Sequence record: SRR16203515_1153 | Strand: one strand, 5' to 3' | DNA: 44,669 nt | Translations under genes and position numbers: made by a program | Shown: in pieces, positions 1 to 44,669 of the stretch | How the letters are laid out: every line of letters starts with the position of its first letter | Position numbering within the stretch: the first letter of the stretch is position 1 | Notes under the pieces: model-generated | Told to the model about the DNA's origin: nothing | Seen by the model: only the letters and a program-made list of their open reading frames with translations | Database searches by the model: none

Positions 1-291
1 GGCGGCTGGGATACGAGTAGCGTGACGGATATGGGTGGCATGTTCTATGGCGCCCGGAACTTCAATAAGGACATCGGCAGTTGGAATACCGCCAGCGTAA
101 CGGATATGCGTTCCATGTTCAAAAGCGCCCTTGCCTTCAATCAAGATCTCAGCAACTGGACTGCAAATCCGACAGGGGGGTGTAGTCTCTTCGCATCGGG
201 CGCCACCGCCTGGCTTGCAGCTTACAGTAATGACGTTGGAACAACTCCCCCATTGGGTACCAATATGGTGACCGCGGGCTGTGGTGATTAA
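1..291 (+). CDS. BspA-like/DUF285 repeat surface protein, C-terminal fragment (5' truncated by window edge)
   Basis: Frame 1 is open from base 1 and carries ~25-aa repeats: [25 protein letters not shown] / [29 protein letters not shown] at 289-291. Confidence 0.85.
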
Positions 292-388
292 AGGTTAGAT
301 AAGCAGCCGCAGGCAGGTTCTCGGATATGCCTGACGATCTCTTCGAGAAGCTCGATCAGATGCGTCACACCAAAGGTGAAGCTGCGTA

Positions 389-454
389 AAAGTTGTGACC
401 AAAGTTGTGACCAAAATAGAACAACCCCAAGCAGCTCCAAGCAGTCCCAAGCAG
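389..454. repeat. Short direct repeats, candidate integrase arm-type or accessory-factor sites
   Basis: AAAGTTGTGACC twice in tandem (389-412) and CCAAGCAG three times at 10-bp period (427, 437, 447), 55-120 bp before a tRNA-Gly remnant. The repeats are seen directly; the function is inferred. Confidence 0.6.
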
Positions 455-508
455 TTGCAACTCCTAGACAGTCTAACAAAACACTGTAATAATAGACTCC
501 GGCAGGAA

Positions 509-554
509 CTTGCCAAGGTTAAGGTCGCGAGCTCGAAACTCGTTTCCTACTCCA
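509..554 (+). pseudogene. Degenerate 3' half of tRNA-Gly(GCC), att-like remnant 1
   Basis: CTTGCCAAGGTTAAGGTCGCGAGCTCGAAACTCGTTTCCTACTCCA matches the last 46 nt of E. coli-type tRNA-Gly(GCC) (recalled) at about 38/46. No D arm or 5' acceptor strand upstream. Confidence 0.8.
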
Positions 555-656
555 AAAGATCTGCTTCATGAGTTCGATCTTCCGATTCATGAACGCGCGG
601 GGTTCGCAAGTTGTTCTGACGAGGTTATGTATTCCTTCCTAGCTGAGGCAAGATTA

Positions 657-1478
657 ATGAGTTATTTTAGGCATTGGGTTCTGGGGGTGTCGGTCTGTTT
701 CGTGGCCAATGGGCTTAGCTCGGCAAGTGAGATCGACGTCACGGCACCGGTACCAGAAATTGGACATGGTCTTGTTCAAGGCTATCTCGTTGATCAGAAG
801 CCCATAAATAGTGTTGTATTCGTCCCATCCCCCCCTGAAGCCGGTTCTCAGTGGCAAGCCGCAGATGACGCAATCTCTCAGGACATGATGAAGCTGAGCG
901 GTTCTGCTCGCTGGGATTTAGCGGCACAAGATGCCGTTCTCACCTTCCCCGAAGCGGCTGGAATATTTCAATGCTCTCTCCGGATGAAGATTACGGAAGA
1001 GGGTACCCCCGCGCTTTATCGCCTGTTGCAGAGGTCACTGACGGACTTTGGCCTGGCGACCTATCCGGCCAAAAAAGCCTACGAGAGACCTCGACCTTTT
1101 TTGATCAATGGTGAAAATATTTGTACGCCGGGTGAGCTGGAGTTGTTAAAAACCGACGGGTCCTATCCGAGCGGGCATAGCGCGATAGGATGGGGGTGGG
1201 CCCTTGTTTTATCCCAACTCGCTCCCGAACGTGCGGAACAAATTCTTGCCCGGGGACGCGCCTATGCCCAAAGCCGAATTATCTGTAATGTGCATTGGAG
1301 GAGCGACACGGAAGCCGGAATGTCGGTTGGCTCGGCCGCGTTTGCCCGATTGCAAAATAATGCACTTTTTCAGGCAACGATGTCGGTAGCGCGTGACGAA
1401 ATTAGCCAAAAACTAGGCGGCGATATCGACAAGAAAGTCTGTGACGCGGAGAATGCTATTCTCGCTTCAGGTAATTGA
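657..1478 (+). CDS. Class A non-specific acid phosphatase (PAP2 superfamily, PhoC/PhoN-like), exported
   Basis: Motifs KKAYERPRP, SYPSGH and SRIICNVHWRSD. Signal-like N-terminus from ATG 657 with GAGG upstream. Confidence 0.9.
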   Translation: MSYFRHWVLGVSVCFVANGLSSASEIDVTAPVPEIGHGLVQGYLVDQKPINSVVFVPSPPEAGSQWQAADDAISQDMMKLSGSARWDLAAQDAVLTFPEAAGIFQCSLRMKITEEGTPALYRLLQRSLTDFGLATYPAKKAYERPRPFLINGENICTPGELELLKTDGSYPSGHSAIGWGWALVLSQLAPERAEQILARGRAYAQSRIICNVHWRSDTEAGMSVGSAAFARLQNNALFQATMSVARDEISQKLGGDIDKKVCDAENAILASGN

Positions 1479-1631
1479 TGGCTATTTAAATGAACTGGAA
1501 GCCGGCGATTTCCCCGGCCGTTTTGCGAGCAAATTTGCAGGGCCGTTCGAACGATAACGCCCGGCACCAACGCTAAGCCGTGAAGCTTCTATCCAGTCTC
1601 AAAAACACTCAAATTGTAAGCTCTGGAGAAT

Positions 1632-1677
1632 CTTTCCAAGGCTGCATTCGCGAGTTCGAATCTCGTTTCCTGCTTCA
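1632..1677 (+). pseudogene. Degenerate 3' half of tRNA-Gly, att-like remnant 2
   Basis: CTTTCCAAGGCTGCATTCGCGAGTTCGAATCTCGTTTCCTGCTTCA has an intact T arm and matches the tRNA-Gly 3' end at about 37/46. It is followed by IHF-like ATTCAATGACTTA (1681-1693). Confidence 0.75.
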
Positions 1678-1758
1678 TAAATTCAATGACTTACGTCTGT
1701 TTCAGAGCCTATTTGGAATCTATTGAATCTATGGATAGAATGATTCGAGGAGATTCCT

Positions 1759-2319
1759 ATGGATTTTAGCTTCGGTAGCGTCATTCTTATCTTACTGATT
1801 GCAGGGTTCGCCTGGCTGATCTGGGCATATAACGGGTTTATTCGCCGCAAGAATGCAGTGCGAGAGGCCTGGAGTGGAATTGATGTCCAGCTTAAGCGCC
1901 GCCATAACCTCATCCCCAATCTCGTGGAGACCGTAAAGGGTTACGCGGGACATGAGCAGCAAACACTCGACTCGTTGACCGAGTTACGTGCCGGGGTGAG
2001 TGACCGAAACGATGTAGCGAAAGTGGCTTCTCATGAGAATATGTTGAGCCGGGCGCTTGGCAGTATTTTTGCAGTATCAGAGAACTACCCCGATCTCAAA
2101 GCCAATTCCACATTTCTCGAGCTACAGCAACAGCTCGCTGAAACAGAGGAGCAAGTGCAACTTGCTCGCCGCTACTATAACGGCGCCGTGCGGGATTGGA
2201 ATATTATGGTGGAGTCATTTCCGAGCAACTTAATCGCGCTAGGATTCAGATTCCAGATCGCTGAGTTCTTTGAAATTGATCTCGCAACAGAACGAGCGGT
2301 GCCCCAGGTTAATTTCTAA
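1759..2319 (+). CDS. lemA: LemA family protein
   Basis: N-terminal TM helix, then AWSGIDVQLKRRHNLIPNLVETVKGYA, ENYPDLKAN and ARRYYNGAV. GAGGAG RBS. Confidence 0.95.
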   Translation: MDFSFGSVILILLIAGFAWLIWAYNGFIRRKNAVREAWSGIDVQLKRRHNLIPNLVETVKGYAGHEQQTLDSLTELRAGVSDRNDVAKVASHENMLSRALGSIFAVSENYPDLKANSTFLELQQQLAETEEQVQLARRYYNGAVRDWNIMVESFPSNLIALGFRFQIAEFFEIDLATERAVPQVNF

Positions 2320-4202
2320 TGCCTGACGGCTTTCGTCGACTCTTAACGGGCACGCTTCTTTCGGTATTTTTCTTGTCGTCACCGTGTATTGGTGAAGAGA
2401 AAATCCAGCAATTTTCCAGTTTGATCGAGATCCATACCGATGGCGGGCTCACTATTACTGAGAAAATAACTGTCCTGGCTGAAGGGGACAAAATCCGCCG
2501 GGGCATATATCGGGATTTCCCGACTCGATACAAGGACCGCTCGGGAAAAGCGAAAACAGTAGGGTTTCAATTTCTCGACGTTAAGCGGGACGGAAAGCGT
2601 GAGCCTTTTCGCCTCGAAAATATTAGCAACGGCGTTCGGGTGTACATCGGTCGAGGTGATCACTTCTTGCCGCATGGGCAGTATTCCTATGAACTGATCT
2701 ATCAAACGGACCGACAGTTGGGTTTCTTTGAGCGCCACGATGAGCTGTACTGGAATGTGACCGGTAATGATTGGGCCTTTACCATTGAGCAAGCTGACGC
2801 GGTCGTACAACTTCCCGCGGGTGTTAGTGCACATGACGCTGAATTAACGGCTTATACGGGGGCGAGGGGCGAAACCGGTCGAGACTACCGACTGGACGCT
2901 TTAGCTGATGGTCAGGTCCGATTTGAGATCACTCGTCCGCTTCCGCCGGGATCAGGGTTCACCATCGTGGCGGGGTGGCCAAAAGGGTTTGTAGTCGAGC
3001 CCACAACGCCTCAACGCCTGAGGTATTTCTTTCAAGATAACCTCGCCGTGGTGGTTGGATTCGCCGGTTTCTTTTTAGTCTTTTTTTATTTCATTTACGC
3101 CTGGAGCCGCGTTGGCCGGGATCCCGCGCGGGGCACTATCTTTCCTCGGTTTGAGCCGCCGAATGATTTATCCCCAGCCGCTGTGCGATACATCATGCGA
3201 ATGGGGTTCGATAACCGTGTTTTCTCTACCGCATTAATTAGCATGGCGGTGAAGGGCCGTATCCGTATCGAGGAATCTGAGAGCAAAAAGACCATTATTC
3301 ACAAAAACGGGGTTCAGGATGAAACGCCGTTATCTTTCGGAGAGCAAGTAATCTTTAAGAAGCTATTAGCGAATCAGGAAAGCTTTGAGTTAGATAAGTC
3401 TCACCATAAAAAAATTCGCAGCACCCGGGATGCATTCAAAATGCGTCTCGAGGGTGAGTACCATCGTCATTTTTTCTTCAACAACCGTCGATGGCTGATT
3501 CCGGGTATCGTAATATCAATCTTGACGATTATTGCAGTCGTCATGACCAATTCCGAACCGCAAACAATCCTCGGGATGGGTATTCCGGTATTAGTGATGT
3601 TCGTCTTCCTGTTTGCCGCTCGCTCGATCTGGCAGCAGGGTCGTTGGTTTCACGCGATTATCTTCGGCGTAATTGCGATAGTGAGTGGACTCTCCAACAT
3701 TGCCTTCGCACTTTTGAGTAGTAACTTGATCGTCGTTTTAATTTTAGTTCTGCTGGTCGGGGTCAATTTCCTGTTCTACGCATTAATGAAGGCTCCTACC
3801 CGGGCGGGTCAAAAGATTATTGACGAGATAGAAGGTTTCAAAAAATATCTTGTTACCGCGGAAAAAAATCGACTCAACACGTTAGGCTCGATCGATCAGC
3901 GACTGCTTTTATTCGAGAAATACCTGCCCTACGCGCTCGCATTGGATGTCGACCAGGAGTGGTCAGAAAAATTCAGTGACGCCCTGGATGAAGCCACCAC
4001 GCGTTCGGATAATCATTATCGACCGAGCTGGTATCACGGCCGATCGTGGAACACTCGAGATCCAGTGGGTTTCGCAAAATCACTCAATCGTTCGCTGTCT
4101 CGCACGATCGTCTCCGCGGGGACTGCACCGGGTTCGTCATCAGGCTTTAGTGGCGGGTCATCCGGTGGCGGTGGCGGTGGCGGGGGTGGCGGGGGATGGT
4201 GA
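2319..4202 (+). CDS. DUF2207 family membrane protein
   Basis: RGIYRDFP, DELYWNVTGNDW, multiple TM helices, FEKYLPYALAL and a Gly-rich GGSSGGGGGGGGGGGW end. Overlaps the lemA stop (TAATG). Confidence 0.9.
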   Translation: MPDGFRRLLTGTLLSVFFLSSPCIGEEKIQQFSSLIEIHTDGGLTITEKITVLAEGDKIRRGIYRDFPTRYKDRSGKAKTVGFQFLDVKRDGKREPFRLENISNGVRVYIGRGDHFLPHGQYSYELIYQTDRQLGFFERHDELYWNVTGNDWAFTIEQADAVVQLPAGVSAHDAELTAYTGARGETGRDYRLDALADGQVRFEITRPLPPGSGFTIVAGWPKGFVVEPTTPQRLRYFFQDNLAVVVGFAGFFLVFFYFIYAWSRVGRDPARGTIFPRFEPPNDLSPAAVRYIMRMGFDNRVFSTALISMAVKGRIRIEESESKKTIIHKNGVQDETPLSFGEQVIFKKLLANQESFELDKSHHKKIRSTRDAFKMRLEGEYHRHFFFNNRRWLIPGIVISILTIIAVVMTNSEPQTILGMGIPVLVMFVFLFAARSIWQQGRWFHAIIFGVIAIVSGLSNIAFALLSSNLIVVLILVLLVGVNFLFYALMKAPTRAGQKIIDEIEGFKKYLVTAEKNRLNTLGSIDQRLLLFEKYLPYALALDVDQEWSEKFSDALDEATTRSDNHYRPSWYHGRSWNTRDPVGFAKSLNRSLSRTIVSAGTAPGSSSGFSGGSSGGGGGGGGGGGW

Positions 4203-4609
4203 TCCTCAAGAAGTGAAGATCGGCGACATCAGTCGATCACATAAGAAGCAGAGTCAACGCCCGCCTTAAACTTGCGGGCAGCAGACGAGTACGATTTGAT
4301 CTCTTTGCTATCAGGTTTACGTGTTTAATACTGAACAAAACGCGGCGTGTCCGAGTTCGTTCGTTCGTAGGCCTAAAAGACTAATCGGTGTTTTTAAGCG
4401 CTTTTAGAACAGCCGCGTTCTCACGAATACGTTTTTGATCGTTCGCCGCATTCGATCGATTGACCGGACGCTCCTTGTTCATTACCTTTCCCTTTTTTAC
4501 TCGCTTTCCCATAAGTCACCTGTGTGCTGACAATAAAAACCAGATGTGGAGTCTAACGAGTTGAGTGCTGAAGGCAAGTCAATCGATTAAATCCGGGCTT
4601 AATACGCGC

Positions 4610-5752
4610 TTAAAGCGTCCGCCGTAGGGCATCGATAACCGTATCAAGCTGTTTTTCTTCGATCGTGAGAGGGGGCAGCAGTCGAATAACCGTCGGGCCT
4701 GCTGGCAGCGCAATAATTCCAGTGTCCAGTAGCGTCTGCAGGAATGGCGTTGCTTTTTGTTTGAGCTCGATACCGATCATTAAACCAATTTGTCTGAGCT
4801 CCCTAACGGAATCCGGCAGTTTTTGGGTAAAACCCTCTTTAAAATAATCCCCGAGGTGAGATGCGCGATCTGCGAGCTTGTGCTGAACCATAAAATCAAT
4901 AGCGGCAGAACCTGCTGCGCATGCCAGAGGATTACCCCCAAATGTTGACCCGTGGACTCCCGGTCGAACGCTCACAGTCTCCGCGCACAGGACCGCGCCC
5001 ATTGGAACGCCGCCAGCAATGCCTTTTGCGAGGCACAATAAATCTGGCTCAACATCGTAGTGTTCGCAGGCGAAAAACCCACCGGTTCGACAAAAACCAG
5101 TTTGAACTTCATCGATTATGAGCAGGGCGCCTCGGTCGGTACAGATTCGACGAGCAGCGTCCAGGAAATCCCGGCTCGCGGGGCGTACGCCGCCCTCACC
5201 TTGAACAATTTCCAGCATCACTGCGGCTGTTGTTTCATCGACGGCCGCATCGAGTTTCTCGATGTTATTGAGCGGAATGAAAGATGCACCGGGAATTAAC
5301 GGTTCAAACTCGTCTCGATACTTGAACGTCGCACTCAAGGCGCCAAGGGTTCTACCATGAAATCCTCGCATCGCCGTAATCAGTCCGGACCGACCGGTGG
5401 TTGCACGCGCAAATTTAATCGCGGCCTCGACACTCTCGGTTCCGGAGTTACAAAGAAAGACGCGTTCCAGAGACTTGGGCGAAAGACGCACAAGCCTTTG
5501 CATAAGTTCCCCTCGTCGGTCGTTATGGAAAATACCGGGGCAGGTGAGCAGTGTTTCGGCTTGATCGGTGAGCGCTTTAATTACGGCAGGATTGCTGTGT
5601 CCGATATTGGCGACGCCAACACCCGCTGCGCAATCTATATAGGTTTTGCCATCGTCCGAGAAAAGCGATGCGCCTTCTCCACGAATGATATTAATGCCTC
5701 GCCGCGGATAGACTTCAAGCGCATAGCGGGATTCTAAAGACGGTTCGGTCAC
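4610..5752 (-). CDS. lysJ: [LysW]-aminoadipate semialdehyde transaminase (class III PLP aminotransferase, LysJ/ArgD family)
   Basis: NSGTESVEAAIK, FHGRT, DEVQTG, LAKGIAGG and HGSTFGGNPL. Last gene of the lysW operon; its GTG start overlaps the lysZ stop. Confidence 0.85.
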   Translation of the reverse strand: MTEPSLESRYALEVYPRRGINIIRGEGASLFSDDGKTYIDCAAGVGVANIGHSNPAVIKALTDQAETLLTCPGIFHNDRRGELMQRLVRLSPKSLERVFLCNSGTESVEAAIKFARATTGRSGLITAMRGFHGRTLGALSATFKYRDEFEPLIPGASFIPLNNIEKLDAAVDETTAAVMLEIVQGEGGVRPASRDFLDAARRICTDRGALLIIDEVQTGFCRTGGFFACEHYDVEPDLLCLAKGIAGGVPMGAVLCAETVSVRPGVHGSTFGGNPLACAAGSAAIDFMVQHKLADRASHLGDYFKEGFTQKLPDSVRELRQIGLMIGIELKQKATPFLQTLLDTGIIALPAGPTVIRLLPPLTIEEKQLDTVIDALRRTL

Positions 5753-6540
5753 TTGATTGTGGTCCCTTTTCCAGCTAACGCATCGAAGATAGGGTTTTCT
5801 GTTCGGCCATCGGCAATCACGACCTCTGCAGCGCCATCTTTAAGCAAACGGGTGAGGGCTAATAGCTTGCGTTTCATTCGGCCTTCAGCAGCCATCTCTC
5901 GACTGGCAAGATCGGAAACGGAAAGTGTGGGGCATAACGAGTTTTCATCGTCTTTATTGTCGAGGAAGCCCGGCGCTTCGATTAACTGGATTACTTTTTG
6001 TGCCCCTAGCGCTTTTTGCAAAACTGCGACAATATCGTCGTTTTCAGAGTTAATCGCGTAGCCTTGCTCATCAACAATTGGAATGCTGAGCACAGGCCGA
6101 TACCCTTGGCCGAGAAGCAACGTAAGCAGGTCTGCGTTCACCGATTCCGGCTTACCCGAAAAATCACGCTTGATGAGTGTTTTGCCGCCTTCTCTAACCT
6201 TGATGCCTTTATTGCGTTTGCCTTGTACCAAACGAGCATCAAGTCCGGTGAGGCCGATTGCGTTGATGCTGTTCTGCTGGCACAGCTCGACAAACCGTTT
6301 ATTCCGCAGTCCGCTGTATGCCATCATAATTAGATCAATCGCTTCTGCATCGGAATAAACGCTGCTGTAGCCAGAGACCGAAGTTAATTCGATCTTCTGA
6401 TGACCGGTTAATGCTGCGAGGCGGTCGCGCGCGGCATTCGCCCCGAGAACGACGATAAAAGGCTCCTTGATTGCGGCCAGATCAGCGACGACACCGTCGA
6501 GATTTATTCCGCTTCCGCCTCCAACTTTAATGATGTACAT
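5749..6540 (-). CDS. lysZ: [LysW]-aminoadipate/[LysW]-glutamate kinase
   Basis: Amino-acid kinase fold: IIKVGG, SVSGYSSVYSD, GLTGLD, basic loop GKRNKGIKVREGGK, GRMKRKL and GKGT. lysW operon context. Confidence 0.88.
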   Translation of the reverse strand: MYIIKVGGGSGINLDGVVADLAAIKEPFIVVLGANAARDRLAALTGHQKIELTSVSGYSSVYSDAEAIDLIMMAYSGLRNKRFVELCQQNSINAIGLTGLDARLVQGKRNKGIKVREGGKTLIKRDFSGKPESVNADLLTLLLGQGYRPVLSIPIVDEQGYAINSENDDIVAVLQKALGAQKVIQLIEAPGFLDNKDDENSLCPTLSVSDLASREMAAEGRMKRKLLALTRLLKDGAAEVVIADGRTENPIFDALAGKGTTIK

Positions 6541-6549
6541 AGCTGTTGG

Positions 6550-7188
6550 TCATAACTCGGTCACCGTTCGGTTTTCGATAGTTTGCCATTTTGCGTCTGG
6601 CAAGGGATAGGGTTCGGAACATACAATTTCAAATCGGTCGGTGGATGCTCGATGCATTTGAAAATAACCTTGATTTTCATTGTACTGAGTGGACAAAAGT
6701 GATTGCTGGGGTGTTGCGATAATCAGGTTCATTGCCCGTATATAACGGGTTCGTTTTTCAATCACGTCGACTGTTTTTTGGAGCCCGGGAATAGCGCCAA
6801 GATGCGAAAACCGGCTGGAATAGTTAAAAATCTTTTCAGCCCCGATGCGGCCCGATTCCCGAATTCGGACCCCCGTCAACTCCCCATTAAAAATAAACAC
6901 TCGATTTCCGTTGGTGAACGGCATGTTATTTTCAACCCGGATGCCTTCGTCCCGAAACGCACTGCGGGCATGAGCGAGAAAAAGGCTCGTATCGTTGAAC
7001 CGGTCTAGAACGTCCTGCCAGATGGGTGTAATACTGTGATGAAAACGCCATTGATTGTCGTCAAGCCAGGCGCAGCCCCAACCGTGTCCCTGATACTCGC
7101 TACTGTTCTCGCAGATAGCGGCAAATGCTTCAAGGTGCTGTGTCACCTGAACCGGTTTGGGCGCACGAAGCCATAATAGTCGACACAT
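6550..7188 (-). CDS. Class II glutamine amidotransferase-like Ntn hydrolase (YafJ/EgtC/Dug3-like), stand-alone
   Basis: N-terminal MCRLL (Cys2 nucleophile), GHGWG, LAHARSA, ENNMPF, FIFNG and CSEP. Separated by 9 bp from both neighbours. Confidence 0.85.
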   Translation of the reverse strand: MCRLLWLRAPKPVQVTQHLEAFAAICENSSEYQGHGWGCAWLDDNQWRFHHSITPIWQDVLDRFNDTSLFLAHARSAFRDEGIRVENNMPFTNGNRVFIFNGELTGVRIRESGRIGAEKIFNYSSRFSHLGAIPGLQKTVDVIEKRTRYIRAMNLIIATPQQSLLSTQYNENQGYFQMHRASTDRFEIVCSEPYPLPDAKWQTIENRTVTEL

Positions 7189-7197
7189 TTTGAATGG

Positions 7198-8223
7198 CTA
7201 GATAGGGTGAAGACCGGTAAAGGTGAGCCCGGTTGACTCGTTCAATCCATGCATGAGATTAAAACATTGGACGGCTTGGCCTGCCGCGCCTTTCATCAAG
7301 TTATCAATGGCGCTGATCACAACGAGACGGTTGGTGCCAGAATCAATCTCGAACCCGATATCACAAAAATTAGTACCGCTCAAAAGCTTCGGCTCCGGAA
7401 AACGATGAATCCCGCTTCGCTCTTTAACAATGCGAATAAAGGGCTCATTCGCATAGTCCTCCCGATAAATCCCCCAGATCTCTTTTTCCAGGTGGGATTC
7501 ATTCAAAAAGATATGGCAGGTTGCCAAAATACCGCGGACCATCTCGATAGATGTTGCCGAAAAGTACACCGGGAAATCGCCAAGGGATTGGCTGATCTCG
7601 GCAACATGACGATGGCGAGTCGGGCGATAAGAACGAACGGCTCCGCTTCTTTCGGGGTGATGACTACCCTCTGTTGCGGCGTTCCCGGCTTCGCTCGAGC
7701 CGGCCTTCACATCGATGACGACAGAGGAGATCAAGTTACGGTTCGCAAGCGGCGCGAGCGCTAATGTGCTGGCAGTCGCGTTACAGCCCGCGCACGCCAC
7801 ATGAGTCGCATCCTGAATAGCCGCGCGATTAATCTCCGGCACGCCATAAACAAATCGATCGAGAAGACCCGGATTAGGGTGCGGCTGCCCGTACCACTTG
7901 GCATAGGTATCAGGGTCCGATAGCCGAAAATCTGCACTTAAATCAATAATCCTCGATGCCAGCGCAGAGAAGTCGTCAAATCGTTCTGCTGTTTGTCCGT
8001 GGGGTAAGCATAAAAACAAAACATCACACGGCTGGAGCTCCGTTAGATTGCAAAATTTTAGCGAGCTGGCGCCACGAAGATTAGGGTGGGCCTTATGAAC
8101 CGCTTTACCTGCAAATCGCTCCGAGGTGACCTGTTTAACCTCGCACGACTCATGGAAGAGCAGCAGGCGCAAAAGTTCACCGCCTGTATATCCTGAACCG
8201 CCAACAATTGAGACATTTATCAC
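7198..8223 (-). CDS. lysY: [LysW]-aminoadipate-6-phosphate reductase (LysY/ArgC family)
   Basis: [27 protein letters not shown], catalytic AGCNATA, LysY-type [19 protein letters not shown] and [11 protein letters not shown]. Confidence 0.88.
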
Positions 8224-9053
8224 GGTCTGGACCCCAAAACATAGTCCACCACCTGCGCCGGAATATTGACTCCGGTGGTTTCGATGCTATTTCGAAACTC
8301 CATGGTGTAATTCACTTCGTTCACGCACAGTCCGTCATTTGTTTCAAAAAGATCCACTGCAAGAACGCCACCCCCAACCGCAGCAGCAGCTGCGAGGGAG
8401 ATTTCAGCGATATGGGCATCAACCTCACACCCGCTCGCGACAGCGCCTCGCGCTGTATTTGTGATCCAGTGCTCGGAGCTTCGATAAATGGCAGCGATAC
8501 ATTGATTTCCCACAACAAAACTTCGAATATCACGGCCCTTTTTTTCCACAAATTTTTGAATATAAAAGATGGAGTGGTGATAACTGCCTAAAACTGATTT
8601 ATGTTCCAGGATCGCCTCAGCTGATTCGCGGTCATTCACTTTCGAGAGTAATCGACCCCACGAACCAACCGCGGGTTTAAGCACGACTGGATAGCCAAGT
8701 TCTTCGATAGCAGCGAGGGCTGATTCCTCAGTAAACGCGACACGAATCGGTGGTTGTTTCACGCCCGCTTTTTTTAGCGCTACCGAGGTGAGTATCTTGT
8801 CGCCACAAATTGAGGCAACTTTAGCGGAGTTCACGCAGTGGACGCCTGCCGTCTCCAGCAGTTGAAGTCCATACAATGATCGGGAATGATTAATACTTCG
8901 CTCTAAAACAACATCAACGTTAGGGATGGGTTCAAGATCAAACACCAGTTTACGGTCGTCAATCATCTGAAGGTTAATCCCGCGAGCTTGGAATTCCTCA
9001 ATCAGAAGTTTTTCTTCTTTTCGGATTAAAGAATGGAGCAATCCGACCTTCAC
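8220..9053 (-). CDS. lysX: Alpha-aminoadipate--LysW ligase (RimK/LysX ATP-grasp)
   Basis: [36 protein letters not shown] and [12 protein letters not shown]. Start reassigned to GTG 9053, which overlaps the lysW TGA (GTGA). Confidence 0.92.
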
Positions 9054-9214
9054 TCGCCCCAATCCTCCTCAGTTTCTGGCGCTTCTGTCACCGTAGCCGG
9101 ATCAAGACCTGTGACCTCAAGTTCCGATCCACAATCAGTACATTCCAGTAGCTCGCCGATTACTGTACCTGCAGCAAATGAGATTTCAGCACCACAAACT
9201 GGGCATTCAGTCAT
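9050..9214 (-). CDS. lysW: LysW amino-group carrier protein (54 aa; missing from the ORF track)
   Basis: Manual translation gives [54 protein letters not shown]: two CxxC pairs, acidic, with the hallmark C-terminal EDWGE. TAAGGA RBS upstream. Confidence 0.97.
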
Positions 9215-9289
9215 ATTCTTGTTTCCTTAATCATGTTGGAAAGGGCGGGTTAGCATGCCCTCGGGAATTGATTCCCTTAAAATTAGAAT

Positions 9290-9511
9290 TGTAATTTAAC
9301 TTACATCTCGAAACTAAAAAATAATTTTCAACTAAATCCATATATTTGATCGTGAAAAATAAACCGGGGGTCTCAGTTTGATGCTAAAGGCCTCGCGGCT
9401 TAAAAATATATTGCGCCTACTTTCAATAGGTTGATGAAACTTGACTACTCAGAAGAGATATTCCCGCGCTACCGCCTATTTTTTCTTGGATTTAGTTGTA
9501 ATTAACTTATA
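9290..9511. promoter_or_regulatory. AT-rich divergent control region with candidate TetR operators
   Basis: Near-palindrome TGTAATTTAACTTACA (9290-9305) and related TGTAATTAACTTATA (9497-9511) between lysW and the first tetR. Confidence 0.5.
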
Positions 9512-9549
9512 CTGAAACGCTAATATCCGATAAATTATTTAAGGCATTT

Positions 9550-10176
9550 ATGGCTTCAAAAAAAGGATCGGCACGAGCTCCGACCCGCAGACCTGGTATC
9601 GACCGATACGACAAGGTTTTGGGAGCGGCTGAGGAAATAATTTTAGAGAACGAGTCACTAGACGGCCTAACTCTCCAGGCGATCGCTGCGAAAGCAAAGG
9701 TACCAAGAGTCTCACTATATTATTTTTTCCCGTCGATCGATGCCGTGATTGAGGCACTTTACCAGCGTATTCTTACCCGACTGATAAGTGAACTTTCTCA
9801 GTCATTCACGAAACCCGATAAAGATTGGAAAAAGGTCATGACCCGACTCATGACCGAAGTCCGTAATCACTATCGCAAAAACACGTTAACTACCGTTTTG
9901 GCACTCACACCTCCCTCACCCAAAATGATCAACGAAGCCCATATTGTTTATGGAGAGGCTGTTGCAAGCATGTTAGTGGCTATATCGAGCGTACCCGCGT
10001 CCAAGAATTTGACAATGGGATGCGAAATAGCGGCCGAGATTGGTACAACGATTTTTCGAAAATCTTATCTAGAAAACGGAACAATTACTGATTCTTATTT
10101 GGCAGAAGCGCTCAACGCGGTTATCGCCTATCTTGACACGGTTATCAGCCCTAAGAAAGTCGCTAAAGTAAAATAA
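9550..10176 (+). CDS. TetR/AcrR family transcriptional regulator
   Basis: N-terminal HTH LTLQAIAAKAKVPRVSLYYFFPS; about 200 aa, helical. Confidence 0.9.
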   Translation: MASKKGSARAPTRRPGIDRYDKVLGAAEEIILENESLDGLTLQAIAAKAKVPRVSLYYFFPSIDAVIEALYQRILTRLISELSQSFTKPDKDWKKVMTRLMTEVRNHYRKNTLTTVLALTPPSPKMINEAHIVYGEAVASMLVAISSVPASKNLTMGCEIAAEIGTTIFRKSYLENGTITDSYLAEALNAVIAYLDTVISPKKVAKVK

Positions 10177-10260
10177 AACTTCTCCTCTCGAGATGGGAGA
10201 GGGTGGGATTGAGCCTGTCGGCCGGCAAACAAGTTTGTCTCCAAAATCTAAGTTAAGTGG

Positions 10261-10866
10261 ATGATGCAAGAAGAGAGAGTTATTCGAGCCGGGGTTAAGA
10301 GGCCCGGAATTGACAGATACAACGCTATCATTCGGGCGGCAGAAGCAATCATCACTGAAGAGCGCTCAATCGCGGAGTTATCCATTCAATCTGTTGCCCG
10401 CAGAGCTCGTATTCCCAGAGTCTCCGTTTACTATTTCTTTCCCTCGGTCAACTCACTAGTAGAAACACTTTATAAGCGAGGTGTGGAGCGGATGGCGACC
10501 GAGTTCTTAGGTGAGCCTCAATCTGAAACCACACAACTTTGGCCTAATTTTGTGGAGTCCCTGATGGATCAGACCCGGTCTCATTACGAAAAAAATCCGG
10601 TTACGATGATTCTGGCCTTTTCTCCCGCATCACTGACACTCCTTAATCAAGCTCATCAGCACTATGGAAAAGAGCTAGCACATACTTTGGCCCATTTCAC
10701 AGGTGATCAGGTTTCCGGGCGGTTGATTCGCTCCTGTGAAATTGCATCCGAGATCGCGGACTGCGTCTGGCGAAAATCGTTTATGGAACATCAGATTATT
10801 TTGCCTTCTTTTCATCAACAGGCCAAAAGTGCCGTTCTGGCTTATCTTAAGTCTGTTATCGGGTAA
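10261..10866 (+). CDS. TetR/AcrR family transcriptional regulator, paralog of the upstream gene
   Basis: HTH LSIQSVARRARIPRVSVYYFFPS. Shares RPGIDRY, CEIAxEI and RKS motifs with 9550..10176. Confidence 0.9.
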   Translation: MMQEERVIRAGVKRPGIDRYNAIIRAAEAIITEERSIAELSIQSVARRARIPRVSVYYFFPSVNSLVETLYKRGVERMATEFLGEPQSETTQLWPNFVESLMDQTRSHYEKNPVTMILAFSPASLTLLNQAHQHYGKELAHTLAHFTGDQVSGRLIRSCEIASEIADCVWRKSFMEHQIILPSFHQQAKSAVLAYLKSVIG

Positions 10867-10914
10867 GTCTTTTTGACACGATTTAGCGGTTGAAAAAAAT
10901 CAACTCGAAGGCCT

Positions 10915-10948
10915 TACAGGATGGGTTCGTGGCAGAACCCATCCTGTA
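10915..10948. terminator. Perfect 14-bp hairpin between convergent genes
   Basis: TACAGGATGGGTTC-gtggca-GAACCCATCCTGTA. There is no strong U tract, so it could instead be a stabilising or REP-like palindrome. Confidence 0.55.
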
Positions 10949-10958
10949 GCCGGTCAAT

Positions 10959-12431
10959 TTATCGGGGGAAATTAACTAACGAAAATTTGGTGTCGGGGTT
11001 AGGGTATTCCTTCAAACTTTCAACATATTGCCCCACGATCTTGAGGTACGGGGCGATCACCCAGGCTTCGGTCCCGATCTGGTTCATTTGCTCTCTCGGA
11101 TCACGAGCGATGTTAAAAATTGCCGGATATCCCATTCCTTCCATGCGATAACCATAGATCCCACCTGCTGACGGGTTGCCAGCAGACGTGATCATTTGCT
11201 TGGGATACATTCGCCAATTTCGCCAGCGAACGGCGGCGACTTCACCATCGATAAATGCAATGTAGTCTTCTCTCGCAGATTTATCAGTTTCTCCTTTGAA
11301 AAAAGGGAGCTGATTGCGGCCATCAATCGGCCGGTCATCGGGGAGACTATCGGATAATAGGGCGGCAAAAGTAGGAAGAAAGTCGTGAATGGCGACCATT
11401 TCATTACTTTTCCGGACCGGGATCTCTCCGGGCCACCGAATCATCCCCGGCACCCGCAATGATCCCTCTGTTGCATCGCCGATGTCGCCATTGAAAGGCC
11501 CAGGAGAGCTCCCCAGATAATCATGGTTAATTCCGTTACGATTCACCGGGCCGTTGTCAGAGAGGTAGACCACTATTGTGTTGTCCCGAATGCCAGCGTC
11601 ATCGATTGCGGATAGCACTTGACCTACACGATGATCATGCTCCATCAACATGTCTCCATAGCGCCCGGCGCTCGACAAGCCACGAAACTCTTCGGACGCC
11701 CCTTCGGGATAATGAACGTGGGACCAGCCAACATATAAAAAGAAAGGATTAGCCTGGTTGGCGTGGTCTTTTATGTAATTCCTGGCCGCATCAGCAATAT
11801 CGCCCTCTACTTTTCGACGATACTCTAGATCGTATTTCCGAACCTTTTGCAGGTTACCGCTGCCGTTGGATTCCCAAATATAAGGTCGACTTTTGCCAAT
11901 CACCCCCTCATCGCGGATGCCGCTTCGGCGCATTGATTCAGGGTAAAGCGTGCCGTCTGTTGTTTCGAGAATCCCGACCTTATACGTATCAAACCCCTGA
12001 TTAATGGGCAGACTTTGTTCTTCCTGACCGAGATGCCATTTGCCGGTCATCCCGGTTTGGTAGCCGTGCCTTTTAAAGAGTTCAGCTATCGTAAATTCTT
12101 CATCGGCCAGTGTCAGCGGTGTGCCAGCGACGATGATGCTGTTTAATCCCGAACGGACACTATACCGTCCGGTCATTAACCCCGCCCGCGAAGGTGTACA
12201 CCCGGGTTCAACAAAAAATTGTGTCAGCATCAATCCTTCAGACGCGAGTCCATCGATGTTCGGGGTAGGCATCCCCCGAACATCACCACCGCCATAGGCC
12301 CCGAGGTCGCCATAACCAAGGTTGTCAGACAACATTAGCACCACGTTTGGGCGATCAGACGCCCATCCGACCGATAGATAAAAAGTTAAAAGAAGTAGAC
12401 CAAAGATCTGCTTAACACAAGACGACGTCAT
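10959..12431 (-). CDS. Arylsulfatase (Cys-type formylglycine sulfatase), exported
   Basis: RPNVVLMLSDNLGYGD, CTPSRAGLMTGR, GKWHLG and SDNG. ATG 12431 has a GGAGG RBS and a signal peptide. Confidence 0.93.
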   Translation of the reverse strand: MTSSCVKQIFGLLLLTFYLSVGWASDRPNVVLMLSDNLGYGDLGAYGGGDVRGMPTPNIDGLASEGLMLTQFFVEPGCTPSRAGLMTGRYSVRSGLNSIIVAGTPLTLADEEFTIAELFKRHGYQTGMTGKWHLGQEEQSLPINQGFDTYKVGILETTDGTLYPESMRRSGIRDEGVIGKSRPYIWESNGSGNLQKVRKYDLEYRRKVEGDIADAARNYIKDHANQANPFFLYVGWSHVHYPEGASEEFRGLSSAGRYGDMLMEHDHRVGQVLSAIDDAGIRDNTIVVYLSDNGPVNRNGINHDYLGSSPGPFNGDIGDATEGSLRVPGMIRWPGEIPVRKSNEMVAIHDFLPTFAALLSDSLPDDRPIDGRNQLPFFKGETDKSAREDYIAFIDGEVAAVRWRNWRMYPKQMITSAGNPSAGGIYGYRMEGMGYPAIFNIARDPREQMNQIGTEAWVIAPYLKIVGQYVESLKEYPNPDTKFSLVNFPR

Positions 12432-12577
12432 GATTTCCTCCAAAATGTGAGCCTGAAGTTTTGGCAAGTTTAAAAGTTGACAGATGTTCAATAATAACGA
12501 AGATTGTTTTCAAGCGCTACAAGTTCGCCCAGACAATCCGACTGAGGGGAAAAGAACATTGAATCCGCGATACCACG

Positions 12578-12590
12578 TATAATCCGCGCG
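12578..12590 (+). promoter_or_regulatory. Candidate -10 box plus GC-rich discriminator for tRNA-Cys
   Basis: TATAAT followed by CCGCGCG about 50 bp before the tRNA. No well-spaced -35 seen. Confidence 0.4.
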
Positions 12591-12635
12591 AAGTTATTTT
12601 TCTACGTGTTATTTGACTAAACCGAAAGCTTCAGT

Positions 12636-12709
12636 GGCTGGGTGGCAGAGTGGTTATGCAGCGGCCTGCAAAGCCGTGGACGCCGGTTCGATTCCGACCC
12701 CAGCCTCCA
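12636..12709 (+). tRNA. tRNA-Cys(GCA)
   Basis: GGCTGGG/CCCAGCC acceptor stem, anticodon arm GCGGC-CTGCAAA-GCCGT, GGTTCGATTCC T arm, U discriminator and encoded CCA; 74 nt. Confidence 0.97.
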
Positions 12710-12749
12710 ATTTCGCCCCTGACAAAGCCGTTTCCGCCGGTGCCTGAAA

Positions 12750-15125
12750 TTGAGTGGACTTATCTCAATTAAACCCCTGACCAATACAGTCTCCACCCGG
12801 CGTCGTCGAAGCTTTGGGCGACGCCTATCGAAACGTGTTCAGATCCAAAGCTGTATAAAGACAGGAATACGGAGGAGTGTTGGACTCTCTCTAGCCCTTT
12901 TTTTAACAACGAATTTCTTTGCCCAGGCCGAATCGGAGTTTATGGGGTCGAAAAGTTGTCAAGGGTGCCACGAACAAGCCTTTGAGAATTGGCGAAATTC
13001 TCATCATGATCTAGCAATGCAGCCGGCATCTGAGGATACAGTGCTTGGCGATTTTAATGGCGTGGAGTTTGACTACCACGGATCGATAACGCGGTTCTCG
13101 AAAGACGATTCCGGATTTTGGGTGACCACTCAAGGCTCGGATGGAATACTCGAAAAATTTCCGGTGGAATATGTTTTTGGCGTCTACCCGCTACAACAGT
13201 ACCTCATTCCCCTCGAAGGCGGCCGGCTTCAGGCACTTACAATTGCGTGGGATGCGCGGCCTCAAACTGAAGGAGGGCAACGCTGGTATCACCTTTATCC
13301 CGATGAATTCATTAGTCATTCCGACCCGCTTCATTGGACCGGTCCGTATCATAACTGGAACGCCCGATGTGCCGAATGCCACAGTACCAATGTTCGCAAG
13401 AACTATAACCTCGAGACCGATAGTTATGACACGAGTTATAGCGAGATAGACGTTGGTTGCGAAGCATGCCATAGCCCAGGTCGCGCCCACATCGAAGCTG
13501 TCGAGCAGGGTAGAGTGGGTGAAGTCGAGCACGGTGGATTTGAAGTCAGCCTGAAAGGAAATATGTTTTGGGAGAGGTCCCCCGGTGCCAGTGTTGCAAG
13601 CAGTTCTAAGAAGGCCAGTCCAATGCAGATCGAGAACTGTGGACGGTGCCATAGCCGCCGGAGAACCTTAGGCGACTATCATTACGGTCATTCACTACTC
13701 GATACACATTCACTGGCGATGCTCTCCCCGCCACTTTATCACCCGGACGGACAGATTCTCGACGAAGTATATGTGTACGGCTCTTTCATCCAAAGCAAGA
13801 TGTATGATGCTGGTGTTGTTTGCACTAATTGTCATGAGCCGCATAGCAACCAATTGAGAGCGGAAGGCAATGGCTTGTGCGGCCAATGTCACGATGCGGA
13901 TCGGTTTGATACGCCAGATCATCATCGGCATTTGAGTCCAAGTGAGGGTGCTCAATGCGTTAACTGCCATATGCCTGAGCAAGTTTATATGGGGGTTGAT
14001 AAGCGTCGGGATCACAGCATGCGTATTCCCAGGCCCGACATCAGCATCCAAATTGGCAGCCCCAACGCGTGCATACAGTGTCATACCGGCCAATCCAATG
14101 AATGGGCGGTTAACGCGCTGTCGCAATGGGGTGTCGACAACACGGATACTGAAGCGCATATCGGAGTTATCTTTGACAATGCACGGAACGGTGACCCTAC
14201 GGCGCTTTCAAAGATTCACGATTTAGCTCTCGACCCTAACAATAACGCAATCTGGAGAGGTTCAGCGGCAGAAATGCTGGGTCAGCACAGGACCGAAGAA
14301 GCAGCGCCGGTTGCGAAAGAACTGTTAAATTCTTCAAACCCGCTTCTAAGAGTCAGTGCCGTGAGATTGGTTGAAAATCTCCCTCTCGTTCAGACATTTC
14401 GAATTCTTCGACCCCATTTAAATGAAACAAACGATTCAGTCATCATGGAGATCGCTCGGGTCCTGTCGGAAGTCCCACTGGCGCAACTCCCTCCTTCAGA
14501 CGCATCCGCACTTACGAGCATTTTCAAGCGTTACTTAAATATCCAGTCGGATCATTTAGATCTACCTTCGGTTCAGGTTCAGTTGGGAAATTTTTATTCC
14601 AAACGAGGCTATCCCGAGAGAGCAGAATCAGCGTATCGCGCAGCGATCAGAATCAATCCACAAGTGACAGGTGCCTACATCAATCTTGCCGATCTAAAAC
14701 GTTCTGAAGGTGATGATGTGGCGGCTGGTAAGATCTTACTTGATGCCGTTAGGCGTTTTCCGACCGACGCCGATATTCTCCACGCTCTGGGGTTATGGCA
14801 AATAAGAAGAAAGAACTACGATGCCGCGCTTGAGTTTTTGAAATCTGCGTCTGCCTATGCGTCCGATAACATTCAGTATCGCTATATCTATGCAGTCGCG
14901 CTTCATGACCTAGGCCAAGCTGATCGATCAATAAAAGAGCTAGAAGCGGCACTCAATCTTTCAGCTTACTCATCTAACATCCTTCTTGCGCTGGTCACTT
15001 ATTCACTTGAGTTGGACCGGTACCAACAGGCTAAGAAATATTCAGAGCGGCTGGTTTCATTGGATCCCCTAAATAATAGTTATCTCCGGCTTTATCAGGA
15101 TGTAAGCGCTATAAGTGACAACTAG
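12750..15125 (+). CDS. Multiheme (8 CxxCH) cytochrome c with C-terminal HEAT/TPR repeats; start uncertain
   Basis: CQGCH, CAECH, CEACH, CGRCH, CTNCH, CGQCH, CVNCH and CIQCH; signal-like segment ending AQA; TPR-like helices (AESAYRAAIRINP, AYINLADL, YRYIYAVAL). Confidence 0.88.
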   Translation: MSGLISIKPLTNTVSTRRRRSFGRRLSKRVQIQSCIKTGIRRSVGLSLALFLTTNFFAQAESEFMGSKSCQGCHEQAFENWRNSHHDLAMQPASEDTVLGDFNGVEFDYHGSITRFSKDDSGFWVTTQGSDGILEKFPVEYVFGVYPLQQYLIPLEGGRLQALTIAWDARPQTEGGQRWYHLYPDEFISHSDPLHWTGPYHNWNARCAECHSTNVRKNYNLETDSYDTSYSEIDVGCEACHSPGRAHIEAVEQGRVGEVEHGGFEVSLKGNMFWERSPGASVASSSKKASPMQIENCGRCHSRRRTLGDYHYGHSLLDTHSLAMLSPPLYHPDGQILDEVYVYGSFIQSKMYDAGVVCTNCHEPHSNQLRAEGNGLCGQCHDADRFDTPDHHRHLSPSEGAQCVNCHMPEQVYMGVDKRRDHSMRIPRPDISIQIGSPNACIQCHTGQSNEWAVNALSQWGVDNTDTEAHIGVIFDNARNGDPTALSKIHDLALDPNNNAIWRGSAAEMLGQHRTEEAAPVAKELLNSSNPLLRVSAVRLVENLPLVQTFRILRPHLNETNDSVIMEIARVLSEVPLAQLPPSDASALTSIFKRYLNIQSDHLDLPSVQVQLGNFYSKRGYPERAESAYRAAIRINPQVTGAYINLADLKRSEGDDVAAGKILLDAVRRFPTDADILHALGLWQIRRKNYDAALEFLKSASAYASDNIQYRYIYAVALHDLGQADRSIKELEAALNLSAYSSNILLALVTYSLELDRYQQAKKYSERLVSLDPLNNSYLRLYQDVSAISDN

Positions 15126-15502
15126 GGAGTCCGAGCGTCAAACACCTCTTTTGCCGCCAGAAGCGCGTTGGTTGCCGCTGGAAATCCGCAGTAATCGATC
15201 ATTTGGGTAATCGTGGCAATAATTTGATCCTGAGTTGCGCCTCGGTTCAGTGCGGCGTCAATATGGACTTTGAGCTGCGGAATGGCATACCCGAGCACCG
15301 TGAGTGCGCTCACGGTGATTAACTCCTGAGTCACCTGATCCAGCACCTTGTCTGTTTCCTTATATATATCGCCGTAGGCGAATTCAACATTCACCCGCGC
15401 GAAGAATGGCGAGATTGCTTCCAGCTTCGCGATATATTTCTCAGCATCTTCGCCAAGATGCTCTTTTAATTCTTCCATTCCGGCATCGTAACGTTTATTC
15501 AT
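15122..15502 (-). CDS. Carboxymuconolactone decarboxylase (CMD/AhpD-like) family protein
   Basis: VEFAYGDIY, ELITVSALTVLG, QLKVHIDAALNRG and YCGFPAATNAL. Confidence 0.88.
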   Translation of the reverse strand: MNKRYDAGMEELKEHLGEDAEKYIAKLEAISPFFARVNVEFAYGDIYKETDKVLDQVTQELITVSALTVLGYAIPQLKVHIDAALNRGATQDQIIATITQMIDYCGFPAATNALLAAKEVFDARTP

Positions 15503-15790
15503 ATCTGCTGTTCCCTGGGATTCCGTTAGATAAGGTTTGAGTGATTGTACCGCTCAGATCGAGTCAGGCATTAGCAGCAGGACTCTGGAAGCTCGTTCGG
15601 GAGCCCCGACCAAAGGGTGATCTATGGTTTTTGGCCGACTAGAGCCTAACTGCAGCGGGATGTTTCCTGGGGTCACTTGGCCCATGGTTAAGATCCAAAG
15701 TGAAATCTCGACCATCACTTTTCGTATCCGGATTGTAAGGAAAACGATAGACTAATTATCAAGTATTTATTCAACCTGATAGTCTCATCG

Positions 15791-16369
15791 ATGAATCACT
15801 TCATGCCAGTCAAGCAGTTTCCTATAAGGGGGTTAGCGTTATTGCTTATGTTTTTTTTAGTCTTCGCCGCTCATGGCCAAGACAACACCGAAAACATTTA
15901 TTTTGACCTACCTCCTGGTTTTGAAAAGGGCTTTGAGGAGAGCGATGACGCTTTTTTTATTCAGGAATGGGTGCCGAAGGGCGAATCAGTTAACGACTGG
16001 AGCGAGATGTTGACGCTCACTATTCAGAATATGCCCAATATCGATCCGGTTGAGTTTTTTAATCATATGGCAGATGGTTGGGAGGAGTCGTGTCCAGAGT
16101 ATGGCGGGATGTTGTTACATGAAGGGCTTGAAAACAATTATCCCGTAGCCCTCTGGTTCTTAAAATGCCCGAAAAATCCAATGACCAATAAGCCGGAATT
16201 CACATACATAAAGGGCATTGCTGGCAATGATAACTTTTATACGGTCCAGTTGGCTTATGCGCTGCGTTCTGACGAGATCACTGACTTGACGATAAATCGA
16301 TCAATGGCTTTTTTGAGGCAGGTTATCGTTTGTGACGACCGCAGGCCTCAGGCGCACGCTTGCGACTGA
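15791..16369 (+). CDS. Exported hypothetical protein
   Basis: Signal peptide (LALLLMFFLVFAAHG), EWVPKGESVNDWSEMLT and four Cys; isolated full-length ORF. Confidence 0.75.
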   Translation: MNHFMPVKQFPIRGLALLLMFFLVFAAHGQDNTENIYFDLPPGFEKGFEESDDAFFIQEWVPKGESVNDWSEMLTLTIQNMPNIDPVEFFNHMADGWEESCPEYGGMLLHEGLENNYPVALWFLKCPKNPMTNKPEFTYIKGIAGNDNFYTVQLAYALRSDEITDLTINRSMAFLRQVIVCDDRRPQAHACD

Positions 16370-16397
16370 GGTGACTTACTGTCTACTCTCGGTTTCG

Positions 16398-17477
16398 TTA
16401 TTCCACTTTCGAAATCAGAGGTGCGAGCCGATACCCCTCGGCTCGAACACGCTCAGAGGGGATGTAGTGGCGAACCACAAAATTAAAGACCCCCGTTTCG
16501 TTTGTAATTGGCACATTGTTGGCGGCATTCTCCCCACAACCGAAGCGCACGGTGTAAGTTCCATCCGTATTAGGGGAGGCAATATCTGAACTCATGTGCG
16601 CAACATCATTAAACATGAATCCCTTTTTGTCGTAGACGGTAAAAGACCAGAAAGCGCCATTGTTCGGATCTTCAAAGGTTGCTTCATAGCATCCCTTCGC
16701 AGGGTAGTCCGGTGAGCTCTCGTAAAGGTTATCCCTCAGTTGCGCGCCTCCCCAGCCTACCGCTGCTCCTACGGTGTATTTGTCAAAGGTATATAGCCCT
16801 CTTGAATCATCAGTAGGGGCGGTAAACATTCCTTGGGCTACATTACCTGGATCCGCGGTCACCAACTCTACTAACTTTTCCCGAAGGGAACGCTCAACAG
16901 CCTCAAAGGCATCTTTATCGACGGGCTCGGCCAAGAAAGGTTCGGCACTTGCCGCATCGATCACCATGGCATCCTGCAGCGCATTCGCTTCTTCCTGGCT
17001 CAGGGTGCTGTCCAGTCGGACAATCAAATAGAGGTGGCTTCCAAAGTGGGTTGCTAACTGGTAGGTGCCGCTCCCATAGGACATGGGCTGAATACGATGA
17101 TCCTCGGTTACCGGCTGCACGGAGATATATTTACCCTCCGGTACCGGTGGCAGCGTGATTGTCGCGCCTTTGGATATGTCGACCACCACAAAACTGTAAT
17201 AAGTATCCCTGTTCATACGCACAATCGGCTGATCGTCGGTGGGCGTTAATTTACGAGTATGAGCGAAAACGTTTACTTTGGCTCGTTTCTGCGCAAGCAA
17301 TAATTGGCGGGCCGTTTCGATTGTGGGGTAAGTCTCAGGCGTCGTTACCACGCCCCCTGACCTGAAAAATTTATCAACAGATGAGACAGGCTCGGCCCAA
17401 GCTGCGGAACCCACTAAAAGGTTACCGACCAATAGGGTGACGGATAAAAGCGGAAGCTTATTTTTTTGGATTTTCAT
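16398..17477 (-). CDS. DUF1254/DUF1214 family exported protein
   Basis: IVRMNRDTYYS, AFWSFTVYD, NTDGTYTVRFG and NFVVRHYIP. Signal peptide from ATG 17477. Confidence 0.85.
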   Translation of the reverse strand: MKIQKNKLPLLSVTLLVGNLLVGSAAWAEPVSSVDKFFRSGGVVTTPETYPTIETARQLLLAQKRAKVNVFAHTRKLTPTDDQPIVRMNRDTYYSFVVVDISKGATITLPPVPEGKYISVQPVTEDHRIQPMSYGSGTYQLATHFGSHLYLIVRLDSTLSQEEANALQDAMVIDAASAEPFLAEPVDKDAFEAVERSLREKLVELVTADPGNVAQGMFTAPTDDSRGLYTFDKYTVGAAVGWGGAQLRDNLYESSPDYPAKGCYEATFEDPNNGAFWSFTVYDKKGFMFNDVAHMSSDIASPNTDGTYTVRFGCGENAANNVPITNETGVFNFVVRHYIPSERVRAEGYRLAPLISKVE

Positions 17478-17826
17478 GTTATTCGAATTCAATAGTGATT
17501 TAGACCGTAATCTCTCCCAAAATACGGTAGAGATTATGCACCATCTGGACGCATGTTCGTCAATGATCCGTCTTGCCACCAATCCTCTAATCACTTTGAC
17601 GCCAGTCCTGATCAGGAGTCGAACGTCTTTTCCTAAAAAACAACCTCTGGATTTTTTACTCCTGATTAATCCAGAGGCTGGTCTGCTTGTATCACTCTAA
17701 GTCTTATCGTATTAAAATGCGCAGACCATGCGACTGCTTTGACAGTCAATTGTCACATTCAAGGCTACCGCTTGAATAAGAATGATGCAAAGAAGGCGTG
17801 CAAAAGGGCGTACAAAACCCTTTACT

Positions 17827-17835
17827 TGCTAGAAT
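17827..17835 (+). promoter_or_regulatory. Candidate extended -10 promoter for tRNA-Leu
   Basis: TGCTAGAAT (TGn-TAGAAT) 25 bp before the tRNA. Confidence 0.4.
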
Positions 17836-17860
17836 ATTAGTAATCTAGAGTCGTTTTACC

Positions 17861-17947
17861 GCCCGGGTGGCGAAACTGGTAGACGCAAGGGACTTAAAAT
17901 CCCTCGAGGGAAACCTCGTGCCGGTTCGAGTCCGGCCCCGGGCACCA
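17861..17947 (+). tRNA. tRNA-Leu(TAA)
   Basis: GCCCGGG/CCCGGGC acceptor stem, AGGGA-CTTAAAA-TCCCT anticodon arm, long variable arm, GGTTCGAGTCC T arm and ACCA end; 87 nt. Confidence 0.97.
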
Positions 17948-17976
17948 TTAGGTCGAACGTGGACCGGTCCTCAGTT

Positions 17977-19143
17977 ATGCATCGTAAAAATCCTAAAAAA
18001 TTATTGCGATACGGTTTATTTGCAACCGCGCAATTAACACTCGCAATTTTGGTCTGGAGTGGCCTGAATATCGCGGTGGCTGATTCAGAGATGTTCTCCC
18101 GATTTTTAACTGAACCCGAATGGGCGGTGTCGACCACTGAGGATCCGACTGGCTTAGCTTCGCAACCCTTTGTTCAGCGATTCGAACTCCGCACCGGTCA
18201 TTGTCAAGCAAAGCCTCCCTATAACGACTGCAAATCAGGGACCGAACGGGCTGAACTTGCGCAGGCTGCGGATGGCAGCAGTCGGCAGGGTGGTCCGCAG
18301 TGGTATCGATGGCAGTTCTATATTCCCGAGGAGTTCGAAAGCAGTTATCCGGCGAAGAATCGTTTTGGACAATTTATTGATAGTCGTACCCAGAAGGCGG
18401 CGTGGGTTTTGGAGTTGGGCCGAACAGGCGTGCTTTGGCTAGGCCGGCTGGTTGCAGGTGACAGTGAGTATTTCTCCCTTTTAACCAAACAACAGTTGCT
18501 TGGGCAATGGCAAGAACTCATTGTTCAAGCAACTTGGTCAAAGACTAACGGGGTTTTAAATATGTGGATTAATGGCGAACAGATTGTCCGCTATCAAGGC
18601 CAAACCTGCGATAAATGTGATGTTTTTTTTAGCTACGGAATCGCACGAATCGGAGTTGAAAAGTTTGCGAAGCGTTATCCTGAGAAACCATTACCTGATC
18701 AAATTGTATTTTATAGTCCTGTCGAAATTAGCCTTGGAGATCCCGGTTGGGTCTCGACTCCGGATCCTGTTGATGATGTCCCGGCGCGGGAGGTTTCGCC
18801 AGAATCCAGCGACTTGAACGGCGAGACGCTCACGGATACCGAAACCCAAACCAACAATCTACCAACCGCTGCGAGCCTTTCTGAGGAAGCACCCGGGAAT
18901 AGAGAGATAGAAGATGGCAGTATTGAAGCCTCAACACCAGTTAATGACCAAGACGCCCCTGGAGCTGAGGTGTCCGATACAGATTTATCCTCTCCCGAAG
19001 GGAAAGTCTATGAAGACGTTGTTATTATCATAGAAGAGGCGGAAATATCGACCTCAACTAATTACTCTTCGACCGAATCTCCTGAACAATCAGAACCAAA
19101 AAAGATTGTTGATCCTTATGAACGCGCCAATGACGGACGCTAG
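17977..19143 (+). CDS. Polysaccharide lyase/heparin lyase I-like domain protein with a long acidic disordered tail
   Basis: N-terminal hydrophobic segment; RFELRTGHC..DC..ERAEL..WYRWQFYIP..FGQF..MWING..YGI pattern; C-terminal ~130 aa rich in D/E/S/T/P. Confidence 0.65.
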   Translation: MHRKNPKKLLRYGLFATAQLTLAILVWSGLNIAVADSEMFSRFLTEPEWAVSTTEDPTGLASQPFVQRFELRTGHCQAKPPYNDCKSGTERAELAQAADGSSRQGGPQWYRWQFYIPEEFESSYPAKNRFGQFIDSRTQKAAWVLELGRTGVLWLGRLVAGDSEYFSLLTKQQLLGQWQELIVQATWSKTNGVLNMWINGEQIVRYQGQTCDKCDVFFSYGIARIGVEKFAKRYPEKPLPDQIVFYSPVEISLGDPGWVSTPDPVDDVPAREVSPESSDLNGETLTDTETQTNNLPTAASLSEEAPGNREIEDGSIEASTPVNDQDAPGAEVSDTDLSSPEGKVYEDVVIIIEEAEISTSTNYSSTESPEQSEPKKIVDPYERANDGR

Positions 19144-19201
19144 CAAATCGCTTTATTTGTATAAAATTAGCACGCTTTAAACACTGACTTCAAATATAGG
19201 T

Positions 19202-19777
19202 ATGCCGACTGTGGCCGAAAAAAAATTTATATCCGCTGGTGAACTTTTACGGGACTCTTTTATTTTAGGCAAGAAGATTCTCGAAAGTGACTTTCGACCT
19301 GATTTCATTGTCGGCATATGGCGAGGCGGCACACCGGTCGGAATAGCGGTTCAGGAGTTGCTCGATTATGCCGGCATCGCGACCGATCACGTTGCAATTA
19401 GAACTTCATACTATCAAGGTATTGAGAGTACCGCCGAATCGGTTCAGGTTCATGGCCTCGGTTACCTCATCCGCAAACTGAATGCCGATAATAAGTTGCT
19501 TATTGTCGATGACGTGCTTGATTCAGGTAAAAGTATTGAAGCCCTGATTGCCGAACTTGGAGCGCGTTGTCGGCGAAATTTGCCGGCTGATTTACGGGTT
19601 GCGACCTGTTGGTATAAACCGAGCAAAAGCCAAACCGGACGTGTGCCGGATTTTTTTGTTCACGAGACGGATCAATGGCTTGTTTTTCCCCACGAGCTTC
19701 AAGGTCTGACGGAAGAAGAGGTTGCCAAAGGAAAGCCTGAACTTGCCGATATTCTTTGTGGTATCTCGTCCGCTTGA
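19202..19777 (+). CDS. Purine phosphoribosyltransferase (Gpt/Hpt-like)
   Basis: VGIWRGG, PRPP-binding LLIVDDVLDSGKS and WLVFPHE. Confidence 0.88.
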   Translation: MPTVAEKKFISAGELLRDSFILGKKILESDFRPDFIVGIWRGGTPVGIAVQELLDYAGIATDHVAIRTSYYQGIESTAESVQVHGLGYLIRKLNADNKLLIVDDVLDSGKSIEALIAELGARCRRNLPADLRVATCWYKPSKSQTGRVPDFFVHETDQWLVFPHELQGLTEEEVAKGKPELADILCGISSA

Positions 19778-19823
19778 TTTACTCTGCAGGAGTCTGGCAT
19801 CCGCTTAATTGAATCGATTGGGT

Positions 19824-22061
19824 CTACCGATTAGCAATCAACGGGAGTGCAACTGTGACTTCAACTCCGCGATTGCCATCACGATTTTGAGCACTTACAA
19901 CACCGCGGTGAGACTCCGCAACCAAGCGAACAATATAAAGGCCTAAGCCCAGATGTGTTTTTCGGGCATCTCGCGCGCTCGAGACCATTGGATCAAACAG
20001 GCGATCCGCGATATCAGGTGGCAGGGGAGGGCCGTCATTCACGATCACGAGATCTACGCTCTCGTCAGACGGTTGGATATTCACCACGATAAGTCCATTC
20101 GGGGTGCCAAACTGGATAGCGTTATCAACTAGTTTGTCTAGCATTTGAGCAAGCCGGTCAGGCACGCCCATAATCTGCGCCGGGGAATCTTTAAAATTAG
20201 AAATGATTCGATGACCTGGATTCGCCGCTTGATAACCTTCGACACAAGACCGGACAAGATCCGCCAAATTGATGGGCTCTGCCTGTTCTTGCTCTTGAGT
20301 TAGCGCCTCTTTCAGGCTTGCCGCTTCGGTCAGACTGGTAATAATCGATCGTAGTCGCCCAACCCCGTTTCGCGCCCGTTGCAAGTGTTTATCGTCGACA
20401 AGTTCCTGATGGTTGTATTGCAGGTTTTCAAGAGAGGAATTGACGACGTTAAGCGGGTTATGAAGCTCATGCGCCAGGGTATCGGGGAGTTTTTCCAGAT
20501 AACGAGTGTATTGACCGAGATTCTGTAATAGCGCCGAAATACTTCGGGTCAGACTGCCGAGTTCATCGCTCGAACGGGCCCCCGCCCGGATCCTGTCTTT
20601 TAAGAGGCGTCCTTCTGCGGTTGCGGCCTGCTCCGTCTCACGCTGAAGCTTTCCGACCCGATAGGTTAGTCGAGTCGAGAACACTAAAATCGCAAATGCT
20701 AAAAATACAAACACACCCAGGAACAGGATCGTGAAGCGCTGCAAAGTTTCGTATTGAAGTGTCAGCAGTTTGTTAGCGCTTTGCTTCACCAGTACTGCGC
20801 CCTGGATTTGTCCAGCGGCCCAGATCGGAGAGGCCGTGACGATCAGTTTAGCGTCACCATATCGTCGGCGTTCGCTGAGTGAGACCTCCTCTCCGATGAC
20901 TTTGTTAAGAAGTCTGCGATCCTCGCGACTGGAGTCAGTCGGCATATCAGCCATGCCGCGAGCAGGGTTACGTAAAATCCATTCAAAAAATGCTAGAAAA
21001 CGATCCTCTACCGAGGATAAGAAAGATTGCTCATCCGGCGATCGCCCAAAACCCTCTCTAATCGACGGAAAAACGGATCCGACTTGAGCTCGCACCCGAA
21101 AGAACTGGTCCCAGACCATGATGTTCGCTTCGGAGACGTATAGTGGTTGAATCAATTTAGCCAGGGCCGGGGTCACCAGTCGAACACTTCCAAACTTATG
21201 CAAAAAAGGATCAGGCTCGGTACTGATTATTTGTCTGATTTCCCGGGTCTGGTTATCATCAACATCAACGATCTCAAATTTAAGTTTTGAGCCTGACCCC
21301 AGGAATGCAATTGGAATCCTTAGCTTTACGGCGTATCCATAGTCATCAGGGTCAATGGTCCCCGCAATATCTCTGAGCGCTTCACCATCAACCACTTCTC
21401 GCCAATTGGACTTCATAAGGTAAACACTCAGTCGGCCGGGTCCTTCGGGCGTTAAGAGATAACGCAGAATCTCGCCTGATTTTTTTTGAATCGTAAGGCG
21501 AATTTGATCGTTGGTATCTAGAGACAAAAGATCAGGGTTGCGAAACACAAGTATGTCGTCGTCGATCTCAAAATACGCGAAAATCATCGTGCTATCGATC
21601 GTCATGGCATGACGCACCGCAAGTGAATCTGGACGATAGTCTGGGCCGCACTCGTATAAACCAAACCCGGTAAAACTAACCATGTCGCCGACCGCTTCCG
21701 CCCAGGATTCGGCAGGCGCATCGATCGCCAAGGGCTCATCGATTTCTTTTATGAGATTTGGAAGGGTTGCGCCTGCGAGTTCCGGAACGCCGATTTCCGA
21801 GTCAAAAAGTTCACTGCGGTTACCCAGGATGCTGGATATTCCCTGGGTCGTTAGCTCAAGCGCCTGCTCTTGACCCTCCAATAGAAACTTTTCCATCTCG
21901 CGAACGGACTCGTAACCCATCCATGGAATCACGAGCAAAAAAGACACCAGGAGAAGTAGTTTCGTTCGGATTTTTAGCCCCGGTCTGATTGCCGGGACTG
22001 TTGGACCAGATTTTTTGGCGCCAGCCTGTCGCCCGCTAGCACGAGCAGAATCTGCACTCAC
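19824..22061 (-). CDS. pdsS: Sensor histidine kinase, proteobacterial dedicated sortase system (PdsS)-like
   Basis: IRTKLLL..IPWMGY..VREMEKFLLEGQEQAL N-terminus, large periplasmic domain, HAMP (DELGSL), H box AHELHNPL, QMLDKLVDNA, NDGPPLP and HLGLGLYIVRL. Confidence 0.75.
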   Translation of the reverse strand: MSADSARASGRQAGAKKSGPTVPAIRPGLKIRTKLLLLVSFLLVIPWMGYESVREMEKFLLEGQEQALELTTQGISSILGNRSELFDSEIGVPELAGATLPNLIKEIDEPLAIDAPAESWAEAVGDMVSFTGFGLYECGPDYRPDSLAVRHAMTIDSTMIFAYFEIDDDILVFRNPDLLSLDTNDQIRLTIQKKSGEILRYLLTPEGPGRLSVYLMKSNWREVVDGEALRDIAGTIDPDDYGYAVKLRIPIAFLGSGSKLKFEIVDVDDNQTREIRQIISTEPDPFLHKFGSVRLVTPALAKLIQPLYVSEANIMVWDQFFRVRAQVGSVFPSIREGFGRSPDEQSFLSSVEDRFLAFFEWILRNPARGMADMPTDSSREDRRLLNKVIGEEVSLSERRRYGDAKLIVTASPIWAAGQIQGAVLVKQSANKLLTLQYETLQRFTILFLGVFVFLAFAILVFSTRLTYRVGKLQRETEQAATAEGRLLKDRIRAGARSSDELGSLTRSISALLQNLGQYTRYLEKLPDTLAHELHNPLNVVNSSLENLQYNHQELVDDKHLQRARNGVGRLRSIITSLTEAASLKEALTQEQEQAEPINLADLVRSCVEGYQAANPGHRIISNFKDSPAQIMGVPDRLAQMLDKLVDNAIQFGTPNGLIVVNIQPSDESVDLVIVNDGPPLPPDIADRLFDPMVSSARDARKTHLGLGLYIVRLVAESHRGVVSAQNRDGNRGVEVTVALPLIANR

Positions 22062-22759
22062 GTACTATCTTGCTCCCATTTGTAACCGGTGCCATGCACA
22101 GTTTGGATTCGATCAAATGAATCGTCTAAGGTTCTGAATTTATTTCGAATTCGACGAATATAGCCGTTGATCGTATTTCGCTCGACCAAGCCCTGTCGAG
22201 TGACATCACTTAAACCGTCGTATGTTTTTACATGTCCTGGATTACGGGTTAACGATTCGATTATCCAGAATTCGGTGAGGGTTAGATTGACTGGTTGTCC
22301 TTTCCAATGAACCAGCATGCTGTTTTCATTTAATTCTAAAGATCCTACTGAAATAGTAGCGGATTCAGCTGGCGCGGTTTGCAGTTGATCAGATATTTTC
22401 AGAAGGGCATGGACGCGTGCAACAAGGAACTCTAGGCTAACAGGCTTGGTTATGTAATCCCAAGCGGTCATTCTTTGGGAAGATATTCGATCAGCATCAC
22501 TATCTCTTGCGGTCAAGAAAATAATAGGCAACGTTGAACTCATATTGCGAAGCTGCATGCATAAATCAAAACCGCCATTCATGTCTTCTCCAAGCATGAT
22601 GTCGAGCATCGCGAGGTCCGGCAGTTCGAGATTGAATGCCGCCTCGGCGGTAGGGCGATCCGGGTAGGTTCGAACCTCATAGCCATGGGCCGTCAAAACG
22701 TCGCTGTAGTTCTCACGCTGGTCTGGATCATCCTCTACAACGGCAATTATGGTGGTCAT
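22058..22759 (-). CDS. pdsR: OmpR-family response regulator, PdsR-like
   Basis: IAVVEDD..RENY, LDIML, GGFDLC, PIIFLTARDSD, LTLTEFW, PGHVK and IQTVHGTGY. Coupled to the kinase by a GTGA overlap. Confidence 0.8.
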   Translation of the reverse strand: MTTIIAVVEDDPDQRENYSDVLTAHGYEVRTYPDRPTAEAAFNLELPDLAMLDIMLGEDMNGGFDLCMQLRNMSSTLPIIFLTARDSDADRISSQRMTAWDYITKPVSLEFLVARVHALLKISDQLQTAPAESATISVGSLELNENSMLVHWKGQPVNLTLTEFWIIESLTRNPGHVKTYDGLSDVTRQGLVERNTINGYIRRIRNKFRTLDDSFDRIQTVHGTGYKWEQDST

Positions 22760-22884
22760 GGGCTTCTGTTACGGGTTAGTTAACCAGGAGAAAACGCAGT
22801 TTTCACGCTTGTCCACAGTTTCGTCATCTTTTGCCATTGTTTTACCATAGGTTTGACCGCGATTGACCCCAACGCGCGGTTATT

Positions 22885-23121
22885 ATGATTGCATTGAGAA
22901 TGGCTTCAAGAGTAAAAAACGTGAAAAACCAAGTGTTTGTTCCGCTTTCTGACGACATTTTGTACGATCATCCTGAATTGATTCAGGGTCCGATAGCTGC
23001 GTTTGATCCTACTAAAGTGGAAATCTTTAAAGGGTATCAGAATGTTCAGTCAGCAAGGGTCGACGGCATCAATTCGCACCAGACGGTCTCACTCTCAGAT
23101 ATTTCTTCCTTTGTCTCCTGA
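22885..23121 (+). CDS. Small hypothetical protein (start may be 22897-22921)
   Basis: ORF divergent from pdsR and followed by a bidirectional terminator; contains VFVPLSDDILYDHPELI. Confidence 0.55.
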   Translation: MIALRMASRVKNVKNQVFVPLSDDILYDHPELIQGPIAAFDPTKVEIFKGYQNVQSARVDGINSHQTVSLSDISSFVS

Positions 23122-23151
23122 AAAAAAGGTAGTGTAAGGGTGGTGTCACCC

Positions 23152-23184
23152 ATAAAAAACCGCGGATAAACCGCGGTTTTTTAT
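23152..23184. terminator. Bidirectional rho-independent terminator
   Basis: ATAAAAAACCGCGG-ataaa-CCGCGGTTTTTTAT between convergent genes. Confidence 0.9.
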
Positions 23185-23210
23185 TTTTTACAGCCTAGTT
23201 TCAGTCGAGC

Positions 23211-23723
23211 CTAACTTTCTCGTCCCGGGCGCACCGGTCGCGCGGCAGTAGGGCGGAGTCTCGGGGTCGCTGCGCGGTCTACTGAAGGCGATTTTTCAGT
23301 CTCCATCTCAACGGATCCCCTAAATGTGCAACCGTCCTCCAGGACGACTCTGGGCGCCCGAATATCACCATGCACCTTACCGGTCGGGCTGATCACAACT
23401 TGCTCACTGCCGTGGAGTTCTCCCTTGACCTCGCCGTCAATTCGAATAATGCGAGCGCTGATATTGGCTTTTACTTGCCCATTAGCACTCACAACCAGAT
23501 TGTTGTCCTTAAAATTAACAGTACCTTCAACGGTACCGTCAACGATCAGATCTTCCTCGCCGCTCACATCGCCGTGGATTACGATGGAGGGGCCGATGGT
23601 CGCCGGCTTTCGGCCGTTCGCTTTGGCCGGATCCGGCGTTTTAGCGGCCGGGGCCACTTGAGAAGCTGCGGGCTTACTAGGGGTTTCAGTTGCGGCGGGT
23701 GTTTCGATTTCCTTCTGCGTCAT
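23211..23723 (-). CDS. Bactofilin (polymer-forming cytoskeletal protein)
   Basis: ATIGPSIVIHGDVSGEEDLIVDGTVEG..GKVHGDIRAPRVVLEDGCTFRGSVEM, with disordered termini. Confidence 0.92.
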   Translation of the reverse strand: MTQKEIETPAATETPSKPAASQVAPAAKTPDPAKANGRKPATIGPSIVIHGDVSGEEDLIVDGTVEGTVNFKDNNLVVSANGQVKANISARIIRIDGEVKGELHGSEQVVISPTGKVHGDIRAPRVVLEDGCTFRGSVEMETEKSPSVDRAATPRLRPTAARPVRPGRES

Positions 23724-23880
23724 TTAACGGGCGTCCTGTAGGGGGGGTTATTGGGGCGTCACCGGGCGACAGGCGCCCTGAATAGGTCTGATTCTGGCTG
23801 AGAAACGACCAACCGTCAACGAATCGGGACGCTCAACGGGTTAACACGGGCAGAGTGGTCGGTAGGCGGTGATATCTTTT

Positions 23881-23908
23881 ACTTTACATAATATACATTA
23901 TGCGAACA
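23881..23908 (-). other. dif: dif site (XerC/XerD chromosome dimer resolution)
   Basis: Minus strand reads TGTTCGCATAA-TGTATA-TTATGTAAAGT, 24/28 to E. coli dif (recalled). Intergenic, with convergent KOPS on either side. Confidence 0.92.
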
Positions 23909-23948
23909 GATATCCGAGCCGAGCATCCAGTCGACCGGCAACCCCAAG

Positions 23949-24743
23949 TTAGATATGGGGCCCTTTGGACACCTTGGCCAGCGGAAACAATGTTGAAAAA
24001 TTGTCGCTGGTGACTTGGGCAACCTCTTCAAGAGTGATTCCTTTTAGTCCAGCCAAACACTCGGCAGTGTAACGAACCAACGCCGGCTCATTCGTCTTGC
24101 CTCGAAACGGATGCGGCGCCAGATAGGGTGAGTCTGTTTCGATCAGGATCCGATCGAGTGGCACCTTTTTGGCGACTTCGCGCAGTTCGGCCGCATTTTT
24201 AAATGTCAAAATCCCCGAGAAAGAGATATAGAAGCCCTCGTCGATGACTTCCCGGGCGGTGGCCCAATCCTCGGCAAAGCAATGCATGACGCCGCCACAT
24301 TCACGGGCGCCCTCGGTTTTGATGAGCTCCACTGTATCCGCCGCGGCATGCCGGCAGTGAACGATGACAGGCTTCTGTAGTGCTTTCCCAACCGCGATAT
24401 GAACCGCAAAACGATCTCTTTGCCAGTCCAGCGCCCCTTCTGATCGGAAATAATCGAGCCCGGTTTCCCCGATCGCAACGACCCTGTCATGGGTCGCCAA
24501 GTTTAAAAGCGTGTTCGCGTCGGGTTCCTCGTCCTGGGAAAGGGTTTCATTGGGGTGTACGCCTACGCTCAGCGAAATATCTTCAAACGGCGCTGTGATC
24601 TCAACCATCCGTGGAAAGTCCGCTAAATTAACGCTGACACATAAAAAATGTGAAACGCCAGCTGACCGGGCCCTCATGACTACTCCGGTAATATCTTCTG
24701 ATAAATCCGGAAAGTCCACATGACAATGTGAATCGATCAACAT
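23949..24743 (-). CDS. tatD: TatD family hydrolase (YcfH-like)
   Basis: IDSHCH, GVHP, AIGETGLDY, HCF and IETDSPYLAP. Confidence 0.93.
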   Translation of the reverse strand: MLIDSHCHVDFPDLSEDITGVVMRARSAGVSHFLCVSVNLADFPRMVEITAPFEDISLSVGVHPNETLSQDEEPDANTLLNLATHDRVVAIGETGLDYFRSEGALDWQRDRFAVHIAVGKALQKPVIVHCRHAAADTVELIKTEGARECGGVMHCFAEDWATAREVIDEGFYISFSGILTFKNAAELREVAKKVPLDRILIETDSPYLAPHPFRGKTNEPALVRYTAECLAGLKGITLEEVAQVTSDNFSTLFPLAKVSKGPHI

Positions 24744-24763
24744 AACTCCGTACCTCGCGTAAA

Positions 24764-25123
24764 TTAAAGCGTATGCGTTGCGCCATGCTGGGTATCTGAA
24801 TCACCCAGCAACACCGTCACTCGTTCTTGCAGGCGTTTCCCCTCTGGACCCTTGAATTCGACTCCAACACCTCTCGTACGACTGCTTTGAGCGTCTGCCG
24901 GGGTGACCCAAACTACCGTTCCTGCCAACGCAAATTGTTCATCGTCAATTAACTTAAGCACAAGGAACATCTCGTCGCCCATTTCATATTCCTTGGTTGT
25001 GGGGATAAACAATCCCATATTTTTCAGAAACGGCATATAAGCTGCTCGTAGCGTTCGCGCATCATTAATCGACACCGATACAGTTCTCGCTCGAGAACCG
25101 CTCTCATTAGGATGATCAGTCAT
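24764..25123 (-). CDS. pilZ: Type IV pilus assembly protein PilZ
   Basis: AAYMPFLKNMGLFIPT, GTVVWVTP, GVGVEF and THTL end; holB-pilZ-tatD synteny. Confidence 0.9.
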   Translation of the reverse strand: MTDHPNESGSRARTVSVSINDARTLRAAYMPFLKNMGLFIPTTKEYEMGDEMFLVLKLIDDEQFALAGTVVWVTPADAQSSRTRGVGVEFKGPEGKRLQERVTVLLGDSDTQHGATHTL

Positions 25124-25172
25124 TTTTCTGTTTATCGGGCCCGAATCAAGGTATATGGTTGTGTGACATTCG

Positions 25173-26174
25173 CTAACTCTGAATGCGAATCATCATATCT
25201 TCAAGCGCTAGTTGCGAGTCGATTGAGGTACGAAGGCTTTCGCGAACCTCTCCAACCTCGACAAATCGATCTATTGTTTTCGTATCATTTACAGAGAGGA
25301 CCCCCGCACCGGCATTTTTGCGCACTTGCTTCAGGAGTTGGCGTTGCAGAAGTTCAAGCACAAATTCGTCACCCAACGCGTCAAAAAATCGTTTGAGGGT
25401 CTCAAACCCGCCAACCACCCGTTCACCGTCCCGAATAGATCCGAGCAACTCGAGCAGCGTCTTATCAGTACCTTTTTCAATAAAATCCGTAATAACGAAC
25501 GGCCCGAGTCCGGTTTCTGACAATTGAGCGGCGGTTTTGGGATCCACTCCCTTCTCATCTTGAAGCCAAGTCGCCACAACAGATGACGAGGGGCCTTTAA
25601 CTGAAAAATGGATGCACCGACTTCGAATCGTCGCGGGCAAACGATGCGCGGCTGAGGTTACCAACATGATAAACGTATCCCGAGTGGGCTCCTCCAGTAA
25701 CTTCAAGAGCGCATTAGCTGCGTTATGGTTGAGTTGATCTGCTTTAGGGAAGATAACAACCTTACGAGCACCCAGACTTGCTGTCGCGGAGAGATTTTGG
25801 TTGAGGGCTCGTATCGAGTCGACACCCACCTGCTCACTTGGCTTTCGGGTAGATGTCGATTTCTTTTCTAGCCAGTATCTTTCTGCATGCCTGACAAAAC
25901 CAGCGGGCAAAAAATTCTCGCTCGCCTCACTCGTGACGACATGAAGATCCGGGTGCACACTCTGCTCAACAAGCTGACAGGAAGCGCATGTCCCGCAACC
26001 TGACTCATTTTGATCGGTTTCACACAACATAATCCGTGCGAGATCAAAAGCAAGTACCGACTTGCCAATCATCTCAGGCCCGGTAATAAGGATTCCATGA
26101 GGTAAGGATTGCCATCGATTGGTCAGCCTGATTCTGGCGCTCTCCAGCCATTTACAAGTCTTTGAATTAACCAT
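25173..26174 (-). CDS. holB: DNA polymerase III delta' subunit
   Basis: PHGILITGPEMIGKS, CGTCASC, HPDL, AANALLKLLEEP and LPATIRSRC. ATG 26174 overlaps the end of tmk. Confidence 0.93.
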   Translation of the reverse strand: MVNSKTCKWLESARIRLTNRWQSLPHGILITGPEMIGKSVLAFDLARIMLCETDQNESGCGTCASCQLVEQSVHPDLHVVTSEASENFLPAGFVRHAERYWLEKKSTSTRKPSEQVGVDSIRALNQNLSATASLGARKVVIFPKADQLNHNAANALLKLLEEPTRDTFIMLVTSAAHRLPATIRSRCIHFSVKGPSSSVVATWLQDEKGVDPKTAAQLSETGLGPFVITDFIEKGTDKTLLELLGSIRDGERVVGGFETLKRFFDALGDEFVLELLQRQLLKQVRKNAGAGVLSVNDTKTIDRFVEVGEVRESLRTSIDSQLALEDMMIRIQS

Positions 26175-26808
26175 AAGATTTCGTATGCAAATCATCAATT
26201 TTTGCCGCAATCGCCATTTCGACTTCCTGAATCGACTGCGACGCGTCAACTAAAACAATCCTCGTCGCATTGGAATCTTGTCGTTTAAGATAGGCAGCTC
26301 GGATCCGGTTTTTAAACTCAATCGCTTCCGACTCAAATCGGTCCAGCGGGGAGTCTCTCAAATGACTTCGTCGAATCCCTTCTTCAACATCCAAATCGAG
26401 CAGCACCGTGAGATCCGGCTCCAGCCCGTTTGTTGCAATTCCAGCGAGCCCTTCTATTAATTTATCAGGGAGTCCCCTGCCCCCACCTTGATAGGCGTAG
26501 GAAGCATCCGTAAACCGATCACAAAGGACCCAGTTGCCCGCTGCCAGGTTAGGCTCGATCACCTCTGAGACGTGCTGCGCGCGGGCTGCAAACATCATCA
26601 AAACCTCGGTGATCGGGGTGATCTCGGCTGAACTTTCCAGCACAAGGTCTCGAATCTGTTCGGAGAGCGCGGTGCCCCCTGGCTCTCTCGTGACAACAGG
26701 CGTATGGCCCAAATTTTCAACATGTTGGCGCACGAGGTTGATCTGCGTGGTTTTTCCGACGCCATCTCCCCCTTCAAAGGATATAAATTTTCCGCGTCGA
26801 TCAACCAT
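26167..26808 (-). CDS. tmk: Thymidylate kinase
   Basis: FISFEGGDGVGKTTQ, TREPGGT and CDRFTDASYAYQG. Confidence 0.96.
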   Translation of the reverse strand: MVDRRGKFISFEGGDGVGKTTQINLVRQHVENLGHTPVVTREPGGTALSEQIRDLVLESSAEITPITEVLMMFAARAQHVSEVIEPNLAAGNWVLCDRFTDASYAYQGGGRGLPDKLIEGLAGIATNGLEPDLTVLLDLDVEEGIRRSHLRDSPLDRFESEAIEFKNRIRAAYLKRQDSNATRIVLVDASQSIQEVEMAIAAKIDDLHTKSYG

Positions 26809-26813
26809 AAGCG

Positions 26814-27818
26814 TTACTTAATAAATTTTTTGACAGCCTGATTGTGCTCGGCAAGTGTTTTTGAAAAATAATGTGAACCGTCGCCCTTAGCCACAAAATA
26901 GAGGAACTCTGTTTCGGATGGATTAACGGCCGCCGATAATGCTGCCCTGCCCGGGGCAGCGATAGGACCAGGCGGAAGCCCATGCCGAGTGTAAGTATTG
27001 TAAGCGGTATCCTGCTTCAAATGACTGCGTTTTAAACGACCGTCGAAGTCTGGCCCAAGCCCAAAGATCACCGTTGGATCGGTCTGCAGCCGCATGCCAA
27101 TTTTCAACCGATTTTGGAGCACGCCACTTATCACCGGCATCTCGGCCTCCAACATCGCTTCCTTCTGGATGATCGACGCGAGAATAAGCGCCTCATACTT
27201 GGTGGCGATACTTAAATCTGCACTTCGTGATTCCCAGATTGCGTTCAACACACGATCCATTTTGCCGGCGGCACGTGCCAGGACATCAAGATCCGACTCG
27301 TTTAACACGTAATGATACGTGTCCGGAAAGAACGACCCCTCGATCGACGACACCTGAAGATTGAGTGCGTTCATGACTTCCGAATCCGACATTTGACTGA
27401 GTTGATCTTTTAATTTTTTAGCCTGGGCAAGCCGAGCTGACATCTCCCTGAATGTAACACCTTCCAATATCGTTACCTTTCGCTCGAAAATCTCACCACG
27501 CCCAATTTTTCCGAGCACTTGTGCAGGGGTTTCGCCTGTCTCAATAAAGTACTCGCCCGCTTTTAACGAGCCCGAGATCCCGCTCAGGACGCCCCAGAAG
27601 ATCACGGGCCACTCCGAACCGGTGAAACCCTGTCGCTCGAACTGTTTCGCGATCGTTGATAGCCCCGCGCCAGGTTCGATAACCAAAAGTTGGTCGCTTG
27701 TTCCGATCGGGATTCGAACCGATTGATAGAGAAAGAGAATTGATATCCCGGCGACACAAAAAACGATCGCAACGGATGTTGCCAAAAGTGCTCTCAATGT
27801 CCAGTTTAACGAGAGCAT
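26814..27818 (-). CDS. mltG: Endolytic transglycosylase MltG (YceG)
   Basis: N-terminal TM, LKAGEY, EGSFFPDTY, LASIIQKE, LQTDPTV and YNTYTRHGLPPGPI. Confidence 0.93.
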   Translation of the reverse strand: MLSLNWTLRALLATSVAIVFCVAGISILFLYQSVRIPIGTSDQLLVIEPGAGLSTIAKQFERQGFTGSEWPVIFWGVLSGISGSLKAGEYFIETGETPAQVLGKIGRGEIFERKVTILEGVTFREMSARLAQAKKLKDQLSQMSDSEVMNALNLQVSSIEGSFFPDTYHYVLNESDLDVLARAAGKMDRVLNAIWESRSADLSIATKYEALILASIIQKEAMLEAEMPVISGVLQNRLKIGMRLQTDPTVIFGLGPDFDGRLKRSHLKQDTAYNTYTRHGLPPGPIAAPGRAALSAAVNPSETEFLYFVAKGDGSHYFSKTLAEHNQAVKKFIK

Positions 27819-27852
27819 ATGACCAACAGCGTTTGGCTTATCCTGAGACGAC

Positions 27853-29100
27853 TTAACTGGTGATCGAGGAAAAAACCAGGGTGCCGTTTGTGCCACCGAA
27901 GCCGAAGGAGTTCGAGAGTGCAGAACGGATGACAACCTCCCGAGAGGAGTGCGGAACATAATCAAGATCGCATTCAGGATCGGGCTTATGAAGATTAATC
28001 GTGGGCGGGATGATCTGGTGGAAAATCGACTTTACCGTAGCAACCGCTTCAACCCCGCCTGCAGCACCCAAAAGGTGCCCGATCATAGATTTAGTTGAAC
28101 TGACCATAATTTGACCGGCATGTTCCCCGAATACGGTTTTTAGTGCGAGCGTCTCCGCAAGGTCGCCGAGCGGGGTGGACGTACCATGTGCATTTACATA
28201 ATCGATAGTGTCGGTCGAGATTGACGCACTTCGCAAGGCGCTTGTCATGCATCGGGCGGCGCCCTCCCCACCTGGCGCAGGTTGCGTCATATGATGGGCA
28301 TCGCCGCTAACGCCATAACCAGAAAGCTCGGCATAGATACGGGATCGCCGTTTTTTCGCATGCGCCTCTGACTCCAGAACCATCACCCCGGCACCCTCAC
28401 CCATCACAAAACCATCGCGCTCGAGATCCCACGGTCGACTCGCGACTGTTGGATCATCGTTTCGACGACTTAGTGCTTTTGCGGCTGCAAATCCAGCGAG
28501 CGAGGTTGGCGTAATCGGCGCCTCGGTTCCGCCCGCAATCATTACTTCCGCGTCACCGAGTGCAATCATTCGCGCCGCCTCACCAATGGCATGAGTCCCT
28601 GTGGTGCAAGCTGTCACTACCGCCAGATTCGGTCCACGAAGGCCTAACATGATGGAGAGATTGCCCGAGACCATGTTAATTATGCTGCTGGGAATATAAA
28701 ACGGTGAAACCTTTCGCGGACCCTTTTCGGCCAATAACCGAGTCGTGCTCTCAATAGTGTCCAGACCACCGATACCCGCTCCAATTAAAACGCCAATCTG
28801 ATCTCTATCAACGCGCTCTAAATCGATACCGCTGTCTTCAAAAGCCTCAAGCCCGGCACATAAGCCCAACTGGATGAATCGATCCATCCGTCGTATTTCT
28901 TTAGCGCCGAGTCGGGTCTCAGGATCAAAACCATTTGCTTCGCCAGCGATTCGCGTGGGCAGGTCAGAGGCGTCGAAATGACTGACCGTATTGATGCCGT
29001 TTTGACCTGACGTTAAACCGGTCCACGTTGAATCCAGGTCGTTGCCTACCGGCGAAATACAGCCAAGGCCCGTAACAACCACTTTTCTTAATCCATGCAT
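27853..29100 (-). CDS. fabF: Beta-ketoacyl-ACP synthase II
   Basis: VVVTGLG, TACTTG, NAHGTST, KSMIGHLLG and SNSFGFGGTN. Confidence 0.96.
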   Translation of the reverse strand: MHGLRKVVVTGLGCISPVGNDLDSTWTGLTSGQNGINTVSHFDASDLPTRIAGEANGFDPETRLGAKEIRRMDRFIQLGLCAGLEAFEDSGIDLERVDRDQIGVLIGAGIGGLDTIESTTRLLAEKGPRKVSPFYIPSSIINMVSGNLSIMLGLRGPNLAVVTACTTGTHAIGEAARMIALGDAEVMIAGGTEAPITPTSLAGFAAAKALSRRNDDPTVASRPWDLERDGFVMGEGAGVMVLESEAHAKKRRSRIYAELSGYGVSGDAHHMTQPAPGGEGAARCMTSALRSASISTDTIDYVNAHGTSTPLGDLAETLALKTVFGEHAGQIMVSSTKSMIGHLLGAAGGVEAVATVKSIFHQIIPPTINLHKPDPECDLDYVPHSSREVVIRSALSNSFGFGGTNGTLVFSSITS

Positions 29101-29111
29101 ATTAGTTTTAT

Positions 29112-29155
29112 AAAAAAATAAAGCCGCCTGAAGCGTGAGCGTCAGCCGGCTTTAT
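29112..29155 (-). terminator. Rho-independent terminator/attenuator between acpP and fabF
   Basis: ATAAAGCCGcCTGA...TCAGcCGGCTTTAT hairpin, followed on the minus strand by a T run. Confidence 0.7.
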
Positions 29156-29186
29156 ATAGGTGCTGGAACCTGATGTTCAGGGGTGA

Positions 29187-29426
29187 TCAGGTATTGGTAT
29201 TTTTTTGGATAAATTCGACCGCTTGCTTAACCGTCGTTATTTTTTCGGCCTCATCATCTGGAATCTCGGCATCAAATTCTTCCTCGAGGGCCATTACAAG
29301 TTCCACCGTATCTAGGGAGTCCGCCCCCAGATCGTCGACGAAGGAAGCATCTGGAGTTACCTGATCGTCACTTACGCCGAGCTGCTCGACAACGATTTTC
29401 TTGACGCGTTCTTCAATACTGCTCAT
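29187..29426 (-). CDS. acpP: Acyl carrier protein
   Basis: [46 protein letters not shown] before ATG 29426. Confidence 0.97.
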
Positions 29427-29636
29427 GGGTGCTATAGCCTCCTGGTATATGGATTCTTCCATGGCGACGATCAATTCATTGCTGAAATTGAGCATCCACC
29501 GGATGAAGCGGGATTAAACCGTAAACCACTCGTTAAGTCCATTAAAAATCCAAAACACCTTTAAAGAGAATCGATAGTGAGAATCCGAGGGGATCGATTA
29601 ATTAATCTATTAAAACAGGCATTTGCGGCTGATACA

Positions 29637-30398
29637 TTAGAAACCCATGAACATTCCGCCGTTAACATGAAGGACTTGTCCGGTAATGTAACCCGCGCGG
29701 TCAGAAGTGAGAAATTCAACCGCATGTGCGATATCTTCGGGTTGGCCCAGGCGCCGCTGAGGAATTGTCTCGATCAATTTGGATTTGTGCGCGTCGGGAA
29801 TCTCGTCGGTCATGTCAGTTGCAATAAAACCAGGTGCGACTGCGTTGACTGTAATCCCCCGAGACGCCACTTCGTGTGCCAGCGATTTGGTAAACCCCAC
29901 CATTCCGGCTTTGGTCGCAGCGTAGTTGGTTTGTCCCGGATTGCCGGTGGCGCCAACAACTGAACTGATATTAATAATTCGACCGAATCGTTGTTTGGTC
30001 ATACCCTTAAGACAAATTTTCGTCAGCAAAAAAATGGCGTTTAAATTTGTATTAACAACGTTGTCCCATTGCGACTTCTTCATTCGAAGAAGCAAATTGT
30101 CTTCTGTCACTCCTGCGTTATTAATTAATACGCTAATTGATCCAAATTCAGCCGTAATCGCCGACACCAGGTCTTCACCTTGAGTTTGATGATTAACGTC
30201 CAATACCGCACCGCGACCTTCGCCGCCTGTCGATTTAATTGATTCTGTTATGGCTTTTGCACCCGCGTCACTCGTTGCAGTACCGATGACGGTGTAACCA
30301 AGATGCGCGAGACGAAGCGCCACGGCTTTGCCAATCCCTCGACTCGCCCCTGTCACCAAACTGACCGACTTGTTCTCCAGGTTTAACTTATCGTTCAT
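29637..30398 (-). CDS. fabG: 3-oxoacyl-ACP reductase
   Basis: TGASRGIG, NNAG, NPGQTNYAATK and VNGGM. Confidence 0.96.
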   Translation of the reverse strand: MNDKLNLENKSVSLVTGASRGIGKAVALRLAHLGYTVIGTATSDAGAKAITESIKSTGGEGRGAVLDVNHQTQGEDLVSAITAEFGSISVLINNAGVTEDNLLLRMKKSQWDNVVNTNLNAIFLLTKICLKGMTKQRFGRIINISSVVGATGNPGQTNYAATKAGMVGFTKSLAHEVASRGITVNAVAPGFIATDMTDEIPDAHKSKLIETIPQRRLGQPEDIAHAVEFLTSDRAGYITGQVLHVNGGMFMGF

Positions 30399-30421
30399 CC
30401 TTTATTCTCGCGCATCCATTA

Positions 30422-31393
30422 TTAATATTTGACTAACATGCTGCCCCAGGCAAACCCGCCGCCAAAAGCCTCAAAAATGATGTTCTGACCCCGGCGAATC
30501 CGTCCATCACGAACAGCCTCGTCAAAAGCCAACGGAACCGATGCGGCGGATGTATTGCCATGACGCTCTATCGTGACCACTACCTTATCAAGACTCATAT
30601 CAACTCTACGGGCTATCGCCTGAATTATTCTGATGTTGGCTTGGTGAGGGACGAGCCAATCAATATCTTTCTCTGTCAGGTTATTCGCGTCCAGAGCCTC
30701 AACGACCGCGTCGCCCAGCGCGGAGACCGCCCAGCGAAAAACCTCTTTCCCCTTCATTTCAGTAAAGGCCTCTCGCTGGAGCACTTGGTCATATGCAGTC
30801 GATATACCCGTTGGAACGCAAAGAAGATCCTTATAGGCGCCGTCGGCATGAAGATGGCTCGAAATAATGCCAGGCGAATCAGACGCTTCGATTACCATCG
30901 CCCCCGCCCCGTCGCCAAAAAGAACACAGGTGGACCGGTCCTTCCAGTTAAGAATTCTGGAAAATGTTTCTGCGCCGATCACCAAGGCGCATTTGCTGCC
31001 GCCCGTTTGGATATATCGATGGGCGACGTCCAATGCATAAACAAATCCTGCACAGACCGCTTGAACGTCGAAAGCTGGACCCCCCCGTATACCGAGGCGT
31101 TCCTGCAATAAACAGGCGGTGCTGGGGAAAACCTGATCAGCAGTAGTGGTCGCAACGATCACTAGATCTATATCCTCAGGATTTCGCTGGGCCGACTCTA
31201 ATGCTCGTTCTGCCGCTTGGAGTGCAAGATCACAGGTGAATTCGTCTGGGGCCGCAATATGACGTTGGCGAATACCACTTCTTGAGAAAATCCAATCATC
31301 AGACGTATCGACCATTTCCGCTAGTTCGTGATTATCGAGCACCCTTTTGGGTAAATAACTTCCCGTTCCAATAATTCGCGCGTCAATGAGCAT
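30422..31393 (-). CDS. fabH: Beta-ketoacyl-ACP synthase III
   Basis: GTGSYLP, AVCAGF, LFGDGAGA, PHQANIRII and GNTSAAS. Confidence 0.96.
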   Translation of the reverse strand: MLIDARIIGTGSYLPKRVLDNHELAEMVDTSDDWIFSRSGIRQRHIAAPDEFTCDLALQAAERALESAQRNPEDIDLVIVATTTADQVFPSTACLLQERLGIRGGPAFDVQAVCAGFVYALDVAHRYIQTGGSKCALVIGAETFSRILNWKDRSTCVLFGDGAGAMVIEASDSPGIISSHLHADGAYKDLLCVPTGISTAYDQVLQREAFTEMKGKEVFRWAVSALGDAVVEALDANNLTEKDIDWLVPHQANIRIIQAIARRVDMSLDKVVVTIERHGNTSAASVPLAFDEAVRDGRIRRGQNIIFEAFGGGFAWGSMLVKY

Positions 31394-31397
31394 AGGG

Positions 31398-32423
31398 TTA
31401 GTCCGCGAGGGCCAAAGTAGCTTCAAGGTCGCTCTCTATTTGAGAAATCAGGTTCTTGCTGGCAGCAAGTCGAGCAGCGCCAATCGCATTGGAAAATGCG
31501 GTTCGATCCGCTCCGCCATGGGATTTTATGACAACCCCTCGCAACCCAAGGAGCATGGCGCCGTTATACCTGCGATGATCAATCCGCGCTTGAAATGCCC
31601 TCAAGACCGGCTTCGCAATTAGTGCTGCGAGTTTGCTGAATAGAGATCTTGTAAATTCCTCTCGAATGACTTTCGTCAGCATTTGTGCGAGACCTTCGCT
31701 TGTTTTAAGCGCGATATTTCCCTCGAACCCATCGCAAACAATCAGATCAACTTCGCCGTTAAAAATATCGTCACCTTCGACATAACCGACATAGTTGAGA
31801 TCACTGTTTCTCAACATCTCAGAGGCCGCTTTTATTGTTTCACTCCCTTTGATCTCTTCACTACCCACATTCAATAATCCGACGGTTGGGGCCTCAGCGC
31901 CCTCTAGCGTACGAACCAAGCTCGATCCCATCAACCCAAACTGAAAAAGAACTTCGGGCGGGCTTCCGACATTCGCGCCAAGATCCAACATATGGACATG
32001 ACCTGCCGATCGCGGTAACACCGCAATAATAGCGGGACGATCAATCCCCGGTAGCGTTTTTAATACAAAACGGGCAGTCGCCATTAACGCCCCGGTATTG
32101 CCCGCGCTCACACACCCACTCACCCTGCCTTCGGACAGCTGATTGATCGCGACCCGCATAGACGAGTCCTTCTTGAAACGTAATGCGGACGCGGGAGGCT
32201 CGTCCATCGCGACAACTTCGGAAGATGGTACAACAATGAGGCGATCAGCCGGCGCTGAAGCCGACAATGCGTCGTGTAACTGTTCTGGATCACCCACTGC
32301 GTGACAAATAAGGTCGGGGTAACGACTTAATGCATCGAGTAGTCCGGGTGCGGTAACCTCAATTCCCTGATCTCCGCCCATCATATCGACAGACAGCCGG
32401 ATCAGGTTAGATGTCCCCGACAT
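31398..32423 (-). CDS. plsX: Phosphate acyltransferase PlsX
   Basis: [29 protein letters not shown] and KSHG. Confidence 0.96.
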
Positions 32424-32461
32424 ATCAAAAGCGCAAGCTCCAGCCTATCGGCAAGAATAGC

Positions 32462-32647
32462 CTATTCTTCAGCCGCGGATTCCTGGATCACTTTTCGGCC
32501 GCGATAATAACCGTCCGCGGTGACGTGGTGACGACGATGAAGTTCTCCTGACACGGGATCGGTCGAGAGCGTAACTTTCGTCAGTCCGTCGTGGGCACGG
32601 CGCATTCCTCGTTTAGAAGGTGTCTTTCTATTTTTTTGAACGGCCAT
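32462..32647 (-). CDS. rpmF: 50S ribosomal protein L32 (Cys-less form)
   Basis: [37 protein letters not shown]. Confidence 0.97.
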
Positions 32648-32776
32648 AGGGGTTCTCTTTGATTAGAATAGTGAGCACCCCACGCGCCTCGATCGAGAGC
32701 AATATGCCAGCGTATCTTGCAACGTGGGTGAAAACCCCCTAATTTTAGTGGCTTAAGCCAACGGTTGTCAAAAATT

Positions 32777-33376
32777 ATGCCGAACCAGAAAGTTATATTA
32801 GCTTCAACTTCACCTTATCGCAGAGCGCTTCTCGCTCGACTGGGTATTCCTTTTGATGTGGTCGCGCCCGATGTGCCGGAGAAACCTCTCCCTGAGGAAA
32901 AACCGGCCGACCTCGCATTACGATTGGCGATTGCAAAAGCGAAAGCGGGCGCGGCGCTATTTTCAGAAGGGTTAGTAATTGGATCTGATCAAGTCGCTGA
33001 AGTGAATGGCGTGATAATGGGAAAACCCGCTGATCGCCAAGCCGCGATTGACCAATTAACTCTTGCATCGGGAAATACGATGACACTCTATACCGGGATT
33101 GCATTGGTGAATATCACCGCGGATTCAGTGCAAAGCGCCGTCGAACCTTATTATGTTCAATACCGGAAACTGAGCCTTTCCCAGATTAATCGGTATATTG
33201 ATACCGAAGAACCTTATGGCTGCTGTGGCAGCCTTAAGTCAGAAGGTCTTGGAATTACATTTTTAAACGAGTTATCCGGGAAAGATCCAACCGCACTAAT
33301 TGGACTACCCCTCATCAAACTCACCGACATGCTTTCAAATGCGGGCATGGAGTTTCCGGTGAATGATACTTCGTAG
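32777..33376 (+). CDS. maf: Maf/YceF nucleoside triphosphate pyrophosphatase
   Basis: ILASTSPYRRALL, IGSDQVA, GKP, KSEGLGI and LIGLPL. Confidence 0.93.
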   Translation: MPNQKVILASTSPYRRALLARLGIPFDVVAPDVPEKPLPEEKPADLALRLAIAKAKAGAALFSEGLVIGSDQVAEVNGVIMGKPADRQAAIDQLTLASGNTMTLYTGIALVNITADSVQSAVEPYYVQYRKLSLSQINRYIDTEEPYGCCGSLKSEGLGITFLNELSGKDPTALIGLPLIKLTDMLSNAGMEFPVNDTS

Positions 33377-33378
33377 TT

Positions 33379-34311
33379 CTAAAACACTAAGGAGGGTGTT
33401 CCAGATAATCCGATGGACCTGACCACACGAGCTGTAAAATTATCGAAAAGCAGCGTCCACCAATCATCATCCACTGAAAAATCCATTATGACTGGTGCGC
33501 CGATGATATCCCTCGCGACTTCGTTAATCGACGCGGCTGAATCCGCCAGACCCATTTTGATCGCTTCCCCGCCGGTCCAGACCTGGCCCGAGAAGATGTC
33601 AGGGTCGTCCTGTAATCGAGGTCCCCTTCCCTCCCTAACTGCCGCGATAAATTGGTTGTGGACATCATCAAGAATCCGCTGCAAATTCTGTTGATCATTT
33701 TGATCCACGGGCGAAAATGGGTCCAGCATGCTCTTGTCTTTCCCCGCGATCGTTAAGCGCCGTTCGACCCCTAACTTCTTCATCGTATCAACAAACCCAA
33801 ATCCGCTGGAAATAACCCCAATGGAGCCGACAATACTGGCCGGATCGACGAATATATCCTCAGCAGCCACTGAGATGTAGTAGGCCCCCGATGCGCCAAT
33901 ATCGGCGATCACGGCAAAGAGTGGGATATCAGGATGCTCAAGGCGAAGGCGCCGCAGTGCCCGGTAGATCTGCCCAGACTGAACGGGGCTACCGCCCGGG
34001 CTATTGATATCCAGAATAATACCGCGAACACCTTGCGCGCCATATGCAGCACGGACTGCATCCTCCACTTCGCGTGCTGAGGTTCCGCGCTCCACCCCAA
34101 TTACCCCAGAGATCGGGATGACCGCAGTAAATTCATTAGGAAGGCGATCGCTAACCCATATTGGCCCGCCAAGACCGCCCACAAGAAGCAAAGCTAAAGC
34201 CGCTAACCATAGGATTCGAAACCTCCGCTGGCGTTTTCGCTCCCGACCTTGTTCGCGAAGCACCGTGGTGAGTAATTGCTGAATGTCAGATGACTCATTG
34301 CGTGTCTCCAT
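33379..34311 (-). CDS. sppA: S49 signal peptide peptidase (short SppA)
   Basis: TM helix, INSPGGSPVQS, ASGAYY and SIVGSIGV. GGAG RBS before ATG 34311. Confidence 0.92.
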   Translation of the reverse strand: METRNESSDIQQLLTTVLREQGRERKRQRRFRILWLAALALLLVGGLGGPIWVSDRLPNEFTAVIPISGVIGVERGTSAREVEDAVRAAYGAQGVRGIILDINSPGGSPVQSGQIYRALRRLRLEHPDIPLFAVIADIGASGAYYISVAAEDIFVDPASIVGSIGVISSGFGFVDTMKKLGVERRLTIAGKDKSMLDPFSPVDQNDQQNLQRILDDVHNQFIAAVREGRGPRLQDDPDIFSGQVWTGGEAIKMGLADSAASINEVARDIIGAPVIMDFSVDDDWWTLLFDNFTARVVRSIGLSGTPSLVF

Positions 34312-34363
34312 TTGTTCTCCATTTACGTCGGGTTGGTTCATGTTGCGGCAAGGTGAGCCATTA

Positions 34364-34738
34364 TTAGCCAATATGGTATCGATGATCTGTGAGGAATACG
34401 TCTCCTTGCGCCTCAACGACTTGAATTTGGGTTAACGCGGTTCCGGAACAAGGTCCGCCTAGGCATTCGCCATTATTGGGGGAATAAAGTGCGCCGTGAG
34501 TTGCGCAAATTAGATTTTTCCCGTCGAGATCAAAGAATTCCCCGGGACTCCAGTCCAGCTCGAGCGCTCTGTGGGTGCATTGATTTAAAAATGCGGCTAC
34601 ACCATTTTCATGACGAACGACAAAAGCAGCGCGCGTTACCTCCCCATCAAGAATAGCAAAACGCACTCCTTTTCCGCCGGCTTTTAATACCTTTGAGTGA
34701 CAGATGAAGCCGCGACCGGACCGACCATTATTGGACAT
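34364..34738 (-). CDS. Rieske [2Fe-2S] ferredoxin-like protein
   Basis: NQCTH and ICATHGALY..GECLGGPC. Confidence 0.9.
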   Translation of the reverse strand: MSNNGRSGRGFICHSKVLKAGGKGVRFAILDGEVTRAAFVVRHENGVAAFLNQCTHRALELDWSPGEFFDLDGKNLICATHGALYSPNNGECLGGPCSGTALTQIQVVEAQGDVFLTDHRYHIG

Positions 34739-35687
34739 TTTGCTTTTGTTCAAGTTTGGAAAGTACGCTCGAAAGATCGTCCGGCAATGCAGACTGAATA
34801 GTCATCGGGGCGCCTGAATTGGGGTGGTCAAAAAGAAGTGATTCTGCATGTAAAAACTGCCGCCTTAACCCGAGTTTCCGTAAATCAAGATTTCTTTCCT
34901 TATCGCCATAAAGTTTATCGCCAGCAACTGGATATCCTTCTTGTTCCGCATGAACACGCACCTGATGAAGACGCCCTGTCTTGATTTCAACTTTCACTAG
35001 GGTATAACCCTTCAACGACTTGATGGGATCAAAGATGCTAATCGCCTCCCTTCCTGAACTACTGACTTTCGAACGTTTTGTACCGACCGTTCCGCGAACG
35101 GTTTCCAGAGAATGGGTAAGCGTTCGACTCCCGCCCCGCCATTCCCCCACCAAAAGTGCAGTATAAAATTTCTGTATGCTTTTCAGCTTATTGCGAGAAC
35201 TAAAAAGCAGGTGCATCTGTCGTAACGCCATCGGGTCTTTCGCCAACATCAAGACTCCCGACGTTTCTTTATCCAAACGATGTATCAGTTCAAGATAGCC
35301 TGTCATTCGACTTCGCAAAATTTCAATCAAGCCGTAGTCATGCCCGCTCCCACTGTGGACCGCGCATCCTGATGGCTTATCGACAATAAGTAAATGCTCG
35401 TCTTCGAAAAGGGTCGAAATCTTGAAGTCAGGCGCGGCGCTCGGTTCCCGCGATTTTTCTGACGCTTGCCGCAATGGGGGAATTCTCACCGTATCTCCAT
35501 CCGCGAGGCGACTCGATGGTTTAACTCGCCCGCCGTTTATCCGAACCTGACCGCCGCGAATTATTCTGTAGATGTAACTTTTCGGAACACCTTTCAGGTG
35601 TTTAAAAAGATAATTATCAAGACGCTGGCCGGCCTCGGTTGTTGCCACAAGGCGTTTTGAAACGGGATCTTTGGGCGTTTCCTTCAC
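34728..35687 (-). CDS. rluC: 23S rRNA pseudouridine synthase RluC
   Basis: S4 domain GQRLDNYL..GVPKSYIYRIIR, HRLDKETSG and TGRLHQVRVH; divergent from rne. Confidence 0.93.
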   Translation of the reverse strand: MKETPKDPVSKRLVATTEAGQRLDNYLFKHLKGVPKSYIYRIIRGGQVRINGGRVKPSSRLADGDTVRIPPLRQASEKSREPSAAPDFKISTLFEDEHLLIVDKPSGCAVHSGSGHDYGLIEILRSRMTGYLELIHRLDKETSGVLMLAKDPMALRQMHLLFSSRNKLKSIQKFYTALLVGEWRGGSRTLTHSLETVRGTVGTKRSKVSSSGREAISIFDPIKSLKGYTLVKVEIKTGRLHQVRVHAEQEGYPVAGDKLYGDKERNLDLRKLGLRRQFLHAESLLFDHPNSGAPMTIQSALPDDLSSVLSKLEQKQNVQ

Positions 35688-36257
35688 TTTCTAACCTAAA
35701 CTTATTATTTTATTGAAAAAAAACGGTTTCACGGCTACACTCGACGCCGTCGATCATTTGATCGACACGCCTCGAAAGCTGGCGAGACGCGTCTAGAAGA
35801 TATTCTGGCGCCTCAGGTGACCCAGATCGCGCGCTGAGAACGAATTCTACCAAGCGCGGATCCAAGGCAAAAGAAGCCAGGGACCACCAACAAGATCTCA
35901 TCAGTACGAGAGCCGACGTCGGGCTTTAAATTTACTGCCTTGACGAGATGACGAACAGAATCCTGTTTACGTGAATTCACGTAAACTTCCGCCCGAAACG
36001 GCGGCAAGCTGGTAAACACTAGCGGTTTCAAGAAGGAAGTGGCCCCGATTCTGGGGATGCGTAGTAAGGAAGTCGTTCTAAACAACGCCAGCCGTCTATT
36101 GCAGATCATAGCCACATCAGCGCGCCCCAGGCGCGTCCTAACCTCGTCGGTTCCGTACTCTTTTGATCTAGCCGTGCTTCAGGGGCGCGTGTGATTAACT
36201 GCGGTCGCTCATCAGAAACTCCGAAGAGTGGAAATGCGGCCTTAAAACGGAATTAAA

Positions 36258-38324
36258 ATGAAAAGAATGCTATTTAATGCAACCCACCCTGAAGAACTTC
36301 GGGTTGCTATCGTTGATGGACAAAAACTGCTTGATCTCGATATCGAGTCATCGAGTAATGCCCAGCGCAAGGGAAACATCTATCAGGCACGTGTCACTCG
36401 AGTCGAGCCAAGTCTAGAGGCCGCTTTCGTTGAATACGGTTCAGAGCGACAGGGTTTTCTCCCTTTAAAAGAAATTTCCCGCGCCCACTTTAAGAATTTT
36501 TCGCCAGCGACACCGATGGCTCAGGTCAAAATTAAAGATGTGATCGAAGAAGGTCAGGAACTCCTCATTCAGGTTGAAAAAGATGAGCGAGGTACGAAAG
36601 GGGCGGCTTTAACCACGTTTATTAGTCTTGCGGGCCGTTATTTGGTGTTGATGCCCAATAATCCGAAAGGCGGCGGTATTTCCCGACGAATTGACGGCAA
36701 CGAGCGATCTGACCTGCGAGACGCAATGGCTGGCCTTCAGTGTCCTCCTGAGCATTCCCTCATCGCCAGAACAGCAGGCATTGGCAAGAGTCCGGAAGAG
36801 CTTCAATGGGACTTGGATTTCCTTTTGCAACTATGGGGGGTCATTGATAAGGCCTCAACAACCCAGGAAGCCCCTTTTCTGGTTTATCAGGAAAGCAATC
36901 TGATCGTTAGGACATTGCGAGATCATCTGCGTTCCGATATTCAGGAAATCGTGATTGATGAGGCATCAGTATACGAGCGGGCCTCTCGATTTATGTCCCA
37001 ATTGATGCCTCAAAACGCGTCCAAGCTAAAACATTATGAAGACACGGTGCCCCTGTTTTCCCGATTCCAAATTGAGCATCAAATTGAGAATGCCTACTCG
37101 CGATCGGTAAAGCTTCCGTCCGGCGGAGCGCTCGTGATTGACCATACAGAGGCGCTGATCTCTATTGACGTCAACTCGGCTCGCGCAACAAAAGGGTCTG
37201 ATATCGAAGAGACTGCGCTACAGACCAATCTGGAGGCTGTAGATGAATTAGCGCGTCAGATGCGAATCCGGGACATGGGTGGTCTACTCGTAATTGATTT
37301 AATTGATATGACCTCTCCCAAAAATAAGAAGACCGTTGAAAATCGACTGGCTGAAGCGGTTAGGCCTGATCGTGCCAGAATACAGATCGGTCATATCTCC
37401 AGATTTGGCCTCCTTGAAATGTCTCGACAAAGGATGCGAAGCTCAATTAGTGACTCGAATTATGGGGTTTGCACGCTTTGTGATGGGACAGGACAGGTTC
37501 GAAACGTCACCTCTTCTGCGCTCAGTATTCTGCGAATTCTTGAGGAGGAAGCTCTAAAAGAAAACACCGAGGCCGTCTTTGCCGAATTACCGCTTGAAGT
37601 CTCGACATTCCTGCTGAATGAAAAGCGTTTTGAGGTCAACCAGATTGAGGCGCGGTTAGGGACTCGGATTGTTCTGATTCCGTCGTCAAATCTTCATGGC
37701 TCTCAGAACAATATCCAACGACTCAAAAGCGAAGATCTCGATTCTGGCGAAAACATGTTAGCAAGCCATAAGATCAAAATCACTTCTGAAAATGACAATC
37801 GCCCAGAATATGCGATGAGTCGTAATAGTCGGCGTGCAGCGGTCAGTATTGACCAGATAGCAACAACGCCTCCGCCGACCCCAGCCGCATCGCCCTCCCC
37901 GGCCCCTAAAAAAGAAAAGGATACCGCGGGATTTTTCTCTCGACTGTTTAAGCGGCTGGGTGGGGATTCCGAAAACGAGACCGTTGATGAAAAGCCGCGA
38001 CAGAATCGTCAACACTCTGGCAATCGTTCCAGGGGCGGACGTGGCGGGAACCGGCGGGATGGCAGCCGTTCGCAGAATCGAAATTCAGGAAGTGGAACTC
38101 GATCCCGAAATGCGTCTAATCGAAATCAGGATCGAAATAAAACGGAAGGATCCTCGGAAGAAAAAAGTGGTCAGCGGCGGTCAAGAGGAGGTCGTAACCG
38201 ATCTTCGGGCCAAGGCAATCGCCAGTCGGGCAACCGAGCGCGGTCACCTCAAACGGGTCAGTCCTCCAACGCTCGTGACACCACCCCTTCACCTGCCGCG
38301 GGAAACAGTCCAAAAGTCGATTAA
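36258..38324 (+). CDS. rne: Ribonuclease E (short C-terminal region)
   Basis: MKRMLFNAT..EELRVA, IDVNSARATKG, GLLEMSRQR, Zn-link CTLC, membrane helix GFFSRLFKRLGG and an R/N/S-rich tail. Confidence 0.96.
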   Translation: MKRMLFNATHPEELRVAIVDGQKLLDLDIESSSNAQRKGNIYQARVTRVEPSLEAAFVEYGSERQGFLPLKEISRAHFKNFSPATPMAQVKIKDVIEEGQELLIQVEKDERGTKGAALTTFISLAGRYLVLMPNNPKGGGISRRIDGNERSDLRDAMAGLQCPPEHSLIARTAGIGKSPEELQWDLDFLLQLWGVIDKASTTQEAPFLVYQESNLIVRTLRDHLRSDIQEIVIDEASVYERASRFMSQLMPQNASKLKHYEDTVPLFSRFQIEHQIENAYSRSVKLPSGGALVIDHTEALISIDVNSARATKGSDIEETALQTNLEAVDELARQMRIRDMGGLLVIDLIDMTSPKNKKTVENRLAEAVRPDRARIQIGHISRFGLLEMSRQRMRSSISDSNYGVCTLCDGTGQVRNVTSSALSILRILEEEALKENTEAVFAELPLEVSTFLLNEKRFEVNQIEARLGTRIVLIPSSNLHGSQNNIQRLKSEDLDSGENMLASHKIKITSENDNRPEYAMSRNSRRAAVSIDQIATTPPPTPAASPSPAPKKEKDTAGFFSRLFKRLGGDSENETVDEKPRQNRQHSGNRSRGGRGGNRRDGSRSQNRNSGSGTRSRNASNRNQDRNKTEGSSEEKSGQRRSRGGRNRSSGQGNRQSGNRARSPQTGQSSNARDTTPSPAAGNSPKVD

Positions 38325-38363
38325 TTCAGAGTGATTTAGGTAAGCTGAGTCGCCATTTAAGGC

Positions 38364-39680
38364 TCAGCTTACCCGTCTAAATAATGCGGCGGTTTCGACA
38401 TGCGCCGTATGCGGAAACATATCGGCAACCAACAATCGATCGAGACCATAAAATCCCGATTCAATCAAATCTGCCGAGTCCCTTGCTAATGTCGCGGGAT
38501 TACACGAAACATAGGCGATAACTTCGGGTTTAACATGGTCCACAACGCGCTTCAGCGCCTCGCGGGCCCCGCTTCTGGGCGGATCCACAATCACTTTCGA
38601 GAATTTACCCTCGCTCCAGTCGACGATTCCGTCATCAAAGAGGTCTCGGGTCTTGAAACTGGCATTCCGGATTTGATTATGAGACGCATTGAGTGCTGCT
38701 TTTTGAACAAGCGCGCGCTCGCCCTCCACTCCGAGCACGCTTTTCGCACACTGCGCTGTTGCTAACGAAAAATTGCCAAGGCCGCAAAAAAGATCGAGTA
38801 CTTCGTCCTGACGATTAAGTTCAAGCCACGAAATGATGACCCCAACCAATCTCTCGTTAATCCCACCGTTAATCTGAACGAAATCGACAGGCGAAAATTC
38901 AATAGTCAGTCCGAATTTTTCAAGCGAATAGTTCAGGGGGTCCGGTTCGGTTGGCCACAAGGCGGTAACCGTTTTCGGACCTTTTGATTGGGTAAAAATT
39001 TGAGTCTGGTGGCGTTTACCAAAAGCCGCTAACGCGTGCTGATCAGCCTCGATCAATGGCTTTAAATGCCTAAAGACAAGTGCGGTCGCATTCTCCCCGA
39101 CCGCCACTTCTATTTGGGGTAGCTGATCCCGAACGCTTAACTGCTCCACAAGCCCCTGCAGGGATGGCAGCAAATCGCTGACCGATTTCACCAACACCTC
39201 ACAGGTTTCGAGTCCGGTGATATAGCTGTTGTTTCTTTCCCGAAATCCGACCAGGGCGCCGCCCTTCTTTGGCACATAACGAACACCTAACCGCGCGCGT
39301 CGACGATACGCCCAAGGGTCATCCGACAGGACATCAATATCATCCGGCAACGGAACATGAGCCCCGATAAATGCATCGCTGACCACTTTCTTTTTAAAGT
39401 CGAGTTGACCCGGGTAGGACAAATGTTGAACGGCACAGCCACCACAAGTTCCGAAATAACCACATTTTGGCGTGACCCGGTCAGCAGATTCGACGATGAT
39501 TGAATCGACGACTCCGGTTGAATAGCTCCGCCGCCCTTTTAGCCGCTTAACAGAGACCGTTTCTCCGGGAAGCGCACCTTCAACAAACCAGACCTTGCCG
39601 TCGATTCTGGCCACGCCACGACCATCATGACTGAGATCTTCTATTTGGGTTTCGACCGAAACAGTCGCGTCAGCCTTCAT
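38364..39680 (-). CDS. rlmD: 23S rRNA m5U1939 methyltransferase
   Basis: TRAM domain, CGYFGTCGGC, LDLFCGLGNF, DPPRSG, YVSCNPATLARD and DMFPHTAHVE. Confidence 0.94.
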   Translation of the reverse strand: MKADATVSVETQIEDLSHDGRGVARIDGKVWFVEGALPGETVSVKRLKGRRSYSTGVVDSIIVESADRVTPKCGYFGTCGGCAVQHLSYPGQLDFKKKVVSDAFIGAHVPLPDDIDVLSDDPWAYRRRARLGVRYVPKKGGALVGFRERNNSYITGLETCEVLVKSVSDLLPSLQGLVEQLSVRDQLPQIEVAVGENATALVFRHLKPLIEADQHALAAFGKRHQTQIFTQSKGPKTVTALWPTEPDPLNYSLEKFGLTIEFSPVDFVQINGGINERLVGVIISWLELNRQDEVLDLFCGLGNFSLATAQCAKSVLGVEGERALVQKAALNASHNQIRNASFKTRDLFDDGIVDWSEGKFSKVIVDPPRSGAREALKRVVDHVKPEVIAYVSCNPATLARDSADLIESGFYGLDRLLVADMFPHTAHVETAALFRRVS

Positions 39681-40467
39681 GTTGGATCGGCCGCCACGCC
39701 TCGAGATACTCTCTTAGGTGGGTCGCGTCACTGTCCTCTAACATCGCAGCCAGACGACTTTCTTCCTGTTGAAGTTGGTCTGCACTAATCCCATCCCGAA
39801 TATGCTCAAATCGCAGGTAAACCAAAAATGTATTCAATACGTCAGTCTCGCAATAGTCTCGAATCTCTTTGATTTTGCCTTCCTGAAAAAGACTCCAAAC
39901 CTGACTACCGCTGACCCCCATCTTTCCTGGAAAACCGAGTATCACCGAAATATCATCCAACGGCGCAAAGGCCCGATTCTGATAGCCCGCAAGCACATCC
40001 ATTAAGTCGATATGACGAGGATGAAAGCGGTTGAGATAATTATTAAATTTAAAATCTCGGTCGGTTTCACCAGCATCCCAGTACGTTCGTGAAACAATAC
40101 TATGCTTGAGCGCCCGGTAATGAATGACCGGCAGATCGAATCCACTCCCGTTCCAGCTCACAAGCGTTGGCCTGAATCGCTCAATACCGTCAAAAAAGCG
40201 GGTGAGCAGTTCGGCTTCAGATGAATCCTCATCACCTAAGGACCACACCTTTAGAGCCTCATCGGTCCATAAAACAGCGGAGATGGCCACAATTTTGTGC
40301 TGCGGATGGCTCAGAAAGTCGGTCGTCCCGGTTTTTTGCAAGCGCAACGTGCGCATTGCTTTCGCAACATCATCATCACTCAGACCATTTAGGTTATTCA
40401 ACAGACGACCGGCTTCAACATCTGGAACGGTCTCGATATCAAAAACAAGCACTGACGCAGGACGCAT
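39670..40467 (-). CDS. PolB-like 3'-5' exonuclease (WlaX-like)
   Basis: VFDIETVPD, LVSWNGSGFDLPV, HIDLMDVL and YCETDVLNT. Confidence 0.9.
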   Translation of the reverse strand: MRPASVLVFDIETVPDVEAGRLLNNLNGLSDDDVAKAMRTLRLQKTGTTDFLSHPQHKIVAISAVLWTDEALKVWSLGDEDSSEAELLTRFFDGIERFRPTLVSWNGSGFDLPVIHYRALKHSIVSRTYWDAGETDRDFKFNNYLNRFHPRHIDLMDVLAGYQNRAFAPLDDISVILGFPGKMGVSGSQVWSLFQEGKIKEIRDYCETDVLNTFLVYLRFEHIRDGISADQLQQEESRLAAMLEDSDATHLREYLEAWRPIQHEG

Positions 40468-40495
40468 TATTTATCTCTAATCTGTATGAAAGGGG

Positions 40496-41563
40496 CTATT
40501 TCAGGATCGCAGCACGAACGGCATCGACTGTAGGTGCGACTCGAACGGGAGATGGGCATTGAGATATCGCAACATCTGGATCTTTCAATCCGTGACCGGT
40601 CAACGTGCAGACCACTGACTTATCGTCGGGTATTTGCCCCGCGCCCAAAGCTTTGATGAGACCCGCAACTGACGCAGCGGACGCAGGCTCGCAAAAAATG
40701 CCCTCCCGTTGGGCAAGAAACTTTTGCGCAGAAAGAATTTCGGAGTCCTCGCAAGGGGTAAACCAACCGCCGGATTGAACCTGGGCTTCATGGGCGAGGT
40801 TCCATGATTGCGGATTGCCGATCCGAATCGCGGTGGCGATTGTTTCTGGATTCTGAATCGGACTTCCACTCACAAATGGTGCTGCACCCGTTGCTTGACA
40901 GCCCACCATTACCGGCAGCTTCGTGGTTTTGTTAATCTGGTGATACTCTGAATATCCCATCCAGTAGGCGCTAATATTTCCAGCATTGCCAACCGGCAGA
41001 AAGTGGTAATCCGGTGCATCGCCGACAAGATCCACAATCTCGAATGCCGCCGTTTTTTGACCCTGCAGACGATACGGATTTACCGAATTAACTAAAGCCA
41101 CCGGCGCCTCTTCTGGCATCCGTTTAACAATTTCCATCCCATCGTCAAAGTTTCCTGCAATTTGGATTACGTTGGCGCCATGCATCATGGCCTGCGCCAG
41201 CTTTCCCAAGGCAATCTTTCCATCCGGGATCACCACGAACGCCCGCATACCGGCCCGGGCCGCGTAGGCTGCCGCCGCCGCAGATGTGTTGCCCGTTGAT
41301 GCACAAATTACGGCGTTATTTCCGGCCGCTAGCGCCATCGTGATTGCCACGGTCATTCCTCGATCCTTGAACGACCCGGTGGGATTTTCGCCTTCAACTT
41401 TCGCATATATGCTGACTCCCCGATCAGGCTCGCTTAACGAATGAAGCTTAATGAGCGAGGTGTTCCCCTCCGAGAGGCTCACGACACAGGCGTCCTCAGG
41501 CACCGGCAGGTGTTGATGGTACTTGGCAATCAGTCCGGTATCAGTCGCGATCGTATTTATCAT
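40496..41563 (-). CDS. thrC: Threonine synthase (short form)
   Basis: [29 protein letters not shown] and TGHGLKDPD. Confidence 0.95.
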
Positions 41564-41568
41564 TAACG

Positions 41569-42873
41569 CTACTCCTCGAGTCGTATACGAACAATCGGCG
41601 CCACACTAATCGCGAGGGACTCAATCTCGGCGATCGCACGATTTAATGAGCCTTCCCGCACTTGATGGGTGACAATCACAACCGGAACTGCGCTCGCATC
41701 CATGCGACGCTCCTTTTGGCTAATGGCTCGAATGCTGACGCCCTCGTCCCCAAGGATCTTGGTCACATCACCGAGAACGCCCGGTTTATCGACCACCGTC
41801 AGCCTGAGATACTGGGCTGTCACCGTATCTTCGATGGGAGTTACATCAAACGAGGACAATTCGCCTGGCTGAAATGCCAGATGAGGGACGCGATTAAAAG
41901 GATCAGATGTAAGCGTGCGGACAACGTCAACGAGATCCGCAACAACAGCCGATGCTGTAGGCCCGGCGCCAGCGCCTGCGCCATAAAACAACGTCTCCCC
42001 AACCGCGTCACCATTCACCTTGACCGCATTCATGACGCCTGAGACATTGGCGAGAATCTGGTCTGAAGCGAGAAGACAGGGATGCACGCGTAGATCCAAC
42101 GCATCGTTTTGTCGTCTGGCGATGCCCAAATGTTTGACTCGATAACCGAGTTCTTTCGCGTAAGAAATATCAGCATGCGTAATATTGCTGATCCCTTCAA
42201 CGTGAATCGACTCAAAATTCAAATGTGTACCGTATGCGATGGAAGCAAGGATGGTCAGTTTGTGGGCTGCGTCGATTCCTTCAACGTCAAAGTATGGATC
42301 AGCCTCGGCATATCCCAAATCCTGGGCAACAGCCAACACTTCGTCATAGTCGCAGCCCCGATCAGCGATCTCGGAAAGAATATAATTGCAGGTGCCGTTG
42401 AGAATGCCTTCAACGTTCTCAATCTTGTTGCCGGAGAAGCTCTCACGAAGCGCCTTGATAATAGGAATACCGCCTGCAACTGCCGCCTCAAATGCGACAA
42501 CAAGACCTTGCTTGGAGGCTTCGTCAAATATTTCGTTACCTTTGGTTGCGATCAGGGCTTTGTTGGCAGTCACCACGTGTTTTTTCTGTTGCAGAGCCGA
42601 AATCACGACATCATAGGCGTCGTCGCAGCCACCCATCAACTCAAGCACAACATCGATGTCGGAGTTATGCGCCAACGACATGGCATCAACAGTCAGCTCG
42701 ATATCGTCTAACGAGCAGGCCCGTCGACTCGTCAGGTCGCGAACCGCCGCATGCGTCACGCGAATTTCTCGGCCAGCACGTCGTGAAATCTCGACCCCGT
42801 TTTTCTGCAACACTTCGACGGTGCCGGCACCCACGGTGCCAAGTCCAACTACCCCTATATTTACTGGTCCCAT
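41569..42873 (-). CDS. hom: Homoserine dehydrogenase with ACT domain
   Basis: [37 protein letters not shown] and DKPGVL. Confidence 0.96.
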
Positions 42874-43013
42874 AAATTATTGCTATCGATAAAGTGAGTG
42901 GCGGCGATCAACTGCCCATTAGCGCACGCGGATTTTATCTCAATCAGATAGCATTTGACGTATTTCGTCCAGATTGTGGCGTTAAATAGCTGAGCCGGTT
43001 ATTCTCTGACCTC

Positions 43014-43397
43014 ATGGAACTCACCCAAGAAATCAACTCCGATCGGCCAATGATTCAGAGTTATGACGCATCTGGCGTCACCATCTCAGGGACGCTATTT
43101 GCAGAAAGCTTTATCCTGATGCCGCAAGATGCTTTTCCCCAGATTTGGGCTGTCAAAAAATTTCAGGATATATCGACCGATGTCTTGGACGCCTTGTTTT
43201 CCACACCCTGGGACGCCCTCCTTCTTGGGACCGGGTCTGAGCACCAGTTGCCTGGACCGGATCTCTTGAAGCTAATGGCACAACGAAACCGGACCATTGA
43301 CTTCATGTCGTCACGCTCCGCATGTGCAACATTCAATTTACTCTCTATGGACCATCGAGAAGTCGCGGCTGCAATAATATTGCCGCTAGAAAACTAA
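43014..43397 (+). CDS. Mth938-like (DUF498) protein
   Basis: IQSY, LLLGTG and MSSRSACATFNLL..REVAAA. Confidence 0.88.
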   Translation: MELTQEINSDRPMIQSYDASGVTISGTLFAESFILMPQDAFPQIWAVKKFQDISTDVLDALFSTPWDALLLGTGSEHQLPGPDLLKLMAQRNRTIDFMSSRSACATFNLLSMDHREVAAAIILPLEN

Positions 43398-43398
43398 A

Positions 43399-44172
43399 TC
43401 AGTTTTTCTGGGGAAGGTAACGAAGGGGATCTACAGGCTTTCCATCCTTGCGGATTTCAAAATGAAGTCGGGGTGATTCTGCTCCGGTCTGCCCCATTTC
43501 TGCAATGACCTGCCCCTTGCTTACTTCATCCCCCTCTTTTGTCATAACGGCCCGATTGTGAGCATAAGCGCTCAGGTAGGTCTCATCATGTTTGATAATC
43601 AAAAGAAGTCCGTAACCCCGCAGGCCCGTTCCCGCATAGACTACCTTTCCTGCAGCCGCCGCTTGAATGGGATCGCCTGACTGGCCACTAATATCAATTC
43701 CATTATCGCCCGTGTTATCTTCAAATCTGCCAATGACGACGCCATCAGCCGGCCACACCCATCCGTGTCCGGTTTCAATCGGCGCGGTTGCGACAGTGGC
43801 TTTATTATCGATCGTTGATGACTCAGCACTCGGTTCCGTGTCTGTTGGAGAAATGATAGGGGATACCTCAACCACGACCGGTTGAGGTCGAGAGGCAACT
43901 GGGTTGACATTGCCGCTGGTGCGTTGATCGCTCAAATAAATCAATTGCCCTGTATTGAGACGATAAGGGGGATTGAGATTATTCCATCGAGCAACATCCC
44001 GATAATCAAGTCCGGCCTCCCATGAGATTTGATAAAGACTGTCCCCTTCAGCGACCACCCGAGCCTTATCACCGTTATTTGCGCCTGATAAATCGCTCAC
44101 TGGAATCACCGCGGGCCCGCTACATGCGACGAGGATCGTGATCAAAAAAACTAGGAATAACCTGTTTCGCAT
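43399..44172 (-). CDS. nlpD: Lipoprotein NlpD-like (LysM plus M23 domain)
   Basis: Lipobox LVAC, LysM GDSLYQIS..VARWNNL, WVWPADG, YLSAYAHN and LHFEIR. Confidence 0.9.
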   Translation of the reverse strand: MRNRLFLVFLITILVACSGPAVIPVSDLSGANNGDKARVVAEGDSLYQISWEAGLDYRDVARWNNLNPPYRLNTGQLIYLSDQRTSGNVNPVASRPQPVVVEVSPIISPTDTEPSAESSTIDNKATVATAPIETGHGWVWPADGVVIGRFEDNTGDNGIDISGQSGDPIQAAAAGKVVYAGTGLRGYGLLLIIKHDETYLSAYAHNRAVMTKEGDEVSKGQVIAEMGQTGAESPRLHFEIRKDGKPVDPLRYLPQKN

Positions 44173-44189
44173 AAATCTTGTGTTTCCTG

Positions 44190-44669
44190 TCAGAAAAAGA
44201 AATGCCAGCACAGCAAAAATCCAACGATGAAGACCATCATCCAGCCAATAAGGTCCGCATAACGTCTCAACTGTTGCTCAAATCGCTCACCGCCCAGAAA
44301 GATTAATCCGGCAACCAGAAAAAAACGTGCGCCCCGGCCGACAAGAGAGGCCAACACAAAAGGTCCGAATGCCATTGCCGCAAGACCGGCGCTGACTGTA
44401 AATATCTTGTAAGGGATTGGTGTAAACCCGGCGATAAAAATGATCCATATTCCGTAGGATTTAAAATGCGCTTGCGCCGTCGCGAATGCCTCCCCAGCGT
44501 TATAGAAGTCAATCAGCGGCTGCGCAACTAACCCAAACAAAAACATTCCAATCAAATAACCTAATATCCCGCCCAGGACGGAAAATAAAGTCGTTAGCGA
44601 AGCGAGACGCCACGCTTTTTTGGGTTGGGCGAGCACCATGGGCGCTAACATGACGTCAGGCGGGATTGG
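44190..44669 (-). CDS. yqaA: YqaA/DedA family membrane protein (5' truncated by window edge)
   Basis: Frame is open to the edge (PIPPDVMLAPM..); AGFTPIPYKIFT and GRGARFF. Confidence 0.92.
   Translation of the reverse strand, partial: PIPPDVMLAPMVLAQPKKAWRLASLTTLFSVLGGILGYLIGMFLFGLVAQPLIDFYNAGEAFATAQAHFKSYGIWIIFIAGFTPIPYKIFTVSAGLAAMAFGPFVLASLVGRGARFFLVAGLIFLGGERFEQQLRRYADLIGWMMVFIVGFLLCWHFFF

Follow-up and report, generated by a model that had tools for sequence, protein, structure and literature searches.

The described systems closest to the operon reported here are the LysW-based lysine pathway of Thermus thermophilus, the ArgW/ArgX and bifunctional LysX/ArgX systems of Sulfolobales, Thermococcus and haloarchaea, and the AmCP gene clusters. 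In the lysine pathway the finished amino acid is released from the carrier by LysK, the [LysW]-lysine/ornithine hydrolase (NCBIfam TIGR01902, dapE-lys-deAc), a metal-dependent M20-type deacylase. EgtC, an Ntn amidohydrolase of the ergothioneine pathway, removes a gamma-glutamyl group and enters the comparison through the fold of one of the proteins described below. According to PMC12998189, the specificity motif is I-Y-V-GF in ArgX and Y-I-T-NA in bifunctional LysX/ArgX, and single changes relax the specificity of Thermus LysX, with F182I alone permitting glutamate loading. The AmCP clusters (vazabitide A, ficellomycin, azinomycin, s56-p1 and the ser cluster of Serratia sp. ATCC 39006), as described in PMC11726168, combine a LysW-like carrier with LysX, LysZ and LysY homologues, as does the operon studied here.

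The window, by which we mean the whole 44,669-nt stretch of sequence record SRR16203515_1153, carries intact open reading frames for lysW, lysX, lysY, lysZ and lysJ on the minus strand of the interval 4610-9214, each with a family match (Table 1), as the first-pass annotation had reported. What that annotation overlooked are the unusual parts of the locus, namely a sixth open reading frame between lysY and lysZ, encoding a 212-aa protein that starts Met-Cys, and the absence of lysK. The gene order is lysW-lysX-lysY-ntn-lysZ-lysJ, and neighboring genes either overlap (lysW/lysX by 13 nt, lysX/lysY and lysZ/lysJ by 4 nt each) or lie 9 nt apart. The expectation that automatic pipelines would misname the operon held in part: NCBIfam models render lysY as argC-like and lysJ as argD-like, but lysW would probably not escape annotation, because the carrier scores above the TIGR01206 cut-off. 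The spacer that separates lysW from a divergently oriented TetR gene is presumed, by position only, to be the promoter region of the operon. The 9001-10000 bin that covers it has a GC content of 0.432; an Rfam search of the spacer returned no family, the lysine riboswitch included, and consensus promoter sites in it were no more frequent than in shuffled sequence. Of the words sampled, fractions of 0.52 and 0.40 occur in contigs from two RNA libraries of one study, which is compatible with transcription without proving it, and independent metagenome contigs span 3778-5503 and 5711-8826.

Table 1. Features of the lysW operon and its upstream spacer, with positions counted in the window.
Feature	Position	Strand	Size and family evidence
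lysW, amino-group carrier protein	9050..9214	-	54 aa; TIGR01206 65.2 bits (cut-off 53.2); PF21344
lysX, ATP-grasp ligase	8220..9062	-	TIGR02144 327 bits (cut-off 275.6); LysX pre-ATP-grasp domain
lysY, ArgC/LysY-family reductase, semialdehyde-forming	7198..8223	-	TIGR01850 396 bits (cut-off 233.6); PF01118, PF22698
ntn, Cys-Ntn amidohydrolase, EgtC-like / class II glutaminase fold	6550..7188	-	PF13230 and TIGR03442 weak; fold model
lysZ, [LysW]-aminoadipate kinase family	5749..6540	-	NF010659 235.7 bits (cut-off 223); PF00696
lysJ, class III aminotransferase	4610..5752	-	PF00202 371.7 bits; TIGR00707 426.4 (cut-off 410)
AT-rich 335-nt spacer, lysW to divergent TetR gene	9215..9549	.	presumed operon promoter region

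The best solved relative of the window LysX is T. thermophilus LysX (3vpd, E 9e-87), and mapping through that alignment places the residues F-I-T-NS at Thermus positions 182/192/203/258-259. This motif is identical to that of the aminoadipate-specific Thermus LysX, and all 47 cassette LysX sequences carry it. As a control on the mapping, the published Y-I-T-NA of TK0278 was recovered in the 5k2m alignment. The specificity motif thus makes the window LysX most likely an aminoadipate-type enzyme, an argument borrowed from Thermus LysX. LysZ passes the aminoadipate kinase equivalog and stays under the bifunctional models (94.9 vs 194). LysY reaches the argC model only, no LysY-specific model existing for scoring, and LysJ falls under the LysJ equivalog NF042418 (456 vs 700) while passing the argD subfamily model. 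The position of the three genes in the operon supports roles for LysZ, LysY and LysJ on LysW-bound intermediates. In the nearest genome (G001), 95% identical over 4.9 kb, lysY carries a 1-base insertion and is read in two frames which, if real, suggests that the cassette is dispensable.

The carrier itself has a zinc ribbon (Cys4, Cys7, Cys25 and Cys28) and an acidic tail, EDWGE, at its C-terminus. The four cysteines and E50-D51-W52-G53 are invariant among 27 aligned homologues. The last residue is variable: 26 of the 62 LysW reading frames in cassette loci end EDWGQ and the other 36 end in Glu, as does the LysW of the window, with at least three Glu/Gln changes on the cassette tree. When LysW ends in Gln, a gamma-amidase would be needed before loading.

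Family models match the sixth protein weakly (PF13230, 22.1 bits against a cut-off of 23; TIGR03442 EgtC, 40.7 against 218.65). Its predicted model (pLDDT 97.5) has the four-layer Ntn fold of EgtC, with the EgtC structures 4zfl, 4zfk and 4zfj as top Foldseek matches (E 3e-12, TM 0.82, 16-18% identity) and a Foldseek probability of 1.00 for EgtC, 3mdn, 1te5 and the GlmS and PurF glutaminase domains. According to their PDB titles, the EgtC structures bind glutamine and a gamma-glutamyl substrate. Orthology to EgtC itself is not supported, given the TIGR03442 score and the lys neighbors (77 of 80 loci). Residues C2, R3, R75, N101, G102, E103 and K119 are kept in all 47 cassette sequences; by PurF numbering, we take R75 to be the conserved Arg and N101-G102 to be the oxyanion pair. 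A Met-Cys start is found in 102 of the 150 family representatives listed, and the ESM Atlas holds the family under generic names only. The predicted complex of Ntn with LysW reached a score of 0.81, compared with 0.02 for the best control. Such a score expresses how confident the model is and does not amount to a measurement; among solved complexes 51 of 78 attain the same mark, and among mismatched pairs 2 of 108 do. Three runs share at least 95% of the contacts (partner pLDDT 88). The predicted interface sets LysW 45-54 against Ntn 1-2, 75-78 and 100-110, with the carrier tail in the active site.

A one-genome-per-species collection gave 567 matching stretches, and in the best 80 of these 567 the cassette surrounds the Ntn gene. 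Among these 80 loci, lysY lies directly upstream of ntn in 77, the remaining three being truncated at contig ends, and the six genes keep the same order in 52, with all six inside 6 kb in 51. The same order is found in all five lysW-positive genomes of the class sample, and ten loci have W-X-Y-Ntn without lysZ or lysJ within reach. The commonest extra gene family occurs near the cassette at 9 of the 80 loci, and none of the 80 has a linked M20 gene. The cassette is present in several phyla at 50-60% identity, and the nearest named records to the window are Arenicellales. A LysW operon is unusual for the group, as had been proposed: when 400 genomes from the class of the nearest genome were scored, 5 had lysW. 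The first-pass annotation had allowed that a cluster widespread and already documented in the lineage would count against it: the six-gene cassette is widespread, whereas we found no published description of it, the LysW pathway itself being known.

To place the operon in the metabolism of its hosts, 19 near-complete cassette genomes were surveyed against 14 control genomes. None of the 19 has a LysK scoring above the TIGR01902 cut-off, compared with 4 of the 14 controls, and none is found in the window. M20 paralogues with weak TIGR01902 matches occur in every genome (in five of five at E <= 0.001) and could in principle release the product. For homocitrate synthase, no cassette genome (0 of 19) exceeds the TIGR02146 cut-off compared with 3 of 14 controls, the count for TIGR02660 is likewise 0 of 19, and in 8 of the 19 a match is lacking even at E 1e-30. 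On the other side, lysA is over its cut-off in 18 of 19 and argJ is present in 15 of 19, and a second, canonical argC and a separate canonical argB are found elsewhere in the genomes of relatives (5 of 5 each). A check of these pathways had been suggested with the first-pass annotation, and the outcome was unexpected in that the ordinary routes are still there. The presence of lysA, argB, argC and argJ in cassette-bearing relatives, together with the lack of a recognizable homocitrate synthase, would make this an accessory route and not the main lysine pathway. Judged from gene content, the route looks accessory, for example a salvage of aminoadipate. An aminoadipate-type LysX motif in hosts that mostly have lysA and show no homocitrate synthase over the cut-off is a puzzle as to both the aminoadipate supply and the need for the route, and it counts against the reading set out next.

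We see an even chance that the six genes form one operon in which a diamino acid is built on the C-terminal Glu of LysW, with Ntn in the place of LysK, as an accessory and resident route. At the expense of ATP, LysX would attach its substrate, most likely alpha-aminoadipate judging by the LysX motif, through the alpha-amino group to the gamma-carboxylate of LysW Glu54. LysZ would then phosphorylate the distal carboxylate, LysY would convert the phosphorylated carboxylate to the semialdehyde, and transamination by LysJ would yield LysW-gamma-lysine. In the last step, Cys2 of Ntn, which we propose as the replacement for LysK, would attack the gamma-glutamyl amide, the product would leave and water would free LysW for the next round. 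A more ambitious version, possible but doubtful in our judgment, is that Ntn serves LysW specifically, as a gamma-amidase that both unmasks Gln-capped carriers and releases the product, making the cassette a self-contained module. If true, this module, widespread among marine and sediment bacteria, would not be the textbook route of de novo lysine synthesis. It would take a dicarboxylic amino acid obtained by scavenging or from catabolism, alpha-aminoadipate being the likeliest, and make a diamino acid of it, running beside the DAP and N-acetyl routes, which are feedback-regulated, and independent of both.

Several other explanations should be taken into account. The operon could convert glutamate to ornithine in the manner of ArgW/ArgX, with Ntn as the release enzyme, so that ornithine would have a second source, one that does not depend on the N-acetyl route and its regulation by arginine. 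The missing homocitrate synthase would favor such a route, glutamate being always available, and PMC12998189 reports that LysW-Glu intermediates are substrates for the Thermus enzymes LysZ and LysY, at ~60% and 15-20% activity, in addition to the glutamate loading by F182I LysX mentioned above. We nevertheless regard it as unlikely: the LysX motif is neither I-Y-V-GF nor Y-I-T-NA in any of the 47 sequences, LysZ sides with the aminoadipate kinases and is far under the bifunctional models, and the presence of argB, argC and argJ in cassette genomes means that ornithine is already made. A narrower role for Ntn, confined to carrier maturation through deamidation of Gln-ended LysW to the Glu form while product release falls to an M20 deacylase encoded away from the cassette (a paralogue of ArgE/DapE), suits class II glutaminase chemistry, the 26 Gln-ended carriers and the weak M20 matches seen in all five genomes. 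This we consider very unlikely, as the window has a Glu-ended LysW and yet an intact Ntn gene with all catalytic residues, the Ntn gene is present in every locus including those of the 36 Glu-ended carriers, no M20 gene accompanies the cassette in the 80 loci and the LysK cut-off is passed in none of the 19 genomes.

The product may also be something other than a protein amino acid. The cassette could make the precursor of a non-proteinogenic compound of the AmCP secondary-metabolite type, or Ntn could act not as a hydrolase but as a genuine amidotransferase or transamidase. In PMC11726168, AmCP machinery serves DADH-type natural products and the cluster of Serratia, a gammaproteobacterium, has a product that is unknown; the hosts of our cassette already have complete lysine and arginine routes, and the generic family names in the ESM Atlas would leave room for such a role. 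However, the same paper lists sugar-type aminotransferases, an FMN oxidoreductase, a ligase and an MFS exporter among the tailoring genes of AmCP clusters, whereas in the 80 loci no transketolase, oxidoreductase, ligase or exporter gene for tailoring is conserved beside our cassette, which has no conserved extras. The five core enzymes are nearest to the Thermus lysine enzymes and Ntn has neither a synthase domain nor a conserved partner, so that this alternative appears quite unlikely. As for the origin of the operon, the first-pass annotation had proposed that a gammaproteobacterial chromosome gained it horizontally, with a tRNA hotspot as the site. The core-gene context of this marine gammaproteobacterium is borne out for tatD-like, holB, mltG, fabF, fabG, fabH, plsX, rluC, rne and rlmD in the window. 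A recent island would accord with the rarity of lysW in the class, the scatter of the cassette over several phyla and flanks that, among the 80 loci, are shared only by L011-L014. The nearest tRNA genes do not adjoin the cassette, though, with tRNA-Cys 3.4 kb away beyond two TetR genes and a sulfatase gene and tRNA-Leu 8.6 kb away. The flanking ORFs that were scanned gave no match to an integrase or another mobile-element family, and the GC content does not shift (cassette bins 0.49-0.52, whole window 0.43-0.55). In the concatenated cassette tree, the window falls in the starred clade of 19 rows, which consists of 18 Pseudomonadota, mostly labelled Arenicellales, and the window itself; taxon labels are clustered on the tree (4 changes compared with a shuffled mean of 6.9), and the closest named genomes, L011 and L012, have the same flanks. 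The tRNA-hotspot proposal therefore finds no support and a recent island is highly improbable; we read the operon as a long-standing resident of this Arenicellales lineage.

The reading we prefer, a LysW-based route with Ntn in the place of LysK, can be set against the known systems. With the T. thermophilus lysine pathway the operon shares the zinc-ribbon carrier, the EDWGE tail, the LysX motif, a LysZ that passes its equivalog, and a reductase and an aminotransferase of the same families. It differs in having no LysK and a Cys-Ntn gene between lysY and lysZ, and its hosts differ in lacking a recognizable homocitrate synthase, in carrying lysA and in the Gln-ended carriers found among them. 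The ArgW/ArgX and bifunctional systems have the same carrier logic and enzyme families, but their release is of the LysK type and their LysX motifs are not the F-I-T-NS of the window. EgtC is the best structural match of Ntn and has the same Cys after Met, whereas its sequence identity is low, the neighbors of Ntn are lys and not egt genes, and the proposed substrate of Ntn is the C-terminal residue of a protein. With LysK, Ntn would share the reaction, hydrolysis of the gamma-glutamyl-lysine isopeptide with regeneration of LysW, and no homology, Ntn being a metal-free cysteine Ntn hydrolase. If this reading is right, Ntn for LysK is a non-orthologous replacement.

The six minus-strand genes of the cassette are closely packed, with adjacent ORFs either overlapping by 4–13 nt or spaced by 9 nt. 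The first-pass annotation had named five of them, and the ORFs at 4610-9214, together with the curated models for the names, bear out lysW, lysX, lysY, lysZ and lysJ; what its count of five overlooked is the sixth gene and the absence of lysK. Core-gene surroundings were also recovered, namely tatD-like, holB, mltG, fabF, fabG, fabH, plsX, rluC, rne and rlmD, and the nearest named records are Arenicellales.

Genes of the cassette and their model matches
Gene	Position	Strand	Remarks
lysW	9050-9214	minus	54 aa; TIGR01206 65.2 bits vs 53.2
lysX	8220-9062	minus	TIGR02144 327 vs 275.6
lysY	7198-8223	minus	argC model only
unnamed sixth ORF	6550-7188	minus	212 aa, starts Met-Cys
lysZ	5749-6540	minus	NF010659 235.7 vs 223
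lysJ	4610-5752	minus	LysJ equivalog 456 < 700; argD subfamily passed

The sixth gene encodes a protein of the Cys-Ntn amidohydrolase type (hereafter the Ntn protein) that falls below the cut-off of both family models it matches, PF13230 (22.1 bits vs 23) and EgtC TIGR03442 (40.7 vs 218.65). Its family is sizeable, with 3029 matches in a library of 5.8 billion proteins and 316 representative clusters at E 0.001 in a second protein library; the names that the ESM Atlas gives to the family are generic only. The AlphaFold model (pLDDT 97.5) has EgtC, an Ntn amidohydrolase, as its closest solved structure (E 3e-12, TMq 0.82); next in the structure search come stand-alone proteins resembling class II glutaminases, together with GlmS and PurF in their glutaminase domains. 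A sequence-profile search against the PDB gave a concordant result (3mdn 2.7e-10, EgtC 1e-6). EgtC hydrolyzes a gamma-glutamyl amide. A Met-Cys start is present in 102 of the 150 listed family representatives, C2, R3, W57, R75 and N101 are invariant in an alignment of 74 diverse members, and C2, R3, R75, N101, G102, E103 and K119 are kept in all 47 cassette copies. By the EgtC and PurF literature, we take the Arg to bind the glutamyl carboxylate and the Asn-Gly to form the oxyanion hole. In one library representative (P0167, 477 aa), residues 1-126 are the Ntn N-terminal part and residues 215-401 an amino-acid-kinase domain; it may be a genuine fusion of Ntn and LysZ or a gene-calling error that joined two genes.

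Could this protein take the place of LysK? LysK (TIGR01902) scored over its cut-off in none of 19 near-complete cassette genomes vs 4 of 14 control genomes. When LysW and the Ntn protein were folded together as a predicted complex, without supplied alignments, the pair scored 0.81, vs 0.02 for the best control; of 78 solved complexes 51 attain this mark, as do 2 of 108 mismatched pairs. At least 95% of contacts are shared between runs, with a partner pLDDT of 88, and the contacts join LysW 45-54, which holds the EDWGE tail, to Ntn residues 1-2, 75-78 and 100-110, the conserved catalytic positions. The predicted complex thus supports, at the level of a model, binding of the LysW tail at the active site. 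Among the 62 LysW ORFs found in the loci, the C-terminus is EDWGE in 36 and EDWGQ in 26, and the Glu/Gln ending changed at least three times on the cassette tree. A Gln-ended carrier needs deamidation before gamma-ligation, and deamidation is glutaminase chemistry, which fits an enzyme acting on the gamma-amide of the last residue of the carrier.

The link between the Ntn gene and the lysW cassette is a consistent one. Of 400 genomes scored in the class to which G001, the genome nearest to the window, belongs, five are lysW-positive, and all five have the identical six genes in identical order. Related stretches were then sought in a one-genome-per-species collection with an alignment of 18 Ntn sequences, which matched at least 600 stretches, 567 of them encoding a relative of the sixth gene. 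In the best 80 of the 567, lysY lies directly upstream of the Ntn gene in 77, the remaining three ending at a contig edge, and lysZ lies downstream in 69; all six genes fall inside 6 kb in 51 of these 80 loci, 52 have the order W-X-Y-Ntn-Z-J, and ten are without lysZ and lysJ despite room downstream. No further gene family is common to more than 9 of the best 80 loci, so the cassette is self-contained. According to their records, the hosts are Arenicellales, 'Acidiferrobacteraceae', Woeseiaceae and other Gammaproteobacteria, and outside this class Gemmatimonadota, Vicinamibacterales, Calditrichota and Bacteroidota.

Variant loci were also seen. The subgroup without lysZ and lysJ in the flanks covered (L045, L048, L050, L051, L052, L056, L061, L064, L069 and L072) has the layout lysW-lysX, a gap of 0.1-1.5 kb and then lysY-Ntn, in gammaproteobacterial, mostly large (4-6 Mb) genomes that carry aminotransferase matches scoring like lysJ elsewhere. 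A Pfam scan of the ORFs around L052, including those in the gap, named nothing useful. Two loci, L037 (genome G403) and L050, have lysY-Ntn, and the ~7 kb upstream showed neither lysW nor lysX despite room; their carrier and ligase may be encoded elsewhere. In G001, lysY (L001:2590-2880, homologous to window 7950-8230) is broken into two frames by a 1-base insertion outside any homopolymer, the gene being intact in the window and in L012, one of its closest named relatives. A cimA-like gene is likewise split in G001 (L091:7836-9402) and is a single 528-aa ORF in genome G402. These splits may reflect true decay or errors of assembly.

The substrate of the cassette is suggested by LysX. PMC12998189 describes a five-residue specificity motif in which F-I-T-NS belongs to the aminoadipate-specific Thermus LysX, I-Y-V-GF to ArgX and Y-I-T-NA to a bifunctional enzyme. 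In an ungapped HMMER alignment to 3vpd, LysX of the window has F182, I192, T203, N258 and S259, and F-I-T-NS is present in 47/47 cassette LysX sequences; the mapping method holds, since TK0278 (5k2m) gives Y-I-T-NA, as published. Read from this motif, the conversion of aminoadipate to lysine is the favored reaction. The main rival is that the cassette makes ornithine from glutamate, and the aminoadipate assignment is not secure because, in the same paper, single changes loosen LysX specificity and glutamate-derived intermediates are substrates for Thermus LysZ and LysY.

The host pathways bear on the same question. The first-pass annotation had set the cassette against the DAP and N-acetyl routes usual in proteobacteria, and the corresponding genes were counted in 19 cassette genomes, complete or nearly so and including G001, a set of relatives that excludes the window's own genome and in which G001, 95% identical over the cassette (4.9 kb), serves as its proxy. 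In these relatives lysA (TIGR01048) is over cut-off in 18/19 (11/14 controls) and argJ (TIGR00120) in 15/19 (10/14 controls), and canonical argB and argC occur in addition to lysZ and lysY in 5/5 genomes. Homocitrate synthase (TIGR02146) is over cut-off in 0/19 vs 3/14 controls, with no match even at E 1e-30 in 8 of the 19. The nifV-type homocitrate synthase (TIGR02660) and 2-aminoadipate transaminase (NF049976) were over cut-off in 0/19 and also in 0/14 controls, and are thus uninformative. With lysA, argB, argC and argJ present and homocitrate synthase absent, these genomes have the DAP and N-acetyl routes and no recognizable de novo aminoadipate route. The cassette therefore looks like an accessory route, and our best guess for the source of its substrate is salvaged aminoadipate. 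Neighboring cimA-like and leuB-like genes in G001 (L091) were considered as homocitrate synthase and homoisocitrate dehydrogenase and dropped: CimA is the best model for the first (454 bits, below 950) and leuB for the second (366.6 vs 353.2), and no such paralogue is present at E 1e-30 in 8/19 cassette genomes. One complete genome, G404 (that of L066), is the sole one of the 19 without lysA over cut-off (best 148.9 bits) and is also without argJ over cut-off; the cassette might be its only lysine route.

Recent gain of the operon at a tRNA hotspot, as proposed by the first-pass annotation, was not borne out, given the lack of mobility genes and of a GC shift, the shared flanks and the cassette tree. 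The tRNA-Cys is 3.4 kb from the cassette. GC in the cassette bins (0.49-0.52) is inside the range of the window, and the scan of the flanking ORFs (LemA, DUF2207, two TetR genes, a sulfatase and a multihaem/TPR protein) turned up neither an integrase nor any other family of mobile elements. Among the closest named relatives, both flanks of the window are common to L011 and L012, and one side each is found in L013 and L014. Contigs from independent metagenomes span 3778-5503 (DUF2207 into lysJ) and 5711-8826; these bridges make a chimeric assembly unlikely. In the cassette tree (five concatenated proteins, 47 rows, quick maximum likelihood under LG+G4, midpoint root, no outgroup) the window adjoins L012 within a starred 19-row clade whose other rows are all Pseudomonadota. 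Phylum labels are clustered on this tree (4 changes vs a shuffled mean of 6.9), and a second Arenicellales-labelled group sits on the opposite side of the midpoint. Old transfers of the cassette between phyla are likely.

With respect to regulation, no lysine riboswitch was found upstream of lysW, where the best Rfam match has E 0.66, and two tRNAs are the sole Rfam matches at gathering scores. In a consensus scan, promoter-like sites (2 vs a shuffled mean of 5.9) and terminator-like sites (10 vs 6.4) were no better than in shuffled sequence. Two tandem TetR paralogues (window 9550-10176 and 10261-10866), ~40% identical to each other and divergent from lysW, accompany the cassette in L011-L013 only, its closest relatives, and may control the operon specifically in this lineage. 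The tRNA-Cys is directly followed by the gene of a 791-aa protein (window 12750-15125) with multihaem cytochrome c motifs and HEAT and TPR repeats, which L011 and L012 share.

Thirteen DNA runs from seven marine or seawater metagenome studies contained 0.63-0.71 of the sampled words, and runs X16-X19 small shares. Two metatranscriptome libraries from one study contained 0.52 and 0.40, with contigs spanning most of the cassette, which is compatible with, and not proof of, transcription in the sea. The RNA-library contigs give little or no cover over 10281-12362, which carries no weight as evidence. Summed contig depth rises 5- to 20-fold in all four runs at window 4035-4381 (the DUF2207 gene at its Gly-run end, plus the spacer that follows) and 12363-12700 (the tRNA-Cys), probably from contigs of other organisms piling on low-complexity or conserved sequence.

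A full-text search, with most subscription journals outside its scope, returned no paper in which LysW is tied to a protein of the Ntn, EgtC-like or class II amidotransferase type. A passage of the GapMind 2026 preprint mentions LysW for TK0276 only, and 'lysW' in passages of PMC5584792 is an NhaC-type transporter and irrelevant here. The only gammaproteobacterial AmCP cluster known according to passages of PMC11726168 is a Serratia secondary-metabolite cluster, whose gene set differs from that of the six-gene cassette.

The LysW carrier chemistry is thus found with an unrelated candidate release enzyme across abundant lineages of sea and sediment, in species-level genomes that number in the hundreds. 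If product release is indeed the task of the Ntn protein, this would be a clean non-orthologous enzyme replacement, would give a function to a sizeable unnamed protein family and would explain why carriers are encoded with a terminal glutamine. That lysA and the arg genes are kept and homocitrate synthase is absent raises a testable question about the purpose of the pathway, with consequences for reconstructing metabolism and predicting auxotrophy in uncultured marine bacteria. The records of two close relatives lack a MAG label, and these two may exist in culture. Textbook accounts assign LysW-mediated synthesis to Thermus-Deinococcus, archaea and some Chloroflexi and have it always end with the metallopeptidase LysK, whereas in the cassette described here an unrelated Ntn protein is the candidate for that step.

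Follow-up and report, generated by a model that had tools for sequence, protein, structure and literature searches.

The window considered here is the whole 44,669-nucleotide stretch of sequence record SRR16203515_1153. Its minus strand carries a contiguous set of LysW-pathway genes (encoding LysW, LysX, LysZ, LysY and LysJ, with LysJ assigned at family level), and a gene for a 212-aa protein lies between lysY and lysZ. The LysW/AmCP pathway is the standard example of carrier-protein amino-acid biosynthesis. It ends with LysK, which cuts the product off the γ-carboxyl of the C-terminal Glu of LysW, and we know of no other release enzyme in this pathway. The features of the locus were as follows:

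9215..9549, minus strand: AT-rich intergenic region 5′ of lysW, presumed promoter/leader
9050..9214, minus strand: lysW, 54-aa amino-group carrier protein with a zinc ribbon and the C-terminus EEDWGE (Glu)
8220..9062, minus strand: lysX, ATP-grasp ligase loading the amino acid on LysW (TIGR02144, 327 bits; cut-off 275.6)
7198..8223, minus strand: lysY, LysW-aminoadipyl-phosphate reductase of the ArgC family (TIGR01850, 396 bits; cut-off 233.6)
6550..7188, minus strand: Ntn protein of class-II amidotransferase fold, 212 aa, MCRLL start, Cys2 nucleophile, proposed LysW γ-glutamyl amidase
5749..6540, minus strand: lysZ, [LysW]-aminoadipate kinase (NF010659, 235.7 bits; cut-off 223)
4610..5752, minus strand: lysJ, LysW-aminoadipate-semialdehyde aminotransferase of the ArgD/LysJ family (TIGR00707, 426.4 bits; cut-off 410.05)

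An earlier sequence-only reading of this DNA had described the gene order as lysW-lysX-lysY-[212-aa Cys2 protein]-lysZ-lysJ with overlaps or 9-nt gaps, and the ORF coordinates and NCBIfam matches agreed with it. Overlaps measure 13 nt between lysW and lysX and 4 nt in each of the pairs lysX/lysY and lysZ/lysJ; the 212-aa ORF is flanked by a 9-nt gap on either side. LysW matched TIGR01206 of NCBIfam (65.2 bits; cut-off 53.2) and PF21344, and its C-terminal tail, conserved in the alignment, ends here in the Glu of EDWGE. For LysJ, the best single model was the LysJ model NF042418, with 456.4 bits under its cut-off of 700. No M20 metallopeptidase had been noticed in the window, and tblastn with 12 M20 queries, including four LysK proteins from LysK-type clusters, likewise returned no match at E ≤ 1e-3. 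The whole window, scanned against Rfam at gathering thresholds, yielded two tRNAs only, located elsewhere, and no known riboswitch 5′ of lysW.

The likely product of the operon was approached through LysX. In an ungapped alignment with T. thermophilus LysX (3vpd/1uc8), the window LysX carries the specificity motif F-I-T-NS at F182, I192, T203, N258 and S259, the motif being taken as defined in PMC12998189. This motif is of the α-aminoadipate type and points to lysine rather than ornithine as the predicted product. A lysine riboswitch was also considered as a pointer to the product, and Rfam detected none in the window or in seven loci.

The AF2 model of the 212-aa protein (pLDDT 97.3, pTM 0.92) has the four-layer α-β-β-α Ntn fold. 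Foldseek ranks 1–10 were all EgtC (TM up to 0.82, E about 3e-12), with the glutaminase domains of PurF and GlmS ranked below, and the probability was 1.00 to EgtC, PurF and GlmS. By sequence profile, the closest proteins were the YafJ-like GATase_4 members 3mdn from Ruegeria pomeroyi (1.5e-10) and 1te5 from P. aeruginosa (E = 0.009), which are uncharacterised single-domain Cys2 proteins like the Ntn protein; EgtC was matched at 5e-7. Pfam GATase_4 (PF13230) scored 22.1 bits, below its cut-off of 23, and the EgtC model TIGR03442 (cut-off 218.65) gave 40.7 bits (31.9 and 45.3 bits for the family members of clusters L105 and L106). Judged by these profiles, the protein is a divergent subfamily of the GATase_4/class-II amidotransferase superfamily. 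Its relatives form an unnamed family of about 3000 proteins, labelled in databases as ‘glutamine amidotransferase’ or ‘hypothetical’. Its fold is Ntn and it has no M20 match in Pfam or NCBIfam; the protein may act like LysK but does not belong to the LysK family.

The putative active site is strongly conserved. Across 54 diverse members, Arg75 and a Lys or Arg at position 119 occurred in 54/54, Cys2, Asn101 and Gly116 in 53/54 each, and Gly102 in 52/54. Asn101-Gly102 and Arg75 align with the ‘NG’ and ‘H-x-R’ of 3mdn and GlmS, and we take them to be the oxyanion Asn-Gly and the substrate-carboxylate Arg, respectively. The altered motifs MPF (residues 89–91) and FNG (100–102), which had been picked out from the sequence, were confirmed, and alignment pairs them with HPF and HNG in 3mdn, a class-II protein of known structure; in the Ntn family, the His residues of these motifs are Met/Gln and Phe. 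The 212-aa protein lacks the (S/T)-D-(S/T)-E Asp, the residue that binds the α-amine of free glutamine: Gly116 aligns to this Asp in 3mdn and in a GlmS from the close relative G001, an equivalence that comes from two weak alignments (the 3mdn profile, and GlmS with an hhalign probability of 0.14).

The family is tied to the LysW pathway by its genomic context. In species genomes from several phyla, the Ntn gene adjoined LysW-pathway genes in 80/80 loci; lysY lay directly upstream in 76 of them (three of the others begin at a contig end and one follows lysX), and lysZ lay directly downstream in 69. No other conserved flanking gene was found around the operon among the loci compared. With lysY and lysZ as its neighbours, the window gene is not part of an ergothioneine (egtA-E) cluster. 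The Ntn-type operon was present in at least 469 species genomes, a lower bound obtained with the closer alignment A1, which misses divergent members such as L105 and L106. LysK-type clusters have the order W-X-Y-Z-J-lysK, and L105 and L106 have the order W-X-Y-HCS-like-Z-J-Ntn, with the Ntn gene occupying the slot of LysK after lysJ. The two cluster types also differed in the carrier itself. LysW ended in Gln in 34/85 Ntn-type clusters versus 0/16 LysK-type clusters (p = 0.001), and in Glu in the other 51 Ntn-type operons, including that of the window. On a tree of LysX and LysY, the terminus changed between Glu and Gln at least 10 times, all within the Ntn type.

A lysK elsewhere in the genome, or its co-occurrence with the Ntn gene, had been named as evidence that would speak against a replacement of LysK. 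In place of the window's genome, we searched the close relative G001 (26% shared 31-mers with the window; Ntn copies 95% identical) and 44 further Ntn-operon genomes. The TIGR01902 cut-off of 163.1 was exceeded in 0/45 (best 115.9), where absence of LysK means no match above the curated cut-off in a set with many incomplete MAGs; the same model passed in 4/14 control genomes. Two phylum samples gave 47 LysX-positive genomes, comprising 31 with the Ntn gene only and 16 with LysK only; none had both genes and none had neither. In Gemmatimonadota (201 sampled), the 19 LysX-positive genomes were 17 Ntn-only and two LysK-only, and in Acidobacteriota (251 sampled), the 28 LysX-positive genomes examined were 14 of each. 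This complementarity had a Fisher p of 6.7e-13, uncorrected for phylogeny. It represents one or two evolutionary events and not 47 independent trials, because the LysK/Ntn state changes only twice on the LysX+LysY tree, where well-supported branches force only one change.

Complex modelling also agreed with the proposal that the Ntn protein docks LysW near Cys2. The predicted complex places the EDWGE tail against Cys2, Arg75, Asn101-Gly102 and the conserved Lys/Arg119, with LysW residues 45–54 facing Ntn residues 1–2, 75–78, 100–110, 115–117 and 119–120. The single-sequence ESMFold2 model reached an ipSAE of 0.81 (0.80–0.82 across runs) and the best of three controls 0.00, where the ipSAE mark applied was attained by 51/78 solved complexes and 2/108 mismatched pairs. 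Contact agreement between runs was at least 94%, and partner pLDDT was at least 87.

The central claim of the sequence-only reading, that the Ntn protein replaces LysK as a release enzyme of unrelated fold, is thus supported by the absence of LysK, the lack of co-occurrence, the LysW complex model and EgtC as the nearest structure. We propose, with a probability of roughly 0.8, that the 212-aa Ntn amidohydrolase carries out the final step of the LysW pathway in place of the M20 metalloenzyme LysK and also deamidates Gln-ended LysW, as the sequence comparisons and models suggest. In its fuller form, which we favour by a little over even odds, the protein would be a dual-purpose LysW C-terminal γ-glutamyl amidase. 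It would carry out metal-free release of lysine and would activate a Gln-ended ‘pro-carrier’ LysW that LysX could not use until it was deamidated; this would constitute a second, widespread form of the α-aminoadipate lysine pathway.

The substrate and chemical steps that we infer are as follows. The scissile link would be the isopeptide bond between the γ-carboxyl of the LysW C-terminal Glu and the α-amine of the finished lysine. After removal of Met1, the free Cys2 would attack the γ-carbonyl of this Glu, with Asn101-Gly102 forming the oxyanion hole and Arg75 gripping the free α-carboxylate of the same residue. Gly116, in place of the α-amine-binding Asp of relatives that use free glutamine, would leave space for the LysW peptide chain, and the acidic LysW tail would be held by Lys/Arg119 and adjoining basic residues. 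Lysine would then depart, and hydrolysis of the LysW-thioester would regenerate LysW-Glu. Gln-ended LysW would be converted to the active Glu form by the same route, ammonia leaving in place of lysine.

Comparable chemistry exists in known systems. Yeast Dug3 and PuuD-type amidases hydrolyse γ-glutamyl amide bonds by a cysteine nucleophile, PuuD having a class-I fold. EgtC (γ-glutamyl-hercynylcysteine sulfoxide amidohydrolase; PDB 4zfj, 4zfk and 4zfl), the nearest solved structure, shares with the Ntn protein the stand-alone Ntn/class-II fold, a similar size and the Cys2 nucleophile, and it cuts an amine off a glutamyl γ-carboxyl, the bond type proposed here. However, identity between the two is only 16–18%, and the Ntn gene belongs to a LysW operon instead of an egt cluster. 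Gly116 takes the place of the (S/T)-D-(S/T)-E Asp in the Ntn protein, and the substrate proposed for it is a protein's C-terminal residue, with its α-amine in a peptide bond. The glutaminase domains of PurF and GlmS/GFAT share the fold, the N-terminal Cys, the H-x-R Arg (Arg75) and the Asn-Gly (Asn101-Gly102), whereas the Ntn protein stands alone without a synthase domain and has Gly116 for the motif Asp; 3mdn and 1te5, unlike it, retain an STDSE-type Asp and are not known from a LysW context. LysK ([LysW]-lysine/ornithine hydrolase of the M20, ArgE/DapE family; TIGR01902, NF003367) would catalyse the same reaction as a metal-dependent enzyme, whereas the Ntn protein would be a metal-independent cysteine hydrolase of unrelated fold and chemistry.

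Two features of host metabolism were counted against the release function. LysA, DapE, ArgJ, ArgB and ArgC are likewise encoded in the window's lineage; with all five present in G001, where canonical argC and argB are separate from lysY and lysZ, the operon was rejected as the sole arginine or lysine route. The lineage also has no clear homocitrate synthase: nothing exceeded the TIGR02146 cut-off in five genomes, and the two HMGL-family genes of G001 and G002 were LeuA (856 bits) and a CimA-like synthase.

Three other functions were weighed against release by the Ntn protein. The enzyme might serve maturation only, deamidating Gln-ended LysW while a promiscuous ArgE/DapE-family M20 enzyme encoded elsewhere releases lysine. 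Gln-ended LysW is indeed confined to Ntn-type operons, and ArgE/DapE-family M20 paralogs, one of which could release lysine, occurred in every genome examined (in G001, two PRK07522-type ‘acetylornithine deacetylases’ and two ArgE/DapE-family deacylases). T. thermophilus LysK is itself an ArgE homologue whose activity is promiscuous (PMC12998189). Nevertheless, maturation is needless in the 51/85 Ntn-type operons with Glu-ended LysW, every one of which retains the Ntn gene. The dN/dS of this gene in a comparison of the window with L018, two clusters whose LysW ends in Glu, was 0.10, comparable to 0.11 for lysZ, and these values indicate that the gene is under purifying selection where LysW ends in Glu. 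Furthermore, lysK always lies inside LysK-type operons and never inside Ntn-type clusters, and no M20 type at a conserved position is common to the Ntn-operon genomes. We therefore consider a role in maturation only unlikely.

An editing role, in which the Ntn protein clears LysW of misloaded amino acids (glutamate, for example) or of dead-end adducts and normal release takes another path, appears less probable still. The predicted binding of the LysW tail would fit the hydrolysis of any LysW γ-amide equally well, and PMC12998189 describes a measurable side activity of LysX on glutamate. An editing enzyme, however, leaves unexplained why LysK is missing exactly where the Ntn gene occurs and why this gene sits in the slot of LysK in L105 and L106, and a release enzyme would still be required. 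Least probable of all is an EgtC-like glutaminase of free glutamine, or a hydrolase of small γ-glutamyl compounds, that provides the pathway with ammonia or glutamate and has no action on LysW. In fold and catalytic residues the protein matches class-II glutaminases, and the database label ‘glutamine amidotransferase’ agrees with such a role. Yet the LysW pathway needs no ammonia donor, because its amination step uses the PLP aminotransferase LysJ; a synthase partner is absent, and an invariant Gly aligns where the (S/T)-D-(S/T)-E motif has its Asp. The LysW complex score of 0.81 versus 0.00 for controls also argues against this role, which leaves the complementarity with LysK and the Gln-ended LysW unexplained.

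The literature searched held no description of an Ntn hydrolase, EgtC-like protein or amidotransferase with LysW or LysK, and a 2026 GapMind preprint mentions LysW only for LysZ. With an Ntn release enzyme, this well-studied pathway would have a form not yet described. If the proposal is correct, an apparent gap in the LysW pathway would be closed, and LysK-based annotation pipelines would score LysW lysine synthesis as incomplete in hundreds of species, with Arenicellales and other marine Gammaproteobacteria, Gemmatimonadota, Acidobacteriota and Calditrichota as the affected groups. It would be a clean non-orthologous displacement of a metal enzyme by a cysteine Ntn hydrolase, would give a function to the unnamed family, and would make Gln-ended LysW a carrier protein encoded in an inactive amide form. 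With both purposes combined in one enzyme, LysW would provide the first case of an amino-group carrier protein synthesised as a latent amide, and the Ntn protein would be the first Ntn hydrolase acting on the C-terminal residue of a carrier protein.

Open frames of 548–562 aa in G296, G442 and G320 were considered as LysY-Ntn fusions. The matches to lysY and to Ntn fall in separate frames, so these are long open frames of high-GC DNA and not fusions. Among the family members, P0167 (477 aa) and P0235 (356 aa) are possible fusions.

The LysW operon of the window was composed of six contiguous minus-strand open reading frames (ORFs). The junction overlaps were 13, 4 and 4 nt, and a 9-nt gap was present on either side of a 212-aa ORF, hereafter the Ntn gene.

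LysW operon of the window
9050-9214, minus strand: lysW, LysW over the NCBIfam curated cut-off
8220-9062, minus strand: lysX, LysX over the NCBIfam curated cut-off
7198-8223, minus strand: lysY, ArgC/LysY over the NCBIfam curated cut-off
6550-7188, minus strand: 212-aa ORF, N-terminus MCRLL, sub-threshold matches only
5749-6540, minus strand: lysZ, LysZ over the NCBIfam curated cut-off
4610-5752, minus strand: lysJ, ArgD/LysJ family over the NCBIfam curated cut-off

The order lysW-X-Y-[212-aa]-Z-J without an M20 gene, as proposed in the sequence-only reading, was confirmed by the ORF list, NCBIfam and tblastn; 12 M20 queries, including four genuine cluster-encoded LysK (the M20 metallopeptidase known as the LysW release enzyme), detected no M20 gene in the window. 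The flanks were unrelated to the operon (LemA, DUF2207, a TetR regulator, a sulfatase and a multihaem cytochrome/TPR protein). Upstream of lysW and divergent from it were two regulator-like paralogues that encode approximately 200 aa each (9550-10176 and 10261-10866, plus strand); the first matched TetR_N, and the second had no Pfam match. They may regulate the operon, and clustering of flank ORFs revealed no conserved pair of this kind beside the operon in other loci.

The Ntn protein belongs, as a divergent member, to the class-II amidotransferase/Ntn superfamily and is neither EgtC nor LysK. It scored 22.1 bits against Pfam GATase_4 (cut-off 23). EgtC was nearest in fold, whereas the NCBIfam EgtC score was far below the cut-off (40.7 against 218.65 bits). 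The AF2 model, based on 54 diverse members, had a pLDDT of 97.3; Foldseek ranks 1-10 were EgtC chains only (TM up to 0.82, 16-18% identity), followed by 3mdn, PurF, 1te5 and GlmS, and the nearest solved proteins by sequence profile were 3mdn and EgtC. Among the 54 members, Cys2 (53/54), Arg75 (54/54), Asn101 (53/54), Gly102 (52/54) and Gly116 (53/54) were conserved, and position 119 was Lys or Arg in all 54. Gly116 stood opposite the Asp of (S/T)-D-(S/T)-E in two alignments, namely, with 3mdn and with the GlmS N-domain of G001, a close relative of the window (hhalign probability only 0.14). In PurF and GlmS, this Asp is the residue to which free glutamine binds through its alpha-amine; loss of the Asp fits a substrate with the glutamyl alpha-amine inside a peptide chain.

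A total of 3029 database proteins (E<=1e-3) fell into the family; most had no name or were annotated as 'glutamine amidotransferase'. At 50% identity, the family formed 316 clusters, with lengths of 205-230 aa and the N-terminus at Cys in nearly all of them. At least 469 loci were found in species-representative genomes, a lower bound because the search was limited by its patterns. Two members, P0167 (477 aa) and P0235 (356 aa), were far longer, matched only query residues 1-126 or 1-127, and may be fusions or miscalled genes. At G143:C1:2302856-2303560 and G200:C18:33761-34474, the match was split into residues 1-43/45 and 44-200/210, approximately 60-100 nt apart, a split due either to a frameshift or to sequence inserted behind the first strand.

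The distribution of the two enzymes was complementary. TIGR01902, a LysK model, exceeded its cut-off in none of 45 different genomes with the Ntn operon (G001, G002-G011, G212-G216, 17 Ntn-positive Gemmatimonadota and 14 Ntn-positive Acidobacteriota; best score 115.9, cut-off 163.1) and passed in 4 of 14 control genomes. With LysX (TIGR02144) as the marker of the LysW system, 19 of 201 evenly sampled Gemmatimonadota were positive; the Ntn gene adjoined lysX in 17 of them, and LysK was over the cut-off only in the other two (G050 and G104). Strong LysX was found in 29 of 251 sampled Acidobacteriota, and the comparison covered 28 of these, with G368 left out; the Ntn gene was present in 14 and LysK in the other 14. 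(G068 and G368, both flagged as unpublished, enter the sample denominators only.) In the combined 47 LysX-positive genomes, 31 had Ntn only, 16 had LysK only, and none had both or neither (Fisher p=6.7e-13, kinship ignored). The claims that no true lysK accompanies the operon, with G001 standing for the window's own genome, and that no cluster or genome carries both genes therefore held in the sampled genomes at the curated cut-offs, and Ntn occurred there only where LysK was absent. In addition to the Ntn gene of the cluster, two Acidobacteriota (G360 and G361) encoded one or two distant paralogues at other sites (E 1e-11 to 1e-20, frames of approximately 260-270 aa), presumably YafJ-like proteins of other function.

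The nearest genome, G001, is a single 2.7-Mb contig of an Arenicellales gammaproteobacterium (locus L017), with 26% of 31-mers common with the window and an Ntn copy 95% identical to that of the window. Its eight M20 matches were assigned by NCBIfam to a CpsA-like amidohydrolase, two PRK07522-type 'acetylornithine deacetylases', two ArgE/DapE-family deacylases, an allantoate amidohydrolase and a proteobacterial DapE split in two ORFs. None came near LysK (best TIGR01902 score 79.7, cut-off 163.1; NF003367 54.3, cut-off 363), and a role of the ArgE/DapE paralogues in release is possible. G001 also encodes separate canonical ArgB, ArgC and ArgJ, plus LysA; thus, the LysW operon is an additional module and not the sole arginine or lysine route. 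The lysY orthologue of G001 was interrupted by one TAA and two TGA in the matches (L017 8965-9988 = G001:C1:1343165-1344182), with the window lysY intact, and dapE comprised two overlapping ORFs (L006 1306-2443); these breaks are either indel errors in the single-contig assembly or real pseudogenes.

Operon architecture was compared across the 80 best of at least 469 loci, which covered Arenicellales, Acidiferrobacteraceae, Thioglobus-labelled MAGs, Woeseiaceae, Gemmatimonadota, Vicinamibacterales, Calditrichota and Bacteroidetes-labelled MAGs. The usual order was W-X-Y-Ntn-Z-J. lysY immediately preceded the Ntn gene in 76 of 80 loci (of the others, three began at a contig end, and Ntn followed lysX in L054), lysZ came immediately after it in 69 (another gene in 10, a contig end in one), and all five partner genes lay inside the available stretch in 52. 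All-against-all clustering of flank ORFs of the 80 loci revealed no further conserved neighbour. An M20 gene was present in three loci, each time a CpsA-type amidohydrolase approximately 5 kb off on the opposite strand. LysK-type clusters L101-L104 had the order lysW-X-Y-Z-J-lysK, and two further Ntn loci, L105 and L106, were arranged as W-X-Y-[gene]-Z-J-Ntn; hence, the Ntn gene occupies the slot of LysK there. The extra gene (L105 4332-5423, L106 4495-5619) had homocitrate synthase TIGR02146 as its best family (280 and 251 bits, cut-off 413.55), linking these clusters with lysine synthesis through alpha-aminoadipate.

In a FastTree phylogeny of concatenated LysX and LysY from 95 clusters, 79 Ntn-type operons from Gammaproteobacteria, Gemmatimonadota, Acidobacteriota and Calditrichota formed one well-supported clade (support 99), and L105 and L106 were placed among LysK-type clusters with weak support. 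Two changes between LysK and Ntn were needed, and well-supported branches forced only one; the complementarity thus reflects one or two replacements, after which the operon spread among phyla. What counts is that the operon settled in many unrelated genomes, with LysK never accompanying it. One record labelled Candidatus Woesearchaeota archaeon (L076) had LysX and LysY inside the bacterial Ntn-type clade and lysW 5.5 kb from lysX; the contig may be bacterial and assigned to the wrong bin, or the genes may have been transferred into an archaeon.

The carrier terminus provided independent evidence on the substrate. In the LysW alignment, 8 of 26 carriers of Ntn-type operons ended in EEDWGQ instead of EEDWGE. 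In a survey of 122 loci (21 without recognisable lysW, mostly truncated contigs), Ntn-type LysW ended in Glu in 51 and Gln in 34, against 16 and 0 for the LysK type (Fisher p=0.001). The terminus changed at least 10 times on the tree, at least five of them forced by well-supported branches, all within the Ntn type. The carboxylate that LysX must acylate is present as its gamma-amide in a terminal Gln, so a Gln-ended carrier has to be processed by a glutaminase-type enzyme to become functional; because this end is tolerated only in operons with Ntn, the pattern indicates that the Ntn enzyme acts on the C-terminal gamma-amide of LysW. The same pattern would suit an enzyme that just deamidates Gln-ended LysW. 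However, in a single pairwise comparison of the window with L018, both with Glu-ended LysW, dN/dS of the Ntn gene was 0.10 (lysZ 0.11, lysJ 0.07, lysX 0.06, lysY 0.05); the gene is kept where the carrier requires no maturation, and this argues against a role in maturation alone.

Release of the product from LysW by the Ntn protein was also consistent with the predicted complex. Three ESMFold2 runs of the window Ntn protein with its own LysW scored 0.81 (0.80-0.82), and none of three controls exceeded 0.00. For reference, 51 of the 78 solved complexes and 2 of the 108 mismatched pairs attained the mark for this score. At least 94% of contacts agreed among runs, and partner pLDDT was at least 87. 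The modelled interface comprised LysW residues 45-54, 16, 18-22 and 33, and Ntn residues 1-2, 75-78, 89, 100-110, 115-117, 119-120 and some helix residues. As anticipated, LysW 45-54 was thereby predicted at the catalytic pocket and conserved basic residues, the score expressing model confidence and not a measurement. We know of no solved complex of an Ntn fold with LysW.

The proposal that the Ntn hydrolase replaces LysK was supported by every computational test run; in its role the protein most probably corresponds to LysK, and in its chemistry to EgtC. Such a replacement in LysW operons seems undescribed, as no description was found in the main texts of the open full-text literature. Lysine is the likelier product of the window operon, judging from the LysX motif. 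In PMC12998189, a five-residue specificity motif is defined on T. thermophilus LysX, with F-I-T-NS for aminoadipate, I-Y-V-GF for glutamate and Y-I-T-NA for both. On that definition, ungapped alignment to 3vpd/1uc8 gave F-I-T-NS for the window, as for 79 of 81 Ntn-type and 13 of 14 LysK-type clusters. Against lysine, the Arenicellales genomes G001 and G002 had only LeuA and a CimA-like synthase and no clear homocitrate synthase, and the DAP route was present.

Several loci departed from the usual arrangement. lysZ-lysJ did not follow the Ntn gene in ten gammaproteobacterial loci (L051, L054, L056, L057, L058, L062, L066, L069, L073 and L075), most of which had Gln-ended LysW; in L054, lysY was also absent between lysX and the Ntn gene. 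lysW was 1.1-1.4 kb from lysX (4 kb in L134) and not abutting in the Acidobacteriota loci L097, L098, L134-L138 and L140 and in L078, a distance indicating at least one gene inserted between carrier and ligase. In the window, tRNA genes were located at 12636-12706 and 17861-17944, and the region 10959-19143 encoded a sulfatase, a 791-aa multihaem cytochrome c/TPR protein, a DUF1254/DUF1214 protein and a polysaccharide lyase, a gene set typical of a marine polysaccharide-degrading heterotroph.
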